Assembly (NCBI GenBank): GCA_900550445.1 | Contig: URSF01000001.1 | Location: 223 to 64,222, forward strand | DNA length: 64,000 nucleotides | Reading direction: 5' to 3' | DNA from: an uncultured Rhodospirillaceae bacterium | GTDB lineage: Bacteria; Pseudomonadota; Alphaproteobacteria; CAAGCB01; CAG-977 | Part shown: piece by piece, positions 1 through 64,000 of the stretch | Numbering within the stretch: the first letter of the stretch is position 1 | How the letters are laid out: the number at the start of each line of letters is the position of its first letter | The notes under the pieces: generated by a model | The model's input: the letters and a program-made list of their open reading frames with translations, nothing else | Told to the model about the DNA's origin: nothing | The model's database searches: none | Program-made: the position numbers and the translations under genes

Positions 1-121
1 CGGACAGAAAACAAAACGGGGAAAACGCCGGAGGCGTATTAAAGAAAACTTTGGCAAAAACGAAGCGAATTCCTGCCCTTTCTTCGGAACAGGCCGTAGA
101 AATGCCCGGATCGGAAAATTT

Positions 122-613
122 TTAAAATAAGGGCAGTGTATTTTTATAATAGATCACGTCCAGATTTTCGTCGGGGCTGATCGGTTCATATCGTTTCGCA
201 AACAAATCAAAAGTGTTTTCATCAATTTCCAAAGCTGTCTGATCTGTCAGCGTTCTGTTCAGGACACGTTTTTTTGCCGTTTCCATGTCACATTCGATTT
301 GATGAAACAATAACGAATCGCAGAAATATTTCGCGCGTTCAACAGCGGCCCGCCGGCTCTGTCTGGACCAGAATCCGCGGTCAAAAATAACGTTTCCGCC
401 GGCGGAAACGATTCGTTCTCCCAATTTCCAGGTAAATTCAGATACTTTTTCATGAGCGGCACGGAATTGCTCCTCTGGCAGATTGCGGCCGAATAATTCG
501 CGCATGAATTCATCGTCATTTAAAATAACGGCGCTGTATTGCGCCGCCAGCCTGCGGGCAATCGTTGTTTTGCCAAAACCCATGTATCCGCAAAGAAAAT
601 GAATTGTCGGCAT
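122..613 (-). CDS. P-loop NTPase, AAA_33-like predicted kinase
   Basis: 163-aa ORF with Walker A GYMGFGKT immediately after the start. Size and layout match small ATP-binding kinase-like proteins. Its start lies 3 nt from the stop of 617..829. Confidence 0.6.
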   Translation of the reverse strand: MPTIHFLCGYMGFGKTTIARRLAAQYSAVILNDDEFMRELFGRNLPEEQFRAAHEKVSEFTWKLGERIVSAGGNVIFDRGFWSRQSRRAAVERAKYFCDSLLFHQIECDMETAKKRVLNRTLTDQTALEIDENTFDLFAKRYEPISPDENLDVIYYKNTLPLF

Positions 614-616
614 GGA

Positions 617-829
617 TCAATGCAATCCGTGTCTGGCAGAATGGAACAGGCTGTTTACTGATCCCCGCATTCCCCAAATATCGAAGAAATACAGGATTGC
701 CAGGATCAGGATAATCCATAAAGCGTATTGTTTGATAACGCGCAGTGTTTCCATAACAAAGCGCACGATTCCCTTAAATAAACCGGGAATCATTTCATTC
801 AGCAGGTAATTCAGATATTGTTTCATCAA
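617..829 (-). CDS. small hypothetical membrane protein
   Basis: 70-aa ORF with SD-like aaaggag upstream of the ATG. One hydrophobic stretch, ALWIILILAILYFF. Tightly coupled to the downstream P-loop gene. No family recognised. Confidence 0.4.
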   Translation of the reverse strand: MMKQYLNYLLNEMIPGLFKGIVRFVMETLRVIKQYALWIILILAILYFFDIWGMRGSVNSLFHSARHGLH

Positions 830-876
830 GACTCCTTTATGCCGGCGTTTTTTTAAGCCCGAACCTTTAAAGCGGA

Positions 877-910
877 TAAAAAATTCAGCTCTGAAAACTC
901 AGAGCTGAAT
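877..910 (-). terminator. rho-independent terminator after 978..1235
   Basis: Perfect 12-bp stem attcagctctga / tcagagctgaat with a 4-nt loop, followed on the minus strand by a T-run. Confidence 0.6.
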
Positions 911-977
911 CCTAAGAAGTTATTCTAACGGTAACAGACGATAACTGTGGTTTGGTTTCAGGGGACATCCGTCCCTG

Positions 978-1235
978 TCAGTCACTGTTATCAGAGGTAT
1001 CACCATTAGTAATACCACTGCCGCTGCCACCATTAGAAGTCGATGTCTTCCCGCTCGTTGCCAGATCTGCACCGAACGCGGTTGATTTTGCACTGCCGCG
1101 TCCCAGTTTAACAGCTTTGGCGATTACGATTGACGACGAATCGTCAAACGAACCGGAGGGAAGAACAGCTGCGTCGGCGCTGTGGCTCATCGCCATCAGG
1201 CAGACACCTGCTAAAATCAAACTTGATTTTTTCAT
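978..1235 (-). CDS. small secreted Gly/Ser-rich hypothetical protein
   Basis: 85-aa ORF with a strong SD (aggagg) 6 nt before the ATG. Signal peptide MKKSSLILAGVCLMAMSHSADA. Low-complexity acidic C-terminal tail. Hairpin terminator downstream. Confidence 0.55.
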   Translation of the reverse strand: MKKSSLILAGVCLMAMSHSADAAVLPSGSFDDSSSIVIAKAVKLGRGSAKSTAFGADLATSGKTSTSNGGSGSGITNGDTSDNSD

Positions 1236-1658
1236 CTCGTTCCTCCTAATGTCAGAAGATCAGAACATATTCCGACTCTTCATTTAATATTTTGTACATA
1301 AATGAAAAAAAATTCAAGTGGAAAACTGGAGCGGCTTTATTTCATTGATAAATTTAAATGTAAAAAGAAAAAAAATATTTGGCTTTTGTCATGGAATAAA
1401 GAAATAAAATAAGAACGAGAATAGAGAGTTTTACTTTTGTTTTTTTGAATGAAAATGATAAAGAAATTGTTTTTCTGTTAAAGAAGAAAAAATATGTTCG
1501 TTCAAATTTTAAACAAGCGCAGAAATGTTTGTCAAAAAACAGAAAGAAAAAACTATTTTTACTTTCTCTCCGTTTGTCCGCAAAACGGACTGCGGATTTT
1601 TACTATGAAAGGAAAAGGAAGTTGAACCGCAGAGTCTTTGACAACAAAGTAAAGTCTT

Positions 1659-2546
1659 TTATTTTTTTTCTGCGATGACTCTGAAACCCACGGTGTTATA
1701 TCCCATATTCGGCCGCCTGCCTTCTCCTGACATTGTTATTTTGCAAGAATTTGGGTTTGCATACCAGGATCCGCCCTTTACGGCATATACGGTTTGGCCT
1801 TTTTCGGCGCCGTTCGTCGCTGTGATTTGACTGCTTGTCCATTCCCAGACATTTCCCGACATGTCATAGACTCCAAAAGGACTTTTGCCGCCGGGGTATT
1901 GGTTGACAGGGGTCGTATACCCTCCGTTGTTCATGATTTTTTTAAATAAATCGGTATAAACAAAACCCGTATGGTTCTTATGATTGACCCAGCCCGTTAC
2001 GTATCCGTTTGAATTTATTGATATTACTTGATTTAACTGGATACTTTGGCCTTAATCGGGCGATCTGGGATTGTTGTATGTAACGATCGGGTTTTGTTTT
2101 AAGCAACTGGAGGCCGCTAATTTATTATAATTAAAATTATTGTCGTTGACTTGATTCCCCCATGGGAAAACATAATCTTTTTCACCTCTTGCCGCATATT
2201 CCTATTCGGCCGCCGTCGGAAGTCTGAAAGAATATTCGGGATATTTTTTTTCCAGCCATTTGCAATATGCGGCGGCGTCGTTATGTGAAACGAAAACGAC
2301 GGGGTGATTTTCTTTGCCGTTCGGATATGTGCCGTTTTTCTAATATTTTGGTTTTTTTGTTCCGGTATTATCGGTAAATATTTTATATTGAGCGTTTGTT
2401 ACGGGATATTGTCCGATGTAAAACGATTTTGTGTTGTCGCTCGCCGGGATTAAAATAAAATCAGTCAGATCATTTGCCGACGCGCTGCCGTGTATGAAAA
2501 AGAAAAGATTTATAAAAAACAAATAAAAAGGTAATTTTTTCCGCAT
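1659..2546 (-). pseudogene. FGE-sulfatase (SUMF1/formylglycine-generating enzyme family) domain protein, inactivated
   Basis: A single reading frame carries a signal peptide, then HPVVFVSHNDAAAYCKWL, RLPTAAE*EYAARGEKDYVFPWGN, and YDMSGNVWEWT...GGSWY...GFRV. It is interrupted by in-frame TAG (2340-2342), TAG (2202-2204, replacing the conserved Trp of the AEWEYA motif) and TAA (2052-2054). No frameshift seen. Confidence 0.75.
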
Positions 2547-2572
2547 AAATTATCCCGCGTTATTTTTACCTA

Positions 2573-2600
2573 TAAAAAAACGTCCGAGCCGGACGTTTTG
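2573..2600 (-). terminator. rho-independent terminator after tRNA-Met
   Basis: Hairpin acgtcc(gagcc)ggacgt directly 3-prime of the tRNA, followed on the minus strand by a run of 7 T. Confidence 0.55.
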
Positions 2601-2604
2601 CATA

Positions 2605-2681
2605 TGGTAGCGGAGGAGGGATTCGAACCCCCGACACGCGGATTATGATTCCGCTGCTCTAACCAACTGAGCTACTCCGCC
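2605..2681 (-). tRNA. tRNA-Met (CAU); could alternatively be tRNA-Ile2 if C34 is lysidinylated
   Basis: 77-nt cloverleaf GGCGGAGTAGCTCAGTTGGTTAGAGCAGCGGAATCATAATCCGCGTGTCGGGGGTTCGAATCCCTCCTCCGCTACCA. Anticodon loop is AUCAUAA. Canonical GTTCGAATC T-loop and encoded CCA. The anticodon stem lacks the initiator-type GGG/CCC. Confidence 0.9.
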
Positions 2682-2699
2682 ATCAATTGATGAGGTTTT

Positions 2700-3416
2700 T
2701 TACCGTGTTTTGGACGGACTGTCAATACGTTTCTTTGATCCCGGCTCTTTTTTCCCGCCGCCGGTTGCCGTGATCTGTTTTTCCAACGTTCTGACCTGCG
2801 CTTTTAATTCTTCCAGCGCTTTCATCATCGGATCTGTTTTTTCCGCGGCGTAGGCTTCAAAACATTTTTCCGTCTTTTTCCGGCAGCGCACGATTTGCGC
2901 CGGCACGCCGACGGCCGTGGCCGAATCGGGCACGTCCTTTAACACGACGGCGTTGGAACCGATGCGCGCGTCGTCTCCGATCATAATCGGCCCCAGCAGC
3001 TTTGCTCCCGCGCCGACAATGACGCGGTTGCCCAATGTCGGGTGGCGCTTGCCCTGGCTGGCGGACGTGCCGCCCAGCGTAACGCCGTGATACAGCGTAA
3101 CATCGTCGCCGATTTCTGCCGTTTCGCCGATAACAACGCCGGTCGCGTGATCAATAAACAGATTTTTGCCGATTCGGGCGGCGGGGTGAATGTCGACTCC
3201 GGTCAAAAAGCGTCCGAAAGCTGAAATCAGCCGCGCCGTTGTAAAAAAATTTTTTTTCCACAAATAATGAGCCAGGCGATACAGCATTATTGCGTGAAGT
3301 CCCGGATAACAAAGAAATACTTCGATTTTTGACCGCGCGGCCGGATCGCGCTGCAAAACCGAATCGGAATATTCGGACGCTTTTGAAAATATTTCTTTTG
3401 TCAGACGCTTGAACAT
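2700..3416 (-). CDS. cysE: serine O-acetyltransferase (short type)
   Basis: Hexapeptide-repeat core [42 protein letters not shown]...[20 protein letters not shown]-terminal coiled tail with a basic end. Confidence 0.9.
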
Positions 3417-3482
3417 TGTACCTTCATTTCGCTAATATGAACTTTTCTACAGCTTATAACCCACCCTTTGCAAGGTTTCAAT

Positions 3483-4190
3483 ATGCCAGAAATTATTTTT
3501 AACGGTCCTGAAGGACGATTGGAAGGCCGCTATCAGCCGGGAAACAGCGAAGAATCTCCGCTGGCTCTTATTCTTCACCCCCACCCGCAAATGCCGAACG
3601 GCAACATGAATAACCGGATAACGTATACGTTGTTTCAGACGTTCAGCGCTCTGGGGTTTGCCGTGCTGCGTTTTAATTTCCGCGGGGTCGGACGTTCGCA
3701 GGGCGTTTATGACGACGGGCAGGGCGAATTAGGCGACGCCGCCGCTGCTCTGGACTGGCTGCAAATGATGAACCGCAACGCCAAAACATGCTGGATCGCG
3801 GGATATTCTTTCGGCGCGTGGATCGGTATGCAGCTGTTAATGCGCCGTCCTGAAATTTCGGGATTTATTTCCGTGGCGCCCCCCGCTAATTCAAAGGATT
3901 TTTCGTTTCTGGCGCCTTGCCCGGCTTCCGGCTTGATCGTTCATGGCGGAGAAGACGAATTGATTCCCGAAGCTTCCGTCGCCGCTTTGGCCGATAAGCT
4001 GTCAGGGCAGCGCAATATCCATATTCGTTATGCGATGTTTCCTCACGCCGGCCACGATTTTGAAAACCATTTAAAGGATATCAGTCTGACCGTGCGCGAT
4101 TACGTGACGGATATTATGACCAGAAAACATAAAAAGTCGGTCAGGGGAAAAGGCGGCAAGAAAATCCGACCGAAAGAAAAAGAAGCTTAA
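3483..4190 (+). CDS. alpha/beta hydrolase family protein
   Basis: Nucleophile elbow GYSFGAW, plus LILHPHP and HGGEDELIP motifs. ATG at 3483 preferred over the TTG at 3468. Lys-rich C-terminal tail. Confidence 0.75.
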   Translation: MPEIIFNGPEGRLEGRYQPGNSEESPLALILHPHPQMPNGNMNNRITYTLFQTFSALGFAVLRFNFRGVGRSQGVYDDGQGELGDAAAALDWLQMMNRNAKTCWIAGYSFGAWIGMQLLMRRPEISGFISVAPPANSKDFSFLAPCPASGLIVHGGEDELIPEASVAALADKLSGQRNIHIRYAMFPHAGHDFENHLKDISLTVRDYVTDIMTRKHKKSVRGKGGKKIRPKEKEA

Positions 4191-4227
4191 AAAAAAGCCT
4201 GAACAAAAAAGTTCAGGCTTTTTTTTC
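4189..4227. terminator. bidirectional rho-independent terminator
   Basis: 9-bp stem agcctgaac / gttcaggct with an A-run on one side and a T-run on the other, between convergent genes. Confidence 0.7.
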
Positions 4228-4234
4228 AAAAGGA

Positions 4235-4879
4235 CTATCTGCGCCGCGGCATGTCCCCGGGGCGCAGATTCTTTTTCGGGTCTTTGAATTTAAACAGAGT
4301 TTCGTCCAATTTGGCGTTTGTTTCCATGTTGTCCAGCGTGACCAGCGTTGTAATTTGCTGCGCGTCGGTTACGCGCCATTGTTTTAAAGCCAAAGGTTTG
4401 TCTTTGAAAATCAAAGTGATATTGCCGGCCGCCGGCTGGTTTTCTTTGGTAACCGATACGGAAATCAAACCCGGTTCGGTTGAAAAATCCGTAATGGTCA
4501 GCCCTTCTTTTTCAAAGGAAAAGTTTTCCTTTAAAATCATGGCCGCCGGATTGTCGTCCAGATCCAGATAAGTGACCTGCTCTAATTTCTTGTCATGAAA
4601 AATCAGATAATACCCGTCGGCAATGACTTCGACCGGGTGGGGCGGGTCATATTCCAGCCGCATTTTGTTAGGTTTTAAAACATAAAAATTACCCTGTGCC
4701 GCCGCGCCGTTGTCGCTGGTCTGATAAAATTTGCTTTTGATCGTCCGAATCCCGTTAAAATAAGATTCTATTTTTTTAATCAGTTCCTGCTGCTGCCGTG
4801 TAAACGACTGCGCCGGAGCTGTCTGAGCGTCGGCGGCGGACGTCATGAAAAACAGACAAAGAAGAAGGATTTTGAACAT
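4235..4879 (-). CDS. lolA: outer-membrane lipoprotein carrier protein LolA
   Basis: Signal peptide followed by a LolA-like pattern: F.Q......G.FY..KP.KMRLEY..P....I.DG... Confidence 0.8.
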   Translation of the reverse strand: MFKILLLCLFFMTSAADAQTAPAQSFTRQQQELIKKIESYFNGIRTIKSKFYQTSDNGAAAQGNFYVLKPNKMRLEYDPPHPVEVIADGYYLIFHDKKLEQVTYLDLDDNPAAMILKENFSFEKEGLTITDFSTEPGLISVSVTKENQPAAGNITLIFKDKPLALKQWRVTDAQQITTLVTLDNMETNAKLDETLFKFKDPKKNLRPGDMPRRR

Positions 4880-4922
4880 CGTCTTTTCCCATTTGTTTTT
4901 TTATTCAGCCACTTTAACAGGT

Positions 4923-7238
4923 TTATCGGTTGTCGGGTACTAAAATTTCGCGTTTGCCCGCATGACTGGGGGCGGAGATGACACCCTGCGCTTCCATCTG
5001 GTCGATCAGGTCCGCGGCGCGATTGTAACCGATACGCAGCTGACGCTGAATATAACTGGTCGATACTTTTCTGTCGCGCAGAACGATGGCGACGGCTTTG
5101 TCATACAGACTGGCGTCTTCCGCTCCGTCCATGTTGACGGTTGTGTCGCCGGCGGATTCCGGCGGTTCTTCGGTGACGGATTGTTCGTATTCGGGAACGC
5201 CTTGCAGACGCAGATGCGCGGTGACGGCTTCGACTTCCGCATCGCTGACAAACGGTCCGTGCAGACGAACCGGACGCTGTCCCTGCGCCAGGTAAAGCAT
5301 ATCGCCGCGGCCCAGCAGCTGTTCGGCGCCTTGTTCGCCCAAGATTGTGCGGCTGTCGATTTTTGTCGTTAAACGGAAGCTGATACGTTCTGGAAAATTG
5401 GCTTTGATCGTTCCCGTAATGACGTCAACGGAAGGACGTTGAGTCGCCAAAACCAGATGAATCCCCGCCGCACGCGCTTTTTGGGCAATGCGCTGAACGG
5501 CGATTTCGATTTCTTTGCCGGCCGTAACCATCAGATCCGCCATTTCGTCAACAATGACGACGATATATGGGAAAGGCTTTAAGTTCAGCGGCTGTTCTTC
5601 GTAAATAGGTTCGCCGTTGTCATAACCGGTTAAGACGGTGCGCGTCATCGGTTCTTTTGCGTCAATCATTTCTTTGATTTTGGCATTGTAACCATCAATG
5701 TTGCGCACGCCCAGTTCGCTCATTTGGCGGTAACGGTCGTCCATTTCCCGCACGGCCCAATTCAAAGCCAAAACGGCTTTTTTCGGATCGGTGACAACAG
5801 GCGTCAGCAGATGCGGAATACCGTTGTAAACGGACAATTCCAGCATTTTCGGGTCAACCATGATCAGGCGCACCTGTTCGGGCGTCAGACGGTAGATTAA
5901 AGAAAGAATCATTGTGTTGATCGCGACGGATTTTCCCGATCCCGTCGTGCCGGCGACCAGCAGGTGGGGCATTTTCGCCAGATCGGCAAACGTCGGCTTT
6001 CCGCCGATGTCCTTGCCCAGAGCCAGCAAAAGCGGCTTTGTCGCGTTTTTAAATTCGTCGCAGGCAAACATTTCCTTTAAATAAACGTCGGCGCGTTTTT
6101 CGTTAGGCATTTCGATGCCGATCACGCTTTGCCCCGGAACGACGGCGATACGGACGGACAAAGCGCTCATCGACCGGGCGATATCGTCCGCCAGATTGAT
6201 GACCCGCGTCGTTTTAATACCCGGTGCCGGTTCCAGTTCGAACAAAGTGACGACAGGGCCGGGGCGGACGTTGACGATTTCGCCTTTTACGCCGTATTCT
6301 TCCAGCACGCCTTCCAGCTGACGGGCGCGTTTTTCCAGATAATCGCGGGAAACGGCGGCGTCCTTGTCGATTTTCGGTTTTGCCAGAAAATCAAGTTTGG
6401 GCAAATGAAACTGCCGGGCGTATTCGCGCTGTTCCCGGATTGACTTTAACGGAGAAGGTTTAGCCGGCTGTTTGGCGGTATGTTGCGCCTGCGGTTGTTC
6501 TTTTTCTTCCAGATTTAACTCGCCTTGTTCGGCAAACAGACTCTGCGGCAGCTCTTCGGGCAATTTTTGTTCGCCCGCGGATTTTTCCGCGCCGTCGGCA
6601 CGCCGTATTTTACGCCAGATAAACACGGCCGCGGTTTTTATCAGCCGCCCCAGTCCGGCCGTCCAACGCTTGACCAGATAAAAAGGAATCCCCAATGTGG
6701 AAGCCAGACCGAACACCGCGGCGACAAAGACGACCGGCAGCATCAGGTATTCCAGATAAGGCATGTACGCCGCGTTTAATCCGTGGATCAGCGGGTGATA
6801 AAAAGCCGGCATGACCGCACCGGAAAAACCGGCCAGAACGGGCGAGAACGAAACGGCGGGCAGAGCGGAAAATAACACCAGCAGAAGAAACAGAGTCGGA
6901 ATGAAGCATAAGACGCGCAGGATTTGAAATTTATGCCATTTCAGTCGCGCAATTAAAATCCCCCAGGCCATTAAAGCCAAAGGAAACAGCACGGCGCCCA
7001 ATCCGAAATACTGCCACAGCAGATCTGCGCAGACGGCGCCGAATCCGCCCAAAGCGTTTTGCGGCAGATTGCCCGACGCCGTGTTCAGCGAAGGATCCGT
7101 CGAATCATACGTTGTCAGAGCCGCTGCCAGAGCCAATCCGGCGGCGATTAACGCCGCTCCGCAGCAGCGTATGGCCAGTTTATGGAAAAAGACCTTTAAG
7201 GTATCGGGTAAAAACGTATGTTTTTCAGAGCTAATCAT
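4923..7238 (-). CDS. ftsK: DNA translocase FtsK
   Basis: 771 aa. N-terminal TM helices, Pro/Gln-rich linker, motor domain with Walker A GTTGSGKS, and a C-terminal gamma domain (YIQRQLRIGYNRAA). Confidence 0.95.
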   Translation of the reverse strand: MISSEKHTFLPDTLKVFFHKLAIRCCGAALIAAGLALAAALTTYDSTDPSLNTASGNLPQNALGGFGAVCADLLWQYFGLGAVLFPLALMAWGILIARLKWHKFQILRVLCFIPTLFLLLVLFSALPAVSFSPVLAGFSGAVMPAFYHPLIHGLNAAYMPYLEYLMLPVVFVAAVFGLASTLGIPFYLVKRWTAGLGRLIKTAAVFIWRKIRRADGAEKSAGEQKLPEELPQSLFAEQGELNLEEKEQPQAQHTAKQPAKPSPLKSIREQREYARQFHLPKLDFLAKPKIDKDAAVSRDYLEKRARQLEGVLEEYGVKGEIVNVRPGPVVTLFELEPAPGIKTTRVINLADDIARSMSALSVRIAVVPGQSVIGIEMPNEKRADVYLKEMFACDEFKNATKPLLLALGKDIGGKPTFADLAKMPHLLVAGTTGSGKSVAINTMILSLIYRLTPEQVRLIMVDPKMLELSVYNGIPHLLTPVVTDPKKAVLALNWAVREMDDRYRQMSELGVRNIDGYNAKIKEMIDAKEPMTRTVLTGYDNGEPIYEEQPLNLKPFPYIVVIVDEMADLMVTAGKEIEIAVQRIAQKARAAGIHLVLATQRPSVDVITGTIKANFPERISFRLTTKIDSRTILGEQGAEQLLGRGDMLYLAQGQRPVRLHGPFVSDAEVEAVTAHLRLQGVPEYEQSVTEEPPESAGDTTVNMDGAEDASLYDKAVAIVLRDRKVSTSYIQRQLRIGYNRAADLIDQMEAQGVISAPSHAGKREILVPDNR

Positions 7239-7301
7239 TATCGTCCGCAGATTAAAAAAAGAATCTGCTTCCTTTATGACATTAAAAAGTAAAAGCTCCG
7301 T

Positions 7302-7940
7302 TTAATTTATCCGGCCGTCCGAATTCATATCCAGCAGCAGCAGGAGCGTATCATAGAATTTTTGCGGCTGAGCACATTCCAGCAACGCTTGTTTTTCCGC
7401 CGGCGTAAACGGCAGAACCGAGGCCAGAGTCATTAAAATCTGTTCGTCGGGCATTTGCTTTAACATATCCGACGTCAGATCGATTTTGTTGGAATAAGCG
7501 TAGAAATCAAGCTTTGCAAAGAGTTCTTTTTTGTTAAATTTAAATTCGCCCAGATTAAAATCCGCGGCAAAGGGGGCAAAATCAACGAAAGCGTCGCGGT
7601 AAATGCCGTTATGATCCGTTTCTTTGACAACATTGAACCGCGCAATGCCCGTCAACGTAATCAACAGCGTGTCGTTTGACTCCGTAAAGCTGGAAATCCG
7701 CCCCGCGCAGCCCGTTTTATACAGAGGAGAAACTTTCATCGGCATATCCTGCTGTGTCGGCTGTACCATGCCGATCAGACGCGAGGCGGCCAACGCGTTA
7801 AAAACCAGACGGATATAACGCATTTCGTAAATACGCAGATTCAACTTTGTTTCCGGAAATAAAAACGCTCCGGAAAACGGCAAAACCGGCAGATTGGCGG
7901 GCAGTTCCACCATTGTGATGTCAAAGATACTGTTGCTCAT
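7302..7940 (-). CDS. LON substrate-binding (N-terminal) domain protein
   Basis: LPVLPFSGAFLFPETKLNLRIYEMRYIRLV is the typical opening of stand-alone Lon N-domain proteins. Confidence 0.75.
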   Translation of the reverse strand: MSNSIFDITMVELPANLPVLPFSGAFLFPETKLNLRIYEMRYIRLVFNALAASRLIGMVQPTQQDMPMKVSPLYKTGCAGRISSFTESNDTLLITLTGIARFNVVKETDHNGIYRDAFVDFAPFAADFNLGEFKFNKKELFAKLDFYAYSNKIDLTSDMLKQMPDEQILMTLASVLPFTPAEKQALLECAQPQKFYDTLLLLLDMNSDGRIN

Positions 7941-7951
7941 TTCCGCCGTCC

Positions 7952-8860
7952 CTATGAAAACAGAAGAGAAGACAGCTTACGCCGTCCGGCCACAGTCACC
8001 GGGTTTGTCTGTCCCAACGCCGCAAAAATCTGAAACAGCTGCTGTCTGGCGGCGTCATTGTTCCATTCGCGTTCCGTTTTAATGATTTCGATCAGCTGGT
8101 CGATCGCCTGTTCGGCCTGTCCGGCGGCGAATAAAGCACGGGCATAGTCATATTTGACCTGCAGATCGTCCGGATTTTGCTCTGCTTTTTGTTTTAAATC
8201 ATCGGGATCCGGCGCGTTTTGAGAATCCAAAGCCAGTTTCAGAGCCGTCTTGGCCGCTTCCAGTTCGGGGCTTTTGACCGATGCGTCCAGCCCGTCTGCC
8301 AGATCTTGCGCTGCATCCAGCTGTTTAAGCCGGATAAAGCATCGTATCATGCCGGCAAAGGCGGCGGGATTTGTTTCGTCTTTTTCCAAAACGGCGGCAT
8401 AGGTTTCCAAAGCTTCCTGCGCCTGTCCGGCATTGAGCTTTTCGGCGGCGTTTTTCAGCATTTCGTCCAACGACAGCGCCGCTTTTCCGATCAACGCCTG
8501 CATGACGGTTTTTAACTGGGTTTCGGGAATGGCGCCGGCAAATCCGTCGACCAATCCGCCTTTGGCAAAGATCATTGTTGTCGGGACGCTTTGGATTCCC
8601 AGCTGTATAGCCAGCTGCTGAACTTGCGCGACGTCGAATTTAACCAGAACGGCTTTGCCGTCGGCCAGCCGGACATATTTTTCCAGCAGCTGCCCGAACT
8701 GTTCGCAGGCCGGGTTTTGCGGCGATAAAAAATAAGCCAGAACGACGCGGTTTTTGGAATCGTCGACAACATCGGCTTTGAACGATTGCATGGAACCTGT
8801 TTTGACAACATTATCCTGCGGTGCGGCGACATTGTTTAAATCTTCAAAAATCAAAGCCAT
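7952..8860 (-). CDS. thioredoxin-fold / TPR co-chaperone (YbbN-like)
   Basis: N-terminal thioredoxin-like domain without a CxxC motif (SPQNPACEQF), followed by TPR-like helical repeats. Confidence 0.8.
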   Translation of the reverse strand: MALIFEDLNNVAAPQDNVVKTGSMQSFKADVVDDSKNRVVLAYFLSPQNPACEQFGQLLEKYVRLADGKAVLVKFDVAQVQQLAIQLGIQSVPTTMIFAKGGLVDGFAGAIPETQLKTVMQALIGKAALSLDEMLKNAAEKLNAGQAQEALETYAAVLEKDETNPAAFAGMIRCFIRLKQLDAAQDLADGLDASVKSPELEAAKTALKLALDSQNAPDPDDLKQKAEQNPDDLQVKYDYARALFAAGQAEQAIDQLIEIIKTEREWNNDAARQQLFQIFAALGQTNPVTVAGRRKLSSLLFS

Positions 8861-9022
8861 GGATTACCCCGTAAGAATAGAAACGATAAGCGCGAAAAAT
8901 TTCAGCGGTCATCATCATATATGAAAAATCAGCCGATTAAAACGGGAAATAAGCATATTTGTCGGATATAACCGTTTGAAACGTCCGGTTTAAAAAAAAG
9001 TTGTTAAAAACAAAAATTTTTG

Positions 9023-9050
9023 TTGCAAAAGCGGAAACAGTCGTTATAAT
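9023..9050 (+). promoter_or_regulatory. sigma70-type promoter of tRNA-Gly
   Basis: TTGCAA, 16-nt spacer, TATAAT. The -10 element ends 21 nt before the tRNA 5-prime end. Confidence 0.5.
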
Positions 9051-9071
9051 CCGGCAATGTAAAAACGGAGC

Positions 9072-9146
9072 GCGGGTGTAGCTCAGGGGTAGAGCGCAAC
9101 CTTGCCAAGGTTGATGTCGAGGGTTCAAATCCCTTCGCCCGCTCCA
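9072..9146 (+). tRNA. tRNA-Gly (GCC)
   Basis: 75-nt cloverleaf GCGGGTGTAGCTCAGGGGTAGAGCGCAACCTTGCCAAGGTTGATGTCGAGGGTTCAAATCCCTTCGCCCGCTCCA. Anticodon loop is UUGCCAA. Confidence 0.95.
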
Positions 9147-9147
9147 A

Positions 9148-9181
9148 TAAAAAAAGACCACTTTTAAAGTGGTCTTTTTTT
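9148..9181. terminator. bidirectional rho-independent terminator
   Basis: 9-bp stem agaccactt / aagtggtct flanked by an A-run and a T-run. Confidence 0.7.
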
Positions 9182-9183
9182 AT

Positions 9184-9236
9184 TGGATACAGGCAGGGGG
9201 CTTGAACCCTCGGGTTCGGCCGAAGTATGGCAAACA
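9184..9236 (-). other. tRNA 3-prime-half-like fragment (T-arm-like plus ...TCCA end), no matching 5-prime half
   Basis: The minus strand reads ...CCGAACCCGAGGGTTCAAGCCCCCTGCCTGTATCCA. An 11-mer, CGAGGGTTCAA, is identical to the tRNA-Gly T arm but in inverted orientation. I could not build an acceptor stem partner. Confidence 0.3.
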
Positions 9237-9261
9237 AAATATTCTTGGCACTTTAAACGAA

Positions 9262-9288
9262 AAAGCCGGGTATAAAACCCGGCTTTTA
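9262..9288 (-). terminator. rho-independent terminator after the tRNA-Asp-like gene
   Basis: The minus strand reads aagccggg-ttttata-cccggctt followed by TTTT, starting 6 nt after the CCA. Confidence 0.55.
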
Positions 9289-9291
9289 AAT

Positions 9292-9363
9292 TGGTCTCTG
9301 CGACGGTTTTGATTCCGCATCTACTCAGTGACAGTGAGTTGCTTTCCCTTAAGCTACACAGAG
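9292..9363 (-). tRNA. tRNA-Asp (GUC)-like gene with non-canonical T arm
   Basis: 72 nt: CTCTGTGTAGCTTAAGGGAAAGCAACTCACTGTCACTGAGTAGATGCGGAATCAAAACCGTCGCAGAGACCA. It has a 7-bp acceptor stem, U8, a 4-bp D stem with GG in the loop, a 5-bp anticodon stem and the loop CUGUCAC (identical to the E. coli tRNA-Asp loop as I recall it), discriminator A and CCA. The T arm, however, is only GCGG/CCGT with the 8-nt loop AATCAAAA, with no GTTCRA. Confidence 0.5.
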
Positions 9364-9388
9364 ATAAGATCTTCACCCCTCTATTCTT

Positions 9389-9417
9389 AATATCGCATAC
9401 TTCGACGCTTTTTTCAA
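9389..9417 (-). promoter_or_regulatory. candidate promoter of the tRNA-Asp-like gene
   Basis: The minus strand has TTGAAA, a 17-nt spacer, then TGcGATATT (extended -10). The -10 element ends 25 nt before the tRNA-like 5-prime end. Confidence 0.4.
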
Positions 9418-9516
9418 GAGTAAATATAAGATGTTTTGTATCTGATTGAAAAATAAGTTCTTTTTTAAAAAGAATCGTATAAAGCATTCAGAATGTAAAC
9501 ACGGCTTTATAAAACG

Positions 9517-10275
9517 TCAGCCGTGTTTCTTTCCGCTTTGTCCGTCAAGCCGGCGGACGGCTTCTTCCAGCTCTTCAAAGGTGTCGATGATATAATCGGG
9601 ACGGGCTTTTTCAAAATCATGATCACCCTGATTTGATTTGAAAAAAACGGATTTTATTTTCATCAGATTCGCCCCGTAAATATCACGGTATAAATCGTTG
9701 CCGATAAAAATAACCTCATCGGCGGACATGTCCATTTTCTTTAACGCCTTTTTAAATAGCCGATGGTCCGGTTTGCGATATCCGTAATCGCCGGAAACAA
9801 TCAGCAAATCAAAGAAATCCAACAGGCCGACGGCGTTCAGTTCTGCCCGCGCCCAAGCCGACTGTCCGTCCGATACGGCCGCCAGACGATATTTTTTGCC
9901 AAGCCGTTTTAAAGTCTTTTTTACTCCCGGATACGGCTGCAGCTGAAACAGCGACGCGGCACGGAAAATTTCCGCCGCGGTCTGTGCCAGAAATTTTCTT
10001 TTTTTCTTGGGCAGAGAATGCGTGTAAGAACCGGCCGACCGATTGATTATTTCATCAAACAGGCGGACAATGTCGAATTCGGGGAATTCTTCTTTGCTGT
10101 CATGACGCTGCCGTTTGTTGATTGCAAAATAAAGGCTGCGGATTTCTTCCGGGGGCAGAAAAATCCCTTGGTAAATAAAAAAATTGCTTAAAACGCGATA
10201 GATATCGTTCGATTCTTCATTTGTCAGAATATCCGTCAGCGTTCCGTTAATATCAAATAATAATCCGCGAATCAT
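9517..10275 (-). CDS. HAD-superfamily hydrolase (subfamily IA-like phosphatase)
   Basis: Motif I FDINGTLTD, motif II AVSDG, motif III/IV KPD...GNDLYRDIYGA. The preferred ATG at 10275 forms a TAATG overlap with the upstream kinase stop. Confidence 0.8.
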   Translation of the reverse strand: MIRGLLFDINGTLTDILTNEESNDIYRVLSNFFIYQGIFLPPEEIRSLYFAINKRQRHDSKEEFPEFDIVRLFDEIINRSAGSYTHSLPKKKRKFLAQTAAEIFRAASLFQLQPYPGVKKTLKRLGKKYRLAAVSDGQSAWARAELNAVGLLDFFDLLIVSGDYGYRKPDHRLFKKALKKMDMSADEVIFIGNDLYRDIYGANLMKIKSVFFKSNQGDHDFEKARPDYIIDTFEELEEAVRRLDGQSGKKHG

Positions 10276-11282
10276 TATTCTTCCTCTTGAAAACATTTTC
10301 TGGCTTCATTGATCAACCGACGCCGGTAATCGCGGTCAATCCAGAAATTGCGCGCGATTCGCAGCAACGTTACCCCCATATAAAACGGCACGCGCCGCGT
10401 AATGGAATAAAAGGCGCTTTCCCGATCAGGAAAATGAGTCGCATATTCCCATAAAAAGTGGCCGATAAAAGGTTCTGCGGCAAATTTGTCGCCGATATTC
10501 ATCAAAAAGAAATGTTTCAACTCGCCGGCGATCCGCCCGACGTCAAAAATTCTGTCCGCATACGCGCAACGCTCCAAATCAAACGTTTCCAAAGTATCGT
10601 CCTGCGAAAACATGAAATTTTCGGGCGTTGCGTCGCCGTGCACCAATACCTGACAGTCGGCCCACATTTCCGGCCGATCGTGCCAAAGGCGGCAAAATAA
10701 ACGGAATTCTTCGGCTTCTTCTTTTTTTAATAAAACGGAACACTGCCGGATAACCCGATTCATATAATCACAAACCTGTTCAAAATCGACGGGAACATCA
10801 ACGGCCGTCCGGTTGTGCAGTTCGGCAAAAAAATAAGCCAGCAGGCTTAACCGGTCAAACAGCAGATCGTTGTTTTTTTCAAAAATCGCGCGGGAAATGA
10901 CGCTGCTTAATAATTCGCCTTCACAGCATTCAACGGCCAGCAATTCGCCCAGATCCGGATTTTTTCCCAGCGGCCGAGCGACATAAAACGGCGGTCGGTC
11001 AAACCCGAATCCGCGCATTGTTTCCAGCCGGTCGTATTCTTTTTCCAAATGACGGGCGGCAATTTGCCTGTTTTTTTCGCGTTCTGAATAAAAATATTTG
11101 CCGATAATTTTAACGCCGGTGTTTTTTTCTTCGTATAAATAAACGGCGTTTGATCCGTTCAGCCGGTACACGCGGTAAACGGGATCATTGTAAAAACCCG
11201 TCAGTTGGGGCTGAATGTCGTATTTCAGATAACCGTACAAAGGATCTTCGGTCTGTAAATGCCCCAGATAGTTTCTGCCCAT
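10275..11282 (-). CDS. aminoglycoside/choline-kinase-like phosphotransferase (APH fold)
   Basis: Brenner motif VLVHGDATPENFMF and a downstream FDLERCAYADRIFDVG (DxD-like) motif. Substrate unknown. Confidence 0.75.
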   Translation of the reverse strand: MGRNYLGHLQTEDPLYGYLKYDIQPQLTGFYNDPVYRVYRLNGSNAVYLYEEKNTGVKIIGKYFYSEREKNRQIAARHLEKEYDRLETMRGFGFDRPPFYVARPLGKNPDLGELLAVECCEGELLSSVISRAIFEKNNDLLFDRLSLLAYFFAELHNRTAVDVPVDFEQVCDYMNRVIRQCSVLLKKEEAEEFRLFCRLWHDRPEMWADCQVLVHGDATPENFMFSQDDTLETFDLERCAYADRIFDVGRIAGELKHFFLMNIGDKFAAEPFIGHFLWEYATHFPDRESAFYSITRRVPFYMGVTLLRIARNFWIDRDYRRRLINEARKCFQEEE

Positions 11283-11295
11283 GGTTCAACCTTAA

Positions 11296-11649
11296 TTAAT
11301 TGACAAAAGCCGTTGTTATTTTCATTCCGGCCAGAACGGCGACGATTCCCAGCCCGATCGAAAAAAACAGGTACAGGAAAGCTTCCGGACTTTTCCGAAG
11401 TTCAAAGAGTACCATAAAATCCAGTAAATAAGTCGAAAAAGTTGTAAAACCGCCCAGCAGACCGGTCATTAAAAACAGCCGTATTTCCGGTGAAGCGTTT
11501 GATTTCGACCGGAAGTATTCATATAGGACGCCGATCAGAAAAGCGCCTGTTACATTAACAAGCATTGTGCCGTAATGGGAATTTATTCTGGCGCAGATTA
11601 AGGATCTGAGTAACGCGCCGATGCCTCCTCCGATAAAAACGCCGAACAT
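11296..11649 (-). CDS. crcB: fluoride channel CrcB/FluC
   Basis: 117 aa with four TM helices and the signature GLLGGFTTFSTY. Confidence 0.9.
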   Translation of the reverse strand: MFGVFIGGGIGALLRSLICARINSHYGTMLVNVTGAFLIGVLYEYFRSKSNASPEIRLFLMTGLLGGFTTFSTYLLDFMVLFELRKSPEAFLYLFFSIGLGIVAVLAGMKITTAFVN

Positions 11650-11656
11650 TTTACCC

Positions 11657-13309
11657 TCAGAACAGCATCAAAGCCAGCATCTGCGCGGAAATAACGCGCA
11701 GAGCGATCGTAACGGGATAAGCGGTGGCATATCCGATGGCCGGCGCGTTCGTGTTTGACATGTTGGCGACAAACGTCATGGACGGAACGCAGGTGTTGCA
11801 GCCTGACAGCCCGCCGCACAGGGACAGATAATCCATTTTCTTTGTCAGACGGACAACAATACCGACGATCAGCAGCGGCAGGGAGGTGATTAAAATTCCC
11901 AGAGCGATAAAATACAGCCCCTGTGTCCCGCTGAGCAGACGGAAAAATCCGGGACCGGAAGCCAAACCGACGACCGTTAAAAACAGCAGCAGCCCTAAAA
12001 ACCTGAAAGCATTTAAAACGTAGGCGGGCGTATAGAAAATAATACCGCCGACCGATCCGCGGCATGACAGGATCGCCGCCACGATCAGCGGTCCGCCCGA
12101 CGTTCCCAGCTTAATGGGAATGTCGATTCCGGGAATATGCAACGGGATCAATCCGACCAGAATTCCCGCGATCATGCCCAGAAAATAAGGAATAAAACGG
12201 GTGTCGTTGGCGCGTTCCTGATCATTGCCCAGATAGCGGATCAACGTTTTGGTGTCTTCTTTTTTACCGACAACGACGACCTGATCGGCAAAAGCCAATT
12301 TGAAATCCGGTGTCGGGGAATTGGAAATACCGTTTCTGATAACACGGGAAATCACCCAGTGATGACGTTTGTCGCCCAATATTTTTTTCAAAGGTTTTCC
12401 GATTCGGGCAGGGTTTGTCACCAGCAGAGTCTGACTTTGAATTTGCTTGGCGCTTTCTTCCATCAAATCGCGTTCGGGATCCATTTTAAACAGGAACGAA
12501 ATTTCCTGAAAGATTTTACGCGGCCCGAAAATCAGCAGAATGTCGCCCATTTGCAATTTAATGTTTTCGTGCGGCACGATATATTCGTCCCCGCGTTTCA
12601 TGCGTGAAATCGTCATTGTATAATGGATCATTTTTAAAAAATCGCCGATTTCCAATCCGTCGAAACTGGGATTGTTGACTAAGACGTTGAACCCCTGCAT
12701 ATGCGGATCGTCATCGACCTTTTCGGCTTCGTACTTGGCGACTTCGTCCGTAATTTTGACGCGAAAGATGACTTTGAGCAAAATGAAAACAATAATGCAG
12801 CTGATAATGCCGAACGGATAACCGATCGCATAGGTAAAGCCCGATTGTTCAATCAGTTCCTGTTTAACGCCCAGTTCGCCCAAAATCTGCTGCGCGGCCC
12901 CCAAAGCCGGCGTGCTGGTTACCGCGCCGGAATATAACCCCAGTACTTCGGGCAAGGAAATATTGCCGAATTTAAAAATCAGGAACGTAATCAGCGCCCC
13001 CAGTCCCGTCACGCCCAGCGACATCAGGTTTAAAACCATGCCGTTTTTGCGCAAAGCGGCGAAAATGTTCGGCCCGACGGCCAACCCCATGGAATACAGA
13101 TACATGATCAATCCGAATTCTTTCAGGAAAGCCAAAACGTCCGCGGGAATGTAAACGGCGTATTTTTCCAGCAGCCAGCCCGCGAATAACCCCGCGAACA
13201 AAACGCCGCCGACTCCCAGTCCGATTCCCCGAATTTTCAAGCTGCCGATAAAAATACCGACACAGCACGTTATGCATATACACAAAATGGTTAAAACTGT
13301 TAAAGACAT
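11657..13309 (-). CDS. YidE/YbjL-family putative transporter with two RCK_C (TrkA-C) domains
   Basis: 550 aa. Duplicated multi-TM halves (GIGLGVGGVLFAG...) flank two soluble TrkA-C-like segments. Confidence 0.85.
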   Translation of the reverse strand: MSLTVLTILCICITCCVGIFIGSLKIRGIGLGVGGVLFAGLFAGWLLEKYAVYIPADVLAFLKEFGLIMYLYSMGLAVGPNIFAALRKNGMVLNLMSLGVTGLGALITFLIFKFGNISLPEVLGLYSGAVTSTPALGAAQQILGELGVKQELIEQSGFTYAIGYPFGIISCIIVFILLKVIFRVKITDEVAKYEAEKVDDDPHMQGFNVLVNNPSFDGLEIGDFLKMIHYTMTISRMKRGDEYIVPHENIKLQMGDILLIFGPRKIFQEISFLFKMDPERDLMEESAKQIQSQTLLVTNPARIGKPLKKILGDKRHHWVISRVIRNGISNSPTPDFKLAFADQVVVVGKKEDTKTLIRYLGNDQERANDTRFIPYFLGMIAGILVGLIPLHIPGIDIPIKLGTSGGPLIVAAILSCRGSVGGIIFYTPAYVLNAFRFLGLLLFLTVVGLASGPGFFRLLSGTQGLYFIALGILITSLPLLIVGIVVRLTKKMDYLSLCGGLSGCNTCVPSMTFVANMSNTNAPAIGYATAYPVTIALRVISAQMLALMLF

Positions 13310-13408
13310 GGCTTACCCCGAACGAAACTGAAGGTTTCTTTTCAGGATAAGCTTTTTTTTCTAAATAAAGTATAAATATTTGGCTTGCTTGATAAAAAAG
13401 GCGAAAAT

Positions 13409-14401
13409 TTAATTTTCGTTTTTAAACGGCCGAGCAAATAAAGACTGAATAACGTCGTCAACGGGAACGTTTTCGTTCATGATTCGGCTTAACCCTTCGC
13501 AAATCGGCATTTCAACGCCCGCCCGCGCCGCGCGTTCCAAAACGGCGGCGGCGGTAAACACGCCTTCCGCGACCGTGCGTTTTTCCGATAAAATATCGGA
13601 CAATCCGCGGCCTTTGCCCAGTTCCAGCCCGACCGTAAAGTTGCGCGACTGCGTGCTGTTGGCGGTTAAAACCAGATCGCCCAGCCCGGATAATCCCATT
13701 AACGTATAAGTCTGCCCGCCCAGCGCGGCGGCCAGTCTGGAAATTTCGGCCAGCCCACGTGTAATCAAAGCGGCTCGCGCGTTGTCGCCCAGCTTTTTGC
13801 CGGCGACGATGCCGGCGGCGATCGCCATGACGTTTTTGACCGCGCCGCCGATCTGTACGCCGATAACGTCAGAGGAATAGTACGGTCTGAACGTCGGCGT
13901 GCCAAGCGTTGCGACTAATTCTTTTCCCAGAGCTTCGTTTCCGCAGGCAAGCGTTAAGGCCGTCGGTTTGTTTTGCGCCGCTTCTTCGGCAAAAGTCGGG
14001 CCGGATAAGACGGCGATTTCTGCTTGCGGCAGTTCTTCGGCCAGAATTTCGCTTAACAAAGCGCCCGTTTTCTGTTCGATTCCCTTAGCGCAGATAACGG
14101 CGGGCAGCCCGGCCGGCCAGACCGGACGCAGCGCTTGACAGGAAGCGCGCAGATATTGCGCGGGAATAACCATTAAAACGGCTTCGGCTTTTGAAACGGC
14201 CCGCGCCTGATCATTGGTCGGCGTGATATTTTCATTCAGATCAACGTCCGGCAAAAATAATGTGTTGCGGCGCTTTGTTTCGATTTCACCGATTAATTCG
14301 GGCTCTCTGGCCCATAAAACGACTTTTTTGCCGTTTGAGGCGGCGATATGCGCCAACGCCGTTCCCCATGCGCCGGCTCCCAGGACGGAAATATTTTTCA
14401 T
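13409..14401 (-). CDS. gpsA: NAD(P)H-dependent glycerol-3-phosphate dehydrogenase
   Basis: MKNISVLGAGAWGTALA Rossmann start. The ATG at 14401 avoids overlap with tsaD. Conserved GLSGLGDLVLT and NFTVG motifs. Confidence 0.9.
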   Translation of the reverse strand: MKNISVLGAGAWGTALAHIAASNGKKVVLWAREPELIGEIETKRRNTLFLPDVDLNENITPTNDQARAVSKAEAVLMVIPAQYLRASCQALRPVWPAGLPAVICAKGIEQKTGALLSEILAEELPQAEIAVLSGPTFAEEAAQNKPTALTLACGNEALGKELVATLGTPTFRPYYSSDVIGVQIGGAVKNVMAIAAGIVAGKKLGDNARAALITRGLAEISRLAAALGGQTYTLMGLSGLGDLVLTANSTQSRNFTVGLELGKGRGLSDILSEKRTVAEGVFTAAAVLERAARAGVEMPICEGLSRIMNENVPVDDVIQSLFARPFKNEN

Positions 14402-14415
14402 GTGCGCTCCTTTTG

Positions 14416-15465
14416 TTATCTTTTGCTTGCCGGATCCAGCGGCCAGCGCGGCCGGGGACTGAAGTCCAGCGGGTCGGACAGGCCGGCCAGAAAATGTTCC
14501 ATTCCCGCCCATGCGACCATGGCGCCGTTGTCCGTGCATAAATTCATCGGTGCGGCGGCAAAGGACAGTTTATATTTTTTTGCCAGATTTTCCAAGGCCT
14601 GACGCAACGCCGCGTTAGCCGCGACGCCGCCGGCGACGACCAGATGCGTTCCGGCGGGATATTGTTTTTTAAAGAGCTTAATACCGTTTTTTAGTCTGGA
14701 ACACAACGATTCCAAAACGGCGCGCTGAAAACAGGCGCATAAGTCGGCAATATCCTGTTCGGATAAAACGGCGTGTTCCAAAATGCCGTCCGGCGAAAAG
14801 CTCTCCACAGCGCGGCGCACGGCTGTTTTCAGACCGGAAAAAGACAGATCGCAGCCCGGTTTTCCGACCATGGGGCGGGGGAAATCAAACCGTTCCGGGT
14901 CGCCTTTTTTGGCATACTGTTCGATTTTCGGACCGCCGGGATAACCCAATCCCATCATTTTTGCCGCTTTGTCAAAAGCTTCGCCGGCCGCGTCGTCGAC
15001 GGTCGCTCCCAGTTTTTTGAATTTGCCGATGCCTTCGGCAATTAAAATCTGGCAGTGCCCGCCCGAAGTCAGCAAAAGCAGATAAGGAAACGGGACGTCC
15101 TGATTTAACCGCGCCGTCAGCGCGTGCGCTTCCAAATGATTGACGGCGATAAAGGGCAGGCCGTGCACGGCGGCAACGGCTTTGGCCGTCATAACGCCGA
15201 CAATGACGCCGCCGATCAGTCCCGGCCCGGCAGAGGCGGCGACGGCGCTTAAATCTTTAAAGGAAACGCCGGCTTGATCCAAAGCGCTTTGCACGACGGA
15301 ACCGACTTTCTGCAGATGCGCGCGCGCGGCGATTTCGGGGACGACGCCGCCGAATGCCTGATGCTCCGCCTGAGAATACACAACGGAAGACAACAGCTTT
15401 TTTTCATCGCTGACAACGGCCGCCGCCGTTTCGTCACAGCTGGATTCTATTCCTAAAACAAGCAT
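14416..15465 (-). CDS. tsaD: tRNA N6-adenosine threonylcarbamoyltransferase TsaD
   Basis: MLVLGIESSCDETAAAV start, followed by HLEAH and GGVAAN motifs. Confidence 0.95.
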   Translation of the reverse strand: MLVLGIESSCDETAAAVVSDEKKLLSSVVYSQAEHQAFGGVVPEIAARAHLQKVGSVVQSALDQAGVSFKDLSAVAASAGPGLIGGVIVGVMTAKAVAAVHGLPFIAVNHLEAHALTARLNQDVPFPYLLLLTSGGHCQILIAEGIGKFKKLGATVDDAAGEAFDKAAKMMGLGYPGGPKIEQYAKKGDPERFDFPRPMVGKPGCDLSFSGLKTAVRRAVESFSPDGILEHAVLSEQDIADLCACFQRAVLESLCSRLKNGIKLFKKQYPAGTHLVVAGGVAANAALRQALENLAKKYKLSFAAAPMNLCTDNGAMVAWAGMEHFLAGLSDPLDFSPRPRWPLDPASKR

Positions 15466-15546
15466 TTTGACTCTCTGATGTAAAATTATTCTACCCATAC
15501 TCGGAAAAAATGGTAAAATCCAGTAGATTTAATCAGGGAGGCATTT

Positions 15547-16665
15547 ATGGCAGTTGAAAAAAACAACCAAAAGGCAGAAGAAATTCAAAAAGAATCCGTT
15601 CCTCCGGAACAGGCCGAGGCCGCCGCGCCGGCCGCCGAAGAAGCGCAGCCGGAAGCCGTTGAAGCGGCCGCGGAAAACACCGTTGAACCTGCCGAGATCG
15701 CCGTTCGTCTGGAACAGTTGGAAAACGAACGCGATTTTGAAAATGCCGAAGTCATTGTCGCCAGCGTTGAAAAACCCGAACCGCCCGCCGCGGTTTCGGA
15801 AGCTTATACCGCTTTGGCCGATCAGCAGAAAGCGCTGTTGGCGGAAATCGAACGGCTGCGCGCGCAGGTGGATCGGCTGAAAACCGAAAATGAAAAACAA
15901 ATCGAACAGCTCCGCGCGTCCATGCCGAAAACGGGACTGCTGGAAGAACGCCTGTTGGCCGTCAGCGCCCGCGAAGACGCTTTTGAACAGCAGCTGGTCG
16001 AAACCGGCGTGAAAATGGAACGCATTGAAAGAAACAAAGCTGATGCCTCGGCTGTTTTATCCCTGATGACGCGTATGGAAATCACGGAACAAAAGCTGCG
16101 GGCTTCCAATGCGGAAAAAGAACGCGCCGCCGCTTTGCTGCTGGCCGTATATCAGCTGCGCGAAGCCGCTTTGTCGGGACAGAGCTTTCTGGCCGAACAG
16201 CAGTCGGCGCTGGCTTTGGCGGCCCCGATGCCGCGAATCGCCGCTTCTTTGCGTTCGCTGTCTGTTGCGGCCGATCAGGGCGTATGGACTAAAACCGCAC
16301 TGCTGCAGTCTTTTGCTTCGTATGCGGACAAAGCCGTTTTATCCGAAACGGTCAGCCCGAAAAAAGACTGGTTCCATCAGGCTTTGAATTCTTTGAAAAC
16401 ACTGGTTGTCATCAGACGGATTGACGCTTCTGACGCGGACAACCTGTCTACGCAGGCCGTTCTGGCGCGCGCTCAACAGGCGGTTGACAATGCGGATCTG
16501 GCTGTGGCCGTTATGCAGCTGCAGTCGTTGCAGGGAACCGCCAAAGAGATAATGAAAGACTGGACACAGGCTGCGCAGCGTTATCTGACGACGCAGAAAA
16601 CAATCAGTGAAACCGTTTCCGCCGTTCTGGGCGTTATTTACGCCAATCAGGCCAAAGGAGAGTAA
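15547..16665 (+). CDS. Mic60 (mitofilin)-like coiled-coil protein, alphaproteobacterial type
   Basis: Acidic Pro/Ala/Glu-rich N-terminus, a long coiled coil, and a C-terminal mitofilin-like segment (WFHQALNSLKTLVVIRR...AVLARAQQAVDNADLAVAVMQLQSL...WTQAAQRYL). It sits directly upstream of a HemY-like gene. SD agggagg. Confidence 0.65.
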   Translation: MAVEKNNQKAEEIQKESVPPEQAEAAAPAAEEAQPEAVEAAAENTVEPAEIAVRLEQLENERDFENAEVIVASVEKPEPPAAVSEAYTALADQQKALLAEIERLRAQVDRLKTENEKQIEQLRASMPKTGLLEERLLAVSAREDAFEQQLVETGVKMERIERNKADASAVLSLMTRMEITEQKLRASNAEKERAAALLLAVYQLREAALSGQSFLAEQQSALALAAPMPRIAASLRSLSVAADQGVWTKTALLQSFASYADKAVLSETVSPKKDWFHQALNSLKTLVVIRRIDASDADNLSTQAVLARAQQAVDNADLAVAVMQLQSLQGTAKEIMKDWTQAAQRYLTTQKTISETVSAVLGVIYANQAKGE

Positions 16666-16668
16666 CCC

Positions 16669-17976
16669 ATGATTAAAATCATTTGGAATGCCTTTCTTTT
16701 AGGCATCATTGCTCTGGCGGCGGCGTGGCTGTCCAACAATCCCGGATCGCTGCATCTGGAATGGATCGGCTATTCGGTTCAGACGTCCGTCGCCGTTGTT
16801 ATCGGCATGGTTATTATTGTCTACGCGGTTTTCTATGCTTTTTTGGCCAAGCCGATTTTGCTTGTAACGCAGAAAATTTCCTATTGGCTGGGGGCGGACA
16901 AACGCGCGCAGAAAATTGCAAAATCAAAGATTAATAAAGAAGTTGACCGTTATACGCTGCTGGGAAAAGGACTGACCGCTTTGGCGGCGGGAGATATCGC
17001 CGCGGCGGAAAAACTGTCCGGGCAGATCAGGAAAAGCTTTGCCGACGATGAAACGAAGATTACCGTATTTCAGGCTCAGCTGGCCGAAGCGAAAAACAAT
17101 ACCGCCGAAGCAATGCGTCTGTATACAAATCTGGCAGATCAACCCGAAACGCATCTGCTGGGAATGCGCGGCAAAATCAGACTGTATCGCCTGACGGGAA
17201 ACCTGCCTAAGGCTTTAGAATTATGTTCGCAGCTGCTGGCGATGAAAAATCCGCCGGCCTGGGTTTTGTCCGAGGCTTTTGAACTGCAGATTCATGAAAA
17301 ACAATGGGCGCAGGCCGTTCAGACGCTGGAAAAGGCCTATAAACAGAATTTGTTTGACAAGCTGACGGCAAAACGGCTGAAGGCGTCAGTTTTACTGGAA
17401 CAGGCCGCCGGCACGCCGGAAGAATCCGAACGTGAAAAACTGATCCGCGAGGCGCATGACACAGATGAAACATTTGTCCGTGCGGCAATTCAGACGGCGG
17501 AACTGGACGTACGCACCGGACAGATTAAAAAGGCGCGCCGCCTGCTGCAGAAGCTGTGGAAAATTTCCCCCAGTTGGGCCGTTTATGAGGTTTATTTAAC
17601 TTTGACGGCACAGGAATCTTCGATTGAAGCGGTCAAAGACGTTGAAGAATTAATCGCGGAAAATCCGAAAGCGGCGATCAACGATCTGGTTTTCGCCGAT
17701 TGTTCGCTGAAAGCCCGGTTGTGGGGACAGGCCAAATCGGCTGTCAACAAATATCTGGCGATTTACCCCAATTCTAAACGCGCGCTGATGATTGCGCAGG
17801 AAATCGCCGCTTATAATCAGGACGAAAAAGCGGCGGAGGAATACCGTGCAAAGGCATCTGAAGCGCCGGTCGAACTGCCTTATTACTGCGAAGTCTGCCA
17901 CACGCCATTTGAAAAGGATTATACGACCTGTCCGGTCTGTCATACGCTGGGTGCTATTCATCTGAGCGAAGTATAA
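16669..17976 (+). CDS. HemY N-terminal-domain/TPR membrane protein (HemY-like)
   Basis: Two N-terminal TM helices, TPR-like repeats, and a C-terminal CxxC...CxxC zinc ribbon (YYCEVCHTPF...CPVCH). Confidence 0.8.
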   Translation: MIKIIWNAFLLGIIALAAAWLSNNPGSLHLEWIGYSVQTSVAVVIGMVIIVYAVFYAFLAKPILLVTQKISYWLGADKRAQKIAKSKINKEVDRYTLLGKGLTALAAGDIAAAEKLSGQIRKSFADDETKITVFQAQLAEAKNNTAEAMRLYTNLADQPETHLLGMRGKIRLYRLTGNLPKALELCSQLLAMKNPPAWVLSEAFELQIHEKQWAQAVQTLEKAYKQNLFDKLTAKRLKASVLLEQAAGTPEESEREKLIREAHDTDETFVRAAIQTAELDVRTGQIKKARRLLQKLWKISPSWAVYEVYLTLTAQESSIEAVKDVEELIAENPKAAINDLVFADCSLKARLWGQAKSAVNKYLAIYPNSKRALMIAQEIAAYNQDEKAAEEYRAKASEAPVELPYYCEVCHTPFEKDYTTCPVCHTLGAIHLSEV

Positions 17977-18010
17977 TCGTCGGACGGCAGCTGAAAAACG
18001 GAGGAAATTT

Positions 18011-18331
18011 ATGGCTTGGATTTACCTGCTGGGGGCCGGCATCTTTGAAATGGTGTGGGTCGTTGCGATGAAATATGCGGAAGGTTTTACGAAAATCGTA
18101 CCGTCTGTCATTATGATTATCGGCATGATCTTCAGTGTCGGCCTTTTGGGGTTGGCCGTTAAAACGATTCCGCTGGGAACAGGGTATGCGATTTGGACAG
18201 GAATTGGCGCTGTCGGCGCAGTTACTTACGGCATGATTTTTTTCGGTGAACCGGTAACGGTGCTGCGCCTGACTTTTGTCGCAATGATTATCGTCGGTCT
18301 GGTCGGATTGAAACTGGTATCCGCCCCTTAA
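18011..18331 (+). CDS. sugE: SMR-family exporter (SugE/Gdx-like)
   Basis: 106 aa with four TM helices. MAWIYLLGAGIFEMVWVVAMKYAEGFT contains the essential Glu. Confidence 0.85.
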   Translation: MAWIYLLGAGIFEMVWVVAMKYAEGFTKIVPSVIMIIGMIFSVGLLGLAVKTIPLGTGYAIWTGIGAVGAVTYGMIFFGEPVTVLRLTFVAMIIVGLVGLKLVSAP

Positions 18332-18813
18332 CCGTTTCTGACGGCTTCAATAAAGGGCATGAATTCATCGACGACATGACGATAAACGTCTTTTTTAAAA
18401 GCAACGATCATGTCAACGATCTTTTCCGCCGGCGTCCATTGCCATTGGTTGAATTCGGCGTCCGGTTTGTCCAGATTGATTTCACTTTCCCGGCCGGTAA
18501 ACTGAAATAAAAACCATTTCTGCGTCTGTCCGACAAAAGCTTTTTTCTTTTCGCTGAGGAACTGGACGCCCGCCGGAAAATCATAAGAATACCAATGTTT
18601 GCTTTCCGCGATTAAGGCGACGGAAGAAATATTCGTTTCTTCATATAATTCGCGCAAAGCGGCGTCATATTCGTCTTCGCCTTTATCAATTCCGCCTTGC
18701 GGCATCTGCCAAGCCTGTTTGCGCGAATCGGTGCGGTGTGCCATAAAAACGTCGCCGCGGTTATTCAGCAGCATAATGCCGACATTGGGACGGTAGAGCT
18801 TTTTTTGTTTCAT
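18328..18813 (-). CDS. rppH: RNA pyrophosphohydrolase RppH (Nudix)
   Basis: YRPNVGIMLL...WQMPQGGIDKGEDEYDAALRELYEETN Nudix box. The ATG at 18813 forms an ATGA overlap with the yibQ-like stop. Confidence 0.9.
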   Translation of the reverse strand: MKQKKLYRPNVGIMLLNNRGDVFMAHRTDSRKQAWQMPQGGIDKGEDEYDAALRELYEETNISSVALIAESKHWYSYDFPAGVQFLSEKKKAFVGQTQKWFLFQFTGRESEINLDKPDAEFNQWQWTPAEKIVDMIVAFKKDVYRHVVDEFMPFIEAVRNG

Positions 18814-20426
18814 TTTTCGGCCTCTTTTTGTTGAACATAATAGGACAACGGCACAAAAGTAATTTCGGGAACAGGTTTTTCTTCCGTCGGGGCGAAAGAT
18901 TTGATCCATTCTTCCACAACCAGCAGCGTAATGGGAACCGTTTCCACACGGACAAAAGCAGATCCCGTTTTTAACGCGATTTGGCGCGCTTGTTCCAGTC
19001 TGGCACGGATCGCCGCCCGGTGGAAGTTTTCGGCAATATGAACGTCTGGGCGAACGGCTTTTTTGAATTTGGGCATACGCGGATTGTCCGTTCCGTCAAT
19101 ATAAACCAACCCGCGCTGTATGATTTCATCAAAGAACGGCTTCATCTGAGTACCCGAATAGGAAAAGTTTTCCTTTGCCGCGGCGCTGACTCCGATCAAT
19201 GCAACGCCTTGCCCCAGAACTTTGTGCAGGCGCTTTCTGTTTTCCTGTTCAGGTAACCCGGATACCAATCCCAGCGGCCCCGGATCCGTATCCGGAAAAA
19301 CGCCCTGCTGCATCGGCATGTCCAGCAGAGTTTCGTGCCCGGTCCGCCGGGCGGCGGCAACATAGTTTTTCAGTTTGTCGGCATAAGGGCTGAAAGAAAG
19401 GGAAACGATTTCGGGCAAAGTATTGATCGCGGCCTCTGTCGCGTTTGTTCTTTTGCCCAACCCGGAAAACAGAACGGCGATATACGGCGTCTGCGGGGGC
19501 AGGTTTACTTGCCGGCTGTAGGCTAAAAAGGGCGTGCTGTCGCCGTTTTTGACGGGCAGCTTGCCGTAGCGGGAATCTTCCAGCAATTCGGGCAGAGGAT
19601 CGATAATATGCAAAGGAATGGCATTTGCCGGCGTGCCTTTTTTGATTAAGGCAAAGTCCGGCAGGGAATCAATCAGGTTTGTTTTGATTAAATCCGGCGG
19701 CGGCACTTCGTTGTCATATGGTATGACGGGAATGTGTCCGGGTTCTGTCAATTTTAATTTTTTGGAACCGCCGGTTTCCGAAACGGCAGGTTCGGCGGGA
19801 ATCCTTATTTTCTTTTCCGTTTCTGCGGCCGGTTTTTCTGCCGGCTGCGCGGCGGGGGCGGGCTGTTGTTCCGCCTGTTCTGATTTGACGGCTTCAAATG
19901 AGGCCAGAGCCGCTTCCAAATCGTCCAGAGCTGTCAGTTTTTTATTTTCCAGTTCATCGCGTTCTTTTTGTAAATCGGCGATTTCCTCCAGTTTTTTTTG
20001 ATCGCTCAGATCTTTTTCCCGCTGCAGCTGCCGCAAAGCGGGCGATTCGGGCAAAACGGGCTGTTCCGGAACGGTTGCAACCATTTCCTGCAAGGCGACG
20101 GCCGTTTTTTCCATTGTCTTTTTTTCCTGTTCCAGCCGCTCGATCAGTTCGGCGTTTTCCGCCTGAACGTCTTTCGGTTCCGTTTTCTTTTCCGGCGGCT
20201 GGGGATCGATCAGGGATTGACGGGAAACGTTTTTATCCTTTGCCGTCAGATAATAGGTCGCCGTAATGGCCGGAGAACGAAAAAAATCAATATAAAGGCC
20301 ATAGATCATACATAAAAAAGAAACCGCCGCCAGAAAAGAAACGACAGTGAACGCCCGTTTTTTTCCGGCGGTTAATCCTTCTTTGGAAAAAGGAGAAGTT
20401 TCGGCTTTTTTTTCGGAAAGCGACAT
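18810..20426 (-). CDS. divergent polysaccharide deacetylase family protein (YibQ-like) with long N-terminal extension
   Basis: One TM helix, an acidic coiled-coil and Pro/Ala linker, then a YibQ-like C-terminal domain (IAVLFSGLG...SFSPY...GHETLLDMPMQ...DPGPLGL). Confidence 0.75.
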   Translation of the reverse strand: MSLSEKKAETSPFSKEGLTAGKKRAFTVVSFLAAVSFLCMIYGLYIDFFRSPAITATYYLTAKDKNVSRQSLIDPQPPEKKTEPKDVQAENAELIERLEQEKKTMEKTAVALQEMVATVPEQPVLPESPALRQLQREKDLSDQKKLEEIADLQKERDELENKKLTALDDLEAALASFEAVKSEQAEQQPAPAAQPAEKPAAETEKKIRIPAEPAVSETGGSKKLKLTEPGHIPVIPYDNEVPPPDLIKTNLIDSLPDFALIKKGTPANAIPLHIIDPLPELLEDSRYGKLPVKNGDSTPFLAYSRQVNLPPQTPYIAVLFSGLGKRTNATEAAINTLPEIVSLSFSPYADKLKNYVAAARRTGHETLLDMPMQQGVFPDTDPGPLGLVSGLPEQENRKRLHKVLGQGVALIGVSAAAKENFSYSGTQMKPFFDEIIQRGLVYIDGTDNPRMPKFKKAVRPDVHIAENFHRAAIRARLEQARQIALKTGSAFVRVETVPITLLVVEEWIKSFAPTEEKPVPEITFVPLSYYVQQKEAEK

Positions 20427-20428
20427 TT

Positions 20429-21799
20429 TTATTCCGATCCCGACTGATAAATACCCATCGCTTTAACGATGTCAATCGCCCGGTCAAGCTGATAATCTTC
20501 AATCTTTTTTTCTTCTTTGGGCTTTTCGTCAAACGGATCGGGATCTTTTCCTTTTGTTTTTGCCTTCTTTTCCTTTTTTTCCTTTAACGTCTTGTTTTTG
20601 GACGACGTTTTGTCTTCGTCCTGTTTTGCCAGCGCATTGGGAAGAGTCGCTTCGGCAAAATCGTCGGAACGAAAAGCGTAATATTCGACATGACCCGGCG
20701 GAATTTCAATATCGGGTTCAATGCCTTTTGCCTGAATGGACCGGCCTGACGGCGTGTAATACCTTGCCGTCGTCAAACGGATCGCCCCGAACCCCGTAAT
20801 GGGAATGACCGTCTGGACGGATCCTTTACCAAATGAACGCATGCCGACGACAACGGCGCGTTTATGATCCTGCAGGGCGCCGGCAACAATTTCCGCGGCC
20901 GAAGCAGATCCTTCGTTAATCAGAACGACAATCGGCTTGTGTTTGGTAATGTCGCCTTTCGTCGCACTGTAACGCTGCATTTCGTCATCGCGACGCGGGC
21001 GGGTGGAAACGATTTCGCCTTCTTCCAAAAACAAATCGGCGACCGATACGGCCTGATCCAGCAGTCCGCCCGGGTTGTTGCGCAGATCAAGAACATAACC
21101 GGACAAGTCTTCGTTTTCTTTTTGAATTTTTTCAACGGCTTTTTTCACGTCGTCGGTTGTCGTTTCGGAAAAAGAAGAAATACGAATATAACCGACGGAC
21201 GGATCTTTTTCTTCGGTTTTGACGGAACGGATTTTAATGTTGTCGCGTGTCAGCGTGACGTCGAACGGTTCTTTGTTTTTTCTGCGGATTGTCAGTTTGA
21301 CTTTTGAATTCAGAGGACCGCGCATTTTGTCGACCGCCTGCGTCAACGTTTCGCCCAGAACGGTTGTTCCGTCGATATGCGTGATATAATCGCCGGCCTG
21401 CAGTCCCGCTTTGAACGCGGGCGTATCGTCGATCGGGGAAATGATTTTAATCCAGCCGTTATCCATTGTGACTTCAATGCCCAGCCCGCCGAATTCGCCG
21501 GTCGTTTGTTCGCGCATGTCCCGGAACGTTGCGGCGTCCAGATAGGACGAATGCGGATCCAGAGAAGACAGCATTCCGTTAATGGCATATTCGATCAGTT
21601 TATCTTCGGAAACTTCTTCGACGTAATCTGTTTTTGCGCGTTTCAGCGTTTCGCTGAAAATATTTAAGTATTTGTAAACCAGAGCGGATTGTTCTTCTTT
21701 GCTTTTTTCATCTTTGTCTGCTTTTTCCTTTGCCGTTGCGGGGCCGGAACATAAAAGAGCCAGTAATATCGTCGAAACCGTCAAACCGAAGCGTTTCAT
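20429..21799 (-). CDS. ctpA: carboxy-terminal processing protease (S41)
   Basis: Signal peptide, PDZ domain, and an S41 core (LRNNPGGLL, GSASAAEIVAGALQD, SFGKGSVQ). Lys-rich insertion near the C-terminus. Confidence 0.9.
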   Translation of the reverse strand: MKRFGLTVSTILLALLCSGPATAKEKADKDEKSKEEQSALVYKYLNIFSETLKRAKTDYVEEVSEDKLIEYAINGMLSSLDPHSSYLDAATFRDMREQTTGEFGGLGIEVTMDNGWIKIISPIDDTPAFKAGLQAGDYITHIDGTTVLGETLTQAVDKMRGPLNSKVKLTIRRKNKEPFDVTLTRDNIKIRSVKTEEKDPSVGYIRISSFSETTTDDVKKAVEKIQKENEDLSGYVLDLRNNPGGLLDQAVSVADLFLEEGEIVSTRPRRDDEMQRYSATKGDITKHKPIVVLINEGSASAAEIVAGALQDHKRAVVVGMRSFGKGSVQTVIPITGFGAIRLTTARYYTPSGRSIQAKGIEPDIEIPPGHVEYYAFRSDDFAEATLPNALAKQDEDKTSSKNKTLKEKKEKKAKTKGKDPDPFDEKPKEEKKIEDYQLDRAIDIVKAMGIYQSGSE

Positions 21800-21810
21800 G
21801 TTTTTTTCCT

Positions 21811-22986
21811 TTATCCTTTGTTTCCCTGTTTCAGCCAGCCGGCAGGATTGATCGGCTGTCCGTTCTTTCTTAACTCAATATACAACGTTGGTTTTGATTG
21901 CGCTACCATTATTCCGACGGGTTCCCCGGCCAGCAGGGATTGCCCGACGGACGTATCCAATCGTCCGATACCCGCCAACAGCGTATGATAACCGTCGCCG
22001 TGTTCGATAATGACCAACTGACCGTATCCGCGGAACGGCCCCGCGAATAAAACCGTGCCGTCATAAGGCGAAATCACCTGCGCGTTCGGGCGGGTTCTGA
22101 TTGTAATTCCGCGGGACGTGACGCCGGCTTCGACGGGGTCGCCGTATTTTTTGATGATATTCCCTTTAACCGGATAGGGAATCCGGCCTTTAGCCGCCAT
22201 AAACGCGCCTGTCGGCACACCGGTATCTTTGGAAACGGTGGCGCGGCGTTTGCTGTCGGCTTCCAGTTTTGCCAGCAGTTCCTTCAGGTCGCCGGCCTGT
22301 TTTGCCAGATTTTCAGCCCGTGTTTTCGCGCGGGAACTTTCGCTGGCGAAAGCCGTTTGCAGCTGTGATTTTTTCTTGATCAGCACGTTCATGCCGCGCC
22401 GTTTTTCGTCCAGCCGCTGCGTCATGGTTTTAATTTGCGCATACTGCGCGCGGATTGCGGTTGTCAGGCTGGCGACTTTATTTAAGTCTTTACGCAGCCC
22501 TTCCGTTGAATATTCCAGCTGCGGCACGGCTTCACGCAGCAAAAGAGCACTGCGCAGCGTGTCCTGCGGCGCTAAAGGCTGGGCGATCAGAGCTTCCGTC
22601 GGTTTGAAAGCCAAAGACTGCAAAGCCGCCAAAACCCGCATGCGCTGGGCTTTGCGAACTTCCAGCCTTTTTTTCATCAGGCTTTGCTGCGCTTCAAATT
22701 CCGCCAGCTTTTGTTCCAACCGGTCCAGACTTTCTTCCTGTTCCTGAATGGAACTGGCTGCCGCGACCATTTTTCTGCGCACGTCCAGAATTTCTTTTTG
22801 AACGGTCCGGGCTTTTTCACGCAGCTTTTTGTGTTCTTTTTCGGCCTGTTTGATCTGACTGGTCACCCGGGATAATTCGGATTTCGCCGAATCGGGATTG
22901 TTCTGCGCCGCCGAAGCAAAAGACGACACAACCGCCCCTGCCGCAAAGACAAGGAAAAACAGCCGTGTCGTCTTTTTAAAAGTCAT
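21811..22986 (-). CDS. envC: murein hydrolase activator EnvC-like (coiled coil + M23/LytM domain)
   Basis: Signal peptide, about 230 aa of coiled coil, and a C-terminal LytM domain (GITIRTRPNAQVISPYDGTVLFAGPFRGYGQLVIIEHGDGYHTLL). Confidence 0.85.
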   Translation of the reverse strand: MTFKKTTRLFFLVFAAGAVVSSFASAAQNNPDSAKSELSRVTSQIKQAEKEHKKLREKARTVQKEILDVRRKMVAAASSIQEQEESLDRLEQKLAEFEAQQSLMKKRLEVRKAQRMRVLAALQSLAFKPTEALIAQPLAPQDTLRSALLLREAVPQLEYSTEGLRKDLNKVASLTTAIRAQYAQIKTMTQRLDEKRRGMNVLIKKKSQLQTAFASESSRAKTRAENLAKQAGDLKELLAKLEADSKRRATVSKDTGVPTGAFMAAKGRIPYPVKGNIIKKYGDPVEAGVTSRGITIRTRPNAQVISPYDGTVLFAGPFRGYGQLVIIEHGDGYHTLLAGIGRLDTSVGQSLLAGEPVGIMVAQSKPTLYIELRKNGQPINPAGWLKQGNKG

Positions 22987-22989
22987 CAG

Positions 22990-24549
22990 TTACTTTACCA
23001 GCAGCGATTTTCCGGTCATTTCCGCGGGCTGATCCAGATGCAGCAGTTCCAGCAAAGTCGGCGCCAAGTCTGCCAGACGGCCGCCCTGACGCAGTTTATA
23101 GCCGTTTTTGTCGTTAAACAAAACGACGGGAACTTCAAACGTTGTGTGGGCCGTATAGGGCGCGCCCGTTTTTTCGTCTTTCATCAGTTCGCAGTTGCCG
23201 TGATCCGCCGTGATCAGCATAACGCCGCCGGCGTTTTTGATCGCTTCTTCCAGCCGGCCCAGACATTTGTCGACGGCTTCGGCGGCTTTGACGGCGGCTT
23301 CCATAATGCCGGTATGACCGACCATGTCGCCGTTGGCAAAGTTGACGATAATCACGTCAAATTTGCCGGCATTAATCGAATCGACCAGCGCGTCGCAGAC
23401 TTCAAAAGCACTCATTTCCGGCTTTAAGTCGTAAGTGGCGACTTTCGGCGACGGGATTAAAATACGTTCTTCTCCTTTAAACAGACGTTCTTCCCCGCCG
23501 TTGAAGAAGAAAGTGACATGCGCGTATTTTTCCGTTTCCGCGATACGCAGCTGAGTCAGTCCGGCATTGGAAACGACTTCGCCGAAAATGTTGCTCAGCT
23601 GTTCGGGCGGAAAGATCGGTTTGACAAAACGGTCGTGATCGACGGAATACTGCGTCATGCCGACGACAGAGGCGAAATTAACCGTTTTGGGACGTTTGAA
23701 TTTGTCGAATTTCGTATCGGCCAGCGCGTACATGATTTCGCGTGCACGGTCGGAACGGAAGTTCGCGAACAGCAATCCGTCGCCGTCATTCATGCCGTGA
23801 TAATCGCCGATAACGGCCGGCAGGACGAATTCGTCGTAAACTTTTTGTTTATAGGAAGCGTCAACGGCTTCTTCGGCCGTGTGCATACGCACGCCGTCGC
23901 CCAGCATTAAAGCGTTATAGGCCAATTCGATGCGTTCCCAGCGGTTATCGCGATCCATCGCGTAATAGCGGCCGGCAACGGTAACGATTTTAACGTTGTT
24001 CATCGCCTTTGTTTTTTCTTCAAAGTCTTTGATATAACTCAAAGCGGAATCGGGCGGGACGTCGCGGCCGTCCAGAAAAGCGTGCACGTCGACGGGAATC
24101 CCCGCGTCGCTGAGGATTTTTGCCAACGCGATGATATGATTCATATGAGAATGTACGCCGCCGGGGCTCATCAATCCCATTAAATGGCAGGTTCCTTTGG
24201 AAGCTTTTAAAGAATCGATCAAATCAACGACGGCGGGCTGTTTGGCCAAAGAACCGTCCTGCGCGGCCTGGTCGATTTTCGGCAGATCCTGCATGACGAC
24301 GCGGCCGGCGCCGATGTTCATATGGCCGACTTCGGAATTTCCCATCTGACCTTTGGGCAGCCCGACGTCCAGCCCCGACGTGGCGATCAGCGTATTCGGA
24401 CACGCGGAAACCAGACGGTGCCAGTTCGGTGTGTTTCCCGTTTCAATGGCGTTGTTTTCTTTGCTGTCGCGATGTCCCCAGCCGTCCAGAATACACAGCA
24501 TGACGGGACGGGGTCTTTTGGTTTCTTCCATTGTTTTTTCTCCGTTCAA
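22990..24549 (-). CDS. gpmI: 2,3-bisphosphoglycerate-independent phosphoglycerate mutase
   Basis: ILDGWG, NSEVGHMNIGAGR and ITADHGN motifs. The start may be the internal ATG at 24531. Confidence 0.95.
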   Translation of the reverse strand: MNGEKTMEETKRPRPVMLCILDGWGHRDSKENNAIETGNTPNWHRLVSACPNTLIATSGLDVGLPKGQMGNSEVGHMNIGAGRVVMQDLPKIDQAAQDGSLAKQPAVVDLIDSLKASKGTCHLMGLMSPGGVHSHMNHIIALAKILSDAGIPVDVHAFLDGRDVPPDSALSYIKDFEEKTKAMNNVKIVTVAGRYYAMDRDNRWERIELAYNALMLGDGVRMHTAEEAVDASYKQKVYDEFVLPAVIGDYHGMNDGDGLLFANFRSDRAREIMYALADTKFDKFKRPKTVNFASVVGMTQYSVDHDRFVKPIFPPEQLSNIFGEVVSNAGLTQLRIAETEKYAHVTFFFNGGEERLFKGEERILIPSPKVATYDLKPEMSAFEVCDALVDSINAGKFDVIIVNFANGDMVGHTGIMEAAVKAAEAVDKCLGRLEEAIKNAGGVMLITADHGNCELMKDEKTGAPYTAHTTFEVPVVLFNDKNGYKLRQGGRLADLAPTLLELLHLDQPAEMTGKSLLVK

Positions 24550-24615
24550 AAAAAATCAAAAATCGAAGTTACTATAATACAAAACTTTTCTTTGCGCACT
24601 CTGAAAAAGAGGCGC

Positions 24616-26697
24616 TTACCAGAAAAGCTGTCCGCCGAAACTTAAGTCTACGGGAATATCGGCTTTTGATCCGAAAAAACAGGAAAAATCTAAAAAGACG
24701 GCAAATTTTTCACTGATTTCCGCACTCAGTCCGGCTCCGGTTTCGTAGATTGTGTCCGTCATGTCTTCGATAAAATCGTATCCGGCGAATCGGACGGTGC
24801 TCTTTTTGTTAAATTCCCGCAAAACGGCGGCTTTCAGATAAACTTCAAGAGGCGCCTGATTCGTTTCCCTGAAATTTTTTCCGCCCATAACGCCGGCACG
24901 TCCCATGATCGAATCGGCGTTTTTGCCAAAAACGGGCGTATTCATGTCCGTACGGTAAGATATATCAGGCAAACGCATATAATAAGCCTGCAGCTGCGGT
25001 TTGACAAACCAGCCGTTTTTTGAAAAGCGCCGTCCGGCAGCACCGGAAAAGCTCCAAGCATTCAAACTGTATTTTGATCCGACTTTAAAACCGTTGGCCA
25101 GATAGCTGTCGATTTTTTGTTTGTGATGATAAAAAACACCTTCCAAATTAAAAGTGTAATCGTTTTGCGTCGTTGCCGACGTATAAAGGCCGACGCTGTT
25201 TGTGTAAGAATGTCCTTTGCCGGGATTATTGAATTTTTGTTCCGATTGAGAATATCCCCAGTAAATTCCTGCGATCCATTCTTTAAAATAATCCTGTTCA
25301 ATCGGCAGGTCAAAACCGATCTGCGTGCCGCGGACGTTCAGGCGGCTTTTTGTATCGTCTTTGAAATTCAGACGGATTTCCCGTCCCGTTCCGCGGATCC
25401 ATAAGCCGGTTTTTTTGGTAAAGCGGACTTCCTCCAGCCGTCGTCCCAGACTGTGCAGATGTGCATAAAATATGGCGTTGACAGCCGCGAAAGTATTTTT
25501 GGCAACGATTGATCCGTCATTTAAGTATGGCGTTTTGTGCAGTTGCCATGTATCGCCGACATGCGCCAGATCATAACGATAAGCGCCGATATCCGCCGCG
25601 CCGCCGATCAGGTAAAAATTCTGATCGGCATTATCCGTATTGATCAGCGTCAGTGTTCCCGGAAAGTCTTCCGAAGCGCTGTAGTCATAAAAAGCAATGC
25701 CGTAAGTACCGCTGCCGTTTCCGACTTTTAAAACGTCGGCGACGTGTTCCGAAACAGTTGTCGTCAGCCGGAATGTTCCGGTGCCATTTAAATTGTCAAT
25801 GGGAATTTCAGCGGAACTGATTTTAATGTTCACGTTTCCGTTATCCAGCAGCAAATCAGGAAGAGAAATCCCGGAATACAAGTTTAAATCGCCGTTTTTA
25901 ACAGTGGTCTGTCCGCTCAAAGAAGCGCTGCCGTAAACAAAGGCCGCGCCGCCGTCAATCGTCAGATTCGTCACCGTCGCCATATCGTTGATTTCCAGTT
26001 CTCCGCCCTTTACAACAGGAGCCGCGGCGGAAGCCTCGCTGTAAATTATCTGCCGTCCGCCGGCTAAAACGGAATTTTCAACCCTGCCGTAAACGTTTTG
26101 CCGTCCGCCGTCAATATATGTGCCGACAGCGGCGGAACCGTCGTCAACCTGCTGAATCCCGCCGGCATGAATCATCGTACCGTTTGCCGTGCCGCCATTG
26201 GTGACGATCTGTGTTCCATTGTAAATTTGTGTGCCGTTGTCGGTCCCGTAAACGTACTGACGGCCTGTGTTTAAAATCGTATTGTTGGCTTCGGCGCCGT
26301 TCCGGATATAAAGCGTTCCGCCGTTAACCGTCGTTGTGTTGGCGCTGCCGGCATAAACGGACATTGAACCGTAGGCGTTGACGGTCGAAAAATTGGCCGT
26401 TCCGTATACTTTTTGAACGGCATTCTGCATAATGACGGAATTTTCAGATTGCCCGCCGGCGTTAACGGTTTGCTGGGCGTATGTGTAAATCGTCGAATTA
26501 AAGGAATTTCCGCCCGACATAATATTCTGCGTGCCGTAAACGATCATATCGTTAACGGTGCCATAGACGTTTTGGGTTACAACGGTGGGGACGTTTCCGC
26601 CGTTGATTGTCGTTCCTGCGTCAACAACAGACGTTATCGCCGCGGATTGTTTTGCGAAAAAACATAAAAAGGCCGCAAAGACAACTAAGCGTATCAT
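24616..26697 (-). CDS. autotransporter (type Va) with repeat-rich passenger and C-terminal beta-barrel
   Basis: Signal peptide MIRLVVFAAFLCFFAKQSAA. The passenger carries reiterated motifs of roughly 19-20 aa (VYGT..N.T.I..GG.Q.V..GG.A..T.). The C-terminal ~270 aa show alternating beta-strand pattern and end in ...SFGGQLFW. Confidence 0.85.
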   Translation of the reverse strand: MIRLVVFAAFLCFFAKQSAAITSVVDAGTTINGGNVPTVVTQNVYGTVNDMIVYGTQNIMSGGNSFNSTIYTYAQQTVNAGGQSENSVIMQNAVQKVYGTANFSTVNAYGSMSVYAGSANTTTVNGGTLYIRNGAEANNTILNTGRQYVYGTDNGTQIYNGTQIVTNGGTANGTMIHAGGIQQVDDGSAAVGTYIDGGRQNVYGRVENSVLAGGRQIIYSEASAAAPVVKGGELEINDMATVTNLTIDGGAAFVYGSASLSGQTTVKNGDLNLYSGISLPDLLLDNGNVNIKISSAEIPIDNLNGTGTFRLTTTVSEHVADVLKVGNGSGTYGIAFYDYSASEDFPGTLTLINTDNADQNFYLIGGAADIGAYRYDLAHVGDTWQLHKTPYLNDGSIVAKNTFAAVNAIFYAHLHSLGRRLEEVRFTKKTGLWIRGTGREIRLNFKDDTKSRLNVRGTQIGFDLPIEQDYFKEWIAGIYWGYSQSEQKFNNPGKGHSYTNSVGLYTSATTQNDYTFNLEGVFYHHKQKIDSYLANGFKVGSKYSLNAWSFSGAAGRRFSKNGWFVKPQLQAYYMRLPDISYRTDMNTPVFGKNADSIMGRAGVMGGKNFRETNQAPLEVYLKAAVLREFNKKSTVRFAGYDFIEDMTDTIYETGAGLSAEISEKFAVFLDFSCFFGSKADIPVDLSFGGQLFW

Positions 26698-26760
26698 TTT
26701 AAAATTCCTTATAATCTGCCGGAATTAAAGCATGTTTTCAGATAGAAAGGGATATATCTT

Positions 26761-27219
26761 TTATGCTCGGTGGTACGGGTGTCCGTCCAAAATAGTTTTT
26801 GCCCGGTAAATTTGTTCGGCCAGCATGACGCGCGCCAACATATGCGGCCAGGTCATTTCTCCGAACGCCAAAATCAGATCGGCTTTCTGCCTGATTTCTT
26901 CGCTGTGTCCGTCCGCGCCGCCGATCAGGAAAACAACCGCCGGAACGCTTTCGTCCTGCCAGTCGCCCAGCCGTTTGGCGAATTTTTCAGAGGATAACAA
27001 CTTTCCCCGTTCGTCCATGACAACGATTTTCGCCGCGGCGGGAACGGCGGAAAGCAGAAGAGCGCCTTCGCGTTTTTTGCGCTCTTCGACGGAACCGGGT
27101 TTTTTGTCTTCAAATTCACGCACGACAACGTTCCAGCGTGTCTGTTTGATGTATTTAGACAATAAATCCAGTTCCGGACTTGGTTTCATATGCCCGATGC
27201 AGGCAATGATAATATCCAT
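26761..27219 (-). CDS. rlmH: 23S rRNA (pseudouridine1915-N3)-methyltransferase RlmH
   Basis: MDIIIACIGHMK start and a SPOUT C-terminus (FLIGGADGHS...LSFGEMTWPH-like). The ATG at 27219 overlaps the rsfS stop (TAATG). Confidence 0.9.
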   Translation of the reverse strand: MDIIIACIGHMKPSPELDLLSKYIKQTRWNVVVREFEDKKPGSVEERKKREGALLLSAVPAAAKIVVMDERGKLLSSEKFAKRLGDWQDESVPAVVFLIGGADGHSEEIRQKADLILAFGEMTWPHMLARVMLAEQIYRAKTILDGHPYHRA

Positions 27220-27761
27220 TATTTTGTGCTGCGGCGCGGCGTTTCTTCGCCCCACAATTCTTCAATGCAGTAAAGTTCGCGCGTTTCGGGGTGGAACACA
27301 TGCACGATAACATCGCCCGCGTCAACAATGACCCAGTCGCCGACGTCTTCGCCTTCAATCGAAGCGGGCACGCCCGTCTTTTTTAAACGCAGCTGAACCT
27401 GTTCTGCCAAAGCCGTTACATGCCGCGGTGCGCGCCCCGTCGCAATCACCAGATAATCCGCGATCGCCGTTTTGCCGGTCAGATTGATGACCGTGATGTC
27501 TTCGGCTTTGCCGTTGGACAGCGTTTTTTCGATCAGCGCGACGATTTTCTTTTCTTCGGCGTTTTCTTTGGGTTTTGCGGCTTTTTTCAAAAGCTTTTCA
27601 TTTTTTTCTTTGGCTTTTAAAATCTTTTTAACCGTTTTTTTGACGGTTTTTTTGATTTCTTTTTTAGTCGCTTTGACGACTTTTTTTTCCGAAGCGGTTT
27701 TGTCGGTTTTTGTTGTTTTCTTTGCTTTTTCAGTCGTTTTATCGGATTTTTTTACGGGCAT
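27219..27761 (-). CDS. rsfS: ribosome silencing factor RsfS with Lys-rich N-terminal extension
   Basis: The C-terminal ~105 aa form a typical RsfS (DITVINLTGKTAIADYLVIATGRAPRHV...DWVIVDAGDVIVHVFHPETRELYCIEELW). The first ~70 aa are a KKTVKK-type low-complexity basic tract. Confidence 0.85.
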   Translation of the reverse strand: MPVKKSDKTTEKAKKTTKTDKTASEKKVVKATKKEIKKTVKKTVKKILKAKEKNEKLLKKAAKPKENAEEKKIVALIEKTLSNGKAEDITVINLTGKTAIADYLVIATGRAPRHVTALAEQVQLRLKKTGVPASIEGEDVGDWVIVDAGDVIVHVFHPETRELYCIEELWGEETPRRSTK

Positions 27762-27765
27762 GATT

Positions 27766-28365
27766 TTAATCTCCTACTTGAAATAAACCTTTGTTGCGAA
27801 TTTCGGTTGCCGAAGCCGGGTGTTTCCTGATCGGCAGGAAAATCCAGGCCGGCGGTTTCATAAAAGCCAGTCGGTGCGCTTCCTGCGGCAGGTGCCGGTA
27901 TAAACGGTACAACCGTGCCGTTTTGCCGTGAAGAGCTCTTAAAGCATAATTTTTTCTGGCAAAAACGGCAATGGGAACGGCATGCATGATTGACCGCCAG
28001 CAATACCAGTGATGAAATTCCAGCAAATTGTCAGCTCCCATCAGCCAGACAAAGCTGATATCCGGATACATTTCCTGCAATTTGGAAATCGTGTCGATCG
28101 TGTAACGCGTATTGATTTCCTGTTCGACGCGCGACACTTTGATCCGCGGGTGGGACGCAATTTTTTCGGCGCTGGCGACCCGCCGGTCATAAGACGCCAT
28201 ATCTTTGGCTTGTTTTAACGGATTTAAAGGGGAAACAAGCCACCATACTTCGTCTAATCCCAACAGCTTTAAAGCCTGCAGGCTGATATGACGATGGCCA
28301 TCGTGAGCCGGATTAAAAGATCCGCCCAGCAGCCCGACTGTTTTACGGACGAATCTGACCGGCAC
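27766..28365 (-). CDS. nadD: nicotinate-nucleotide adenylyltransferase
   Basis: GLLGGSFNPAHDGH nucleotidyltransferase motif. Confidence 0.9.
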   Translation of the reverse strand: MPVRFVRKTVGLLGGSFNPAHDGHRHISLQALKLLGLDEVWWLVSPLNPLKQAKDMASYDRRVASAEKIASHPRIKVSRVEQEINTRYTIDTISKLQEMYPDISFVWLMGADNLLEFHHWYCWRSIMHAVPIAVFARKNYALRALHGKTARLYRLYRHLPQEAHRLAFMKPPAWIFLPIRKHPASATEIRNKGLFQVGD

Positions 28366-29590
28366 CGCGCACCTGATATTTAAAAGTGGTTAACTGTTCC
28401 AGACCGATCGGTCCTCTGGCATGCAGACGGCCCGTCGCAATTCCGATTTCCGCCCCCATGCCGAATTCGCCGCCGTCGCAGAACTGCGTTGACGCGTTGT
28501 GCATGACGACGGCGCTGTCGACTTCGTTTAAAAACTTATCGGCGGCCGCCGGATCTTCGGTCAAAACGGATTCCGTATGATGCGAACTGTGCCGCGCGAT
28601 GTGCGCGACAGCTTCGTCCATGCCGCTGACGACACGCACGGAAACGACCGGCGCCAGATACTCCGTATCCCAATCCGCGTCGACGGCCGGAATAACACGG
28701 CTGTCCAGCCGTTGCGTTTTTTCATCGCCGCGCACTTCGCAGCCGGCCGTGATCAGGTCGTCAATCACGGCAGGCAGAATGGTTTGGGAAACGTCGTCGT
28801 CGCACAAAATCGTTTCCGTGGAATTGCACGTTCCCGTCCGGCGCATTTTGGCGTTTAAAACGACCCGGCGCGCTTTTTCGATATCCGCCGCCGCGTGAAT
28901 ATAAGTGTGGCAGATTCCGTTTAAATGTTTAAACAGAGGAATTTTGCTTTCTTCCGTAATTCTTTGGATCAAAGACTTTCCGCCGCGCGGGACGATCACG
29001 TCAATATATTCGTCCAGCTTGAGCATTTCACCCACTGCCGCGCGGTCGGCCGTCGGAACGGATTGAATACAGTCTTCGGGCAGTCCGGCGGCTTTTAAAC
29101 CGGCGTGCATGATTTCAGCGATTTTTGCCGAAGAATGAAAACTGTCGGATCCGCCGCGCAGAATTACGGCATTGCCAGATTTAAAACACAAAGCCCCCGC
29201 GTCGGCGGTAACGTTCGGGCGGCTTTCGTAAATCACGCCGATAACGCCCAAAGGAACGGCGACGCGCGTGATGACAAGCCCGTTCGGGCGCGTCCATTCG
29301 GCCAGTTTTCTGCCGACGGGATCGGGCAGGGCGGCAATGTCGTCCAATCCTTTGGCCATTGCTTCAATCCGGTCCGCATTCAGCAGCAACCGGTCGCGCA
29401 TGGCGGCCGACGTTTCCGCAGATAAAGCGTTCATATCGGCATTGTTGGCTTCCAACAGTTCGTCAACGCCGGCGCGCATTAATTTCGCGGCGGCCGTCAA
29501 AGCTCGGTTTTTTTGTTCGGTCGGCGCATTTGCCAGAATACGGGCGGCTGCTTTGGCTTTTTGCCCCATGGAACGCATCAGCTCTTTCAT
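28343..29590 (-). CDS. proA: glutamate-5-semialdehyde dehydrogenase
   Basis: 415 aa with full-length ProA pattern (IYESRPNVT, CNSTETIL...). Confidence 0.95.
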   Translation of the reverse strand: MKELMRSMGQKAKAAARILANAPTEQKNRALTAAAKLMRAGVDELLEANNADMNALSAETSAAMRDRLLLNADRIEAMAKGLDDIAALPDPVGRKLAEWTRPNGLVITRVAVPLGVIGVIYESRPNVTADAGALCFKSGNAVILRGGSDSFHSSAKIAEIMHAGLKAAGLPEDCIQSVPTADRAAVGEMLKLDEYIDVIVPRGGKSLIQRITEESKIPLFKHLNGICHTYIHAAADIEKARRVVLNAKMRRTGTCNSTETILCDDDVSQTILPAVIDDLITAGCEVRGDEKTQRLDSRVIPAVDADWDTEYLAPVVSVRVVSGMDEAVAHIARHSSHHTESVLTEDPAAADKFLNEVDSAVVMHNASTQFCDGGEFGMGAEIGIATGRLHARGPIGLEQLTTFKYQVRGAGQIRP

Positions 29591-29592
29591 TG

Positions 29593-31825
<2,233 letters not shown>

Positions 31826-31838
31826 TTAGCCGAAAACC

Positions 31839-32093
31839 TTATTCCGTTACAACAGAAACGTATACTCTGTCGTCGGCTTTGCGCGTAAAGGCGACGCGGC
31901 CTTCCGCCGTTGCAAAAATGGTGTGATCCCGGCCTAAACCGACATTTTCACCCGTACGATATTTCGTACCGCGCTGGCGGACGATGATGTTACCCGGGAT
32001 AACGGCCTGACCGCCGGATTTTTTCAAACCCAAACGTTTACTTTCGGAATCGCGCCCGTTTCTGGTGCTGCCGCCTGCTTTCTTATGAGCCAT
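31839..32093 (-). CDS. rpmA: 50S ribosomal protein L27
   Basis: [22 protein letters not shown]... Confidence 0.97.
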
Positions 32094-32120
32094 AGCTTAT
32101 CTCCTTAAAACTTAAAGTGA

Positions 32121-32420
32121 TTATTCGGCGATATCCGTGATCTTGACGATCGAGATATACTGACGATGACCGTTTTTACGACGATACCCCTGACGGCGTT
32201 TCTTTTTGAAAACGATAACCGTGTCATCGCGTGTCTGTTTGACGACTTTCGCCGAAACTTTGGCGCCGGCAACGGTCGGCGTACCGATTTTTTCACCGAG
32301 GGCAAGCACATTGTCAAATGTCACAGTAGAGCCGATCTCTGCATTGAGTTTTTCAATGACGATCACATCATCTTTTGCGACCTTATACTGCTTGCCGCCT
32401 GTCTTAATAACTGCGAACAT
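32121..32420 (-). CDS. rplU: 50S ribosomal protein L21
   Basis: [14 protein letters not shown]... ATG at 32420. Confidence 0.95.
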
Positions 32421-32536
32421 TTTCTTCACCATCTTATGAAATCTATAACAAAAGCAGAATTGTTCCGCTTTAAAGAGAGCTTTTTATAGCCAGAAATTCA
32501 GGGATTTGTCAACAGGATATTTAACATCGGGCGCAT

Positions 32537-33445
32537 TTATTTTTTCCGCGGGTGAATCTGGTCGGCAAATCTTTGCGCCAAACGGGAAAACGGCAGGGAC
32601 TGCACCCATACTTTCCCGGGGCCGCGCATGTCGGCGAAAAACAATCCGGACCCGCCGAAGATCTGCGATTTTATGCTGCCCGTTCCGGTAACGTTAAAGT
32701 ATACGGACGGCTGAAAAGCCACCAGACAGCCGACGTCAACCTGTAAAGATTCGCCTTCCTGCAGATCTATTTCGCCGATTGTCCCGCCGGCATGAATGAA
32801 AACGACTCCGTCGCCGCTGAGGCGTTGCATGATAAAACCGCTGCCGCCGAACAGGGCGGTCATAATCTTTTTTTGAAAATAAATGCCGATGTCGACGTCT
32901 GCCTGCGCGCATAAAAAGCTGTCTTTCTGGCAGATGATTTCCCCGCCGAATCCGGACAGGGACACCGGTATGATTTTGCCGGGATACGGAGCTGAAAAAG
33001 CGACTTTGGCAGGTTCGTCAAGCGTATTGATAAAGGAAGATAAAAACGCGCTTTCTCCGGACAACACCCGTTTGCCGGCGCCGAAAATCTTGCCGAAAAT
33101 GCTCTGTTTGCGGCCGGTTCCGAATAAAGCTTCCAGATCAACGGCCAATTCCTTGTAAATCATGGCGCCGGGTTCGGCGATGACGGCTTCTCCGGGCTGC
33201 AGGCATATTTCAACATACTGCATGTCGTCGCCGCAGATTTTAAAATCCAGGCCCGAGTTGAAATAAACGCCGGACGGCGGCGTTGTCTGCGATAAATTTG
33301 TTAAAACGGAAAAACGATCCGCCGGAACCCATTCGGGCATTCCTTCGCGCCAGACCAGACAATCCGGGTGAACTTGAATAAAACGGGAAGCGTCTTCCAA
33401 TGAAAAGGGGCCGTATTTTTGATTACCGGATAAACAATACCACAT
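32537..33445 (-). CDS. GYF_2 domain + AIM24 (DUF124/TIGR00266-like) fusion protein
   Basis: The N-terminal WYCLSGNQKYGPFSLED...LVWREGMPEWVPA is a GYF_2-type motif. The remaining ~240 aa show the AIM24-family pattern (LQPGEAVIAEPGAMIY..., GGSGFIMQRLSGDGVVFIHAGG, GPGKVWVQSLP). Confidence 0.7.
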   Translation of the reverse strand: MWYCLSGNQKYGPFSLEDASRFIQVHPDCLVWREGMPEWVPADRFSVLTNLSQTTPPSGVYFNSGLDFKICGDDMQYVEICLQPGEAVIAEPGAMIYKELAVDLEALFGTGRKQSIFGKIFGAGKRVLSGESAFLSSFINTLDEPAKVAFSAPYPGKIIPVSLSGFGGEIICQKDSFLCAQADVDIGIYFQKKIMTALFGGSGFIMQRLSGDGVVFIHAGGTIGEIDLQEGESLQVDVGCLVAFQPSVYFNVTGTGSIKSQIFGGSGLFFADMRGPGKVWVQSLPFSRLAQRFADQIHPRKK

Positions 33446-33469
33446 GGTTAATTCCTCCGATTTATTTTT

Positions 33470-34693
33470 TTAATATTTATGCAGCAGCGTCGTTCCGACC
33501 CGCCGGTTGCGCGGGTTTTTGGACATTAAGTGCTGAACATAACGTCCCTGGAACAGGGTGACGTTGTACTTTTTTGCAACCAGCAGAGCTTCTTCGTCGT
33601 CCACGCGGCATAAAATAGCCCGGTTCGGACCGATATTGATCAGGCGTTCGGTCAATTCGGCGTCTTCCTGCAGGGCAAAAGGCAAATCCTGATGCCACGT
33701 CAGTTTGACATAATCGGCTGACAAACGTTCCCGGTCGATAAATTTCAGCGTTTTGTATGTTACGCCGTCAATGCAGATCTTGTACCCCAGATTTTGCGCA
33801 TAATCCCTGGCTGTCAGATAAGAACGCAGATCGCTGAAAATATCAATCGGCTGCAGTTCCAGAACAATCGTGTTTTTCATACTGGAACGAATGTTGTCGT
33901 CAAATTCGCGGAATTCTTCGGACAGGATTGTCGAAATATTCAGGTTTAATGAAAAATCATGCGTAAAAGCGCCGTCGTCATGCCTGGAAACGCTGTTCAA
34001 AACACGTTTGTCCAGCGTTTCGGTCAGATCCTGAAACAGCCACGGTGTTGCCGTCAAAGAAACGCCCGGCAGAATCGATTCGCCCAGATCCGCGATTGAA
34101 ACAAAGACCTCTTCAAATAAAGGCTGCGGCTGGGCGTCTTCCAGAATGATACAGACGGACTGGCGGCGGATCATATTTGAAAAATCCGTATTTTGCAGCG
34201 CTTTGGATACGCGCGCCAGCATTTCCGGCGTAAACAGTTTTTGATTTTTATCAAAAACCGGCGGCGCGACAAATTTCTTCTTTTCTTTCTTTTCGCTTAA
34301 AACTCTGGCCGGCCCGTTGCCGATCCGCGAAATTTCATACGTCAGCGCTTCTTTGTCTTCGGGCAGGCTGTAAACCCTTTCCAGCAATTTTTCCGCCTGC
34401 ATTGTTTGTTTGTCGGCAGAAAAGTGCATCCATGTTTTAATCAATGCCGCCCGGACGGTGTTGTCGCTGATTTTGGGGGAGTAGACAATGAATATATCAT
34501 CGTTTTTCAGGCAAAAAGCCTGTCCGTACAAAGCCAAAACGTCATAAAAGCTGTTGACGATCGTATTCAGCAGACTGTCTTTGCGCAGCGTTTCGTCAAT
34601 CTGGGAAATTTTTAACTGCAAAACGGTCAGTTTTTGATCGGCTTTTATCGGGCCGGCCAGGTAATGGCGAAGTGGTTCTTCCTGATTAATCAT
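33470..34693 (-). CDS. degenerate EAL-like domain protein (paralogue 2)
   Basis: The C-terminal ~240 aa align by eye to EAL landmarks: RRQSV, FEEVFVS (EALxR), LNLNIS (N), VLELQP (ExxE), ICIDGV (DDFG), YVKLTW (KxD), LCRVDD (EGVE), FQGRY (QGY). Several catalytic positions are substituted. The N-terminal ~160 aa are unassigned. Confidence 0.55.
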   Translation of the reverse strand: MINQEEPLRHYLAGPIKADQKLTVLQLKISQIDETLRKDSLLNTIVNSFYDVLALYGQAFCLKNDDIFIVYSPKISDNTVRAALIKTWMHFSADKQTMQAEKLLERVYSLPEDKEALTYEISRIGNGPARVLSEKKEKKKFVAPPVFDKNQKLFTPEMLARVSKALQNTDFSNMIRRQSVCIILEDAQPQPLFEEVFVSIADLGESILPGVSLTATPWLFQDLTETLDKRVLNSVSRHDDGAFTHDFSLNLNISTILSEEFREFDDNIRSSMKNTIVLELQPIDIFSDLRSYLTARDYAQNLGYKICIDGVTYKTLKFIDRERLSADYVKLTWHQDLPFALQEDAELTERLINIGPNRAILCRVDDEEALLVAKKYNVTLFQGRYVQHLMSKNPRNRRVGTTLLHKY

Positions 34694-35958
34694 CAGCGGC
34701 TCCCTTTGTTGTATTCAATCGGCATATCTAACCGTTCCGGCATCAGGCAGCCCGCCTTTTGCGCGCCGGCGATACCGGCTTTTCTGGAAACGCACTGCGC
34801 CTGCGTGCAGTTTTTTCTCTGCGGGCAGCTTTTTCTGATTTTCGCCGCCGTCAGCGCGTCAATAAAATATCCCTGAAATTTCCGGATATTGTGCATTAAT
34901 CCCCAGCGCAGAGAATCTTCGTCTTCACAACGCATTAAGATTATGCGTTCCGGGTCGATTTCTCTCAGCCTGTCCGATTCGGTTTCTTTATTCAGCGCCG
35001 GCGTCCAGTTTAATTTCATCAAATCCGAATCCAGAATGTTCATGTCCATGAACTCAAAAGAAATCGGGTGCAGACCGTCGATTAAAATCTGATGCCCCGC
35101 TTCATGCAGTAAATCCCGGGCGACCAGATAATTTTGGGTGTTCTGAATAATATCCATCAGCTGGACTTCGACAATAATCGACATGTTTTCAGGCATTTCT
35201 GCCAAAAACTGTTCAAAAGCCGGCGTAAAAATAGTGGAAATGTTTAAATTCAACGAAATGTTTTTCGGCGTATGCGCAAACAGTTCCTTGAAAATGCCCA
35301 GCATTCTTTTATCCAGCGTTTCGCTGAGGTGTTGAAAAAGCCAGCGGTTGGATAAAACGTTTACGTCGGGGGCGATCGCTTTTTTCAGATCGGCCATGGA
35401 CGTAAAATATTCCAGAAACAGTGAAGAAAGGCCGCCTTCGGGCGTGATTCGGACGGCTTCCTGCCGGCGGATAATTTTTAAAATATTGAATCCCTGAATA
35501 TTGCGCAGAATTGCGTCCAGATGTTCGGGAGCCAGCGGAATTTCTTTTTTTTGAAACTGTTGGTTTTCAACGGCGGCCTGCCGTTCTTTGGCATAAGCCA
35601 TAACCATATCAAAATCACGGTTTAAAGGATAAACGCGTATAAAATCATTAGGGTGAGACGCGGCAAAAGAATCGGACTGAAATATCCGCCGGATAGAAGA
35701 AACCGTGTCCGTCAGCGACTGCGGCAGGATATTCTGTCCGACGACCATAATGTCGTTGTTGGACAGCACGAACAGTCCGGATTGTGATTTGATAATCAGT
35801 TCGTTCAGGGCGCCGAGCGTCATCTGAACATGGTTTTGCGTGCGGTTGGCCGGATTAAGCGCGGATATCTTTACAAGAAGAGCCGTTGAACCCGCTTTCA
35901 TCGGTTCAATGCGTTTTAATTTGTCAAGAAGCTGCTGTTCCGCTTTTGCCGCGCTCAC
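34693..35958 (-). CDS. degenerate EAL-like domain protein (paralogue 1)
   Basis: Same architecture and landmarks as 33470..34693 (LEYFTS, LNLNIS, IVEVQL, ILIDGL, MKLNW, LMRCEDED, FQGYF). Its stop overlaps the start of paralogue 2 by 1 nt. Confidence 0.55.
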   Translation of the reverse strand: MSAAKAEQQLLDKLKRIEPMKAGSTALLVKISALNPANRTQNHVQMTLGALNELIIKSQSGLFVLSNNDIMVVGQNILPQSLTDTVSSIRRIFQSDSFAASHPNDFIRVYPLNRDFDMVMAYAKERQAAVENQQFQKKEIPLAPEHLDAILRNIQGFNILKIIRRQEAVRITPEGGLSSLFLEYFTSMADLKKAIAPDVNVLSNRWLFQHLSETLDKRMLGIFKELFAHTPKNISLNLNISTIFTPAFEQFLAEMPENMSIIVEVQLMDIIQNTQNYLVARDLLHEAGHQILIDGLHPISFEFMDMNILDSDLMKLNWTPALNKETESDRLREIDPERIILMRCEDEDSLRWGLMHNIRKFQGYFIDALTAAKIRKSCPQRKNCTQAQCVSRKAGIAGAQKAGCLMPERLDMPIEYNKGSR

Positions 35959-36002
35959 AAAGAATCCTTTCCCTCCCGTTTTCCGGGATTATCTTAATTA
36001 TC

Positions 36003-37139
36003 TTATTTCAGGTACAAATGGACTTCCGTTGTCTGAATGGAAGCGCTTTTTGTTTTTGAAGAATAAATACGGCTTTCCGGCAATCCCATAGAAATCAGAG
36101 AATTGCGGACGGCGTCGGCATTTTTTGCGGCTTCGGTTTCGCCGGATTTCGCGTTGGACGGGCTGACGGCGACAATTTCAAAATTTGTGTTTGGGCGTTT
36201 ATCCAAAGCGGCTTTGACGGCTTTGTACAAAGACTGTTCATACGCGACGTTTTTTTTGTTAAATCTGATCACCATTAACGGCCTGCGTCCGTTCAAATCG
36301 GCGTCAGGCAGATAAGCCGCCGCGGATAACAGAGCCGGAGCCGCAGGAACCGAAACGGCCGCCTGCGGTCTGGCATTTACCATACTGCCGCTTTGAATGT
36401 CCGTGCCCAGCATATTGATATTCTGGCTTTCCGTGCTGAAATACTGCTGCTGGCGGGCGATTTGAGCAGAAACATCGGAGCTTAAACGGTTTAAAGAAAC
36501 AACCGTTTGATTCGCCTGATCTTCCAATGCTTTTAAGTTTTCATGGTCGATTTCCATCGCTCCGGGAATCAGGAACGTTTCTCCGATCGTATCCAGCAGA
36601 GAATTCAATTCGTTTTTGGTGCGGATTATTTCGCTGGACAGTTTTGCGGTTTCGGACATGTTTTTATCCGATCCCGTTAATAAGGCGGAAGCCTGTTTCC
36701 ACATTTCCGTCAGTTCGGGGTTTCCCGGTGTGGTTCCGATCTGCAACCGGGCGTGAATACGGGCGACGTATTCATAGTACTGGCGTGATTCTTCGGCATT
36801 TTTATTCTTCAGTTCACGGAAGACTTCCGTATTTTTTCTGATGTTTTCCTGAATCTGCTGTAATTTGGTTTCGATCGCGGCGACTTTTTTACTGACTTCG
36901 GAAACGATCTGCGTGTTGGCCGTATAGGTGGAATCCTGAGGCTTTTCGGTTTTAGCCCGCGGTGTTTCGGCGGTTTTTTCCTCAGCCTTTTTTGCAGCCG
37001 GCTTTGTTTGTTCGGATTCAGAGGACTGCATTGCGAAATCATCGGCGAAGTAATCGTCGGAATAAGGATCTGAAGACGACGCGCAGCCTGCAAAAGTCAG
37101 TAATGCGGCTGCCAAAGAGAGTCTTTTAAGAATGGACAT
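36003..37139 (-). CDS. lipoprotein with coiled-coil region and degenerate OmpA-like C-terminal domain
   Basis: Lipobox LLTFAGC. Acidic/Lys-rich linker and long helical region. The C-terminus, VIRFNKKNV...FEIVAVSP...AAKNADAVRNSLISMGLPESRI, resembles the OmpA_C pattern but lacks the usual D/R peptidoglycan-binding residues. Confidence 0.55.
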   Translation of the reverse strand: MSILKRLSLAAALLTFAGCASSSDPYSDDYFADDFAMQSSESEQTKPAAKKAEEKTAETPRAKTEKPQDSTYTANTQIVSEVSKKVAAIETKLQQIQENIRKNTEVFRELKNKNAEESRQYYEYVARIHARLQIGTTPGNPELTEMWKQASALLTGSDKNMSETAKLSSEIIRTKNELNSLLDTIGETFLIPGAMEIDHENLKALEDQANQTVVSLNRLSSDVSAQIARQQQYFSTESQNINMLGTDIQSGSMVNARPQAAVSVPAAPALLSAAAYLPDADLNGRRPLMVIRFNKKNVAYEQSLYKAVKAALDKRPNTNFEIVAVSPSNAKSGETEAAKNADAVRNSLISMGLPESRIYSSKTKSASIQTTEVHLYLK

Positions 37140-37298
37140 GGTTTCGAATACCTTAAAAAGTTAAGAAAACTGCGCAATTTTCCAGCCTGTCTTTTATTTT
37201 ATAAAAAACGGCACTTTTTAGAATGTACCGAGAAATAGCGCTTTTGCAAGAAATTTTATTATAAAATGAATTTGTTGTCATTTTTTGTAAAAAAAGTC

Positions 37299-37327
37299 TT
37301 GCAAGGATTATTTCATCGTCGTATATA
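37299..37327 (+). promoter_or_regulatory. sigma70-type promoter of tRNA-Arg
   Basis: TTGCAA, 17-nt spacer, TATATA. The -10 element ends 12 nt before the tRNA 5-prime end. Confidence 0.55.
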
Positions 37328-37339
37328 AGATTTGCTTAA

Positions 37340-37416
37340 GCGCCCATAGCTCAACTGGATAGAGCATCTGACTACGGATCAGAAGGCTGAGAGTTCGAAT
37401 CTTTCTGGGCGCGCCA
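37340..37416 (+). tRNA. tRNA-Arg (ACG)
   Basis: 77-nt cloverleaf GCGCCCATAGCTCAACTGGATAGAGCATCTGACTACGGATCAGAAGGCTGAGAGTTCGAATCTTTCTGGGCGCGCCA. Anticodon loop is CUACGGA. Confidence 0.95.
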
Positions 37417-37457
37417 AAAAACAACCCCCTGTTTTTGTAACAGGGGGTTGTTTTTTT
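37417..37457 (+). terminator. rho-independent terminator after tRNA-Arg
   Basis: 11-bp stem acaaccccctg / cagggggttgt followed by T7. Confidence 0.75.
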
Positions 37458-37459
37458 GT

Positions 37460-37587
37460 TGTAAGCCCAAAGATTTGAACTCTCAGGAGAGAGTTCGGCG
37501 ACCGTAAGGGCGCGACGCCGCAGGCAGCCCCGCAAGGGGTGAGCGGAGCGAACAAACTTTCCGGGTGCGGAAGTGTAAGCCCAAAGA
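37460..37587. repeat. 14-bp direct repeat (tgtaagcccaaaga) bracketing a ~100-bp GC-rich structured insert
   Basis: Repeat copies lie at 37460-37473 and 37574-37587. The insert contains the hairpin gaactctc(agga)gagagttc, the hairpin cccc(gcaa)gggg, and a degenerate copy of the tRNA-Arg 3-prime end (gagagttcg...gggcgcg). Confidence 0.5.
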
Positions 37588-37677
37588 AGAAAACGGCGCC
37601 GATTTTTCATACTATGTCGATCTTTACAAATTTTCTTTTCGATTCGACAATATCTTTTTTTATTGAAAGGATCGGCT

Positions 37678-38040
37678 ATGAAAATCTTGGTTATGACCAT
37701 ATTGTTTTTTGTTTCTGCCTCCGTTCAGGCGCAGGCGGAAACGTGCGCTGAAAAAAAATCGAAGATTCAACTGCAAATCCAACAGGCGCAGGCGAATCAG
37801 GAGCTGTTTAAGATCCGCGGCCTTGAAAAGGCTTTGCGGGGCGTTGAAGAAAACTGTTCCGATGAGAATCTGGCGGAAAAACATCAGGCAAAGATTCGCG
37901 ATAAACAGGCCGATGTCGCCAAAGCCGAAGCGGACTTGAAACAGGCGGAAATAAAACAGGACGCGGAAAAAATCAGAAAAAAATCCGAAAAGCTGGAAAT
38001 AAAAAAACTGGAATTGCAGGATACCATACGGGATTTTTAA
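37678..38040 (+). CDS. DUF1090-family periplasmic protein
   Basis: Signal peptide MKILVMTILFFVSASVQA, conserved Cys pair (ETCAEKK...ENCSDE), and a Lys/Glu-rich helical body. Preferred start is the ATG at 37678. Confidence 0.7.
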   Translation: MKILVMTILFFVSASVQAQAETCAEKKSKIQLQIQQAQANQELFKIRGLEKALRGVEENCSDENLAEKHQAKIRDKQADVAKAEADLKQAEIKQDAEKIRKKSEKLEIKKLELQDTIRDF

Positions 38041-38041
38041 T

Positions 38042-38914
38042 ATGAAAACGCAAAAGGCTTTCTTTGCCGGCGGGTGTTTTTGGGGAATACAAGCTCTGTT
38101 TGATTCTGTCCCGGGCGTAACGGCGACTCGCGTCGGTTATATGGGCGGAAAAACCGAAAATCCCGATTACCGTTCCGTTTGTTCCGGCCGGACCGGCCAT
38201 GCCGAAACCGTCGAAGTCGAATATGACGCCGAAAAAGTCAGTTACGATTCTTTGCTGGATTTGTTTTTTGCCGCGCATGATCCGACCAGTCTGAATAAGC
38301 AGGGGCCGGATATCGGAACGCAATATCGCTCCGCTGTTTTTTTTACGGACGAAAATCAAAGACGGGCGGCTTTGAACAAAGCTGAAGAACTGACTCGGGC
38401 GGCCGTTTTCCGAAAACCTGTCGTTACTCTGATCGTACCGGCGGAATCGTTTTATCCGGCTGAAGAATATCATCAAAAGTATTTTGAAAAGAATCCTCAA
38501 ACAGCGGTCTGCCATGTTCCTTTTATTCCGCGCGGAACCGTCGGCGAACAGGAGCTGCGCCGCCGTCTGACGCCGGATCAATATGCCGTTTTGCGCCAGG
38601 GGCGGACGGAAGCCCCTTTCAGCGGGAAGTATTTTCGTAAAACGGAGGACGGCACTTATTGCTGCGCCGCCTGCGGCAACGCAGTGTTTTCTTCGGAAAG
38701 CCAGTTCGACAGTCCCTGCGGTTGGCCAAGCTTTGATAAAGCGATCGGCGACAGTGTGCGTCTGAAACCGGACCTGTCATATGACATGATCCGCACCGAA
38801 GTCGTCTGCGCGCAATGCGGTTCTCATCTGGGGCATTTGTTTAATGACGGTCCGACACGGACCGGAGAGCGATTCTGTATTAATTCCGCTGCCATGAATT
38901 TAAAAAAATCATAA
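38042..38914 (+). CDS. msrAB: bifunctional peptide-methionine sulfoxide reductase MsrA/MsrB
   Basis: N-terminal MsrA (FAGGCFWG) and C-terminal MsrB (CCAACGNAVF...GWPSF...CAQCGSHLGHLF). Confidence 0.9.
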   Translation: MKTQKAFFAGGCFWGIQALFDSVPGVTATRVGYMGGKTENPDYRSVCSGRTGHAETVEVEYDAEKVSYDSLLDLFFAAHDPTSLNKQGPDIGTQYRSAVFFTDENQRRAALNKAEELTRAAVFRKPVVTLIVPAESFYPAEEYHQKYFEKNPQTAVCHVPFIPRGTVGEQELRRRLTPDQYAVLRQGRTEAPFSGKYFRKTEDGTYCCAACGNAVFSSESQFDSPCGWPSFDKAIGDSVRLKPDLSYDMIRTEVVCAQCGSHLGHLFNDGPTRTGERFCINSAAMNLKKS

Positions 38915-38942
38915 AAAAAGCCTCATAAAGAGGCTTTTTTTT
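38913..38942. terminator. bidirectional rho-independent terminator
   Basis: Hairpin gcctc(ataaa)gaggc flanked by an A-run and a T-run, between convergent genes. Confidence 0.65.
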
Positions 38943-39906
38943 AAGCTTCCGGTTCGCGGAACAATGGTTTGCCCTGAAACATACGCGCCGACTGCGATTC
39001 CATTAAAGTACCCAGAGCGATCTGCCTGTCTCTGATACTGATGCGCAGCTGGTCTGCCGCCGTCGGATCGGGATTGGCAAAAACAAAGCGCACTTCAGGA
39101 AACATTGTTTTAATTCCCTGTAATTTCTGATGAATAACGCCCAGAATACCGCGGCCCAGCAGGTCTGCGGCCAGTTCTTCGCTTAAATCCGCGCTCATGG
39201 CGTATTTAATAACGGAATTCAGCGCGTCTTCCACACTGTTGGCGTGAATGGTCGACAGCACCAGATGGCCTGACGTCGCCGCGCGCAGAATCTGGCTGGC
39301 GCAGTCGGGGGTTCGGATTTCGCCGACCAGAATATATCTGGGGCGGCAGCGCAGAGCCGATTTCAAAGATTCGCCCCAGTCGTTGTTATCCGGTTCCGTC
39401 TGTTTGCACATGCCTAAACCGCCGCGTTTGGACTGATAAATACCGTCCAGCGGCATTTCGGGCGGATCTTCAATCGTATAAGCATAGCCGCCTTCGCGTT
39501 CCAGGAATTTACGCATCAGGCAGGAAATGGAGGTTGTTTTCCCTGCGCCCGTCGGCCCGGCCCATAGAATCAGTCCGGATTCGCGGTTTAAAGAAATTAA
39601 ATGATTCGTAACGGCTTCCGGCAGTCCCAGTCTGACGACGTCCGGCGTCTTGCGGGGCATGCGTCGGGCGGAATACATAATGCCCGTTAATGTCGCAACG
39701 CGTTCGACGCGGTACATCGTGGAACCGTAAGCCATAGAGTAACTGGATCGTCCCGTATAGGCTCTTTCCAAAGCCTGATGGAATTCTTCCGCGTCGTCCA
39801 CCTCCAGCACTTTTAACCCGAAGCGTGTTTCTCCGTCATGAACGTATAAAGTATGATCGGGCGTGTACCAGATATCTGAAAAAAGTTGTTCGTCAATTGT
39901 TGCCAT
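38941..39906 (-). CDS. PilT/PilU-like secretion-family ATPase (orphan)
   Basis: Walker A GPTGAGKTTS, Asp box TIEDPPE, Walker B YILVGEIR and His box GHLVLSTIHAN. C-terminal QLRISIRDRQ resembles the PilT AIRNLIRE helix. Confidence 0.8.
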   Translation of the reverse strand: MATIDEQLFSDIWYTPDHTLYVHDGETRFGLKVLEVDDAEEFHQALERAYTGRSSYSMAYGSTMYRVERVATLTGIMYSARRMPRKTPDVVRLGLPEAVTNHLISLNRESGLILWAGPTGAGKTTSISCLMRKFLEREGGYAYTIEDPPEMPLDGIYQSKRGGLGMCKQTEPDNNDWGESLKSALRCRPRYILVGEIRTPDCASQILRAATSGHLVLSTIHANSVEDALNSVIKYAMSADLSEELAADLLGRGILGVIHQKLQGIKTMFPEVRFVFANPDPTAADQLRISIRDRQIALGTLMESQSARMFQGKPLFREPEA

Positions 39907-39969
39907 AATTTAAATCCACTTAAAAACTTTAAAAATATAAATCAAAAATCGCGGAAGATGCAAGAAAGT

Positions 39970-40773
39970 TTACATGATTATTTTATTACGGCGGTGTAAC
40001 AGGCAGCACAGCAGAAATAAAAAAGCGCAGATGACTTCCATCGACGGGGCGGCGGGCGTGTCGAAATAAATTGAACAGGCCAGTCCGGCAACGACGCAAA
40101 ATAAACCGATTAAAGATCCTCCGACCGCCATTGTTTCGGGTGTTTTTGCAAAAAAACGGGCTGTCGCCGGCGGAATTATCAATAAAGCGGATACCAGCAG
40201 CAGCCCTGTTGTTTTCAAGGCCAACGCCACAAATAAAGCCGTTACGATCATAAAAACGGCGGATTGAAACGTCGTTGAAACGTTTTCGCTTTGGGCGACG
40301 TCGGGCATGACGGCGGCAAATATTTGTTTTTTCCAGTTAAAGAACAACAATACGGCGCACAGACTGCCGGTCGCGGCGATGAAAATCAAATCGCTGCCGG
40401 TGACGGATAAAACGTCGCCGAATAAATAGGCGGTCAGATCCGTTCTGATCCCCGGCAGACAGGACAAGCCGATAATTCCCAGACACAGAGCTGTCTGTCC
40501 GATAATCAGCAACAGCAGATCCATGCCGATAATAAACCTGTCCGAAACTTTCGCCAGCAGCAGAGCCGTTAAACAAACGATAACGGCGACGCCCGCATTT
40601 TGTCCGATTCCCAGACCGATTCCCAGCAAAACGCCGGCCAAAGCCGAATGTGACAGCGTATCGCTGAAATAAGCCATGCGCCGCCAGATCATCAGACAGC
40701 CGACAGGACCGGCCAGACCCGCCATTGCGGCGGCGGCGGTCAATCCGCGCAGGATAAAAGGTTCAGTCCACAT
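39970..40773 (-). CDS. znuB: zinc ABC transporter permease
   Basis: ABC-3 family permease pattern (MAYFSDTLSHSALAGV...). The ATG at 40773 is preferred, since the longer ORF runs through znuC. Confidence 0.85.
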   Translation of the reverse strand: MWTEPFILRGLTAAAAMAGLAGPVGCLMIWRRMAYFSDTLSHSALAGVLLGIGLGIGQNAGVAVIVCLTALLLAKVSDRFIIGMDLLLLIIGQTALCLGIIGLSCLPGIRTDLTAYLFGDVLSVTGSDLIFIAATGSLCAVLLFFNWKKQIFAAVMPDVAQSENVSTTFQSAVFMIVTALFVALALKTTGLLLVSALLIIPPATARFFAKTPETMAVGGSLIGLFCVVAGLACSIYFDTPAAPSMEVICAFLFLLCCLLHRRNKIIM

Positions 40774-41512
40774 GTTGAATGCTCCCGTCCGGCAGATGCA
40801 AGTGGTCATGATGATGCCGATAAACGGCCAAAGCCGGTTTTTCACCGTATAGACGGCGGTATCCCGGCAGATCGGCGATTTCATCGGGAGCGCCGGAACA
40901 GCAGATATGACGGTTGATGCACAATACCTGATGCGATCCGGCCATGACGATATGCAGATCGTGCGACACCATGACAATGGCGCACTTTTTTGTTTGGTTT
41001 AATTCGTCCAGCAAAGCATAAAACTGTTCTTCGCCGACCGGATCCAGCCCTTGCGCCGGTTCGTCCAACACCAGCAGATCGGGTTGCTTTAACAATGTTC
41101 TGGCCAGCATGACGCGCTGCATTTCCCCGCCGGACAAAGGGTGAACGCTGCGCTGCAGAATTTCCGGCGGCAGGCCGGTCTGTTTTAAAACGCCGGCCAG
41201 TTCTTTGTCGCCGTAAGGGGCGTCCAGACATAAAAAACGTTTGACTGTCAGCGGAATAGCGCGGGATAAGTTCAGTTTTTGCGGGATATAACCGATTTTG
41301 ATCCCCGGTTTTTTCCGGATACTGCCGCTGTCCGGCCGGATAATGCCCAGAATGATTTTCAGCAGCGTTGTTTTTCCTGCGCCGTTCGGGCCGATCAACG
41401 TAACGATCCGTCCCGGCAGTATTTCAAAAGAAATATTGTCCAGTACGGAAATATCATTAAAACTCAGACATACATTGTCCAGTTTGACCAGAGCTTCTTG
41501 TTGTTCGGGCAT
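40763..41512 (-). CDS. znuC: zinc ABC transporter ATP-binding protein
   Basis: Walker A GPNGAGKTT, signature LSGGEMQR, Walker B LLVLDEP, and a His-rich C-terminus (YRHHHDHLH). Confidence 0.9.
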   Translation of the reverse strand: MPEQQEALVKLDNVCLSFNDISVLDNISFEILPGRIVTLIGPNGAGKTTLLKIILGIIRPDSGSIRKKPGIKIGYIPQKLNLSRAIPLTVKRFLCLDAPYGDKELAGVLKQTGLPPEILQRSVHPLSGGEMQRVMLARTLLKQPDLLVLDEPAQGLDPVGEEQFYALLDELNQTKKCAIVMVSHDLHIVMAGSHQVLCINRHICCSGAPDEIADLPGYRRLYGEKPALAVYRHHHDHLHLPDGSIQHVD

Positions 41513-41588
41513 GGAATTATCCGGTTTTAGAACTTGTTTTTCCTGTCATAGCGTAATACACAATAAAGGAAAAGAGGATAATTTTTTT

Positions 41589-42476
41589 ATGTTTTTTAAA
41601 ACGGCTTTTGCGTTTTTTTGCTGTATTGCGTTCTTGACCGGATCCGTTTCGGCCCGGCCGGCCGTCATTGTTTCCGTCGCGCCGCTTCATTCTGCCGTCA
41701 GCGCGGTCATGCAGGGCGTCGGCGAACCGGAATTACTGTTAAATCCGGCAGTGTCCGTGCATGATTATCACTTAAAACCGTCCGACATGCAGCGTCTGTC
41801 AAAGGCCGACGTTTTGTTCTGGGGCGGTCCGGCGTTGGAATCGTTTTTGCAAAAGCCGCTGGTTTCCGCCGGCCTGTCGGATAAAAACGTTGCTTTTCTG
41901 GCCGATCCGGAAATGACGGTTTATCCGGCGCGTGCAGAAGGAAGCTTTGCCGATATCGACGGGCATTTCTGGCTGGATCCCGACAATATGGCGCGGACGG
42001 CGCGGATCGCGGCGGAAAAGTTGGCGGCTCTGGATCCCGGTCATGCGGCGCTTTATCGGGAAAATGCGGCCCGGTTTGAAAATCAGATGCGAGAATTGAA
42101 AGCGAAGGGTAAAAAGATGCTCCGCCCGTATGCCGAAACGCCGTACGTGACGTTTCATGACGCGTATCAGTATTTTGAAAAAAGTTTTGATTTAACGCCG
42201 ATCGGCGCGGTTTTTATTGATCCTCATCATGCTGCCGGAGCCGGGCGGATCAGCGGCCTGCGCGAAAAAATGAAACAGTCGGGAAAAGTATGCCTGTTTG
42301 CAGAACCGCAGTTTTCTGATAAAAGATTAAAGGTTGTCGCGGAAGATATGCCCGTCGTTTCCGGCGTGCTGGATCCGGCCGGTATCGACCTGACGCCCGG
42401 CCCGGATTTTTACGCGGATATGATGAATGCTTTGTTTGATTCGTTTGTCCGGTGCGTTTCCCGGCCGGCGGAATAA
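41589..42476 (+). CDS. znuA: zinc ABC transporter periplasmic binding protein
   Basis: Signal peptide MFFKTAFAFFCCIAFLTGSVSA, cluster-9 SBP pattern (HDYHLKPSD, HFWLDP, FHDAYQYF). Divergent from znuCB. ATG at 41589. Confidence 0.85.
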   Translation: MFFKTAFAFFCCIAFLTGSVSARPAVIVSVAPLHSAVSAVMQGVGEPELLLNPAVSVHDYHLKPSDMQRLSKADVLFWGGPALESFLQKPLVSAGLSDKNVAFLADPEMTVYPARAEGSFADIDGHFWLDPDNMARTARIAAEKLAALDPGHAALYRENAARFENQMRELKAKGKKMLRPYAETPYVTFHDAYQYFEKSFDLTPIGAVFIDPHHAAGAGRISGLREKMKQSGKVCLFAEPQFSDKRLKVVAEDMPVVSGVLDPAGIDLTPGPDFYADMMNALFDSFVRCVSRPAE

Positions 42477-42491
42477 TTGAGGGATAATCCG

Positions 42492-44003
42492 GTGAGATTT
42501 TCGATCGTTCTGTTTTTGCTTTTTTGCCTGTTGCCTGTTGATTTGTCCGCGCAGAATATGATGCCGCAGCGAATCAGGTATCCTGTCGCGGCCGGAGTTT
42601 CTTATCCTCGCGACGCCCGGGAACTGTCCAAAAAAACGGCAGAGCTGATCGAATCGGCCGACCGTCGTCTGCGTCTGCCGGCTTCGGAAATTCCGAAAGT
42701 GATTATTGTTCCGCATAACGCTTTTTATTTTTCCGGCGACGTTGCCGCGGCCGGATATGCGGCATTGCGGCGGTTGAAGCCTTTTGTTAAACGCGTCGTT
42801 TTGATCGGATCGTCGCATCAGGGAAAATATTTTGGGATTTCGCTTTCTCAAGCCAAATATTGGGAAATGCCGAACCAGCGTTTTGAAGTCGATCAGGAGT
42901 TGACGGATAAGCTGTTGAAAATTCAGGGCATCGGATTTGACAGCGACGCGCATGAAGCCGAATCGTCTTTGGAAATGCAATTGCCTTTTGTCAGCGCGGT
43001 TTTCGGCAAAGACGTTAAAATCATGCCGATTTTGGTCGAAGACGCCAGCATCGAACAGGTTTCCGACCTGATCGCGGCCGTCTGGGGCGGGCCGGAAACA
43101 GTGATTGTTATTTCGACTGACATGTCTTCGGGCAAACAGGAAGAAAAAGTCAAATCGGATATTTATGACATATCGAAACTGCTGGAAAAAGAAGAATACA
43201 CAAAAATCAAATCAAGACATTTCTGCGCGCCGCTTCTCGTTGCCGGGCTGCTGGCATATGTGCGGGAAAATCATTTTTCCGTTCAGACAATCGAGCTGCA
43301 GACGTCGGCCGATGCTTTTCCGGGGGCAGACAAAGTCGTCGGATTCGGGGCGTTCGGCGTTTATGAAACAAACGACGGGGCCGAAGACAACAAAGTGCAG
43401 ATGGAAAATATTTTGCAGGCCAACCAGGAATCTTTGCTGCGCGTCGCGGCTCAGTCGATCGTGACCGGATTTGAACGCGGCCGTCCGCTGCGTCTGCGGG
43501 AATCACGCTATCCCGAAGAGCTGCGGCAGAAAGGTGCGACGTTTGTCAATATTTACTATAACGGCGCGCTTCGCGGCAGTGCCGGGTCGGGCGAACCGAA
43601 GCGTTCTATTCTGGAAGATATCGCCGAAAACGCGTATGCGGCCGCTTTTTCGGATTTTCGTTTTATTCCTTTGAACGAAGAAGAAATCAAAAATGCGGAA
43701 ATCACTATATCCATTTTAACGCGCCCGTCGCCGGTCCGGTTTGAAAACGAAAAAGATCTGCTGGCGAAAATCAAGCCGCATCAGGACGGTTTAATTCTGC
43801 GGGAACGGTCGAATAAAGCTTTGTTTTTGCCGCAGGTATGGGAAACGTTTTCTTCGCCGGAAGAATTTCTGGCGTATTTGAAACAAAAAGCCGGATTGCC
43901 TATGGATTACTGGTCGCCGACAGTAAAAGTTTACCGTTTTGACGTGATTGACATTAACAGCGGCGATCTGGAAAATCCGGGATCCATCTGGCTACCGAAA
44001 TAG
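42492..44003 (+). CDS. MEMO1-family (AmmeMemoRadiSam protein B-like) + AMMECR1 (protein A-like) fusion, with apparent signal peptide
   Basis: The N-terminal half is YPVAAGVSYPRD...VIIVPHNAFYFSG...GSSH (MEMO pattern). The C-terminal half is GATFVNIYYNGALRGSAGS...LFLPQVWE (AMMECR1 pattern). The GTG at 42492 has SD gaggga 7 nt upstream and yields MRFSIVLFLLFCLLPVDLSA-QN. It starts 16 nt after the znuA stop. Confidence 0.8.
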   Translation: MRFSIVLFLLFCLLPVDLSAQNMMPQRIRYPVAAGVSYPRDARELSKKTAELIESADRRLRLPASEIPKVIIVPHNAFYFSGDVAAAGYAALRRLKPFVKRVVLIGSSHQGKYFGISLSQAKYWEMPNQRFEVDQELTDKLLKIQGIGFDSDAHEAESSLEMQLPFVSAVFGKDVKIMPILVEDASIEQVSDLIAAVWGGPETVIVISTDMSSGKQEEKVKSDIYDISKLLEKEEYTKIKSRHFCAPLLVAGLLAYVRENHFSVQTIELQTSADAFPGADKVVGFGAFGVYETNDGAEDNKVQMENILQANQESLLRVAAQSIVTGFERGRPLRLRESRYPEELRQKGATFVNIYYNGALRGSAGSGEPKRSILEDIAENAYAAAFSDFRFIPLNEEEIKNAEITISILTRPSPVRFENEKDLLAKIKPHQDGLILRERSNKALFLPQVWETFSSPEEFLAYLKQKAGLPMDYWSPTVKVYRFDVIDINSGDLENPGSIWLPK

Positions 44004-44012
44004 GGGAAAAAG

Positions 44013-44450
44013 ATGAAAGTTGTGTGGGTCGTTGCCGGGGCGCTGATTACGTCTGATTTCAAAGTGCTGTTGTCGCGCCGGCCGGAAGGCAAAAATCTGG
44101 CCGGTTTCTGGGAATATCCCGGCGGCAAGATCGAAACGGGCGAAACGCCGCAGGACGCTTTGTGCCGCGAATTAAAGGAAGAACTGAACATAATCGTTGT
44201 TCCTGAACATTTGGAACCGCTGACATTCGCATCGTTCGGATACGAAACGTTTCATTTGGTCATGCCTTTGTTTGTCTGCCGGTCGTGGCAGGGGATCCCC
44301 GTCGGGGCGGAAGGACAGAAAATTGATTTTGTCGATGCGGAAAACGCGGGGCTGGAACCGGATAAATATCCGATGCCGCCGGCTGACGATGACCTTTCTG
44401 ACTGCTTGAGGCTATGGGTGAAACGGCATAAAAAGAAAGAAGCGGTGTAA
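44013..44450 (+). CDS. mutT: Nudix hydrolase, MutT-like (8-oxo-dGTP diphosphatase)
   Basis: Nudix box GFWEYPGGKIETGETPQDALCRELKEELNI. Confidence 0.8.
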   Translation: MKVVWVVAGALITSDFKVLLSRRPEGKNLAGFWEYPGGKIETGETPQDALCRELKEELNIIVVPEHLEPLTFASFGYETFHLVMPLFVCRSWQGIPVGAEGQKIDFVDAENAGLEPDKYPMPPADDDLSDCLRLWVKRHKKKEAV

Positions 44451-44533
44451 GTAAAAAATTTTATTTTACACTCTGGTGATCCGGCGGAGATTAGTATATA
44501 TTATTTAAAACTTTATGATATTCGGATTGAAAG

Positions 44534-45103
44534 ATGACGGAAAAACAAACTTTTAAACAGAAAATACCGAATTACCTGACATTTATGCGGATTTTGGTTA
44601 TTCCGGGCGTGGTGGCTTCCTTTTCTTTCCCCGGTATTCTGGCCGCGTGGGTGGGCTGCGGACTGTTTATTGCAGCGTCCATAACGGATTATTTTGACGG
44701 ATACCTGGCCAGAAAGTTCAAAAGCACTTCCAGTCTGGGGCGGATTTTCGATCCGATAGCCGATAAACTGCTGGTCGCCGCGACATTGTTGATGATGGCG
44801 GCTTATGACCGTTTGGGGTATACCGGATTGTGGCCGGCCGTCGTTATTTTGTGCCGCGAAGTTCTGGTTTCCGGATTGCGTGAGTTTTTGGCGGAAATCC
44901 GAATCGGACTGCCCGTAACCCGGTTGGCAAAATGGAAAACGGGTATTCAGATGGTGGCGATCCCCATGCTGATGGTGGCTGATTTTTCCCCGTGGTTCTG
45001 CTATTTCGGCGAAGTGGGTGAAGTGTTGATCTGGGTTGCCGCTTTGCTGACGGTCATTACGGGATATGACTATTTGCGCGCGGGGCTGAAACATCTGGAT
45101 TAA
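44534..45103 (+). CDS. pgsA: CDP-diacylglycerol--glycerol-3-phosphate 3-phosphatidyltransferase
   Basis: CDP-alcohol phosphatidyltransferase motif DGYLARKF...GRIFDPIADKL. Confidence 0.9.
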   Translation: MTEKQTFKQKIPNYLTFMRILVIPGVVASFSFPGILAAWVGCGLFIAASITDYFDGYLARKFKSTSSLGRIFDPIADKLLVAATLLMMAAYDRLGYTGLWPAVVILCREVLVSGLREFLAEIRIGLPVTRLAKWKTGIQMVAIPMLMVADFSPWFCYFGEVGEVLIWVAALLTVITGYDYLRAGLKHLD

Positions 45104-45122
45104 AAGATTTTTTTGAAAAATC

Positions 45123-45152
45123 AAAAGCCCGCTTTTCAAAGGCGGGCTTTTT
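45123..45152 (+). terminator. rho-independent terminator after pgsA
   Basis: Stem agcccgc / gcgggct followed by a T-run. Confidence 0.65.
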
Positions 45153-45193
45153 ATGTTAATACAAAAACGGCTTTGTTATTTGGAGGCTTTTGA

Positions 45194-46189
45194 ATGAAAA
45201 ATATTATTCTTACGGGTGTAAAACCGACCGGAACGCCGCATCTGGGAAACTATTTCGGTGCGATCAAACCGGCCGTTGAACTGATGAAAGATCCCGATGC
45301 GCAATGTTTTTATTTTATTGCGGATTATCATGCACTGACGACGCTGCAGTCTGCGGCGGACATGCAGAAATATTTTTATGAAATCGCCTGCACGTGGCTG
45401 GCCGCCGGTCTGGATCCCGACAAAGCCGTTTTTTACAGACAGTCCGATATTCCAGAAGTGTTTGAATTAACGACGATTATTTCCAACGTTACGCCGAAAG
45501 GGCTGATGAACCGCGCCCATGCGTATAAAGCCTGCGTTGAAAAAAACGAAGCGGCCGGCGTTGACCGCGACGCCGATATCAACATGGGGCTGTACAATTA
45601 TCCGATTTTAATGGCGGCGGATATTATGCTGTTTAACACAAAGTATGTCCCCGTCGGCCAGGATCAAAAGCAGCATGTCGAAATTGCCCGCGATATCGCG
45701 CAGTACTTTAATAAAAAATACGGTAAATCCTTGATGGTGCCGTGCGAAAAAATCAGCGAACAGGTCGCGACGCTGGCGGGTTTGGACGGGCGGAAAATGT
45801 CGAAGAGCTATAACAACGTCATTCCTTTGTTCTGTCCGGAAAAACAGCTGCATAAATGCGTCATGTCGATCAAAACGGATTGTTCCGCGCCGAATGATCC
45901 GAAAGACACGAACAGCATTTTGTTCACGCTGTATAAATTGTTCGCGTCGCCGGAACAAATCGCGGCTTATGAGCAGGCTTTTCATGACGGCATTTTGTGG
46001 TCGGAAGCCAAAAAACAGCTGTTTGGAGTTATGAACGCCTATTTGTCGCCGATGCGTGAAAAGTACGATTATTATATGGCGCATCACGATGAAGTCGACG
46101 ATATTCTGGCTCAGGGGGCGGCAAAGGCTCGCGTTATTGCCAAAGAAACGATGGAACGGGTCAGAAAAGCGATCGGCGCCAGACGTTAA
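45194..46189 (+). CDS. trpS: tryptophan--tRNA ligase
   Basis: Class I motifs GTPHLGNY (HIGH-like) and KMSKS. Confidence 0.95.
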   Translation: MKNIILTGVKPTGTPHLGNYFGAIKPAVELMKDPDAQCFYFIADYHALTTLQSAADMQKYFYEIACTWLAAGLDPDKAVFYRQSDIPEVFELTTIISNVTPKGLMNRAHAYKACVEKNEAAGVDRDADINMGLYNYPILMAADIMLFNTKYVPVGQDQKQHVEIARDIAQYFNKKYGKSLMVPCEKISEQVATLAGLDGRKMSKSYNNVIPLFCPEKQLHKCVMSIKTDCSAPNDPKDTNSILFTLYKLFASPEQIAAYEQAFHDGILWSEAKKQLFGVMNAYLSPMREKYDYYMAHHDEVDDILAQGAAKARVIAKETMERVRKAIGARR

Positions 46190-46192
46190 AGT

Positions 46193-46221
46193 AAAAAACT
46201 CCGCTGCGGCGGAGTTTTTTT
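46193..46221. terminator. bidirectional rho-independent terminator
   Basis: Stem actccgc / gcggagt flanked by an A-run and a T-run, between convergent genes. Confidence 0.7.
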
Positions 46222-47386
46222 ATCTGCACCAACCGTGAGCAAACAGTTTTTGCAGCAGTTCCCGGTCGGCGTTCGCTGTTTTTTCGTTATAGGAATAAGA
46301 CGAGAAGATTTCTCCGTTCGCGGCCGCGGCGACTGTCGGCGCGCCGGAAAGTTCCGCCTGATGCGGCGACAATAATCCGCTCAGTTCGTTTTGGGGAATG
46401 TGACAGATTTTGCCGAATCCTTTTTTCTGATTGTTTTTTTCAATGACGTTGGCCAGCTTGATTTGGCAGCCGCCGCCGGAAAAAACGGATTGAACGCCGG
46501 TTTGTATTTTAATGTTTTTTATCGTTTGGGTTTTGACCGGGCCTTTGTATTCTTTTTCATTTCGCGCGCAGGCGTTCAGCGCGTACAACAGTCCGTCCGC
46601 CTGATATTCGGGAACATAGCGGGCGGCGGTATCGTCTTCGGCCAGATCATACAAATCTTCCAGTCCGCCGATGCCGTCAAGCTGTTCGTCGGTTAGAAGC
46701 AGTTCAAACGGCGGAAAAGACAGAACGCACCTGCCGTTTTCTTTTCCGCGGACAGTAATTTCCGTTGAAAGGAACAGAAAATTTTTTTCCAAAGATCCGG
46801 GAAGGCAGGATCGAATTTTTTCAATAAACTCCGGCGGGAAAGATAAAAGCTGTTCTTTTAATTTTTCTTCGTCCTGTTTTGTCGGTTCCAGAATTTCGCA
46901 GGCGGTATTGTTGATTTTGTTCCAGACAATATTGAATTTATTGTCGGTCATGGTTGTCTGCATGGGAATTTTTTCTTTTTTCCCGTCCGGCGTTTCCAAA
47001 AACAAATAAGTCGTAAAACTTTCCGTAACGGGAGTTGTCGAACGATCCAGCATGGCCTGATAGATTTCTTGACGCTGTTCGGGTGAAACACGGCAGACGG
47101 TGCTGCCAAACAGACCGTTAACGACGGAAAAGGCGCAGAAACCGGCTTCGTCTTTTCCTTTAACGGTAATTTGTATGGAAAACGGGACGTTGCCGAAAAG
47201 GGCGCCGAGAGCCTTTAAACGGGGATTTGCCTGCGTAAAATCTTCAGAATAGGGCAGGCAATCCTTTGCCGCGGCCAGCAGAGCGTCCGAAAAATTAAAC
47301 GGTTCCGCCGATTCGTTTTTTATCGTTATCTGGGCGGATACCGGCAAGGAGAACAGCAGAAACACAAAAACAACCGCTTTTTTCAT
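46220..47386 (-). CDS. secreted hypothetical protein with three Cys-containing internal repeats
   Basis: Signal peptide MKKAVVFVFLLFSLPVSA. There are three related modules: C-LPYS...IQITVKGKDEAGFCAFS...CRVSPEQ; C-LPGS...TEITVRGKENGRCVLS; and C-ARNE...IKIQTG...GGGCQIK...CHIPQNE. No family recognised. Confidence 0.5.
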   Translation of the reverse strand: MKKAVVFVFLLFSLPVSAQITIKNESAEPFNFSDALLAAAKDCLPYSEDFTQANPRLKALGALFGNVPFSIQITVKGKDEAGFCAFSVVNGLFGSTVCRVSPEQRQEIYQAMLDRSTTPVTESFTTYLFLETPDGKKEKIPMQTTMTDNKFNIVWNKINNTACEILEPTKQDEEKLKEQLLSFPPEFIEKIRSCLPGSLEKNFLFLSTEITVRGKENGRCVLSFPPFELLLTDEQLDGIGGLEDLYDLAEDDTAARYVPEYQADGLLYALNACARNEKEYKGPVKTQTIKNIKIQTGVQSVFSGGGCQIKLANVIEKNNQKKGFGKICHIPQNELSGLLSPHQAELSGAPTVAAAANGEIFSSYSYNEKTANADRELLQKLFAHGWCR

Positions 47387-47393
47387 GGCAGGA

Positions 47394-48989
47394 TCACCCC
47401 GTTTTTTTTCTACGCAGCCGGCTTTTTATTTCTTTCAGATCAACGCCGCCCGAAATCAGGACAAATACGGTAAAGACGATACCGCCGGCCATGATCAGGG
47501 CAGTCAGCAGTCCGAATTTTAACAGTTGTTCCCCATGTATCCAGTCCGGGAAACAAATATCCGTTTCTTTTTTCAACATGCCGACGGTCGCGGTCATAAG
47601 CAGCGTTGAAAAAACAATCGAGGCCGTCCGTTTTTTAAAGGTTTTGTCCGTCTGATGCAGCCGTTGTTTTTTGATGCGCAAAATATATTGAATCACATTG
47701 ATCCAGGCGACGATTCCGGTGGCCAGAGCAATGCCGACATACCCGAACACGGGCAGGAACGCGGAACACAGAGCGATATACAGCCCCAAAGCCCAGGCAG
47801 CGATGCGTACCGGTGTGACGGTATCGCCGCGCGCATAGAAAACGGGGGCCAGCGTTTTTGACAGAATATAGGCCGGCAGCCCGGAAGCATAAGCGCATAA
47901 GGCCGCTGCCGTTTTAATCGTCGCCGTCGAATCGAAGGCTCCGCGTTCAAACAAAACGGCGATAATCGGTCCGCTTAACACCATTAATCCCGCCATGGAG
48001 GGAACCGAGGCCAGCAGGGCAAATTCCAGCGCCCGGTTTAAACTGTTTTGCGCTTGTTCGTTTTCTCCGGCTTTTAATTGGCGTGTCAAAATCGGCAGCA
48101 GCGCCGTTCCGATTGCCGCGCCGATAATGCCGACCGGCAGCTGATACAGCCGGTTGGCGTAATACAGCCAGGAAACGGCACCCGTTGCCAGAAAAGAAAC
48201 GAATAAAGTGTCTAAAAACAAATTGATCTGATAAATGCCGGATCCGAACACGCCGGGCAGGATACGTTTCATCAGCAGTTTTAATTCTTCGGATTTATTG
48301 TGCAGGACTCGTTTGATACTTTGCAGCCCCAAAGGCAGCCCGGCGCGGCGCGTATGCCAGATCAGCCATAACAGCTGAAAAACGCCCGCCGCCGCGACGC
48401 CGGCGGACAAAGCGTAACCGTAATTGCCGCCGAACAAAGGCGTAAAGGCAAACAGCGACGCGATCATCGTCAGATTCAGCAGTACCGGCGTTAAAGCCGC
48501 CGCGGCAAAATATCCCATTGAATTCAATATGCCGCTTTGCAGTGAATTTAACGATACCAGCAGCAGATAGGGAAACGTAATGCGCGCCATGACGACGGCT
48601 GCGTCAAACTTTTCGGGATCTTCGATAAAACCCGGCGCCTGAAGCATAATGAAAACAGGCATGGCGATTTCGGCGGCTGCCGGAAACAGCAGGACAATGT
48701 AAAACAAAGCGGAAAAAGCTTCTTCGGCAAACAGGCGCGCCTGTTCTTTTCCTTTTGTTTCCAGGCGTTCTGAAAACAAAGGGACGAACGCGACGTTAAA
48801 AGCGCCTTCGGCAAACAGGCTTCTGAATAAATTCGGCAGCTTGAACGCGACGAAAAAAGCGTCGGCAATCATGCCCGCCCCCATGAAATTCGCGATCAGC
48901 AAATCGCGGACAAATCCCAAGACGCGGCTGACCATCGTCCAGCCTCCGACGGTTAGAATTGATTTAATCACTGAAAGCGGCGCTGCCAT
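47394..48989 (-). CDS. murJ: lipid II flippase MurJ
   Basis: 531 aa, polytopic, with the MVSRVLGFVRDLLIANFMGAG start pattern typical of MurJ/MviN. Confidence 0.9.
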   Translation of the reverse strand: MAAPLSVIKSILTVGGWTMVSRVLGFVRDLLIANFMGAGMIADAFFVAFKLPNLFRSLFAEGAFNVAFVPLFSERLETKGKEQARLFAEEAFSALFYIVLLFPAAAEIAMPVFIMLQAPGFIEDPEKFDAAVVMARITFPYLLLVSLNSLQSGILNSMGYFAAAALTPVLLNLTMIASLFAFTPLFGGNYGYALSAGVAAAGVFQLLWLIWHTRRAGLPLGLQSIKRVLHNKSEELKLLMKRILPGVFGSGIYQINLFLDTLFVSFLATGAVSWLYYANRLYQLPVGIIGAAIGTALLPILTRQLKAGENEQAQNSLNRALEFALLASVPSMAGLMVLSGPIIAVLFERGAFDSTATIKTAAALCAYASGLPAYILSKTLAPVFYARGDTVTPVRIAAWALGLYIALCSAFLPVFGYVGIALATGIVAWINVIQYILRIKKQRLHQTDKTFKKRTASIVFSTLLMTATVGMLKKETDICFPDWIHGEQLLKFGLLTALIMAGGIVFTVFVLISGGVDLKEIKSRLRRKKTG

Positions 48990-51468
48990 TGATCGTATCC
49001 AATAAAGCTGTTTTTATTTGTTGCACTTTGTCGCCGCCGGTAATTTTACCGCCGTTTTCGTCCGTGACGTAAAACACGTCGACAATACGGGAACCATACG
49101 TGTAAACGTGCGCGGACACAATCTTTAAATTCAATTTTGTCATCGTGTGCGTTACGGCGTGCAGAAATCCGGTGCAGTCCGTGCCGTTGATTTCAATCAG
49201 CGTGCAGGAATCGGACGCTGCGTTGTTTATGAAAACTCTGGGCGGACACCATAAAACGGACGAAGCGGGCGCTTTTAACCGTTTTAATCGCAGTTTTTCT
49301 TTGATTGCGGCCGTATCCGCCCGCATGATGCTGTTTTGCAGGCGCTGTATTTTTTTCGCGGAATTCAAAGGCTTTTTTTCATTTAACAGGTTGGTTTCCT
49401 GAATTAAAAAAGTATCCAGCGCCATGCCGTTGTCCAGCGTCGCGATCTGGGCTTCGACGACGGAAACGTCTTCAATCGCCATGGCGCCGGTAATTTCGGC
49501 AAACAAACCGTCATGGTCGGGGGCGAGGACAATAAATTCGCTGACGGCGCGTTCGGCGTCCGTCGTGATCGAAAAAGCGTATTGTCCGGCGGCCGCTTTT
49601 CCCGCCATTTGTTTTTGCGCCGGCGTCAGGCAGCGCGCACGGCTGTCCGCTCCCTGCATTTTTTCCAAAGCCAGTGTAAACAAGTCTTTTAACAATTTAT
49701 CTTTAAAAGAATTCCAAACGTTCGGTCCGACGGCTTTGATATCTGCGGCGGTTAAAGCGTATAACAGCTTTAAACGTTCGGGCGACTGAACGACGTCAAC
49801 GAAATCTTTGATTGTCTTGGGGTCAAAGATGTCGCGTTTAAAGGCTGTTTCGCTCATCATCAAATGGTGCCCGACCAGCCAGACGACCGTTTCGGCGTCG
49901 TCGTTTTCTACGCCCAGTTCCGCCGTTATTTTTTTTGCCAGTTCCGCGCCTTTGGCCGCATGGTCGCCGCCCAGCCCTTTGCCTATGTCATGCAGCAAAG
50001 TCCCCAGATATAACGCCCGTTTTGACTGCGGCATTAATTCTTCTTCGGTATCGGATAAAAAACCGACGGCTTTGAACGTGTGTTCGTCCGTTGTATAAAC
50101 ATGGTACAGGTCGAACTGTACTTGTGCGACGATATTTTGAAATTCGGGAATCAGGTAACCTAAAACGCCGCTTTCCGCCATTTGGCGCAGGGACGATTCC
50201 GGAGAATCCGACAGCAGAATTTCAAAGAACATTTGCCGTGTTTCCGGCATATTGCGCACGCGGCGCATTAATTTTGAATTATCCGTTATCAACTGTAATG
50301 TCTGCGGATTCAGGGATAACTTTAAACGCTGCTTTAAAACGAACGCCTGTAACAAAGCCAGCGGATTTTCGTTAAAATGCAGGTGGTCTTTAAAGGCGAT
50401 CCGGTTGTTGATCAGGTAAAAGTCGGTTGTGTCTTTCAGCGGAGCAATCAGAGGCGTTCCGCTTAAAATGTCGGTAATGGCCACGGTAATCTGGCCGGAC
50501 AGTTCCCCGACCGTTTTGCAGGTCAGGTAATAATGCTTCATAAACCGTTCCGCCGCGGACTGCCCCGTACGACTGACGTATCCCATTCGTTCCGCGATTT
50601 TCTGTTGCGCGTCAAATGTCAGAATATCGCCCGCCTTGCCGTTTAACAGGTGCAGATGGCAGCGGACGGCCGCTAAAAAACGATGCGCTTTTAAAAATTT
50701 GTGACAGGCGACGGGACTTAGAATCCCCAAGCCGACCAAATCGGGCATATCGGTAATGCCGAACAGATATTTTGCCAGCCAGAACATCAAATGCAGATCG
50801 CGCAGGCCGCCGCGGCCTTCTTTAACGTTGGGTTCCAGCATGTATTTCGATTGTCCCATACGTTTATAACGCGTTCGGCGTTCGTCCAGTTTTGCTTCGA
50901 CAAATTCCCGCTGTGTTCCGTCAGTGCGCAGCGTTTCATACCGGGCGCAGAAATCGTTGAACAAAGCTTTGTTCCCCCACACCGGACGGCTTTCCAGCAG
51001 ATTTGTCCGGATACTGACGTCACGGCGAGCTTCTGAAATACATTGCGCGGGTGTGCGGACGGACGATCCGACTTTCAGCCCCGCGTCCCACAACAGAGAA
51101 GTGATAAAGGAAACGATTTCCAGATTTTCCTGATCGCCTTCATTAAACAAAAACAGCACGTCAACGTCCGAATACGGCGCCAGTTCTTTTCGTCCGTATC
51201 CGCCGACGGCCGCCAGCGCCAAACCGTTCCCCGCGCCGGGAAAAACGGTTTCGTTCAAAAAGGTCATTGTTTCCGACAGCATTTGATCCAGTTCGTCGGC
51301 ATGGAAAAACATCGCTTCCAATCCGCTGATTGACGGCGAATTCAGCGTCTGTGCCAGATTTGCCAGAATTTGGTCGCGCTTTTGCCGCAATACCGCGGCC
51401 GGCGCCGCTTTTTTATCGGCCGGCGCGGCGGTATTCCATGCCTGTTCCAGATCGTGTTTTAATGTCAT
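48964..51468 (-). CDS. glnD: bifunctional [protein-PII] uridylyltransferase/uridylyl-removing enzyme
   Basis: Nucleotidyltransferase motif (GGYGRKELAPYSDVDVLFL), HD domain (HDIGKG), and two C-terminal ACT domains. Confidence 0.9.
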   Translation of the reverse strand: MTLKHDLEQAWNTAAPADKKAAPAAVLRQKRDQILANLAQTLNSPSISGLEAMFFHADELDQMLSETMTFLNETVFPGAGNGLALAAVGGYGRKELAPYSDVDVLFLFNEGDQENLEIVSFITSLLWDAGLKVGSSVRTPAQCISEARRDVSIRTNLLESRPVWGNKALFNDFCARYETLRTDGTQREFVEAKLDERRTRYKRMGQSKYMLEPNVKEGRGGLRDLHLMFWLAKYLFGITDMPDLVGLGILSPVACHKFLKAHRFLAAVRCHLHLLNGKAGDILTFDAQQKIAERMGYVSRTGQSAAERFMKHYYLTCKTVGELSGQITVAITDILSGTPLIAPLKDTTDFYLINNRIAFKDHLHFNENPLALLQAFVLKQRLKLSLNPQTLQLITDNSKLMRRVRNMPETRQMFFEILLSDSPESSLRQMAESGVLGYLIPEFQNIVAQVQFDLYHVYTTDEHTFKAVGFLSDTEEELMPQSKRALYLGTLLHDIGKGLGGDHAAKGAELAKKITAELGVENDDAETVVWLVGHHLMMSETAFKRDIFDPKTIKDFVDVVQSPERLKLLYALTAADIKAVGPNVWNSFKDKLLKDLFTLALEKMQGADSRARCLTPAQKQMAGKAAAGQYAFSITTDAERAVSEFIVLAPDHDGLFAEITGAMAIEDVSVVEAQIATLDNGMALDTFLIQETNLLNEKKPLNSAKKIQRLQNSIMRADTAAIKEKLRLKRLKAPASSVLWCPPRVFINNAASDSCTLIEINGTDCTGFLHAVTHTMTKLNLKIVSAHVYTYGSRIVDVFYVTDENGGKITGGDKVQQIKTALLDTINGSAAFSD

Positions 51469-54182
51469 TTGTTTTGATCTGCCAGTTGTTTTAATCTGTA
51501 CAGTTCGTCCAGAGCCTGCCTGGGCGTCAGGTTGTCGGGGATAATTTTACTTAAGGCTTCGATAACGGGAGAAGGTTCGGATATTTTTTCCGGTTCCGTT
51601 TTTTCTGTTTCCGCTTTCTTTTTAACCAAAGCGAATAAAGGCAGGTCGTTCATGAAATTGATTTCATAAGAACCCTGCTTTTCCATTTGTTCCAGCACTT
51701 GTCCGGCTCTGGCGATAACGGCGGGAGGCAGCCCGGCCAGCCGCCCGACGTGAATGCCGTAAGAACGATCCGCCGTTCCTTTAATGACTTCATGCAGGAA
51801 AATGACGTTTCCTTTCCATTCTTTGATCCGCATGGTGTACAGCGACAAATGCGCCAGCATTTCGGTCAAAGCCGTTAATTCGTGATAATGCGTTGCGAAC
51901 AAAGCGCGGGATTTGTTGACGTCGTGCAGATGTTCCACAACGGCCCAGGCAATGGACAGCCCGTCGAAAGTCGCCGTTCCGCGGCCGATTTCGTCCAGAA
52001 TAACCAAAGACCGTTCGGTCGACTGGTTTAAAATTGCCGCCGTTTCGATCATTTCGACCATAAAGGTTGACCGCCCGCGCGCCAGATCGTCCGCCGCGCC
52101 GACGCGGGAAAACAGCTTGTCCACTATGCCGATTCGCGCGGACTGCGCCGGTACGTAACACCCGGCCTGCGCCAAAATGGCAATCAAGGCGTTCTGACGT
52201 AAAAACGTGCTTTTGCCCGCCATGTTCGGGCCGGTGATCAGCCACAGCCGCCCGTCTTTTGTTTCATGATTGCCCAAGCGACAATCGTTGGTGATAAACC
52301 CGGATTCATGCGCGGCTTTCATTGTTTGTTCGACAACGGGGTGACGGCCTTTGACAATATCAAATGCCAGACTGTCTTCCAGCACGGGGCGACAGTAATC
52401 ATGTTCTTCCGCGGTCTGCGCCAATCCGGCGGCAACGTCCAGAACGGCTAAGATCTGCGCGTTGCGGGCAATCTGATCGGCGGCTTTCATGACTTTGTTG
52501 ACCAGATCCGTAAACAGGTTTAATTCCAAAACCAGCGCTTTTTCCGCCGCGCCGCGCAGTTTGTCTTCCATTTCGGACAACTCGACGGTCGTAAAGCGTA
52601 CGGCGTTTGCCATTGTCTGCCTGTGCATGAAAATGGATTTTCCTTCGCGGGCTTCTTCCAAAATTTTCTGAGCGTTTTTGGCTGAAACCTCGATAAAGTA
52701 TCCCATCAGGTTGTTATGCGATATCTTTAACCCGGAAACGCCGGCAATTTCGGTATATTTGGCTTGCAGTTCTATGATCATCTGCCGGCTTTGGTCGCGC
52801 AGACGCTTTACTTCGTCCAGCTCGGCGCAATACATCGGCGCGATAAACCCGCCGTCGCGGGCCAGCAAAGGCAGATCCGCAGCCAAAGCACGGCACAGGG
52901 TATCCGTCAAATCGTCCAGACTGTTCAGCGATTTCAGGCAGTTTTCAATCGCCGAGGGCATGCCCAGTTCGGAATGCAGAGCCAGTTTCATATCCGGGAT
53001 CTGCTTTAACGTATCGCGGATCGCGGCCAGGTCGCGCGGCCCGCCCCGGCCCAAAGACAGTCGCGCCAAAGCCCGTTCCATATCCGGACATTCGGCCAGC
53101 CGGTCGCGGATTGTCGCGCGGATTATGGGGTTTTTGATGAAAAATTCGATTCTGTCCAGCCGTTTGTTGATAGCGGCGACGTCTGTCAACGGCAAAGAAA
53201 GATACCGTGACAACAGCCGCGCGCCCGAACCGGTGACTGTTTTATCAATGCTGGAAAACAAAGTCGGGCCTTTTTCTTCGCACAGGGAATGGAATAATTC
53301 CAAATTGCGCCGCGTTGCCGTATCAATTTCCATTAACCGGCCGGAAGTGAAGTGTTTCAGCGGATTTAGTCTGGGCGTTTGCCCTTTTTGTGTTAATTCG
53401 ATGTAATCAACCAGAGCCCCCGCGGCCCCCAGTTCACATTTGTTAAAATGTCCGAAAGCGTCCAGCGTTTGAACGTTAAAGAATTTTTCCAGTCTTTTCT
53501 GTCCGTTTTCCGGAGAAAAGCGTACTGCCGGCAGAGGAGTCAGAATTCGTTTGAATTCGTTGAATAATTCAAAAAACTCAGGCGCTTGCAGAATTTTATC
53601 CGAAACAATGATTTCTTTCGGTTCCAGCCGGGAAATGCCGGCGGACAAAGGCCCCGGCGTTTTGTCGGGCAGTGTCTGGACGGCGAAATCTCCCGTCGAT
53701 ACGTCCACCCAGGCCATGCCGATGCCGTCGGCCGTCTGCGTCAGGGACAAAAGGTAATTGCAGGAACGGGGTTCCAAAATGTTGTCTTCGGTCAGTGTTC
53801 CCGGCGTGATCAGCCGGATTACTTCGCGTTTGACCAATGTGCCGGACCCGCGTTCTTTGCGTGCCTGAACGGGATCTTCCATCTGTTCGCAGATGGCGAC
53901 TTTAAATCCTTTTTTTATCAGACGGGAAAGATAAATTTCATGAGAATGAACCGGCACGCCGCACATCGGAATGTCCTGTCCTTTTTCGCGGTTGCGTTTG
54001 GTCAGAGCAATATCCAGCGCCGCCGAAGCTTTGATCGCGTCGTCAAAAAACATTTCGTAAAAATCGCCCATACGGTAAAACAGCAGATAGCCTTCGTTCT
54101 GGCGTTTGATTTCAAAATACTGTTCCATCATCGGCGTTGATTTCTGCGTTTTGTTCGGCGTCGTTTCAGCTGTTTGATTCAT
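51465..54182 (-). CDS. mutS: DNA mismatch repair protein MutS
   Basis: TPMMEQY start, GDFYE mismatch-binding motif, Walker A GPNMAGKST, and the STFMVEM motif. Confidence 0.97.
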   Translation of the reverse strand: MNQTAETTPNKTQKSTPMMEQYFEIKRQNEGYLLFYRMGDFYEMFFDDAIKASAALDIALTKRNREKGQDIPMCGVPVHSHEIYLSRLIKKGFKVAICEQMEDPVQARKERGSGTLVKREVIRLITPGTLTEDNILEPRSCNYLLSLTQTADGIGMAWVDVSTGDFAVQTLPDKTPGPLSAGISRLEPKEIIVSDKILQAPEFFELFNEFKRILTPLPAVRFSPENGQKRLEKFFNVQTLDAFGHFNKCELGAAGALVDYIELTQKGQTPRLNPLKHFTSGRLMEIDTATRRNLELFHSLCEEKGPTLFSSIDKTVTGSGARLLSRYLSLPLTDVAAINKRLDRIEFFIKNPIIRATIRDRLAECPDMERALARLSLGRGGPRDLAAIRDTLKQIPDMKLALHSELGMPSAIENCLKSLNSLDDLTDTLCRALAADLPLLARDGGFIAPMYCAELDEVKRLRDQSRQMIIELQAKYTEIAGVSGLKISHNNLMGYFIEVSAKNAQKILEEAREGKSIFMHRQTMANAVRFTTVELSEMEDKLRGAAEKALVLELNLFTDLVNKVMKAADQIARNAQILAVLDVAAGLAQTAEEHDYCRPVLEDSLAFDIVKGRHPVVEQTMKAAHESGFITNDCRLGNHETKDGRLWLITGPNMAGKSTFLRQNALIAILAQAGCYVPAQSARIGIVDKLFSRVGAADDLARGRSTFMVEMIETAAILNQSTERSLVILDEIGRGTATFDGLSIAWAVVEHLHDVNKSRALFATHYHELTALTEMLAHLSLYTMRIKEWKGNVIFLHEVIKGTADRSYGIHVGRLAGLPPAVIARAGQVLEQMEKQGSYEINFMNDLPLFALVKKKAETEKTEPEKISEPSPVIEALSKIIPDNLTPRQALDELYRLKQLADQNK

Positions 54183-54259
54183 AGCAATTCACTTCTTTAT
54201 TTATTTATGATATCTGTAATATATCCATTTTTAACCGATCAATAAAGACTTGAAATATC

Positions 54260-55501
<1,242 letters not shown>

Positions 55502-55507
55502 CGAATT

Positions 55508-56977
55508 ATGTCAAAGCAGAATTCTGATCAAAACGACGTTCCTTATCAATTTACGGAACGTGTTTTAACGGTTTCTCTGCCGACGGCATTTATGTTGATT
55601 ATTCTGGTCGCGGCCGGTGAAATTGATGCAATGAGCGCAATTGTCGGTTTTGCCATGGTTGTGTGTTTGACAATCGTGCTGGCTATGCCTTTTTTGATGA
55701 ATTTAAAAAATCTGACACAGTATGTTCATCAGATTGCGCAGGAAGAAGAAGTGTCCGATATTCCCGTTTTCGGCAAAAAAGATGAAGAATCTACCCGTAT
55801 TATCGCCGCGATTAATCAGATGCGCAATATCTGGACGACGCGCACGGAAAAATTGGAAGCGCAGACTTTGTCCGACGCCGCCGTGTTGGACAGTCTGCCC
55901 GACCCTTTGCTGATGCTGGATAACGAAGGCCAGGTGATCGGCGCCAATCTGGCGGCGCGCGAACTGTTCGGCTTTAACGTTCGCGGGCAGACGCTGCGTC
56001 TGCTGGTCGATTCTCAATATCTGCCTTTGGCGGCGGAACGTATTTTGCAAGGCGAAACGCGCAAGGAAAGTTTGGAAATATGTTTAAAGCAAAAGGTGTT
56101 CAACGCAAAGCTGGAACGCCTGCCGGCGACGGCCAAAGCCGGCGCCGTTATGGTTTTGACGCTGTACGACATGACGGCGCGCAAACAATTTGAACAGATG
56201 CAGGCGGATTTTATCGCCAATGCCAGCCATGAACTGCGTACGCCGCTGTCCGTTTTGTCCGGTTTTATTGAAACATTACAGTCGACGGCCAAAGAAGACG
56301 AACAGGCTCGCGAGAAATTTTTAACGATTATGCATACGCAGGCAGTCAGAATGTCGGGATTGATCGAAAGCCTGCTGTGCCTGTCGCGCTTGCAGATGAG
56401 CGAAGGAGAAAAGTTGTCCGATTTCGTTGATATTCCGGAATTACTGCCGGCAGTTAAGCAAATGCTGGACGCCAAAGCGGTTAAAACAAATATGTCGATC
56501 GTTTTGAAACCCTGCGCCCAGTCCGGAATAATTTTCGGGAATATCAACGAATTAAATCAGGTTTTTCAAAATTTAACGGACAATGCGTTAAAATACGGCA
56601 AACCCGGCGGGCAGGTGACAGTTTCCTGCCGTGTCTTTGAAAATCAGGACGTGTCTGAAATCAAATCGCCGATGATTTACGCGGTTGCCGTTCATAATAC
56701 GGGCGAACCGATCGCTGCGGAATATCTGCCGCACCTGTTTGAACGGTTTTACCGTGTTGCCGCGACTAAAAACAAAGCGGTCGGGACAGGATTGGGACTG
56801 TCAATCGTGCAGCAGATTGTTAAGCACCACGGCGGTATGATAAAAGTGGAAAGTTCCAATGAAACCGGGACAGTGTTTACTGTTTACCTGCCGATGTATC
56901 CGCAGCAGGATTCTGAGGAAACTTTCGATTCAGCAAAATCAGAACAACCAGCCCCGGCAGACTTAGAAAAGCCGTAA
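55508..56977 (+). CDS. phoR: PhoR-like sensor histidine kinase
   Basis: Two TM helices, a PAS-like segment, H-box FIANASHELRTPLS, and N/G boxes (NLTDNALKYG, GTGLGLSIV). It carries an extra ~27-aa acidic tail that overlaps ampG on the other strand. No response regulator is adjacent. Confidence 0.65.
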   Translation: MSKQNSDQNDVPYQFTERVLTVSLPTAFMLIILVAAGEIDAMSAIVGFAMVVCLTIVLAMPFLMNLKNLTQYVHQIAQEEEVSDIPVFGKKDEESTRIIAAINQMRNIWTTRTEKLEAQTLSDAAVLDSLPDPLLMLDNEGQVIGANLAARELFGFNVRGQTLRLLVDSQYLPLAAERILQGETRKESLEICLKQKVFNAKLERLPATAKAGAVMVLTLYDMTARKQFEQMQADFIANASHELRTPLSVLSGFIETLQSTAKEDEQAREKFLTIMHTQAVRMSGLIESLLCLSRLQMSEGEKLSDFVDIPELLPAVKQMLDAKAVKTNMSIVLKPCAQSGIIFGNINELNQVFQNLTDNALKYGKPGGQVTVSCRVFENQDVSEIKSPMIYAVAVHNTGEPIAAEYLPHLFERFYRVAATKNKAVGTGLGLSIVQQIVKHHGGMIKVESSNETGTVFTVYLPMYPQQDSEETFDSAKSEQPAPADLEKP

Positions 56978-58154
56978 TGGTAAAAAATACCGGCCAGATC
57001 GTATGATCGGCCAGCCACCCGCTGCCGGAAGACAGCAGATCGCGCGGCAAGGCCATCAGCGAACTCAGTAAAGCATACTGTGTCGCCGTATAAGCCGTAT
57101 TGCACAAGAAAGACATGTAAGCCACAAAGGCCGACGTCGCCATGGCTGAAGCCAGATTGTCGGACACGACGGAAATCATCAGCCATACCAAACTGTTTCC
57201 CTGCGTTGCCAGATAAGCGAACGGCAGATTGCTGATTCCCTGCAGGATCCCGCAGATCAGCAGGCTGCGCATGATTCCCCACCGAACGACCGCTATTCCG
57301 CCCAGCAAACCGCCCAGTATGGTTGCGGCGATACCGTACAGTTTGACGACGGTGGCGATCTGGTCGTACGAAAATCCCATTTCGATGTAGAATGGCGCCG
57401 TCATCGTTCCCAATGTCGTTTCGCATAACTTGTACAACATAATAAACAGGACGATCCAAACCCAGCCGGGACGGGAAACAAAGTCTTTGATCGGCGCAAC
57501 AACGGCCTCTTCAAAAAAGTTTCCGTCATTTTTTAATGTCTGATGCGACGGTTCTCTGACGATCAGGATCGTTATAATGCCGATTAAGCCCGATATGGCC
57601 AGCAGTGTATAAACGCTTTCCCAGGACATGATTTCAGCCATATAAAGGGCGCCGGCGCCGGCGGCCAGCATACCGATGCGGTATCCGAAAACGAAACTGC
57701 CCGAAGCCGCGCCCTGATCCTGCGGTTCAAAATCTTCGACGCGGAAAGCATCAAACACGATATCCTGAGAAGCGGAAAAAAACGCGACGGCAACGGCGCA
57801 TAAGCCTGTCAGAATCGGATCGGCCGCCGGATTTGTTCTGATCAACAACAGCAAGCTGATCATTAATCCGAACTGAAACACCAGAGCCCAAGACCGCCTG
57901 CGCCCCAGCAGAGCCGTCAGAACAGGCAGCTGCAGACGGTCGACATACGGTGCCCATAGAAATTTAAAGCTGTACGGAAACCTGACCAGAGAAAACAGCG
58001 CAATGTCTGTTTTGGATACCCCTTTGCTGGTCAACCAGTAAGCCAGCGTTGAAAAAATCAGTACAAACGGCAGTCCGCTGAACAGCCCCAGAATCAACAT
58101 CACAATCATTTTCGGATTGCGGTATACGCCGATGGAGGCTTTCCAGCTGTTCAT
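56877..58154 (-). CDS. ampG: AmpG-family MFS permease (muropeptide transporter-like)
   Basis: 425 aa, 12+ TM helices, with the AmpG-type N-terminus (LGLFSGLPFVLIFSTLAYWL). Confidence 0.85.
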   Translation of the reverse strand: MNSWKASIGVYRNPKMIVMLILGLFSGLPFVLIFSTLAYWLTSKGVSKTDIALFSLVRFPYSFKFLWAPYVDRLQLPVLTALLGRRRSWALVFQFGLMISLLLLIRTNPAADPILTGLCAVAVAFFSASQDIVFDAFRVEDFEPQDQGAASGSFVFGYRIGMLAAGAGALYMAEIMSWESVYTLLAISGLIGIITILIVREPSHQTLKNDGNFFEEAVVAPIKDFVSRPGWVWIVLFIMLYKLCETTLGTMTAPFYIEMGFSYDQIATVVKLYGIAATILGGLLGGIAVVRWGIMRSLLICGILQGISNLPFAYLATQGNSLVWLMISVVSDNLASAMATSAFVAYMSFLCNTAYTATQYALLSSLMALPRDLLSSGSGWLADHTIWPVFFTITAFLSLPGLVVLILLNRKFPQNPAADTSAGKQ

Positions 58155-58156
58155 TT

Positions 58157-59986
58157 TTATTCCTGATCCATTTTCGCGGCTTTGTTCGCGGCGCGCTTGC
58201 GCAGATTTTCGTCCAGAATAACTTTGCGCAGACGGAATGTTTTCGGCGTGACTTCGACCAGTTCGTCTTCCTGAATATAGGCCAGCGCTTCTTCCAGACT
58301 CATTTTTTTAGGCGGAGTCAGCATGACGTTATCGTCCTTGCCCGCCGCGCGGATATTCGTCAAATGTTTCGTTTTAACAGGGTTGACTTCAATGTCGTTT
58401 GATTTCGTGTGTTCTCCGATAATCATGCCGGCATAAACGTCAACGCCGGGTTCGATAAACATCGGGCCGCGGTCTTCCAGTTTCCACAAAGCGTAAGGAA
58501 CCGCTTTGCCGTTGTCCGTTGAAATCATTACTCCCGTTCTACGCCCCGGAATTGCTCCTTTGTAGGGCTGATAGCTGTGAAACAACTTGTTCATAACGCC
58601 CGTGCCGCAGGTGTCGGTTAAGAACTGGGAATGGTAACCGATCAGGCTGCGCGAAGGCACCAAAAACGTCACGCGCGTTTTATTACCGCCCGACGGACGC
58701 ATATCCGTCATTTCCGCCCGGCGTTCGCCCAGCTTTTCGCAGACGGTGCCGACATATTGTTCGTCAACGTCAACGATGACTTCTTCAATCGGTTCCAGCT
58801 TTTTGCCCGAAACCGGATCAACCTGCATCAGTACGCGCGGACGGCTGATGGACAGTTCGTATCCTTCGCGGCGCATCTGTTCGATTAAAATTCCCAGCTG
58901 CAGTTCGCCGCGGCCCGCGACTTCAAAAGCGTCCGTCGTGTCCGTGCGTGAAATGCGCAGAGCAACGTTGCCTTCGGCTTCTTTTTGCAAACGGTCCCAG
59001 ATAACGCGGGAAGTTACTTTATCGCCGTCTTTTCCGGCCAGAGGCGACGTGTTGATTGAAAATGTCATGGCCAAAGTCGGCGGATCAATCGGCTGTGCCG
59101 GAATCGGCGTCGTGACCGAAGGATCGCATAATGTGTCGGCAACGGTCGCTTTGGTTAATCCGGCCAAAGCGACGATATCGCCGGCGCCGGCTTCTTCCAG
59201 TCCGGTGCGCTTTAACCCGCGGAAAGCCAGAATTTTGCTGACGCGCGCCGTTTCGATCATTTTGCCGTCGCGTCCGATTGCCTTGATCGTTGAATTGACT
59301 TTGACGGAACCCGAATGAATTTTTCCCGTCAGAATACGGCCGACGAACGGATCGTTTTCAATCGCGGTCACCAGCAGGGAAAACGGCCCGTGCGGATCGC
59401 ACTTCGGCGGCGGCACGTAATCCATGATTAAATCAAACAGCGGCGCGATGGATTCGCGGGGATCTTTGTCCAAATCCCTGACGGCCCAGCCTTCGCGGCC
59501 GGAAGCGTAAAGGACAGGGAAATCCAGCTGTTCGTCCGTAGCGTCCAATGAAGCAAACAAATCAAAGACTTCTTCGTAAACTTCCTGCGGTCTGGCGTCG
59601 GGCCGGTCAACTTTGTTGATGACGACAATCGGCTTTAATCCGATTTTCAAAGCCTTGCTGACGACAAACTTTGTCTGCGGCAAAGGGCCTTCGGCCGCGT
59701 CAACCAGCACAATGGCCGAATCGACCATATCCAGGATACGTTCGACTTCTCCGCCGAAATCGGCGTGCCCCGGCGTGTCGACAATATTAAAACGCGCCCC
59801 TTTCCATTCAACGGAAGTGCATTTTGCCAAAATCGTAATGCCGCGTTCGCGTTCCAGATCGTTGGAATCCAGCGCCCGTTCGGCGACAACCTGATTGTCG
59901 CGGAATGTTCCGCTTTGACGCAGCATAGTATCGACCAGTGTCGTTTTGCCGTGGTCGACGTGGGCAATAATCGCAATATTACGCAT
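58157..59986 (-). CDS. typA: translational GTPase TypA/BipA
   Basis: [36 protein letters not shown]. 609 aa. Confidence 0.97.
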
Positions 59987-60148
59987 AGGAGTTCTTCTTT
60001 AAATAATTAAGTCATGTCAGATACGCTTTTACGGATTCTTGTTGTTTTTGTCAATTCCCGTTGTTTTGTCGGCTGTTGTTTTTTTCATGGATTCTCCGGT
60101 CTTTCGGGCGTATCCTGCGAAGATCGAAATAGAGGAAAGGAATTGTTC

Positions 60149-60682
60149 ATGAATTATCTCGCGGCGACTGTATTAACGGTTTTTGCTTTTCCCTGTCTGG
60201 CAGCGGCCCTGACGGAGCAGTTTTCTTTAATGGATATCAACAAGGACGGTTTTTTATCTGAAACGGAGTTTGTAAACGGTATGCGCGCCATGTCAGAAAC
60301 GGAAAATGTTTCTGCCGTGGCGGGACAGACCACCTCTGATGAGGAAAAGAAAAAAATTATTGATGAGGCGATTTCCCAGTCTAAAAACAATCTGCCGTAT
60401 AAAATAGACGACGCAACGGTATGGACGGACGTCTATGCCGAAAATAACGAAATCCATTATGTGTACAAGGTAGAAATGGATATCAGCACTTTGGCGCCGG
60501 AACAGGTCACAACTTTGAAACCCGTTTTGCAAAAACAGATTTGTTCTACGGTCGTACCGTCCATGTGCGGCGTGGTAAAGGATATCCTGTTGAAAAAAGG
60601 AATTCCGCTGGTAACCCATTATAACGATAAAACCGGCGCGGAACTGGTATCCTGCCGGCTTACCGAAGCGGATTGTCCGTAG
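60149..60682 (+). CDS. secreted EF-hand-containing hypothetical protein
   Basis: The ATG at 60149 has SD aggaaagg upstream. Signal peptide MNYLAATVLTVFAFPCLAA. Canonical EF-hand loop DINKDGFLSETE. The remainder is unassigned and contains four Cys. Confidence 0.55.
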   Translation: MNYLAATVLTVFAFPCLAAALTEQFSLMDINKDGFLSETEFVNGMRAMSETENVSAVAGQTTSDEEKKKIIDEAISQSKNNLPYKIDDATVWTDVYAENNEIHYVYKVEMDISTLAPEQVTTLKPVLQKQICSTVVPSMCGVVKDILLKKGIPLVTHYNDKTGAELVSCRLTEADCP

Positions 60683-60685
60683 CCG

Positions 60686-61684
60686 TTATCCGACTTTTTT
60701 AGCGACAAGCTCGCTTAACGACGTTTCAGGCCTGGCCCCGTAATGGGAAATGATTTCCGCGGCGGCCAGCGCCCCCATTTGCAGACATTCCGAAATCGGC
60801 CTGTCCTGCGCCAGCCCCGTTAAAAATCCGGCGGCGAACAAATCGCCCGCACCGGTCGTGTCGATAACGCGGTTGATCGGTTCGGCGGGAATTTCATAAC
60901 GCGTTTTGCCGCAGATGGCGACCGCCCCTTTCGCGCCGCGCGTCACAACGACGATTTCGCATAAATCCTGACATTTTTCAAATGCCGTTTCCGGATCGTC
61001 CGCATTAAACAGCGCTTTGATTTCGTCTTCGTTGCAAAACAGGATATCAATCCCGTTTTTAATCAGCTGCAAAAAACTGTCCCTGTGGCGGTTGACGCAG
61101 AACGGATCCGACAGGGACAAAGAAACTTTACGGTTATGTTTGTGCGCCAGCTCAACGGCGTATGACAAGGCGTCTTTGGCTTCCGGCCGGTCCCACAGAT
61201 AGCCTTCCATGTAAACGATTTTTGTCTGCCGGATCAGTTCTTCGTCAATATCTTTGCGCGATAGTTTTGAACAAGCCCCCAGATAAGTATTCATCGTTCT
61301 TTGAGCGTCCGGACTGACGATCACCATACAGCGTGCGGTCGGGCGTTCGTTTTCCAGACACGGAGTCGTAAAATGAACGCCGGATCTGGTAATATCCTGA
61401 CGGAAAACCTCGCCCAGCTTGTCATCGGCGACTTTGCCGATAAAAGCGGGCTTTCCGCCCAGCGCCGCAATGCCGACAGCCGTATTGGCCGCCGATCCGC
61501 CGGAACATTCAACGCCGTTTTTGGCAATATGTCCGTAAATTTGTTCGGCCAAAGAAGCGTCAATCAACGTCATCATGCCTTTGGGCATATTATGCTGCGT
61601 TAAAAATTCGTCGTCCATATTGGCCAGCACGTCAACCATGGCATTGCCGATTGCCACAACGTCAAAACGTGTCAGAGCGTTCAT
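60686..61684 (-). CDS. PfkB-family carbohydrate/adenosine kinase
   Basis: FDVVAIGNAMVDVL start and a C-terminal DTTGAGDLFAAGF motif. Overall pattern matches the alphaproteobacterial adenosine-kinase-like subgroup. Confidence 0.8.
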   Translation of the reverse strand: MNALTRFDVVAIGNAMVDVLANMDDEFLTQHNMPKGMMTLIDASLAEQIYGHIAKNGVECSGGSAANTAVGIAALGGKPAFIGKVADDKLGEVFRQDITRSGVHFTTPCLENERPTARCMVIVSPDAQRTMNTYLGACSKLSRKDIDEELIRQTKIVYMEGYLWDRPEAKDALSYAVELAHKHNRKVSLSLSDPFCVNRHRDSFLQLIKNGIDILFCNEDEIKALFNADDPETAFEKCQDLCEIVVVTRGAKGAVAICGKTRYEIPAEPINRVIDTTGAGDLFAAGFLTGLAQDRPISECLQMGALAAAEIISHYGARPETSLSELVAKKVG

Positions 61685-61789
61685 ATAAAACCTCCGTATG
61701 GGGTTAAAGATAACGACAGTATAAAAAAACTTACAATTCAAGCAAGACTCTGCTACAAAAATAAGGAATTTCTTTCGGAGTAAAAAGAG

Positions 61790-62470
61790 ATGCTGATTGA
61801 ATTAAGAAATGCTGTCAAAGATGTTTTTTCAAAACAAATCAGAGGGTTAGTCTGGCTTACCGCCTTGACGACTCTGCTTGTTTTTATTGTTCTTTTTTGT
61901 TTGTTTGTTTTCGGTATGTCTTTTTTTGAGCTGGCGGACAGTCCAAAGCTGGAAAAAACGGTGGAAGTCCTTGGTTATATTCTGTTTTTTATCATGTCGC
62001 TGATGCTTTTTCCCGCCGTGGCGGCGTTCGTGTCGGGTTTTTTTATCGATTCGGTTGTCGATCGGACGGCGAAAAAAAACAATATTTCCGGTTTAAGAAA
62101 CGTTCCTTTGTCCGAAAGCGTTGTTTTATCGGGAGTCGTCGCCTTGAAAGGAGTCGTTTTATCCGCCGCATTAATCCCCGTTACTTTGATGTTGGGACTG
62201 ATTCCTTTTGTCAATCTGGTGCCGATTGTTCTATATTATGGATTAAACGGTCGTCTTTTGGCCAGAGAGTATTTCTTTGCCGTGGCTTTGCGCTATATGC
62301 CGAAGGATAAAGCTGACGAAGTTTTTGACCGTGATTTCGGGTATTGGATCAAAAGCGGCATTATTATTGCCATTTTAATGACAATTCCCGTCATCAACAT
62401 TATTTCTCCGCTGATTGCGATGGCGTTTATGCAGCGGCTGTTTTTAAAAAAACAACAGGAACAAAGATGA
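61790..62470 (+). CDS. EI24/CysZ-like membrane protein
   Basis: 226 aa with about 4-5 TM helices and CysZ/EI24-type topology and motifs (weak, judged by eye). Confidence 0.6.
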   Translation: MLIELRNAVKDVFSKQIRGLVWLTALTTLLVFIVLFCLFVFGMSFFELADSPKLEKTVEVLGYILFFIMSLMLFPAVAAFVSGFFIDSVVDRTAKKNNISGLRNVPLSESVVLSGVVALKGVVLSAALIPVTLMLGLIPFVNLVPIVLYYGLNGRLLAREYFFAVALRYMPKDKADEVFDRDFGYWIKSGIIIAILMTIPVINIISPLIAMAFMQRLFLKKQQEQR

Positions 62471-62850
62471 AAAAAGCTGTTTTGATTTTTGCGTTTTGTT
62501 TTCTGGCCGGGTGTGCCCGTGTTCCCAAAGAACTGCCGGTCGTCGCCGCGCCCGACGAGGCGGAGGTGTCTGTCGACGGTTCCCGAACCGCCGTCGGATC
62601 CGGACGCAAAGATCCGCTGTTGAAGGCGGATTATGTGCTGCGGGTTTTGGGCGAACCGACGGTAAAACGCCGCGAAACCCCCTCTGAAGTCTGGGTGTAC
62701 GCTCAATCGGGCTGCGTTCTGTTTATTTACATGAACGAACAGGACGACGGGTCGTCTTTGGTTCGGCATATGGAAATCGGAACGCCGACGTTTCGGGCGA
62801 CGCGGAAAGATTCTCTGTCATGTTTGAAAACGGCGGCGAAGTTAAGATGA
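62467..62850 (+). CDS. small lipoprotein, hypothetical
   Basis: The ATG at 62467 overlaps the previous stop (ATGA). Lipobox FCFLAGC. Confidence 0.55.
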   Translation: MKKAVLIFAFCFLAGCARVPKELPVVAAPDEAEVSVDGSRTAVGSGRKDPLLKADYVLRVLGEPTVKRRETPSEVWVYAQSGCVLFIYMNEQDDGSSLVRHMEIGTPTFRATRKDSLSCLKTAAKLR

Positions 62851-63380
62851 TTGAAACGATCCTGCGGGCGGATAAAGCTTTTCTGGATTATATTCAGACT
62901 CTGCGCACAGACATGCTGGACACGCTGATGACAGCGGTAACTTTTCTGGGCGATGCGGGGATTTTCTGGATTGCGTGGGCCGGTGTTTTATGCTGCTTTT
63001 CAAAAACCAGAAAAACGGGATTCTTAATGATGGCGGCACTGGCCGTAACGTTCGTTATCAGTACGCTGGGATTAAAGAATTTATTTGAACGTCTGCGTCC
63101 GTGCGTTCAGTTCCCGAAAGATTTGTTTTATGCCTGTCCGTCCGGTTTTTCTTTTCCGTCCGGACATTCCGTTTCATCGTTCGCCGCGGCGGGCGTGCTG
63201 TTTTTCAGACATGAAAAAGGCAGAACGGCCGCGTTGATTCTGGCGTTTTTCATCGCTTTTTCCAGAATGTATCTGTATGTTCATTTTCCGTCGGACGTTT
63301 TAACGGGCAGTCTTTTAGGCATTGCCGCGGCTTATCTGGTTGTCATGTACGACGGAATAAAGAAAAAGGCAGAGCCGTAA
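62847..63380 (+). CDS. PAP2-family phosphatase (undecaprenyl-diphosphatase/PgpB-like)
   Basis: PAP2 motifs KNLFERLRP, PSGHS and SRMYLYVHFPSDV. The ATG at 62847 overlaps the previous stop (ATGA). Confidence 0.8.
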   Translation: MIETILRADKAFLDYIQTLRTDMLDTLMTAVTFLGDAGIFWIAWAGVLCCFSKTRKTGFLMMAALAVTFVISTLGLKNLFERLRPCVQFPKDLFYACPSGFSFPSGHSVSSFAAAGVLFFRHEKGRTAALILAFFIAFSRMYLYVHFPSDVLTGSLLGIAAAYLVVMYDGIKKKAEP

Positions 63381-63401
63381 CTCTGCCTTTAAAAGTTTTT
63401 T
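63364..63401. terminator. bidirectional rho-independent terminator
   Basis: 9-bp stem aaggcagag / ctctgcctt spanning the PAP2 stop, with T-runs on both strands. Confidence 0.6.
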
Positions 63402-63719
63402 TTAAGCCATTTGTTCGTTAATCCAGGCGGCCAGCTTTGATTTTGTCATGGCGCCCGAATGTGTGGCGACGGCCTGACCGTTTTTAAACATGATCAGTGT
63501 CGGAATGCCGCGGACGCCGAAATTTGTCGGCGTTTCGGGCGAATCGTCAATATTCATTTTGACAACTTTCAGCTTGTCGCCCATTTCTGTTGCGACTTCT
63601 TCCAAAACGGGGCTCAGCTGGCGGCACGGAGAACACCATTCGGCAAAGAAATCAACCAGGACAGGAACGTCCGAATTTTTGATTTCATTTGCAAATTCAT
63701 TGTCTTTAATTACTTTCAT
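63402..63719 (-). CDS. trxA: thioredoxin
   Basis: VLVDFFAEWCSPCRQL (WCxPC active site). 105 aa from the ATG at 63719. Confidence 0.93.
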   Translation of the reverse strand: MKVIKDNEFANEIKNSDVPVLVDFFAEWCSPCRQLSPVLEEVATEMGDKLKVVKMNIDDSPETPTNFGVRGIPTLIMFKNGQAVATHSGAMTKSKLAAWINEQMA

Positions 63720-63778
63720 GTTGTTTTCCTTTCTATAAGAGAACTGTACTGCCTTTATAAGAGGCTTTGAAATAACGG

Positions 63779-64000
63779 TCAATACTCCATTGTATCACAA
63801 ACAAGGGAAGTGATCTCGGTTAATTTCGGCGCTTCTGTCCACAACAGGAAACATCTGATGTTTTTGTCGGGATAGATTTTTTCGATCAAAGCCTTATAAG
63901 CCGCCATCTGCCGGATATAGGCCTGCGGCGTTTCCCGGATATCGCGCGGAATGACGCGCCCGGATTTGTAATCAATCAGACGCACTTCGTTTTCCGATAC
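63779..64000 (-). CDS. addA: double-strand break repair helicase AddA, C-terminal fragment (runs off the window)
   Basis: RecB-type nuclease motif LIDYKSG followed by Y..QMAAYKALIEKIYP. The frame stays open to the window edge. addA-trxA adjacency is typical of alphaproteobacteria. Confidence 0.65.
   Translation of the reverse strand, partial: VSENEVRLIDYKSGRVIPRDIRETPQAYIRQMAAYKALIEKIYPDKNIRCFLLWTEAPKLTEITSLVCDTMEY

Follow-up and report, generated by a model that had tools for sequence, protein, structure and literature searches.

The 72-nt minus-strand sequence at positions 9363-9292 of the window (the whole 64,000-nt stretch of DNA that was analysed) is, judging from its sequence and that of its relatives, a genuine, selected gene for a lineage-specific non-canonical tRNA of an uncultured gut or rumen alphaproteobacterium. 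The family to which it belongs is restricted to one genus and multicopy, and it adds a new variant to the extra or deviant tRNAs already known. As its proline-type acceptor end and its freely varying T loop make clear, this RNA is no ordinary tRNA-Asp; the invariance of that end together with the variability of the loop would leave several amino-acid identities open to it. The preferred reading, which is put forward tentatively, is that the RNA may serve as an accessory chargeable isoacceptor entering translation, for Asp or, in the species with a CUC anticodon, for Glu.

Structure of the Gene and Its Transcription Unit

The unit contained the following elements, listed from the promoter to the terminator.

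9412-9417, minus strand: -35 hexamer TTGAAA (sequence and promoter scan)
9389-9397, minus strand: extended -10 element TGcGATATT, separated from the -35 hexamer by a 17-nt spacer (sequence and promoter scan; conserved in the homologue alignment)
9364-9382, minus strand: 5' leader of about 15-20 nt, purine/G-rich, ending in UUAU before nucleotide C1 (sequence)
9363-9292, minus strand: non-canonical tRNA body of 72 nt (sequence, Rfam match, fold and covariation)
9330-9332, minus strand: anticodon GUC in the loop CUGUCAC (sequence)
9307-9314, minus strand: aberrant 8-nt T loop AAUCAAAA on the 4-bp stem GCGG/CCGU (sequence and Rfam alignment)
9295, minus strand: discriminator A73 (sequence)
9294-9292, minus strand: encoded CCA (sequence)
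9258-9287, minus strand: intrinsic terminator, in which the hairpin AAAAGCCGGG-UUUUAUA-CCCGGCUUUU (9287-9261) precedes a U run (precursor fold)

Read in the 5' to 3' direction, the body was CUCUGUG-UA-GCUU-AAGGGA-AAGC-A-ACUCA-CUGUCAC-UGAGU-AGAU-GCGG-AAUCAAAA-CCGU-CGCAGAG-A-CCA. The acceptor stem comprised 7 bp (CUCUGUG/CGCAGAG, with C1-G72) and was followed by U8; the D arm (GCUU-AAGGGA-AAGC) had a short loop containing G18/G19; the anticodon arm (ACUCA-CUGUCAC-UGAGU) had a 5-bp stem and a 7-nt loop with U33, the GUC anticodon and A37; and the variable loop consisted of four nucleotides (AGAU). The T arm departed from the canonical one, which has a 5-bp stem with G53-C61 and the 7-nt loop U54-U55-C56-R57-A58: both the G53-C61 pair and U54-U55 were missing, and positions 53 and 61 formed an A-A mismatch in the Rfam alignment. 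The preliminary description had proposed a 72-nt minus-strand gene of tRNA shape that carries an Asp anticodon and encodes CCA; this was confirmed by the sequence, by the fold and by the Rfam model RF00005 (49.4 bits, E = 1.4e-7, end-to-end alignment over model positions 1-71; gathering threshold of 29 bits), and its aberrant T arm with a 4-bp stem and an 8-nt loop was likewise borne out by the sequence and the Rfam alignment. The same model gave 66-69 bits for the three canonical tRNAs of the window. The cloverleaf was the minimum-free-energy structure and accounted for 51% of the ensemble, and the 131-nt precursor folded into the cloverleaf and the terminator hairpin (z = -3.1).

The results of the two search tools diverged: ARAGORN did not call the gene at 9363-9292, whereas Infernal accepted it; the G001-type variant of the same RNA was called tRNA-Asp by ARAGORN. 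A canonical tRNA-Asp(GUC) with G73 was present elsewhere in the same genome (C40:13314-13391). The similarity to organellar tRNAs that had been pointed out earlier holds as a loose resemblance and goes no further.

In six of the seven carrier species, the -35 hexamer of the unit was TTGAAA or TTGCAA, and in G001 it was the degenerate TTTAAA. The UUAU preceding position +1 and the G-rich tract of the leader were kept in most carrier species, and RNase P presumably removes the leader. The terminator hairpin at 9287-9261, which was missed by a simple terminator scan and belongs to the minimum-free-energy fold of the precursor, was kept across the carrier species with some changes in the stem. Both the promoter and the terminator were retained even in species where the identity of the unit to that of the window had fallen to about 75%. 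Most canonical tRNA genes of the genome were organized similarly: each had a TTGACA/TTGCAA...TATAAT-type promoter of its own and a short leader, and ended in an A/T spacer, a hairpin and a T run. All 43 canonical tRNA genes (43/43) encoded CCA. Consequently, the promoter and the terminator of the gene, which had been singled out earlier, are both present and yet are no special feature, and the cell is equipped to handle such units like its other tRNA genes.

Copy Number, Distribution and Genomic Context

The 162-nt unit, which begins with the -35 element and includes the terminator, occurred in six copies in the 2.16-Mb genome, a multiplicity that had not been seen in the preliminary description. 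The copies were located on contig C1 (the copy of the window), on contig C19, and as tandem pairs on contigs C17 and C34. Their bodies did not differ at any of the 72 positions (0/72), whereas the two promoter/leader classes showed 7 differences over 54 positions, and the copies lay in unrelated flanks; the combination of identical bodies with differing promoter/leader classes and flanks points to selection, or to conversion plus selection, acting on the mature RNA. Each canonical anticodon species was represented by a single gene in the genome, and the non-canonical tRNA was the only amplified gene of the tRNA type. A recent duplication of a host tRNA was rejected as the source of the copies, since the body shared at most 51 of 72 identities with any canonical tRNA and 44 of 72 with tRNA-Asp.

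Upstream of some copies, a palindromic operator-like site was found. The genome contained only two perfect TGTGA-N6-TCACA palindromes, and these lay 6-8 nt upstream of the -35 elements of the C17 and C19 copies; at the orthologous copies in G009 and G012, the arms of the palindrome were conserved and the spacer was variable. The copy of the window had no such site. This arrangement suggests that a CRP/FNR-type regulator may control some of the copies.

The family was searched for with a covariance model built from 10 homologues, in which the tRNA part was correct and the terminator helix was bracketed two columns off (helix 5 only 33% paired). Of the 15 species that make up the genus, seven yielded members, with scores of 104-147 bits; a clear gap separated these from the next-best matches (62 bits or less), which were ordinary tRNAs with a terminator behind them. 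The RNA was absent from the other eight species, and no comparable RNA was found in 13 other genomes of the same family or order or in about 400 other alphaproteobacterial genomes representing about 300 other genera. Exact-pattern scans of 185,000 species genomes and of viral and metagenome contigs recovered only organisms of this genus. The genome also contained a permuted tmRNA, consistent with alphaproteobacterial placement.

The presence of the gene at the same place in related genomes, which had been proposed as a check, was established for several species. A locus between a FlgE-like flagellar gene and an amino-acid kinase carried copies in G000, G003, G009 and G012, a locus between rubrerythrin and an FMN reductase carried copies in G000, G004 and G009, and a locus between a HAD hydrolase and tRNA-Gly carried copies in G000 and G012. 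Copies at orthologous loci indicate that the genus has long possessed the family, whose members evolve in concert, and a recent mobile insertion was rejected on the same grounds. No conserved neighbour gene accompanied the copies, whose flanks were unrelated housekeeping genes, and no prophage context was seen around them.

Conservation and Covariation

Across the 10 homologues, the four tRNA helices were 100% paired, and six pairs showed compensatory double changes, which fell in the acceptor and anticodon stems; none of 500 shuffles (0/500) matched the observed covariation. The invariant positions were C1-G72, U8-A9, the D arm with the exception of one loop base, A26, the AGAU variable loop and the terminal ACCA. 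The anticodon loop was always 7 nt long, and its frame C32-U33-N-U35-C36-A37-N was invariant among the homologues. Meanwhile, six of the seven acceptor pairs varied with compensation, and all eight columns of the T loop varied, even between copies inside G012 and inside G014. The identity of the bodies between the GUC and CUC types was 71-81%, as against 97-100% for tRNA-Asp across the genus.

The earlier view that the gene is expressed rather than decayed thus gained comparative ground as far as decay is concerned: the promoter, the body and the terminator were conserved across species, the stems covaried, and the six bodies were identical. From these sequence patterns, the gene looks maintained rather than decayed.

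Anticodon Switch and Identity Elements

The anticodon was GUC in four species (G000, G009, G012 and G001) and CUC, which corresponds to a Glu codon, in three (G003, G004 and G014). The GUC-type loop CUGUCAC matched the loop of the canonical host tRNA-Asp exactly, and the CUC-type loop CUCUCAA was that of the canonical tRNA-Glu(CUC) of G000, G004 and G014; position 38 was an exception in G003, whose canonical tRNA-Glu(CUC) loop has C38. Positions 34, 38 and 49 changed jointly between the canonical Asp-like and Glu-like states. The similarity extended to the three T-stem pairs that determine EF-Tu affinity, of which the pairs G49.U65/C50-G64/G51-C63 were common to the GUC type and the host tRNA-Asp, and the pairs A49-U65/C50-G64/G51-C63 to the CUC type and tRNA-Glu(CUC). 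According to the thermodynamic-compensation model, Asp and Glu tRNAs need tight-binding bodies. In the published table of EF-Tu increments, the Asp-type T stem is the tightest (-1.1 kcal/mol) and the Glu-type T stem is near-tightest (-0.7 kcal/mol) (PMC3239215, Table 2). The T stem of the non-canonical tRNA is therefore predicted to be a tight EF-Tu binder rather than a weak one.

The anticodon-loop part of the Asp identity set consists of G34, U35, C36 and C38 (PMC9976931), all of which were present in the GUC type. The acceptor part of bacterial Asp identity consists of G73, G1-C72 and G2-C71, and both pairs are strictly conserved in bacterial tRNA-Asp (PMC9976931); the non-canonical tRNA had A73 in place of G73, C1-G72 in place of G1-C72, and U2-A71 in place of G2-C71. 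The combination of C1-G72 with A73 was invariant in all nine distinct sequences of the family, whereas among the 43 canonical tRNAs it was found only in the three tRNA-Pro. Taken together, these elements read as a hybrid, in which an Asp/Glu anticodon loop and T stem are joined to a Pro-type acceptor end. It should be noted that the name tRNA-Asp, given to the gene at first, is unsafe in view of the missing G73, G1-C72 and G2-C71, the Pro-type C1-G72/A73, and the CUC anticodon carried by the same gene in three sister species.

Synthetases and Codon Usage

All 15 species had a canonical tRNA-Asp, and each species of the CUC type also had a canonical tRNA-Glu(CUC), so the non-canonical gene is unnecessary for completing the decoding set. 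A dedicated synthetase was rejected: the counts of class IIb enzymes (AspRS and a paralogue of about 360 aa), of GluRS1/GluRS2 and of class IIa enzymes (Thr, Ser, Pro and His) were essentially equal in carriers and non-carriers. The sole difference was a GluQRS-like gene of about 295 aa in G004 and G014; this gene does not track the RNA, since the CUC species G003 is without it. No synthetase gene adjoined any copy. Domain PF00587 was represented by the same four genes in almost all of the 15 genomes and by three in two of them.

The Asp content was not raised in G000, where no Asp-rich feature of the proteome was found; Asp accounted for 5.6% of the codons. The share of GAG among Glu codons was 0.16 in the CUC-type species G004 and G014 compared with 0.11 in the GC-matched G002 and G013, a difference confounded by phylogeny, and the CUC-type G003 showed no raised use of GAG.

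Possible Function of the Non-Canonical tRNA

If the RNA is an accessory isoacceptor, each unit would be transcribed from its own sigma-70-type promoter into a precursor of about 130 nt. RNase P would then cut at nucleotide C1, while trimming at the 3' end would remove the trailer and its terminator as far as the encoded CCA. The resulting 72-nt L-shaped RNA would be aminoacylated mainly via its anticodon loop, and EF-Tu would carry the charged form by means of the tight-binding T-stem pairs 49-65, 50-64 and 51-63. The RNA could then act at GAY codons or, in the CUC species, at GAG.

Several of the features described above would count for such a role: the covarying cloverleaf, the RF00005 match and the ARAGORN call of the G001 variant as tRNA-Asp; the six identical bodies and the orthologous loci in G003, G004, G009 and G012; the invariance of U33, of A37, of the 7-nt length of the anticodon loop and of the encoded CCA; and the joint switch at positions 34, 38 and 49, the tight T stem of the EF-Tu type and the canonical-like layout of the gene. 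Others would count against it. The A73, C1-G72 and U2-A71 elements contradict bacterial Asp identity, and a hypervariable T loop without G53-C61, U54 and U55 would be unexpected in a ribosomal substrate. Furthermore, the RNA is absent in 8 of the 15 species, where, as elsewhere, the canonical tRNAs are already present; six copies are odd beside a single-gene canonical set; no clear signature in codon or amino-acid usage was seen; and the body evolves much faster than the canonical tRNAs.

The patchy, accessory presence in 7 of 15 species of a single genus, together with the high gene dosage, could also be explained by a non-decoding tRNA mimic, that is, an abundant decoy, sponge or regulator presenting the anticodon loop of tRNA-Asp or tRNA-Glu. 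Candidate targets of such a decoy include an aminoacyl-tRNA synthetase, an anticodon-modifying enzyme, and an anticodon-directed nuclease or toxin of competitors or phages. The exact mimicry of the host canonical anticodon loops, the fast evolution of the acceptor stem and the freedom of the T loop agree with this explanation, and regulated expression is suggested by the conserved palindrome, resembling an operator, that precedes some copies. However, the invariant ACCA and C1-G72, the 7-bp acceptor stem and the EF-Tu-type T-stem pairs would be superfluous for a pure anticodon-loop decoy, and no candidate gene for a nuclease or partner was linked to any copy. A role as an effector or decoy for a T-box was rejected, since RF00230 had no match in the genome. 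On balance, a mimic of this kind is considered rather unlikely.

A non-ribosomal aminoacyl donor is improbable. Its general pattern fits that of lineage-specific, multicopy extra isoacceptors having a T loop without UUC (PMC7826273), but the T stem here is predicted to be a strong EF-Tu binder, and the transferases FemAB (PF02388) and DUF2156/aaPGS (PF09924) were missing in all 15 genomes of the genus. The only aminoacyl-tRNA transferases found were Aat and Bpt, which use Leu/Phe-tRNA, and no extra synthetase or transferase tracked the RNA across species. Aat and Bpt lay about 3.7 kb from two copies, at locus A, where the flanks are syntenic across species; this proximity was treated as a coincidence.

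More improbable still is a dual identity of the tRNA-ProX type, in which the housekeeping ProRS would read G72/A73 and load Pro, so that Asp or Glu codons would be read partly as Pro in a form of regulated mistranslation. The invariant C1-G72 with A73, shared only with the three tRNA-Pro among the 43 canonical tRNAs, is what such a mechanism would call for; the anticodon varies between members of the family, a trait shared with tRNA-ProX; ProX tRNAs without a Pro anticodon are charged by E. coli ProRS (PMC10404621); and some copies have a possible operator upstream. Against these similarities, no second ProRS (ProRSx) was found in any of the 15 genomes and no PF00587 paralogue tracked the RNA; U35 and C36 both deviate from the ProRS determinants G35/G36; the hallmarks A33, A34, A15:A48 and G21 were missing, the RNA having U33, a presumed A15:U48 and A21; and the T stem and anticodon loop resemble those of Asp and Glu tRNAs, not of Pro tRNAs. 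In addition, replacement of Asp by Pro at 5.6% of codons, driven from six strong-looking promoters, would be very toxic. A version of this idea in which ProRS and AspRS or GluRS contest a hybrid tRNA, possibly under the control of a CRP-like operator, with Pro inserted at acidic-residue codons, has an even slighter chance of being correct.

Finally, a decaying tRNA pseudogene or a functionless selfish repeat, which would account for the rejection by ARAGORN, the degenerate T loop, the presence of a canonical tRNA-Asp and the lack of the gene in half of the genus, is the least probable explanation and a very unlikely one, since the helices are fully paired through compensatory changes, the six bodies are identical within differing flanks, the promoter and terminator persist where the unit as a whole has dropped to about 75% identity, no variation is seen in the anticodon-loop frame, the variable loop, the ACCA end or, one loop base apart, the D arm, and the copies at orthologous loci are not recent insertions.

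Comparison with Known Deviant tRNAs

Known deviant extra tRNAs have repeatedly led to new biology, as with the staphylococcal cell-wall tRNA-Gly, the tRNA-Other of Bacillus and the tRNA-ProX of Streptomyces. The present family combines a clean switch between Asp and Glu anticodons inside one genus with the acceptor end of a third amino acid, Pro, and its T loop, normally the most conserved part of a tRNA, varies freely. If the RNA is charged and used, as in the isoacceptor reading, it would test to what extent bacterial translation depends on the T loop and on acceptor identity; if it is not, it would represent a new kind of tRNA mimic. If the Pro-inserting reading were true, programmed mistranslation would have arisen in bacteria a second time, independently and in multicopy form. 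The family will be either overlooked by annotation pipelines or named tRNA-Asp or tRNA-Glu.

The tRNA-ProX family (ProA/ProN/ProT) of Streptomyces and Kitasatospora is close in its features; its Streptomyces members insert Pro at Ala, Asn or Thr codons and are charged even by E. coli ProRS (PMC10404621). Both families are narrow-lineage non-canonical tRNAs in which C1:G72 and A73 are combined with a non-Pro anticodon that differs within one homologous family, and databases would name both by the anticodon. Unlike tRNA-ProX, which has A33, A34, A15:A48 and G21, the tRNA studied here has U33, G34 or C34, a presumed A15:U48 and A21; it has no linked or extra ProRS isoform, its anticodons are those of Asp and Glu (U35, C36), its anticodon loop and T stem reproduce those of canonical Asp and Glu tRNAs, and it is multicopy with a degenerate T loop. 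The likeness described is one of features.

Similarly to the non-proteogenic tRNA-Gly NP1-3 of Staphylococcus (PMC7826273), the family comprises several extra isoacceptor genes in one lineage, with the same anticodon as the proteogenic species and a T loop without the UUC triplet. The staphylococcal NP tRNAs are poor EF-Tu binders that feed Fem transferases (PMC7826273), whereas the T stem here is of the tight-binding type, the genus is without Fem and DUF2156 proteins, and the host is a Gram-negative alphaproteobacterium. Compared with tRNA-Other of Bacillus cereus, the non-canonical tRNA is multicopy, keeps a canonical anticodon loop and resides in a genome without a T-box. tRNA-Other has one gene, which is linked to control by a T-box. 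The two have in common that they are tRNA-shaped RNAs outside the canonical set; tRNA-Other is reported to be a pseudo-tRNA that is non-functional in translation, affects cell physiology and flanks a genomic island (PMC3399842).

With the canonical tRNA-Asp, the family shares G34, U35, C36, C38 and G10, the anticodon loop and the T-stem pairs 49-65, 50-64 and 51-63; it differs from tRNA-Asp in the 4-nt variable loop, the short D loop and the aberrant T arm, with 44 of 72 identities. Features in common with phage-encoded tRNAs that have compact D loops and deviant T loops were also noted. The D arm GUAGCUUAAGGNAAAGCA in combination with non-standard T loops was found on the viral and metagenome contigs L066, L067, L072 and L073, and a relatively AT-rich body is likewise shared with phage-encoded tRNAs. 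In contrast to the latter, the copies studied here are chromosomal, lie at orthologous loci between housekeeping genes, and have host-type tRNA promoters and terminators together with an encoded CCA; a phage origin of the non-canonical tRNA is no more than a possibility.

Regions upstream of the tRNA-like copies

Perfect CRP-like palindromes of the form TGTGA-N6-TCACA occurred only twice in the 2.16-Mb genome containing the window (G000), both times outside the window and 6–8 nt 5' of the -35 element of a copy of the non-canonical tRNA-like unit:
C17:32736-32751 (locus L019), TGTGA-N6-TCACA palindrome
C19:37938-37953 (locus L007), TGTGA-N6-TCACA palindrome

In the orthologous copies of two other species of the genus (G009 and G012), the palindrome arms were kept and the spacer was variable. 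The CRP-like site was absent upstream of the window's tRNA-like copy and of the second copies in the tandem pairs. A second motif was located 5' of the promoter of the window copy:
9429-9455, minus strand, TTATTTTTCAAT followed by the imperfect palindrome AGATAC-AAAA-CATCT

The TTATTTTTCAAT motif was found again 5' of the copies lacking the CRP-like site, namely, C17b and C34a of G000, the copy on contig C43 of G012, and those of G004 and G014, the associated palindrome being perfect in G012 (AAGATA-N5-TATCTT).

As for the canonical tRNA genes of G000, they were mostly monocistronic on all contigs, each with its own promoter and intrinsic terminator, and CCA was encoded in 43 of the 43; the tmRNA of this genome was called as the permuted, two-piece type.

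Sequences and genes near the copies

Between the terminator of the window's tRNA-like unit and the neighboring tRNA-Gly gene, the following sequence was identified:
~9190-9236, minus strand, 3'-half relic of a tRNA-Gly-like gene

The relic had a T arm with CGAGGGTTCAA and the end ...TCCA, and it ran in the opposite direction to the intact tRNA-Gly (9072-9146); it may have been left behind when this locus was long ago rearranged or hit by an integration. Three protein-coding genes were located near the copies on C17 and C19:
C17:28432-29016, Aat (PF03588)
C19:41667-42392, Bpt/ATE (PF04376, PF04377)
C19:38461-40155, beta-CASP/RMMBL ribonuclease-like gene, divergent from the C19 tRNA-like copy

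The N-degron pathway of G000 has two aminoacyl-tRNA protein transferases, Aat and Bpt/ATE, each encoded ~3.7 kb from a tRNA-like copy. The closeness of the transferase and ribonuclease-like genes to these copies is probably coincidental.

Glutamate codons and Glu-related genes

Codon usage was computed for the whole G000 genome and 12 relatives (loci L104-L134). GAG was strongly avoided throughout the genus, accounting for 3–16% of Glu codons (0.46% of all codons in G000), whereas CAG made up 30–71% of Gln codons and AAG 15–28% of Lys codons. Genomic GC content within this one "genus" spanned 41% to 58%. The search for a canonical tRNA-Glu(CUC) gave no match in four species of the genus. A third PF00749 gene was detected in two genomes:
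G004:C4:133-948, third PF00749 gene, ~295 aa
G014:C15:103736-104548, third PF00749 gene, ~295 aa

Its size is that of a GluQRS/YadB-type protein, and it was present only in these two species, which carry tandem CUC-type copies, being absent from G003.

Similar sequences on other contigs

The unit of L063 (CASEGL010000005.1, labelled uncultured Rikenellaceae) differed by 1 base from that of the alphaproteobacterial genome G001 over the ~185 nt shown; the contig, placed in a bin labelled Bacteroidota, appears to have been mis-binned. Non-standard T loops together with the compact D arm GUAGCUUAAGGNAAAGCA were also revealed in other tRNAs, namely, in L066, L067, L077 and L080 (viral and metagenome contigs) and in L072 and L073. 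For example, the T loop was UGCAAGC in a Trp(CCA)-like tRNA and GUCGUAU in an Ala(UGC)-like one. This hints that compact D arms of this kind are typical of phage-borne tRNAs.

Follow-up and report, generated by a model that had tools for sequence, protein, structure and literature searches.

Four genes lay in the same orientation on the reverse strand of the analysed window (the whole stretch of 64,000 nucleotides), between a tRNA-Arg gene and rplU (Table 1). In the direction of reading, they encode a lipoprotein, two paralogous proteins, here called A and B, and a protein with a GYF_2 and an AIM24 domain. The coordinates agreed with those of the earlier note, which had placed four same-strand genes with gaps of 44, -1 and 24 nt at this position. 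At the junction of A and B, the stop and start codons overlap in TGATG, and AAGGGAG stands just ahead, as read from the sequence. The AIM24 gene is preceded by a GGAGG Shine-Dalgarno sequence. Beyond rplU, the gene after proB, in the position of proA, belonged to the aldehyde-dehydrogenase family. Numerous homologues were found for all four proteins, which indicates that the four open reading frames did not arise by chance but are genuine genes.

Table 1 Genes and sequence features at the locus. Positions are those of the window.
Feature	Position	Strand	Description
tRNA-Arg(acg)	37340-37416	+	
Promoter-like site 5' of the lipoprotein gene (best match)	37253..37281	-	ATGACA-N17-TAAAAT; consensus match and conservation, 9 species
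Lipoprotein gene	36003-37139	-	ORF, 378 aa
Paralogue A gene	34693-35958	-	ORF, 421 aa, GTG start
Putative Zn or Fe-S site of A	34747..34827	-	C-X5-C-X4-C-X14-C motif, Cys378/384/389/404
Paralogue B gene	33470-34693	-	ORF, 407 aa
GYF_2+AIM24 gene	32537-33445	-	ORF, 302 aa
rplU promoter-like site	32483..32512	-	TTGACA-N18-TATAAA; read from sequence
rplU	32121-32432	-	Downstream of the four genes, then rpmA, obg and proB on the same strand
Intrinsic-terminator-like hairpin, first strong one downstream	31783..31812	-	13-bp stem and T-run, after rpmA

Among the four genes, only the lipoprotein gene had a conserved promoter region at its 5' side. This non-coding region was 78% conserved across nine species. 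It also contained a TTGCAA-N16-TACATT pair and the palindrome CTTGCAA in two invariant copies, and no covariation was detected in it by RNAalifold. No convincing internal terminator was found within the four-gene cassette. The promoter-like site of rplU sits in the 104-nt gap past the AIM24 stop codon, and it was missed by the scan rules because its -10 hexamer ends in A. An Rfam search (E <= 1) of the region from 31.0 to 38.5 kb gave no riboswitch or leader, the tRNA being the sole match. Transcription of the four genes as one operon, as proposed in the earlier note, is plausible, considering the common strand, the tiny gaps, the translational coupling and the single conserved upstream region. 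The transcript of the operon would begin in this conserved region, at about 37.25 kb, with a separate promoter serving rplU. The possibility of a mobile island inserted at tRNA-Arg was considered and rejected: the tRNA adjacency and the non-coding region were kept in nine aligned relatives, the coding block was syntenic across the clade, and the base composition was ordinary. The PADLOC models of anti-phage defence had no significant match to any of the four proteins; the lipoprotein gave coiled-coil noise at E 0.0016 and the other three nothing.

The lipoprotein starts with a signal peptide and lipobox (MSILKRLSLAAALLTFAG followed by the cysteine; FAG/C, Cys19), and Cys19 was kept in at least 90% of 22 aligned homologues. 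In the AF2 model (pLDDT 77), a linker disordered to approximately residue 77 is followed by a three-helix bundle (residues 81-250), which has the invariant motifs RLQxGTTPGNP and GA.E.DH at its turns. The C-terminal alpha/beta domain (residues 285-378) is predicted to have an OmpA-like fold. Foldseek matched it only to OmpA-like peptidoglycan-binding domains, and weakly (E 2e-3 or weaker; TM to target 0.4-0.63), and the score against Pfam OmpA PF00691 was sub-threshold (15.6 bits, cut-off 27.2, E 0.021). A degenerate OmpA-like end had been suggested before, and these weak matches are in line with it. In other alphaproteobacteria, homologues of the lipoprotein also stand alone, adjoining a phosphoribosyltransferase gene.

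The fourth protein had both domains of the previously proposed GYF_2-AIM24 fusion above the Pfam cut-offs: AIM24 PF01987 with 219.7 bits (cut-off 25.7, E 4e-65) and GYF_2 with 45.3 bits (cut-off 25.8, E 7e-12, residues 2-45). It also scored above the cut-off of TIGR00266 (103.1 versus 96.6 bits; AIM24/TIGR00266 at residues 68-284), and it matched PA3696 of P. aeruginosa (PDB 1yox, E 2e-70). Proteins 50-54% identical to it occur in Gammaproteobacteria, Desulfobulbaceae, Negativicutes and Acidobacteriota, and in the two outside contexts inspected their neighbours were unrelated. A pairing of the GYF domain with the KKFVxPP motif in the linker of B was considered and dropped, the motif also occurring where the GYF domain is absent.

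The gene neighbourhood was compared across 78 species-level loci. The tandem of A followed by B was present in 77 of them, the remaining one being cut by a contig end, and the gaps between the two genes were mostly -4 to +12 nt. The tandem was also seen in L001-L005, L087 and L088. Adjacency of the lipoprotein, AIM24 and rplU genes was restricted to the gut clade to which the window belongs, with 25 loci. In this clade, the lipoprotein was kept in all 23 loci with enough sequence and AIM24, with two losses, in 23 of 25. AIM24 was absent in L001, L031, L033 and L088, and its GYF domain was missing in six loci (L004, L026-L030). In the 53 other loci, the A-B pair had neither lipoprotein nor AIM24 within 8 kb, HMM search included, and it usually stood behind a hybrid histidine kinase. 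Clustering of the A/B family (E <= 1e-30) at 50% identity gave at least 569 clusters. All source names seen were of uncultured Alphaproteobacteria/Rhodospirillales MAGs, and gut and rumen dominated the genome scan.

These distributions bear on the view of the earlier note that the four genes could form one system. In such an envelope-to-cytoplasm system, the lipoprotein would sense the envelope, A and B a nucleotide, and AIM24 would be the effector. The common strand, the tiny gaps and the one conserved promoter region fit this reading, as does the order lipoprotein-A-B(-AIM24), which is kept in the clade down to 32-34% lipoprotein identity (L033, L088) while the genes further upstream vary. 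However, adjacency is weak evidence here, because synteny in the clade extends over the entire block as far as rlmH. The 53 loci with the pair only, the losses of AIM24 and GYF, the GYF-AIM24 proteins of distant groups among unrelated neighbours, and the lipoprotein homologues beside the phosphoribosyltransferase gene all argue against a four-part system, as does the lack of a membrane-spanning part that could bridge periplasm and cytoplasm. We regard it as quite improbable. Co-occurrence of the four genes was seen within the window's gut clade; outside it, only A and B stay linked, the lipoprotein and AIM24 genes being neighbours specific to that lineage. The four genes are not a conserved four-part system, but a putative lineage-specific operon of independently distributed genes. 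A functional link between the lipoprotein and the A-B pair may exist within the clade, because the lipoprotein stays with the pair across that same divergence despite the varying upstream genes.

A and B are paralogues with 31% identity (E 8e-46). Both scored below the gathering threshold of Pfam EAL PF00563 (31.3 bits), B with 30.8 and A with 16.3 bits, and many of their orthologues carry a precomputed PF00563 match. The AF2 model of B (pLDDT 79) has a disordered linker (residues 131-150) and a degenerate EAL-like barrel (approximately residues 156-392). Over its whole length, the model matched tandem GGDEF-EAL structures by Foldseek (E 2e-12 to 1e-9), including RbdA (5xge, 2e-12), V. cholerae LapD, MorA, PA0575 and P. 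fluorescens LapD. The B sequence retrieved nothing useful from PDB chains; the EAL domains of RbdA and V. cholerae LapD were reached only with the family profile, which aligns to both. Profiles of A and B gave insignificant alignments to E. coli PdeH and PdeK, yet the motifs were placed consistently. The N-terminal halves aligned with E. coli GGDEF domains by hhalign (probability 83%, E 8.6e-6), with N-D-D-I on G-D-E-F. The GG(D/E)EF active-site motif was absent. The window proteins have SNNDI (A) and KNDDI (B) at this position, and the commonest residues in the family were S-N-G/N-D-F/I in A and P/K-N-D-D-M/I in B.

By structure model and profile alignment, A and B are stand-alone, catalytically degenerate GGDEF-EAL proteins. 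The EAL fold and the paralogy had been recognized by the earlier note in its two tandem degenerate EAL-like paralogues; the degenerate GGDEF halves at the N-terminus had been missed. Its statement that none of the four proteins has a known function was upheld, and we found no functional study of this GGDEF-EAL subfamily or of bacterial AIM24/TIGR00266 proteins in the literature.

Seven catalytic and Mg-site residues serve as an activity criterion for EAL domains (E175, N233, E265, E268, D295, K316 and E352 of RocR; PMC2952852). Five of the seven were kept in A and B: the equivalents of E175, N233, E265, D295 and K316 were, together with the QG motif, invariant or nearly so among 76 B and 77 A sequences. 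In the same sequences, E268 was replaced by Leu or Pro, and E352 by Cys in B and by Ala or Met in A. Of the set that recognizes c-di-GMP (RocR Q161, R179, D296 and D318), only a Gln, Q178 of B, was plausibly kept; the family has S/A for R179, G/S/E for D296 and I/T/F/N for D318. Loop 6, DDFG(T/A)GYSS, was absent; B has IDGVTYKTLKF in its place, and A has IDGLHPISFEF.

The strict conservation of the full first-metal ligand set (Glu, Asn, Glu, Asp) with Lys and Gln in both proteins, and of further invariant acidic residues near the site (Asp284 in B, Asp269 in A; Asp365 in B), would suit metal-dependent enzymes that still hydrolyse, but act on another substrate such as a linear or a different cyclic nucleotide. 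The classic inactive receptors FimX and LapD keep less than this ligand set, Lys and Gln. Hydrolase activity in A and/or B is, in our opinion, distinctly unlikely: the general base (E352) is Cys in B and Ala or Met in A, loop 6, E268 and the Asp of the second metal (D296) are all absent, and the criteria of PMC2952852 place the catalytic site among those that are not intact. Since neither barrel has a general base or the Asp for the second metal, both should bind, but not hydrolyse, a nucleotide-type ligand.

A different kind of non-catalytic function is represented by YdiV, an EAL-like anti-activator. By analogy, the A-B pair could be a protein-binding regulator independent of any ligand, its 'active-site' residues being structural only. 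Most c-di-GMP recognition residues are indeed lost, and the most conserved stretch of B, TPWLFQDLTETLDKRVL, is helical and not part of any catalytic motif. Furthermore, no diguanylate cyclase was seen nearby: an HMM derived from E. coli GGDEF domains was run on the window and on 1.31 Mb of related loci, all from this neighbourhood, and detected no canonical cyclase. Nevertheless, the four metal ligands, Lys and Gln are invariant across more than 150 sequences, which is hard to explain without a metal or ligand, and we consider a YdiV-like role unlikely.

Paralogue A ends in a tail with four cysteines, a feature absent from the earlier description of the locus. All 77 distinct A sequences had the four residues, as did the distant L087 and L088, and no Pfam family matched the tail. 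The cysteines probably hold Zn or an Fe-S cluster.

The gene structure, the folds, the residue conservation and the pattern of co-occurrence are the established part of the explanation that we propose. We are moderately confident that the conserved unit is the A-B tandem, a heterodimeric pseudoenzyme pair which would bind a nucleotide-type ligand and which, in the window's lineage, is embedded in a specific operon between a 5' gene for a periplasmic/outer-membrane lipoprotein and the 3' GYF-AIM24 gene. A and B would be two ancient paralogues, each with a degenerate GGDEF domain and a degenerate EAL barrel, probably made in equal amounts through translational coupling and acting as a heterodimer. 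Each barrel is predicted to keep a single site for a divalent metal (Glu, Asn, Glu, Asp), with Lys and Gln in addition, and to bind its ligand, possibly c-di-GMP or a relative, without hydrolysis. The Cys4 tail of A could add a structural or redox input via Zn or Fe-S, and the output would be by protein-protein contact, as in LapD/FimX-type receptors. A bolder version, tentative and on balance improbable, is that A and B represent an obligately paired pseudo-GGDEF-EAL family working as a metal- or redox-gated heterodimeric switch, whose ligand is not c-di-GMP or which needs no genomic cyclase. The pair would then form a new type of second-messenger-like module, with partners that differ by clade (in this one the lipoprotein and AIM24, in others a hybrid histidine kinase).

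The degenerate GGDEF-EAL proteins known so far are c-di-GMP receptors or protein-binding regulators, mostly single multidomain proteins of model Gammaproteobacteria. The present case is a strictly conserved, translationally coupled pair, in which half of the catalytic site is kept, most c-di-GMP contacts are lost and a Cys4 tail is added. The four-gene set is less remarkable than this pair, which is widespread in uncultured host-associated Alphaproteobacteria and belongs to a large and unstudied family. Once known, the ligand and partners of A and B would show how poorly known gut bacteria signal, and would widen the known roles of EAL-like pseudoenzymes.

Compared with known systems, the fourth protein is a clear member of the TIGR00266/AIM24 family, whose GYF_2+AIM24 architecture is common to many bacteria. 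It differs in nothing notable, except that its position beside the A-B pair is lineage-specific. The lipoprotein has a lipobox and a C-terminal beta-alpha-beta domain whose predicted fold weakly resembles that of OmpA/Pal-like peptidoglycan-binding lipoproteins (Pal, YfiB, the C-terminal domain of OprF), but it has a long three-helix bundle with GTTPGNP ahead of this domain. The canonical Asp/Arg positions for peptidoglycan contact were not kept, as judged by eye (KNADAV for RRAxAV). A and B have the EAL TIM-barrel fold of the active phosphodiesterases RocR, RbdA/PA0861 and PdeH, but lack E268, D296, D318, E352, R179 and loop 6. They are also comparable to LapD/FimX-type receptors (3pjw, 6pwj/6pwk, 4j40), with which they share the tandem of GGDEF-like and EAL-like domains and the degenerate motifs, and which are likewise expected to be non-catalytic. 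Unlike these, A and B are stand-alone proteins of approximately 400 aa, without the transmembrane/HAMP (LapD) or REC/PAS (FimX) input domains. They also differ in being obligate tandem paralogues, in combining one complete metal site with the loss of R179, D296 and D318, and in the Cys4 tail carried by paralogue A.

The four genes between tRNA-Arg and rplU, read by the earlier note as one operon and perhaps a signalling or effector module, were confirmed by their ORF coordinates as closely packed on the same strand, with successive gaps of 44, -1 and 24 nt. The two middle genes, here A and B, are indeed tandem paralogues (31% identity, E 8e-46), and the fourth does fuse GYF_2 to AIM24 (Pfam, 7e-12 and 4e-65). 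The other domain calls held only in part. By Pfam, the EAL-like assignments stood yet were weak (30.8 and 16.3 bits against a cut-off of 31.3), as was the OmpA match. Downstream, rplU, rpmA, obg and proB follow on the minus strand, and an aldehyde-dehydrogenase-family gene occupies the position of proA after proB.

Features of the cassette region and related loci (window coordinates, except for L036)
Feature	Coordinates	Strand	Details
Lipoprotein ORF	36003-37139	minus	378 aa
Paralogue A ORF	34693-35958	minus	421 aa, GTG start
Cys4 tail of A	34747-34827	minus	residues 378-404
Paralogue B ORF	33470-34693	minus	407 aa
KKFVxPP in B	about 34256-34279	minus	residues about 139-146
GYF-AIM24 ORF	32537-33445	minus	302 aa
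tRNA-Arg(acg)	37340-37416	plus	upstream of cassette
Conserved non-coding stretch	37140-37340	minus	5' of lipoprotein gene
Best promoter-like site of the region	37281-37253	minus	upstream of lipoprotein gene
First strong terminator-like hairpin	31812-31783	minus	13-bp stem and T-run
DUF1090 and MsrA-MsrB genes	37663-38914	plus	125 aa and 290 aa
T2SSE-family ATPase	38941-39906	minus	321 aa
Protein with pertactin and AIDA-stalk matches	24616-26697	minus	693 aa
L036, histidine kinase/[FeFe]-hydrogenase neighbourhood	20-1471 and 5182-6435		

Further genes were seen around the cassette. A secreted DUF1090 protein is followed, after 1 nt, by an MsrA-MsrB fusion. The stand-alone T2SSE-family (PilT/VirB11-like) secretion ATPase had no other secretion genes adjoining it within the annotated part of the window; VirB4-like genes lie upstream of the cassette in metagenome loci L004 and L005. 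The 693-aa protein gave no autotransporter beta-domain match in the domain scan, while its counterpart in metagenome locus L003 has one.

As judged from sequence signals, the four genes could plausibly share a single mRNA. The A stop and B start share TGATG, with a Shine-Dalgarno AAGGGAG ahead of the overlap, and the GYF-AIM24 gene has a GGAGG site. Neither the cassette itself nor the stretch that follows the AIM24 gene showed a convincing minus-strand terminator. The non-coding stretch ahead of the lipoprotein gene was 78% identical across nine species, and contains two copies of an invariant palindromic box, CTTGCAA, spaced by about 53 nt, a TTGCAA-N16-TACATT pair and, about 25 nt ahead of the ATG, the invariant near-palindrome GGAAAATTGCGCAGTTTTCT. 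The boxes and the near-palindrome may serve as operators or form a hairpin in the 5'-UTR; neither covariation nor an Rfam match was found in this stretch. The 104-nt gap ahead of rplU holds TTGACA-N18-TATAAA, thus rplU has its own predicted promoter, and read-through from the cassette is possible. The terminator-like hairpin lies between rpmA and obg, which suggests that rplU-rpmA is transcribed as a unit apart from obg-proB. A weak Rfam match ("Termite-leu") coincides with this hairpin.

Paralogue B was modelled with AlphaFold2 from 16 homologues (pLDDT 79). In Foldseek, the full-length model matched tandem GGDEF-EAL structures, with RbdA/PA0861 at 2e-12, followed by the LapD proteins of V. 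cholerae and P. fluorescens, MorA and PA0575; EAL-only structures reached about 1e-7. When the N-terminal halves of both paralogues were combined into a profile, hhalign aligned it to six E. coli GGDEF domains (probability 83%, E 8.6e-6, 114 columns), placing the family N-D-D-I onto G-D-E-F. Because of these whole-length and GGDEF matches, we consider A and B to be stand-alone degenerate GGDEF-EAL proteins, without a sensor or membrane domain.

Active site residues were assigned in 76 B and 77 A sequences, all distinct, from the family profile against the RbdA EAL domain, from motif spacing and by the Seshasayee et al. 2010 criteria (PMC2952852). Positions corresponding to RocR E175, N233, E265, D295 and K316, as well as the QG motif, were invariant or nearly so. 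Substituted were E268 (L/P), D296 (G/S/E), D318 (mostly hydrophobic, I/F, with T/N in some), R179 (S/A) and the general base E352 (Cys in B, Ala or Met in A). Both paralogues still retain one complete metal site. With the general base replaced, an altered hydrolase is the less likely reading, even with the metal site kept; also less likely, given that same site, is a regulator resembling YdiV in acting ligand-free. The A-B pair would rather bind a nucleotide-type ligand at the retained single-metal site, without hydrolysis, and this ligand may be other than c-di-GMP.

Paralogue A ends in C-X5-C-X4-C-X14-C, invariant in 77 of 77 sequences and carried also by the distant loci L087 and L088. No Pfam family matched this tail, the sole hit being a sub-threshold one to the Nab2 CCCH zinc finger; it may form a Zn or Fe-S site. 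In B, KKFVxPP is kept in the otherwise disordered interdomain linker within the window's clade. It was rejected as a GYF-linked motif, since it did not correlate with presence of the GYF domain.

Searched with a profile, 1.84 billion representatives gave 1437 family clusters at E <= 1e-3 and, at the stricter E <= 1e-30, 569; almost all were of 400-430 aa. All retrievable source names were uncultured Alphaproteobacteria or Rhodospirillales MAGs. Scanning one genome per species yielded 78 loci, mostly from gut and rumen MAGs, such as Acetobacter sp. CAG:977, 'Azospirillum sp.' UMGS bins and Candidatus Scatocola. By tblastn with the window proteins, 77 of them had A directly 5' of B in the same orientation, with gaps mostly of -4 to +12 nt; the remaining one is cut by a contig end. 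In L087, a non-gut MAG locus, the pair stands alone. One distant member (the record behind P0275) is single-copy and adjoins a divergent PAS + HD_5 (HD-GYP-like) gene; a Dot/Icm type IVB secretion cluster is also beside it. The pair is the evolutionary unit, and probably the functional one.

The remaining two genes accompanied it in only some of the loci. Neither lipoprotein nor AIM24 was found within 8 kb of the pair, HMM search included, in the 53 loci outside the 25 closest to the window. Among these 53, 50 were evaluable, and in 40 a same-strand hybrid histidine kinase (HisKA + HATPase_c + receiver) preceded the pair, at 42-91 nt in 39. This kinase-then-pair order marks a second gut alphaproteobacterial clade (L036 and about 40 other loci within L036-L086), where a divergently transcribed [FeFe]-hydrogenase gene adjoins. 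The lipoprotein/AIM24/rplU adjacency was confined to the 25 close loci (L009-L033), along with metagenome loci L001-L005 and L088. All 23 close loci with enough sequence had the lipoprotein gene, and 23 of 25 had AIM24 (absent from L031 and L033, as from L001/L002 and L088). The GYF domain was missing in L026-L030, L032, L004 and L005. L032 (CAVCSV010000002.1), filed as Limosilactobacillus gorillae, carries an alphaproteobacterial lipo-A-B-AIM24-rplU block, and is therefore probably mis-binned; its paralogue B is broken into two fragments, by either a frameshift or an assembly error.

In the lipoprotein, the lipobox (FAG|C) is followed by a disordered linker, then by three helices of about 50 residues, whose turns bear invariant RLQxGTTPGNP and GA.E.DH, and by a C-terminal alpha/beta domain, for which all Foldseek matches were OmpA-like peptidoglycan-binding domains, albeit weak (E 2e-3). 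Homologues in other alphaproteobacteria (31-38% identity) are stand-alone, lacking EAL genes nearby, and a phosphoribosyltransferase gene adjoins in two of three contexts inspected. The fourth protein clearly belongs to TIGR00266/AIM24, with a match to PA3696 (1yox) at 2e-70. Its GYF_2+AIM24 architecture recurs (50-54% identity) in Gammaproteobacteria, Desulfobulbaceae, Negativicutes and Acidobacteriota, with neighbours unrelated to the window's in the two contexts inspected. We found no literature on a bacterial function of GYF-AIM24/TIGR00266, and PADLOC defence models matched none of the four proteins.

The four-gene cassette is thus not a conserved module: only the A-B tandem is general, and the full set is limited to the window's clade. 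Both flanking genes are lineage-specific operon neighbours of the pair, and an integrated four-part system, as their packing might suggest, is less likely. A local functional link with the lipoprotein is possible. The lipoprotein gene remains attached to the pair down to 32-34% identity while upstream genes vary; this adjacency is weak evidence, because synteny in the window's clade extends over the entire block as far as rlmH.

The paired architecture, half-kept active site, Cys4 tail and the family's wide spread among uncultured Alphaproteobacteria make the pair worth targeted biochemical study. It belongs to a known class, the degenerate GGDEF-EAL proteins, and is not a new kind of system. 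A and B would act as a heterodimeric pseudoenzyme that binds without hydrolysis, its output passing through protein contacts as in LapD/FimX-type receptors.

Follow-up and report, generated by a model that had tools for sequence, protein, structure and literature searches.

A Cys-less Memo-AMMECR1 fusion with a signal-peptide-like leader, encoded behind znuA in uncultured gut and rumen Alphaproteobacteria

Overview

The Memo-AMMECR1 (B-A) fusion described here belongs to a monophyletic gut and rumen clade whose members invariably combine four traits: a hydrophobic leader, loss of the AMMECR1 cysteine, an eroded Memo site, and adjacency to znuA. No TIGR04337 radical-SAM gene lies within ±7-10 kb of the fusion in the clade, and this combination is new. 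The clade consists of MAGs of uncultured gut and rumen Alphaproteobacteria, apparently of one lineage. The reference member lies in the window, which is the whole 64-kb stretch of DNA analysed. Together, these traits suggest that a two-domain protein which normally acts inside the cell with a radical-SAM enzyme now probably serves as a helper in the periplasm.

Gene structure and domain composition

The features of the locus are listed in Table 1. An earlier first-pass annotation had read the gene as a single 503-aa ORF with B-like and A-like parts, and the family profiles confirm this. Pfam matches are PF01875 in the Memo half (aa 31-286, E 2e-33, 116 bits against a cutoff of 27) and PF01871 in the AMMECR1 half (aa 317-485, E 3.5e-39, 134 bits, cutoff 25). 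NCBIfam gives TIGR04336 (protein B) at 166 bits against a cutoff of 26, and TIGR04335 (protein A) at 176 bits against 99. In the C-terminal tail, clade-wide conservation reaches at least 93% at S490, G491, D492, P496, and W500, positions that are mostly gaps in canonical fusions.

The same annotation took the fusion for a departure from normally separate proteins. This does not hold, since all 120 top homologues are B-A fusions, some already named 'protein B/protein A' by JGI, and Memo-AMMECR1 fusions were noted by Balaji & Aravind 2007 (PMC2034487). The fusion per se is widespread and previously described, and is not the unusual feature. Recent horizontal acquisition is not suggested because the GC content of the gene (49.8%) matches that of the window (49.7%), and its GC3 is like that of the neighbours.

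Table 1. Features of the znu-fusion locus, in window coordinates
Feature	Coordinates	Strand	Remarks
znuB (ABC-3 permease)	39970..40800	-	Pfam ABC-3 E 3e-55; exact start uncertain
znuC (ABC ATPase)	40763..41512	-	Pfam ABC_tran E 3e-29; divergent from znuA; conserved in relatives
znuC/znuA divergent intergenic region	41513..41588	.	76 bp
znuA, periplasmic zinc-binding protein	41589..42476	+	Pfam ZnuA E 7e-55
Shine-Dalgarno GAGGGA	42480..42485	+	6 nt 5' of the GTG start
Memo-AMMECR1 (B-A) fusion CDS	42492..44003	+	GTG start, TAG stop, 503 aa
Predicted Sec signal peptide	42492..42551	+	aa 1-20, cleavage LSA/QN
Memo domain	42576..43355	+	aa 29-288, active-site signatures eroded
AMMECR1 domain	43431..43949	+	aa 314-486, pocket residues kept except the catalytic Cys
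LRGSAG motif	43569..43586	+	aa 360-365, replaces canonical LRGCIG; Cys to Ser363
Clade-specific conserved C-terminal tail, D-I-N-S-G-D-L-E-N-P-x-S-I-W	43950..44000	+	
NUDIX (MutT-like) gene	44013..44450	+	Pfam NUDIX/NUDIX_4; 9 nt past the fusion stop; cytoplasmic
pgsA-like CDP-alcohol phosphatidyltransferase	44534..45103	+	Pfam CDP-OH_P_transf E 1e-36

Start codon and leader

The fusion lies directly behind znuA, as first annotated. The TAA stop of znuA at 42474-42476 is followed by the 15-nt spacer TTGAGGGATAATCCG, which contains GAGGGA, and then by the GTG start. The start position is conserved across the clade, with GTG or ATG as the codon in relatives, which agrees with the Shine-Dalgarno-supported GTG start proposed before. 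Visual inspection of the sequences shows purine-rich, Shine-Dalgarno-like stretches ahead of the start in most relatives as well. A TTG at 42477 is a possible start, less likely than the GTG at 42492, which has the Shine-Dalgarno sequence at the right spacing and the conserved GTG/ATG codon. The leader is obtained from either start.

The n-region of the leader, MRFSIVLFLLFCLLPVDLSA/QN, is charged +1; an uncharged core of 14 residues follows, and the bond after A20 obeys the -3/-1 rule. Signal-peptide calls were made by heuristic n/h/c and -3/-1 scoring, by which the leader is similar to other secreted-looking control ORFs of the window. In the AF2 model, aa 2-12 form a separate helix, and pLDDT is below 50 for aa 14-24. 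A hydrophobic leader is present in all full-length clade members. The n-region charge is +1 to +3 in 23 of 26 leaders and 0 in three. In 25 of the 26 the uncharged stretch is 12-20 aa long, and in 25 a -3/-1 site falls within positions 17-27. Leader sequence identity ranges from 17 to 85% across the clade, and the signal-peptide character is nonetheless kept, in support of the first-pass call. The leader has no RR motif, which rejects Tat export, and a lipoprotein is rejected by the absence of a lipobox and by a leader Cys that is not conserved (Tyr in L008). These features indicate that the fusion is in all likelihood exported via a Sec-type leader.

The hydrophobic N-terminus might instead be untranslated, or might be an uncleaved anchor with the domains left in the cytoplasm, and an in-frame ATG at 42558 (Met23) does precede the Memo domain in the window. 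Translation from this internal Met had been named as a possible refutation of secretion. It fails because just 11 of 26 relatives have the Met; the other 15 lack it, even L008, which is 94% identical. Both versions are further opposed by the signal-peptide character that the diverging leaders retain. The window protein and most relatives have a positive n-region and then an acidic or neutral c-region, and the C-terminal side is therefore predicted to be translocated. The uncharged run is also shorter than a typical membrane anchor. Such an N-terminus is thus highly unlikely.

Active-site residues

AMMECR1 half: The Cys of the RGChG motif is described as 'absolutely conserved' and is predicted to be (probably) catalytic (PMC2034487). 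It is found in all 98 non-redundant canonical sequences. The first-pass annotation had pointed out that LRGCIG reads LRGSAG in the window protein, and the Cys proves to be gone in every clade member. Site 363 is Ser in 41, Gly in two, Ala in two, and Asn in one of the 46 non-redundant sequences. The remaining cleft residues R361, G362, D388-x-R390, D432-G433, L446-P447, and W450 are kept. The DxR-aromatic motif is present as D388-F-R390-F, with D388 and R390 unchanged in every clade member. The fusion thus matches AMMECR1 / protein A by profile and fold, and lacks only the RGChG Cys.

Memo half: The window protein keeps H75, H109, D210, and C245, but has Ser at both the H158 and the H213 equivalent, and the signatures around the sites are altered (PHNA, GSSH, FCA). 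A residue audit of the clade finds the signatures PHAG, GPxH, EH, DLSH, ACG, and NSG lost or eroded. The H158 and H213 equivalents are lost in 46 of 46 non-redundant members. The subclade of the window protein (at least 60% identity) keeps four of the six tracked Memo site residues, and members at 39-55% identity have lost all Memo ligands and are still znuA-linked. This half also matches its family by profile and fold, and does not show the full invariant set of PHAG/GPxH/EH His, DLSH Asp and His, and ACG Cys.

Radical-SAM partner

No window ORF of at least 100 aa contains a CX3CX2C motif. Four hits occur in stop-to-stop frames of at least 80 aa, all of them short and apparently non-coding. 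A tblastn search of the 64-kb window with two TIGR04337 proteins gave chance matches only (E ≥ 0.6), so the earlier statement that the window holds no radical-SAM gene is borne out. A TIGR04337-like gene is likewise absent within ±7-10 kb of the fusion in the loci of 29 relatives. In contrast, canonical fusions have one within 10 kb in 40 of 57 loci; the enzyme of L007 scores 642 bits for TIGR04337. P0153 and P0258, two independent fusions that also lack the Cys, have no radical-SAM gene nearby either, and a convergent znu association was not found for them. A further sequence, P0248, is on a 1.6-kb contig with no gene context. Residue loss and gene context together suggest that the fusion is very probably decoupled from radical-SAM chemistry.

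Selection and predicted fold

The dN/dS of the whole fusion gene is 0.05-0.19. Taken separately, Memo gives 0.05-0.18 and AMMECR1 0.04-0.13, also in lineages that have lost every Memo ligand, and both halves are under purifying selection. The AF2 model of the fusion has a pLDDT of 90.1 and a pTM of 0.82. Foldseek matches it to MEMO1 (3bcz, E 8.5e-19, TM 0.75) and to archaeal AMMECR1 (1zq7 and 1vaj, TM about 0.73), with TM target-normalised in both cases. A pseudogene or decaying domain is rejected by the dN/dS of 0.04-0.18 in both halves and by the confident fold.

Strong selection on both halves would also suit a fusion that is still an enzyme, with Ser363 as the nucleophile, a metal site of H75/H109/D210/C245, and a modified periplasmic reaction, its radical-SAM partner possibly being encoded elsewhere. 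Ser is the commonest replacement of the Cys, and four of six Memo residues persist in the subclade. H75, H109, and D210 align to MEMO1 H49, H81, and D189 in the PDB alignment, and the PDB holds iron-bound, copper-bound, and C244S 'metal binding site mutant' structures of MEMO1. Exported canonical systems also appear to exist elsewhere. This is improbable, however, as some members that are selected and still znuA-linked have Gly, Ala, Asn, or Val at position 363. The two His equivalents lost in all members, the ligand-free Memo halves of the more divergent ones, and the absence of TIGR04337 genes from the 64 kb here and from ±7-10 kb around the fusion in 29 relatives also stand against it.

Linkage to znuA

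Among the top 120 homologues, all full-length sequences of at least 39% identity have a hydrophobic leader and no Cys. Those of 38% identity or less have no leader, and all read LRGC[IVL]G except for one LRGCRG. The Cys-less group is monophyletic, with 46 of 46 sequences under one ancestor in an NJ tree.

Linkage to znuA was counted in every relative with sequence upstream of the fusion, which gives 29 loci and reaches down to 39% identity. The znuA gene is immediately upstream of the fusion in the window and in 28 of these loci. The 29th is L087, in which znuCB is shifted by about 4 kb and the pair is also linked. A lack of znu linkage in relatives, which had been named as another possible refutation, is therefore not what the 29 loci show. 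The znuA stop and the fusion start overlap or are at most 15 nt apart in 26 of 26 loci, with a 4-nt overlap in L004, L005, L028, and L087, and a 10-nt gap in L006. In 28 of 28 relatives' loci scored by tblastn znuB is near the fusion, and it is about 5 kb off in L087. No znu genes occur near the Cys-retaining, canonical fusions in 57 loci.

The flanks are variable. A zur gene is inserted in six loci, and DivIC takes the place of NUDIX downstream in three. NUDIX is absent downstream of the fusion in L004, L005, and L028, and a PilT-like gene is missing in L006 and L087. The pgsA-like gene is the downstream neighbour in most relatives and is absent from 10 of 29 loci. The znuA-fusion junction is constant despite these rearrangements. 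The members appear to be of one lineage, and inherited synteny therefore contributes to the linkage.

In the window, the real start of znuA is ATG 41589 and not the long-ORF TTG 41298. Its product carries a signal peptide of its own (MFFKTAFAFFCCIAFLTGSVSA) and lacks a His-rich loop. Among PDB entries it matches E. coli ZnuA best (2ogw, 158 bits); the three His ligands align and the loop is gapped. The znuC/znuA intergenic region contains a 'CTTGTTTTT...GCGTAATACAC' element that is conserved in L008-L018 and is likely a promoter. NUDIX follows the fusion at -4 to +11 nt in 22 of the 23 relatives that have it, and is probably in the same operon.

Zinc and regulation

The first-pass annotation had suggested a metal-linked periplasmic role. 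Its basis in znuA linkage is strengthened, while the metal role itself still has to be read from gene position. No His or Cys is conserved across the whole clade, and the residue audit found no new clade-specific His/Cys metal site. The window's H75/H109/D210/C245 are lost in more divergent znuA-linked members. NUDIX, which is cytoplasmic, is packed as tightly downstream as znuA is upstream, and the operon is therefore functionally mixed. The 64-kb window contains no zur gene and no Zur-box palindrome, with 0 matches to GTAATAnTATTAC at two mismatches or fewer, and its znuC/znuA region shows no clear one. Where zur is part of the locus, in six relatives, znuA is preceded by a palindrome of the GTAATAATATTAC / AATGTAACATT type. 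The idea that a loop-less ZnuA needs a helper does not apply uniformly, since 7 of 29 partner ZnuAs have 1-5 extra loop His. No literature was found that links AMMECR1 or Memo with Zur or znu. In the literature searched, 'AmmeMemoRadiSam' is mentioned in passing only, and a search on Tat returned radical SAM only within an unrelated gene list. On gene linkage, an accessory role in zinc uptake is a tentative proposal, somewhat short of an even chance.

Zinc limitation induces Cys-less paralogues of ribosomal proteins or of DksA. By analogy, the fusion could be a Zur-regulated, zinc-independent spare of a cytoplasmic Memo-AMMECR1 enzyme. Its place in the znuA operon, its lost His and Cys residues, and the zur genes and Zur-box-like palindromes of some relatives would suit this. 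It is nevertheless very improbable, because all members have a signal peptide, the window has neither Zur box nor zur gene, and the lost Cys is a predicted catalytic residue rather than a structural zinc ligand (PMC2034487). No MAG appeared twice in a GTDB scan, and hence no second, canonical copy of the fusion came to light, which is weak evidence, the scan patterns being biased toward the clade.

Comparison with known systems

Canonical fusions: The canonical B-A fusions (TIGR04336 + TIGR04335), such as Thalassospira indica DY252_09270 (P0059), have the same domain order and folds as the window protein at 36-39% identity. Both retain the pocket residues of AMMECR1 and the DxR-aromatic motif. 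The canonical proteins have no leader, read LRGCIG, carry the Memo H/H/H/D/H/C set, and lie mostly within a few kb of a TIGR04337 radical-SAM gene and never near znu. In contrast, the window protein carries a leader, is without the Cys and two of the His, and lies behind znuA with no radical-SAM gene nearby.

Desulfobacterales-type fusions: The B-A fusions of Desulfobacterales/Thermodesulfobacteriota systems (e.g. L040) have a signal-peptide-like leader, as in the window. This indicates that the B-A scaffold is compatible with delivery to, or across, the membrane. Their identity to the window protein is only 28-31%, and no znu genes lie near them. Unlike the window protein, they keep every catalytic residue, so that a leader alone is no sign of lost ancestral function. 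In these loci, the fusion is followed by an aminopropyltransferase-like membrane protein and a TIGR04337 enzyme with a twin-arginine leader. Judging from these leaders, an intact AmmeMemoRadiSam system appears to be exported there.

MEMO1 and AMMECR1: Human MEMO1 (PDB 3BCZ; 7KQ8, iron-bound; 7L5C, copper-bound) has the same fold as the window Memo at about 19% identity. C245 of the window protein corresponds to the MEMO1 C244 position in the family alignment. MEMO1 is cytosolic and single-domain, and the equivalent of its H192 is Ser in the window protein. The znuA-linked clade as a whole does not conserve the metal-site residues. Archaeal and eukaryotic AMMECR1 proteins (PDB 1VAJ, 1ZQ7, 1WSC) have the same fold at 28-34% identity, and RG...G and the DxR-aromatic motif are kept. 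They have the RGChG Cys, whereas the window protein has Ser and the clade never has Cys.

Zinc chaperones: Some periplasmic zinc chaperones are encoded beside genes for zinc-binding proteins, namely AztD next to AztC, and ZinT with ZnuA. The fusion, as a probably secreted protein directly behind znuA, is presumably in an analogous operon position. Most partner ZnuAs in the clade lack a His-rich loop. The fusion has no homology to AztD or ZinT, with only the Memo and AMMECR1 families matched in Pfam and NCBIfam, and unlike them has no conserved His-rich or Cys-containing metal site.

Proposed function

The gene anatomy, the clade, the correlation of its traits, the selection, and the fold are observed in sequence and comparison. 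What the protein does can be outlined as follows. An ancestral bacterial AmmeMemoRadiSam B-A fusion would have given rise to a lineage-specific derivative that left the ancestral job. It would be transcribed with znuA from the znuC/znuA divergent promoter, translated from the GTG just past znuA, and carried by its predicted Sec-type signal peptide to the periplasm, where ZnuA acts. The ancestral radical-SAM-coupled chemistry would have been dropped, because the AMMECR1 Cys and two Memo His are gone and a TIGR04337 partner is not nearby. The domains are folded and selected with the AMMECR1 cleft kept, and a non-catalytic ligand- or protein-binding module is therefore most likely. The invariant pairing with znuA suggests that it may assist ZnuABC zinc acquisition, for instance by capturing or handing over zinc or a zinc chelate, or by docking on ZnuA. 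Taken whole, the account of an exported, Cys-less, non-catalytic derivative that is co-produced with ZnuA and assists zinc uptake stands at an even balance. In its most specific form, a new ZnuABC accessory that is a pseudoenzyme capturing zinc or its chelate or docking on ZnuA, it is rather unlikely.

Alternatively, the exported fusion may serve the envelope in a way unrelated to zinc, for instance by binding or processing lipids, isoprenoids, or cell-wall molecules. In that case, nothing more than an inherited operon layout and joint expression in a compact genome would place it behind znuA. NUDIX and the phospholipid-synthesis gene pgsA continue the operon with equally tight spacing, the clade as a whole shares no pattern of metal ligands, and all members are apparently from one lineage. 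The canonical, apparently exported systems adjoin a polytopic membrane protein resembling an aminopropyltransferase, and the Cys-less fusion P0153 adjoins MurD-like and MurL genes. Memo gene contexts were reportedly linked to isoprenoid modification by Burroughs et al. in 2019, which counts on the same side. Against this, znuA is the sole invariant neighbour. NUDIX, pgsA, the PilT-like gene, and znuCB are lost or displaced in some loci, and the znuA-fusion pair is still adjacent in each rearranged one. An envelope role apart from zinc is rather unlikely on this balance.

Significance

Memo and AMMECR1 are families of ancient origin with links to disease (MEMO1, AMMECR1) and are enigmatic in their molecular function. 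The clade is a natural experiment, in which the scaffold stays under strong selection after loss of its putatively catalytic residues, predicted export, and lock-in behind znuA. It points to the AMMECR1 cleft as the surface that the family conserves once catalysis is removed. In sulfate-reducer-type genomes, Sec and Tat leaders are found on both enzymes, which bears on the location of the system's substrate. For the common uncultured gut and rumen Alphaproteobacteria, a gene of the zinc locus is currently mislabelled as a radical-SAM system component. If the reading as a ZnuABC accessory is true, these enigmatic families would be tied to metal handling in a tractable bacterial setting.

The fusion gene and its neighbours

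The first-pass annotation described the window accurately: an intact ORF with fused Memo and AMMECR1 domains, znuA upstream, LRGSAG as the AMMECR1 signature, and no radical-SAM gene in the window. The analysis bears its observation out, in a stronger form than was given there. Pfam places Memo at residues 31-286 and AMMECR1 at residues 317-485, and both halves exceed the curated NCBIfam cutoffs, with 166 bits for TIGR04336 (protein B, Memo) and 176 bits for TIGR04335 (protein A, AMMECR1). The composition of the gene is that of the window. The znuA gene is genuine, since E. coli ZnuA is its top solved relative and the three zinc-ligand histidines align. Its longest ORF (TTG 41298, 392 aa) is an artefact that extends back across the intergenic region and the znuC start; the real start is ATG 41589, with AAAGGAAAAGAGGA before it and a signal peptide after it.

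The 15 nt between the znuA stop and the GTG of the fusion contain GAGGGA at a spacing that suits a ribosome-binding site. A consensus scan of the stretch from the znuA start up to the final 60 nt of the fusion detects neither a strong terminator-like site nor a promoter-like site on the + strand. It shows just one internal hairpin, a weak one, and the counts do not exceed chance level. CX3CX2C is absent from all window ORFs of at least 100 aa, and tblastn of the window with two TIGR04337 enzymes (AmmeMemoRadiSam radical-SAM) gives chance matches only, which indicates that the window has no radical-SAM partner.

Features of the window and of selected relatives' loci
Feature	Position	Strand	Remarks
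PilT/T2SSE-like ATPase	window 38941-39906	-	orphan, 321 aa; directly after znuB
znuC, znuB	window		divergent from znuA
znuA	window 41589-42476	+	ATG start
Memo-AMMECR1 fusion	window 42492-44003	+	intact, 503 aa, GTG start
NUDIX gene	begins 9 nt past fusion stop		pgsA-like gene next
Exported-type system, L040	9974-14731		fusion, polytopic protein, TIGR04337 enzyme
Cys-less fusion P0153, L088	7001-8596		motif IRGAMG
Cys-less fusion P0258, L089	7001-8413		motif PRGQAG

Homologues and the Cys-less clade

In a search of 5.8 billion proteins, the 120 best homologues are all Memo and AMMECR1 fusions, about 440-550 aa long. Proteins of Thalassospira and Magnetospirillum are among them, and several database entries already bear the name 'protein B/protein A'. 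AMMECR1-dioxygenase fusions and their radical-SAM neighbourhood were noted by Balaji and Aravind, 2007 (PMC2034487). The fusion as such is ordinary and already known.

Full-length homologues with at least 39% identity to the window protein all have a hydrophobic leader and all lack the Cys of the canonical LRGCIG; the site reads LRGSAG, SVG, SSG, GAG, SAS, SYG, AQG, AYS, or NAG. Homologues with 38% identity or less all begin directly at the Memo domain and keep LRGC[IVL]G, with LRGCRG as the one exception. The Cys-less sequences form one group in a neighbour-joining tree (46/46 under a single ancestor). A search of 1.84 billion representatives gives 12,224 homologues, and the clade comprises only about six clusters at 50% identity. 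It is carried by uncultured Alphaproteobacteria of the human gut, the rumen, and horse faeces. Of the GTDB genomes, L008 comes nearest, at 94% identity. This Cys-less, znuA-locked clade of predicted exported proteins is new, and no description of it was found in the literature searched.

Two database entries, P0049 (440 aa) and P0055 (417 aa), contain half of the fusion next to an unrelated domain, one joined to a DnaA C-terminal domain and the other to CTP synthase. Their contigs are only 1.4-2.3 kb, and these architectures are probably not real but assembly or gene-calling chimeras. L023 (CAVCSV010000002.1), deposited as 'Limosilactobacillus gorillae', carries a complete alphaproteobacterial locus with a PilT-like gene, znuB, znuC, znuA, a fusion of 55% identity, NUDIX, and pgsA. 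The deposited name probably results from a mistake in binning or labelling.

Gene context across relatives

The znuA linkage extends well past the window: in all 28 relatives' loci that have sequence upstream of the fusion, znuA directly precedes it, and znuC and znuB are close by. Of 26 loci, 14 have znuA and the fusion overlapping at the junction, and the other 12 have a gap of at most 15 nt. In L087, where the fusion is highly diverged (Memo half invisible to Pfam, motif IVGVSG), znuC and znuB are displaced by about 4 kb beyond three unrelated genes, and a 4-nt overlap of znuA and fusion persists. No TIGR04337-like gene occurs within ±10 kb in any of the 28 znuA-linked loci. Such a gene is found within 10 kb in 40/57 loci of Cys-retaining fusions, near which znu genes were never found; the Thalassospira enzyme reaches 642 bits for TIGR04337.

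Other neighbours come and go. A zur gene is inserted in six clade loci, L006 lacks the PilT-like gene, and DivIC, not NUDIX, follows the fusion in L004, L005, and L028. The PilT/T2SSE-like ATPase is kept after znuB in 26/29 related loci and is conserved at 77-100% identity, far above ZnuA (30-84%) and the fusion (39-94%). Against the Zur model, the Zur-like gene upstream of znuC in L004, L005, L019, L025, L028, and L038 reaches 81 bits, which is under the cutoff. In relatives with this gene, a palindrome of the GTAATAATATTAC / AATGTAACATT type stands immediately ahead of znuA. Neither the gene nor the palindrome occurs in the window's subclade, which has instead a conserved GCGTAATACAC element in the znuC/znuA intergenic region.

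Leader and predicted export

The SD-supported GTG start proposed earlier holds, as GTG or ATG occupies the matching position in relatives. A start at the internal Met23 does not, since this residue is missing in 15/26 relatives, the closest included. The leader diverges fast (17-85% identity to the window). Its n-region is positive in 23/26 members, and 25/26 leaders have an uncharged stretch of 12-20 residues and likewise a -3/-1-rule site at positions 17-27. It resembles other secreted-type N-termini of the window, such as the N-terminus of orf46220 (...LLFSLPVSA/QI). In the AF2 model the leader is a separate helix, after which confidence is low around the predicted cleavage site. Neither a twin-arginine motif nor a lipobox is present in the leader. 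Judged from these sequence features, Sec-dependent export is likely.

Residues, selection, and fold

In a residue comparison with 98 non-redundant canonical sequences, the Memo signatures are changed from PHAG to PHNA, GPxH to GSSH, ACG to FCA, and NSG to TSA. The histidines of the EH and DLSH motifs are gone in all clade members. H75, H109, D210, and C245 are still present in the window's subclade, the first three aligning with H49, H81, and D189 of MEMO1; the more divergent znuA-linked members lack the equivalents of all four. The AMMECR1 half retains nearly all canonical residues (L360, R361, G362, G365, D388, R390, D432, G433, L446, P447, W450, A467, and G468), the main exception being the Cys, described as absolutely conserved and probably catalytic (PMC2034487). 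Position 363 is mostly Ser, and the Gly, Ala, Asn, or Val of some members disfavours a simple nucleophile swap.

Both halves are under strong purifying selection (dN/dS 0.04-0.18), also in lineages without any Memo ligand, and fold comparison of the confident AF2 model finds both expected folds. Residues newly conserved in the clade are for the most part aromatic or charged, and a C-terminal tail (SGD..P.S.W) is conserved as well; the comparison finds no His or Cys among these residues. This profile points to a retained binding surface and a lost ancestral chemistry.

Probably exported intact systems and other Cys-less fusions

A leader is also present on numerous fusions of the Desulfobacterales type and on a small number from other phyla, all with their catalytic residues kept; a leader alone is thus not evidence of function loss. 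Loci of the Desulfobacterales/Thermodesulfobacteriota type (L039-L065, L081, and L083) generally have, in this order, an intact fusion with a Sec-type leader, a polytopic membrane protein some 700 aa long with an aminopropyltransferase-like domain (702 aa in L040), and a TIGR04337 enzyme. The L040 enzyme (341 bits) has a twin-arginine signal, MKKLSRRQFICSAALILSKPALSMA, within its first 64 residues. In 21 leader-fusion loci, an [SNTD]RRxF[ILV] motif lies N-terminal to the radical-SAM domain; it is not found in the enzymes adjoining leaderless fusions. Tat targeting of a radical-SAM enzyme would be out of the ordinary, and no description of it was found in the literature searched. These apparently exported intact systems suggest that the Memo-AMMECR1 scaffold can work outside the cytoplasm or at the membrane. 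In sequence, the leaderless fusions of Proteobacteria (36-39% identity) stand closer to the window's clade than the leader-bearing Desulfobacterales type does (28-31%), so the leader of the clade was probably gained independently.

Three more degenerate Cys-less fusions occur among 146 diverse representatives retrieved. The two with usable context, P0153 (transmembrane-like N-terminus, MurD-like and MurL genes adjoining) and P0258 (no obvious partner), are independent of the clade. Neither has a radical-SAM gene nearby, which fits a link of Cys loss with loss of the radical-SAM partner, or znu genes, which makes the znuA pairing peculiar to the gut alphaproteobacterial clade.

A possible role beside ZnuA

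The metal-linked periplasmic role suggested in the first-pass annotation is upheld by a single fact, that znuA is the only invariant neighbour. It is weakened because no metal-ligand pattern is conserved, neither a zur gene nor a Zur-box palindrome is found in the 64-kb window, and the partner ZnuAs differ in carrying loop histidines. The cytoplasmic NUDIX gene lies equally tight behind the fusion, and all members seem to be one lineage, which weakens the case further. A zinc-accessory role may tentatively be proposed. The main alternative, an envelope role unrelated to zinc with an inherited operon structure, appears somewhat less likely. The fusion gene probably shares a transcript with znuA and is translated right behind it, and Sec would export the protein; in the periplasm it would act as a non-catalytic binding module beside ZnuA.
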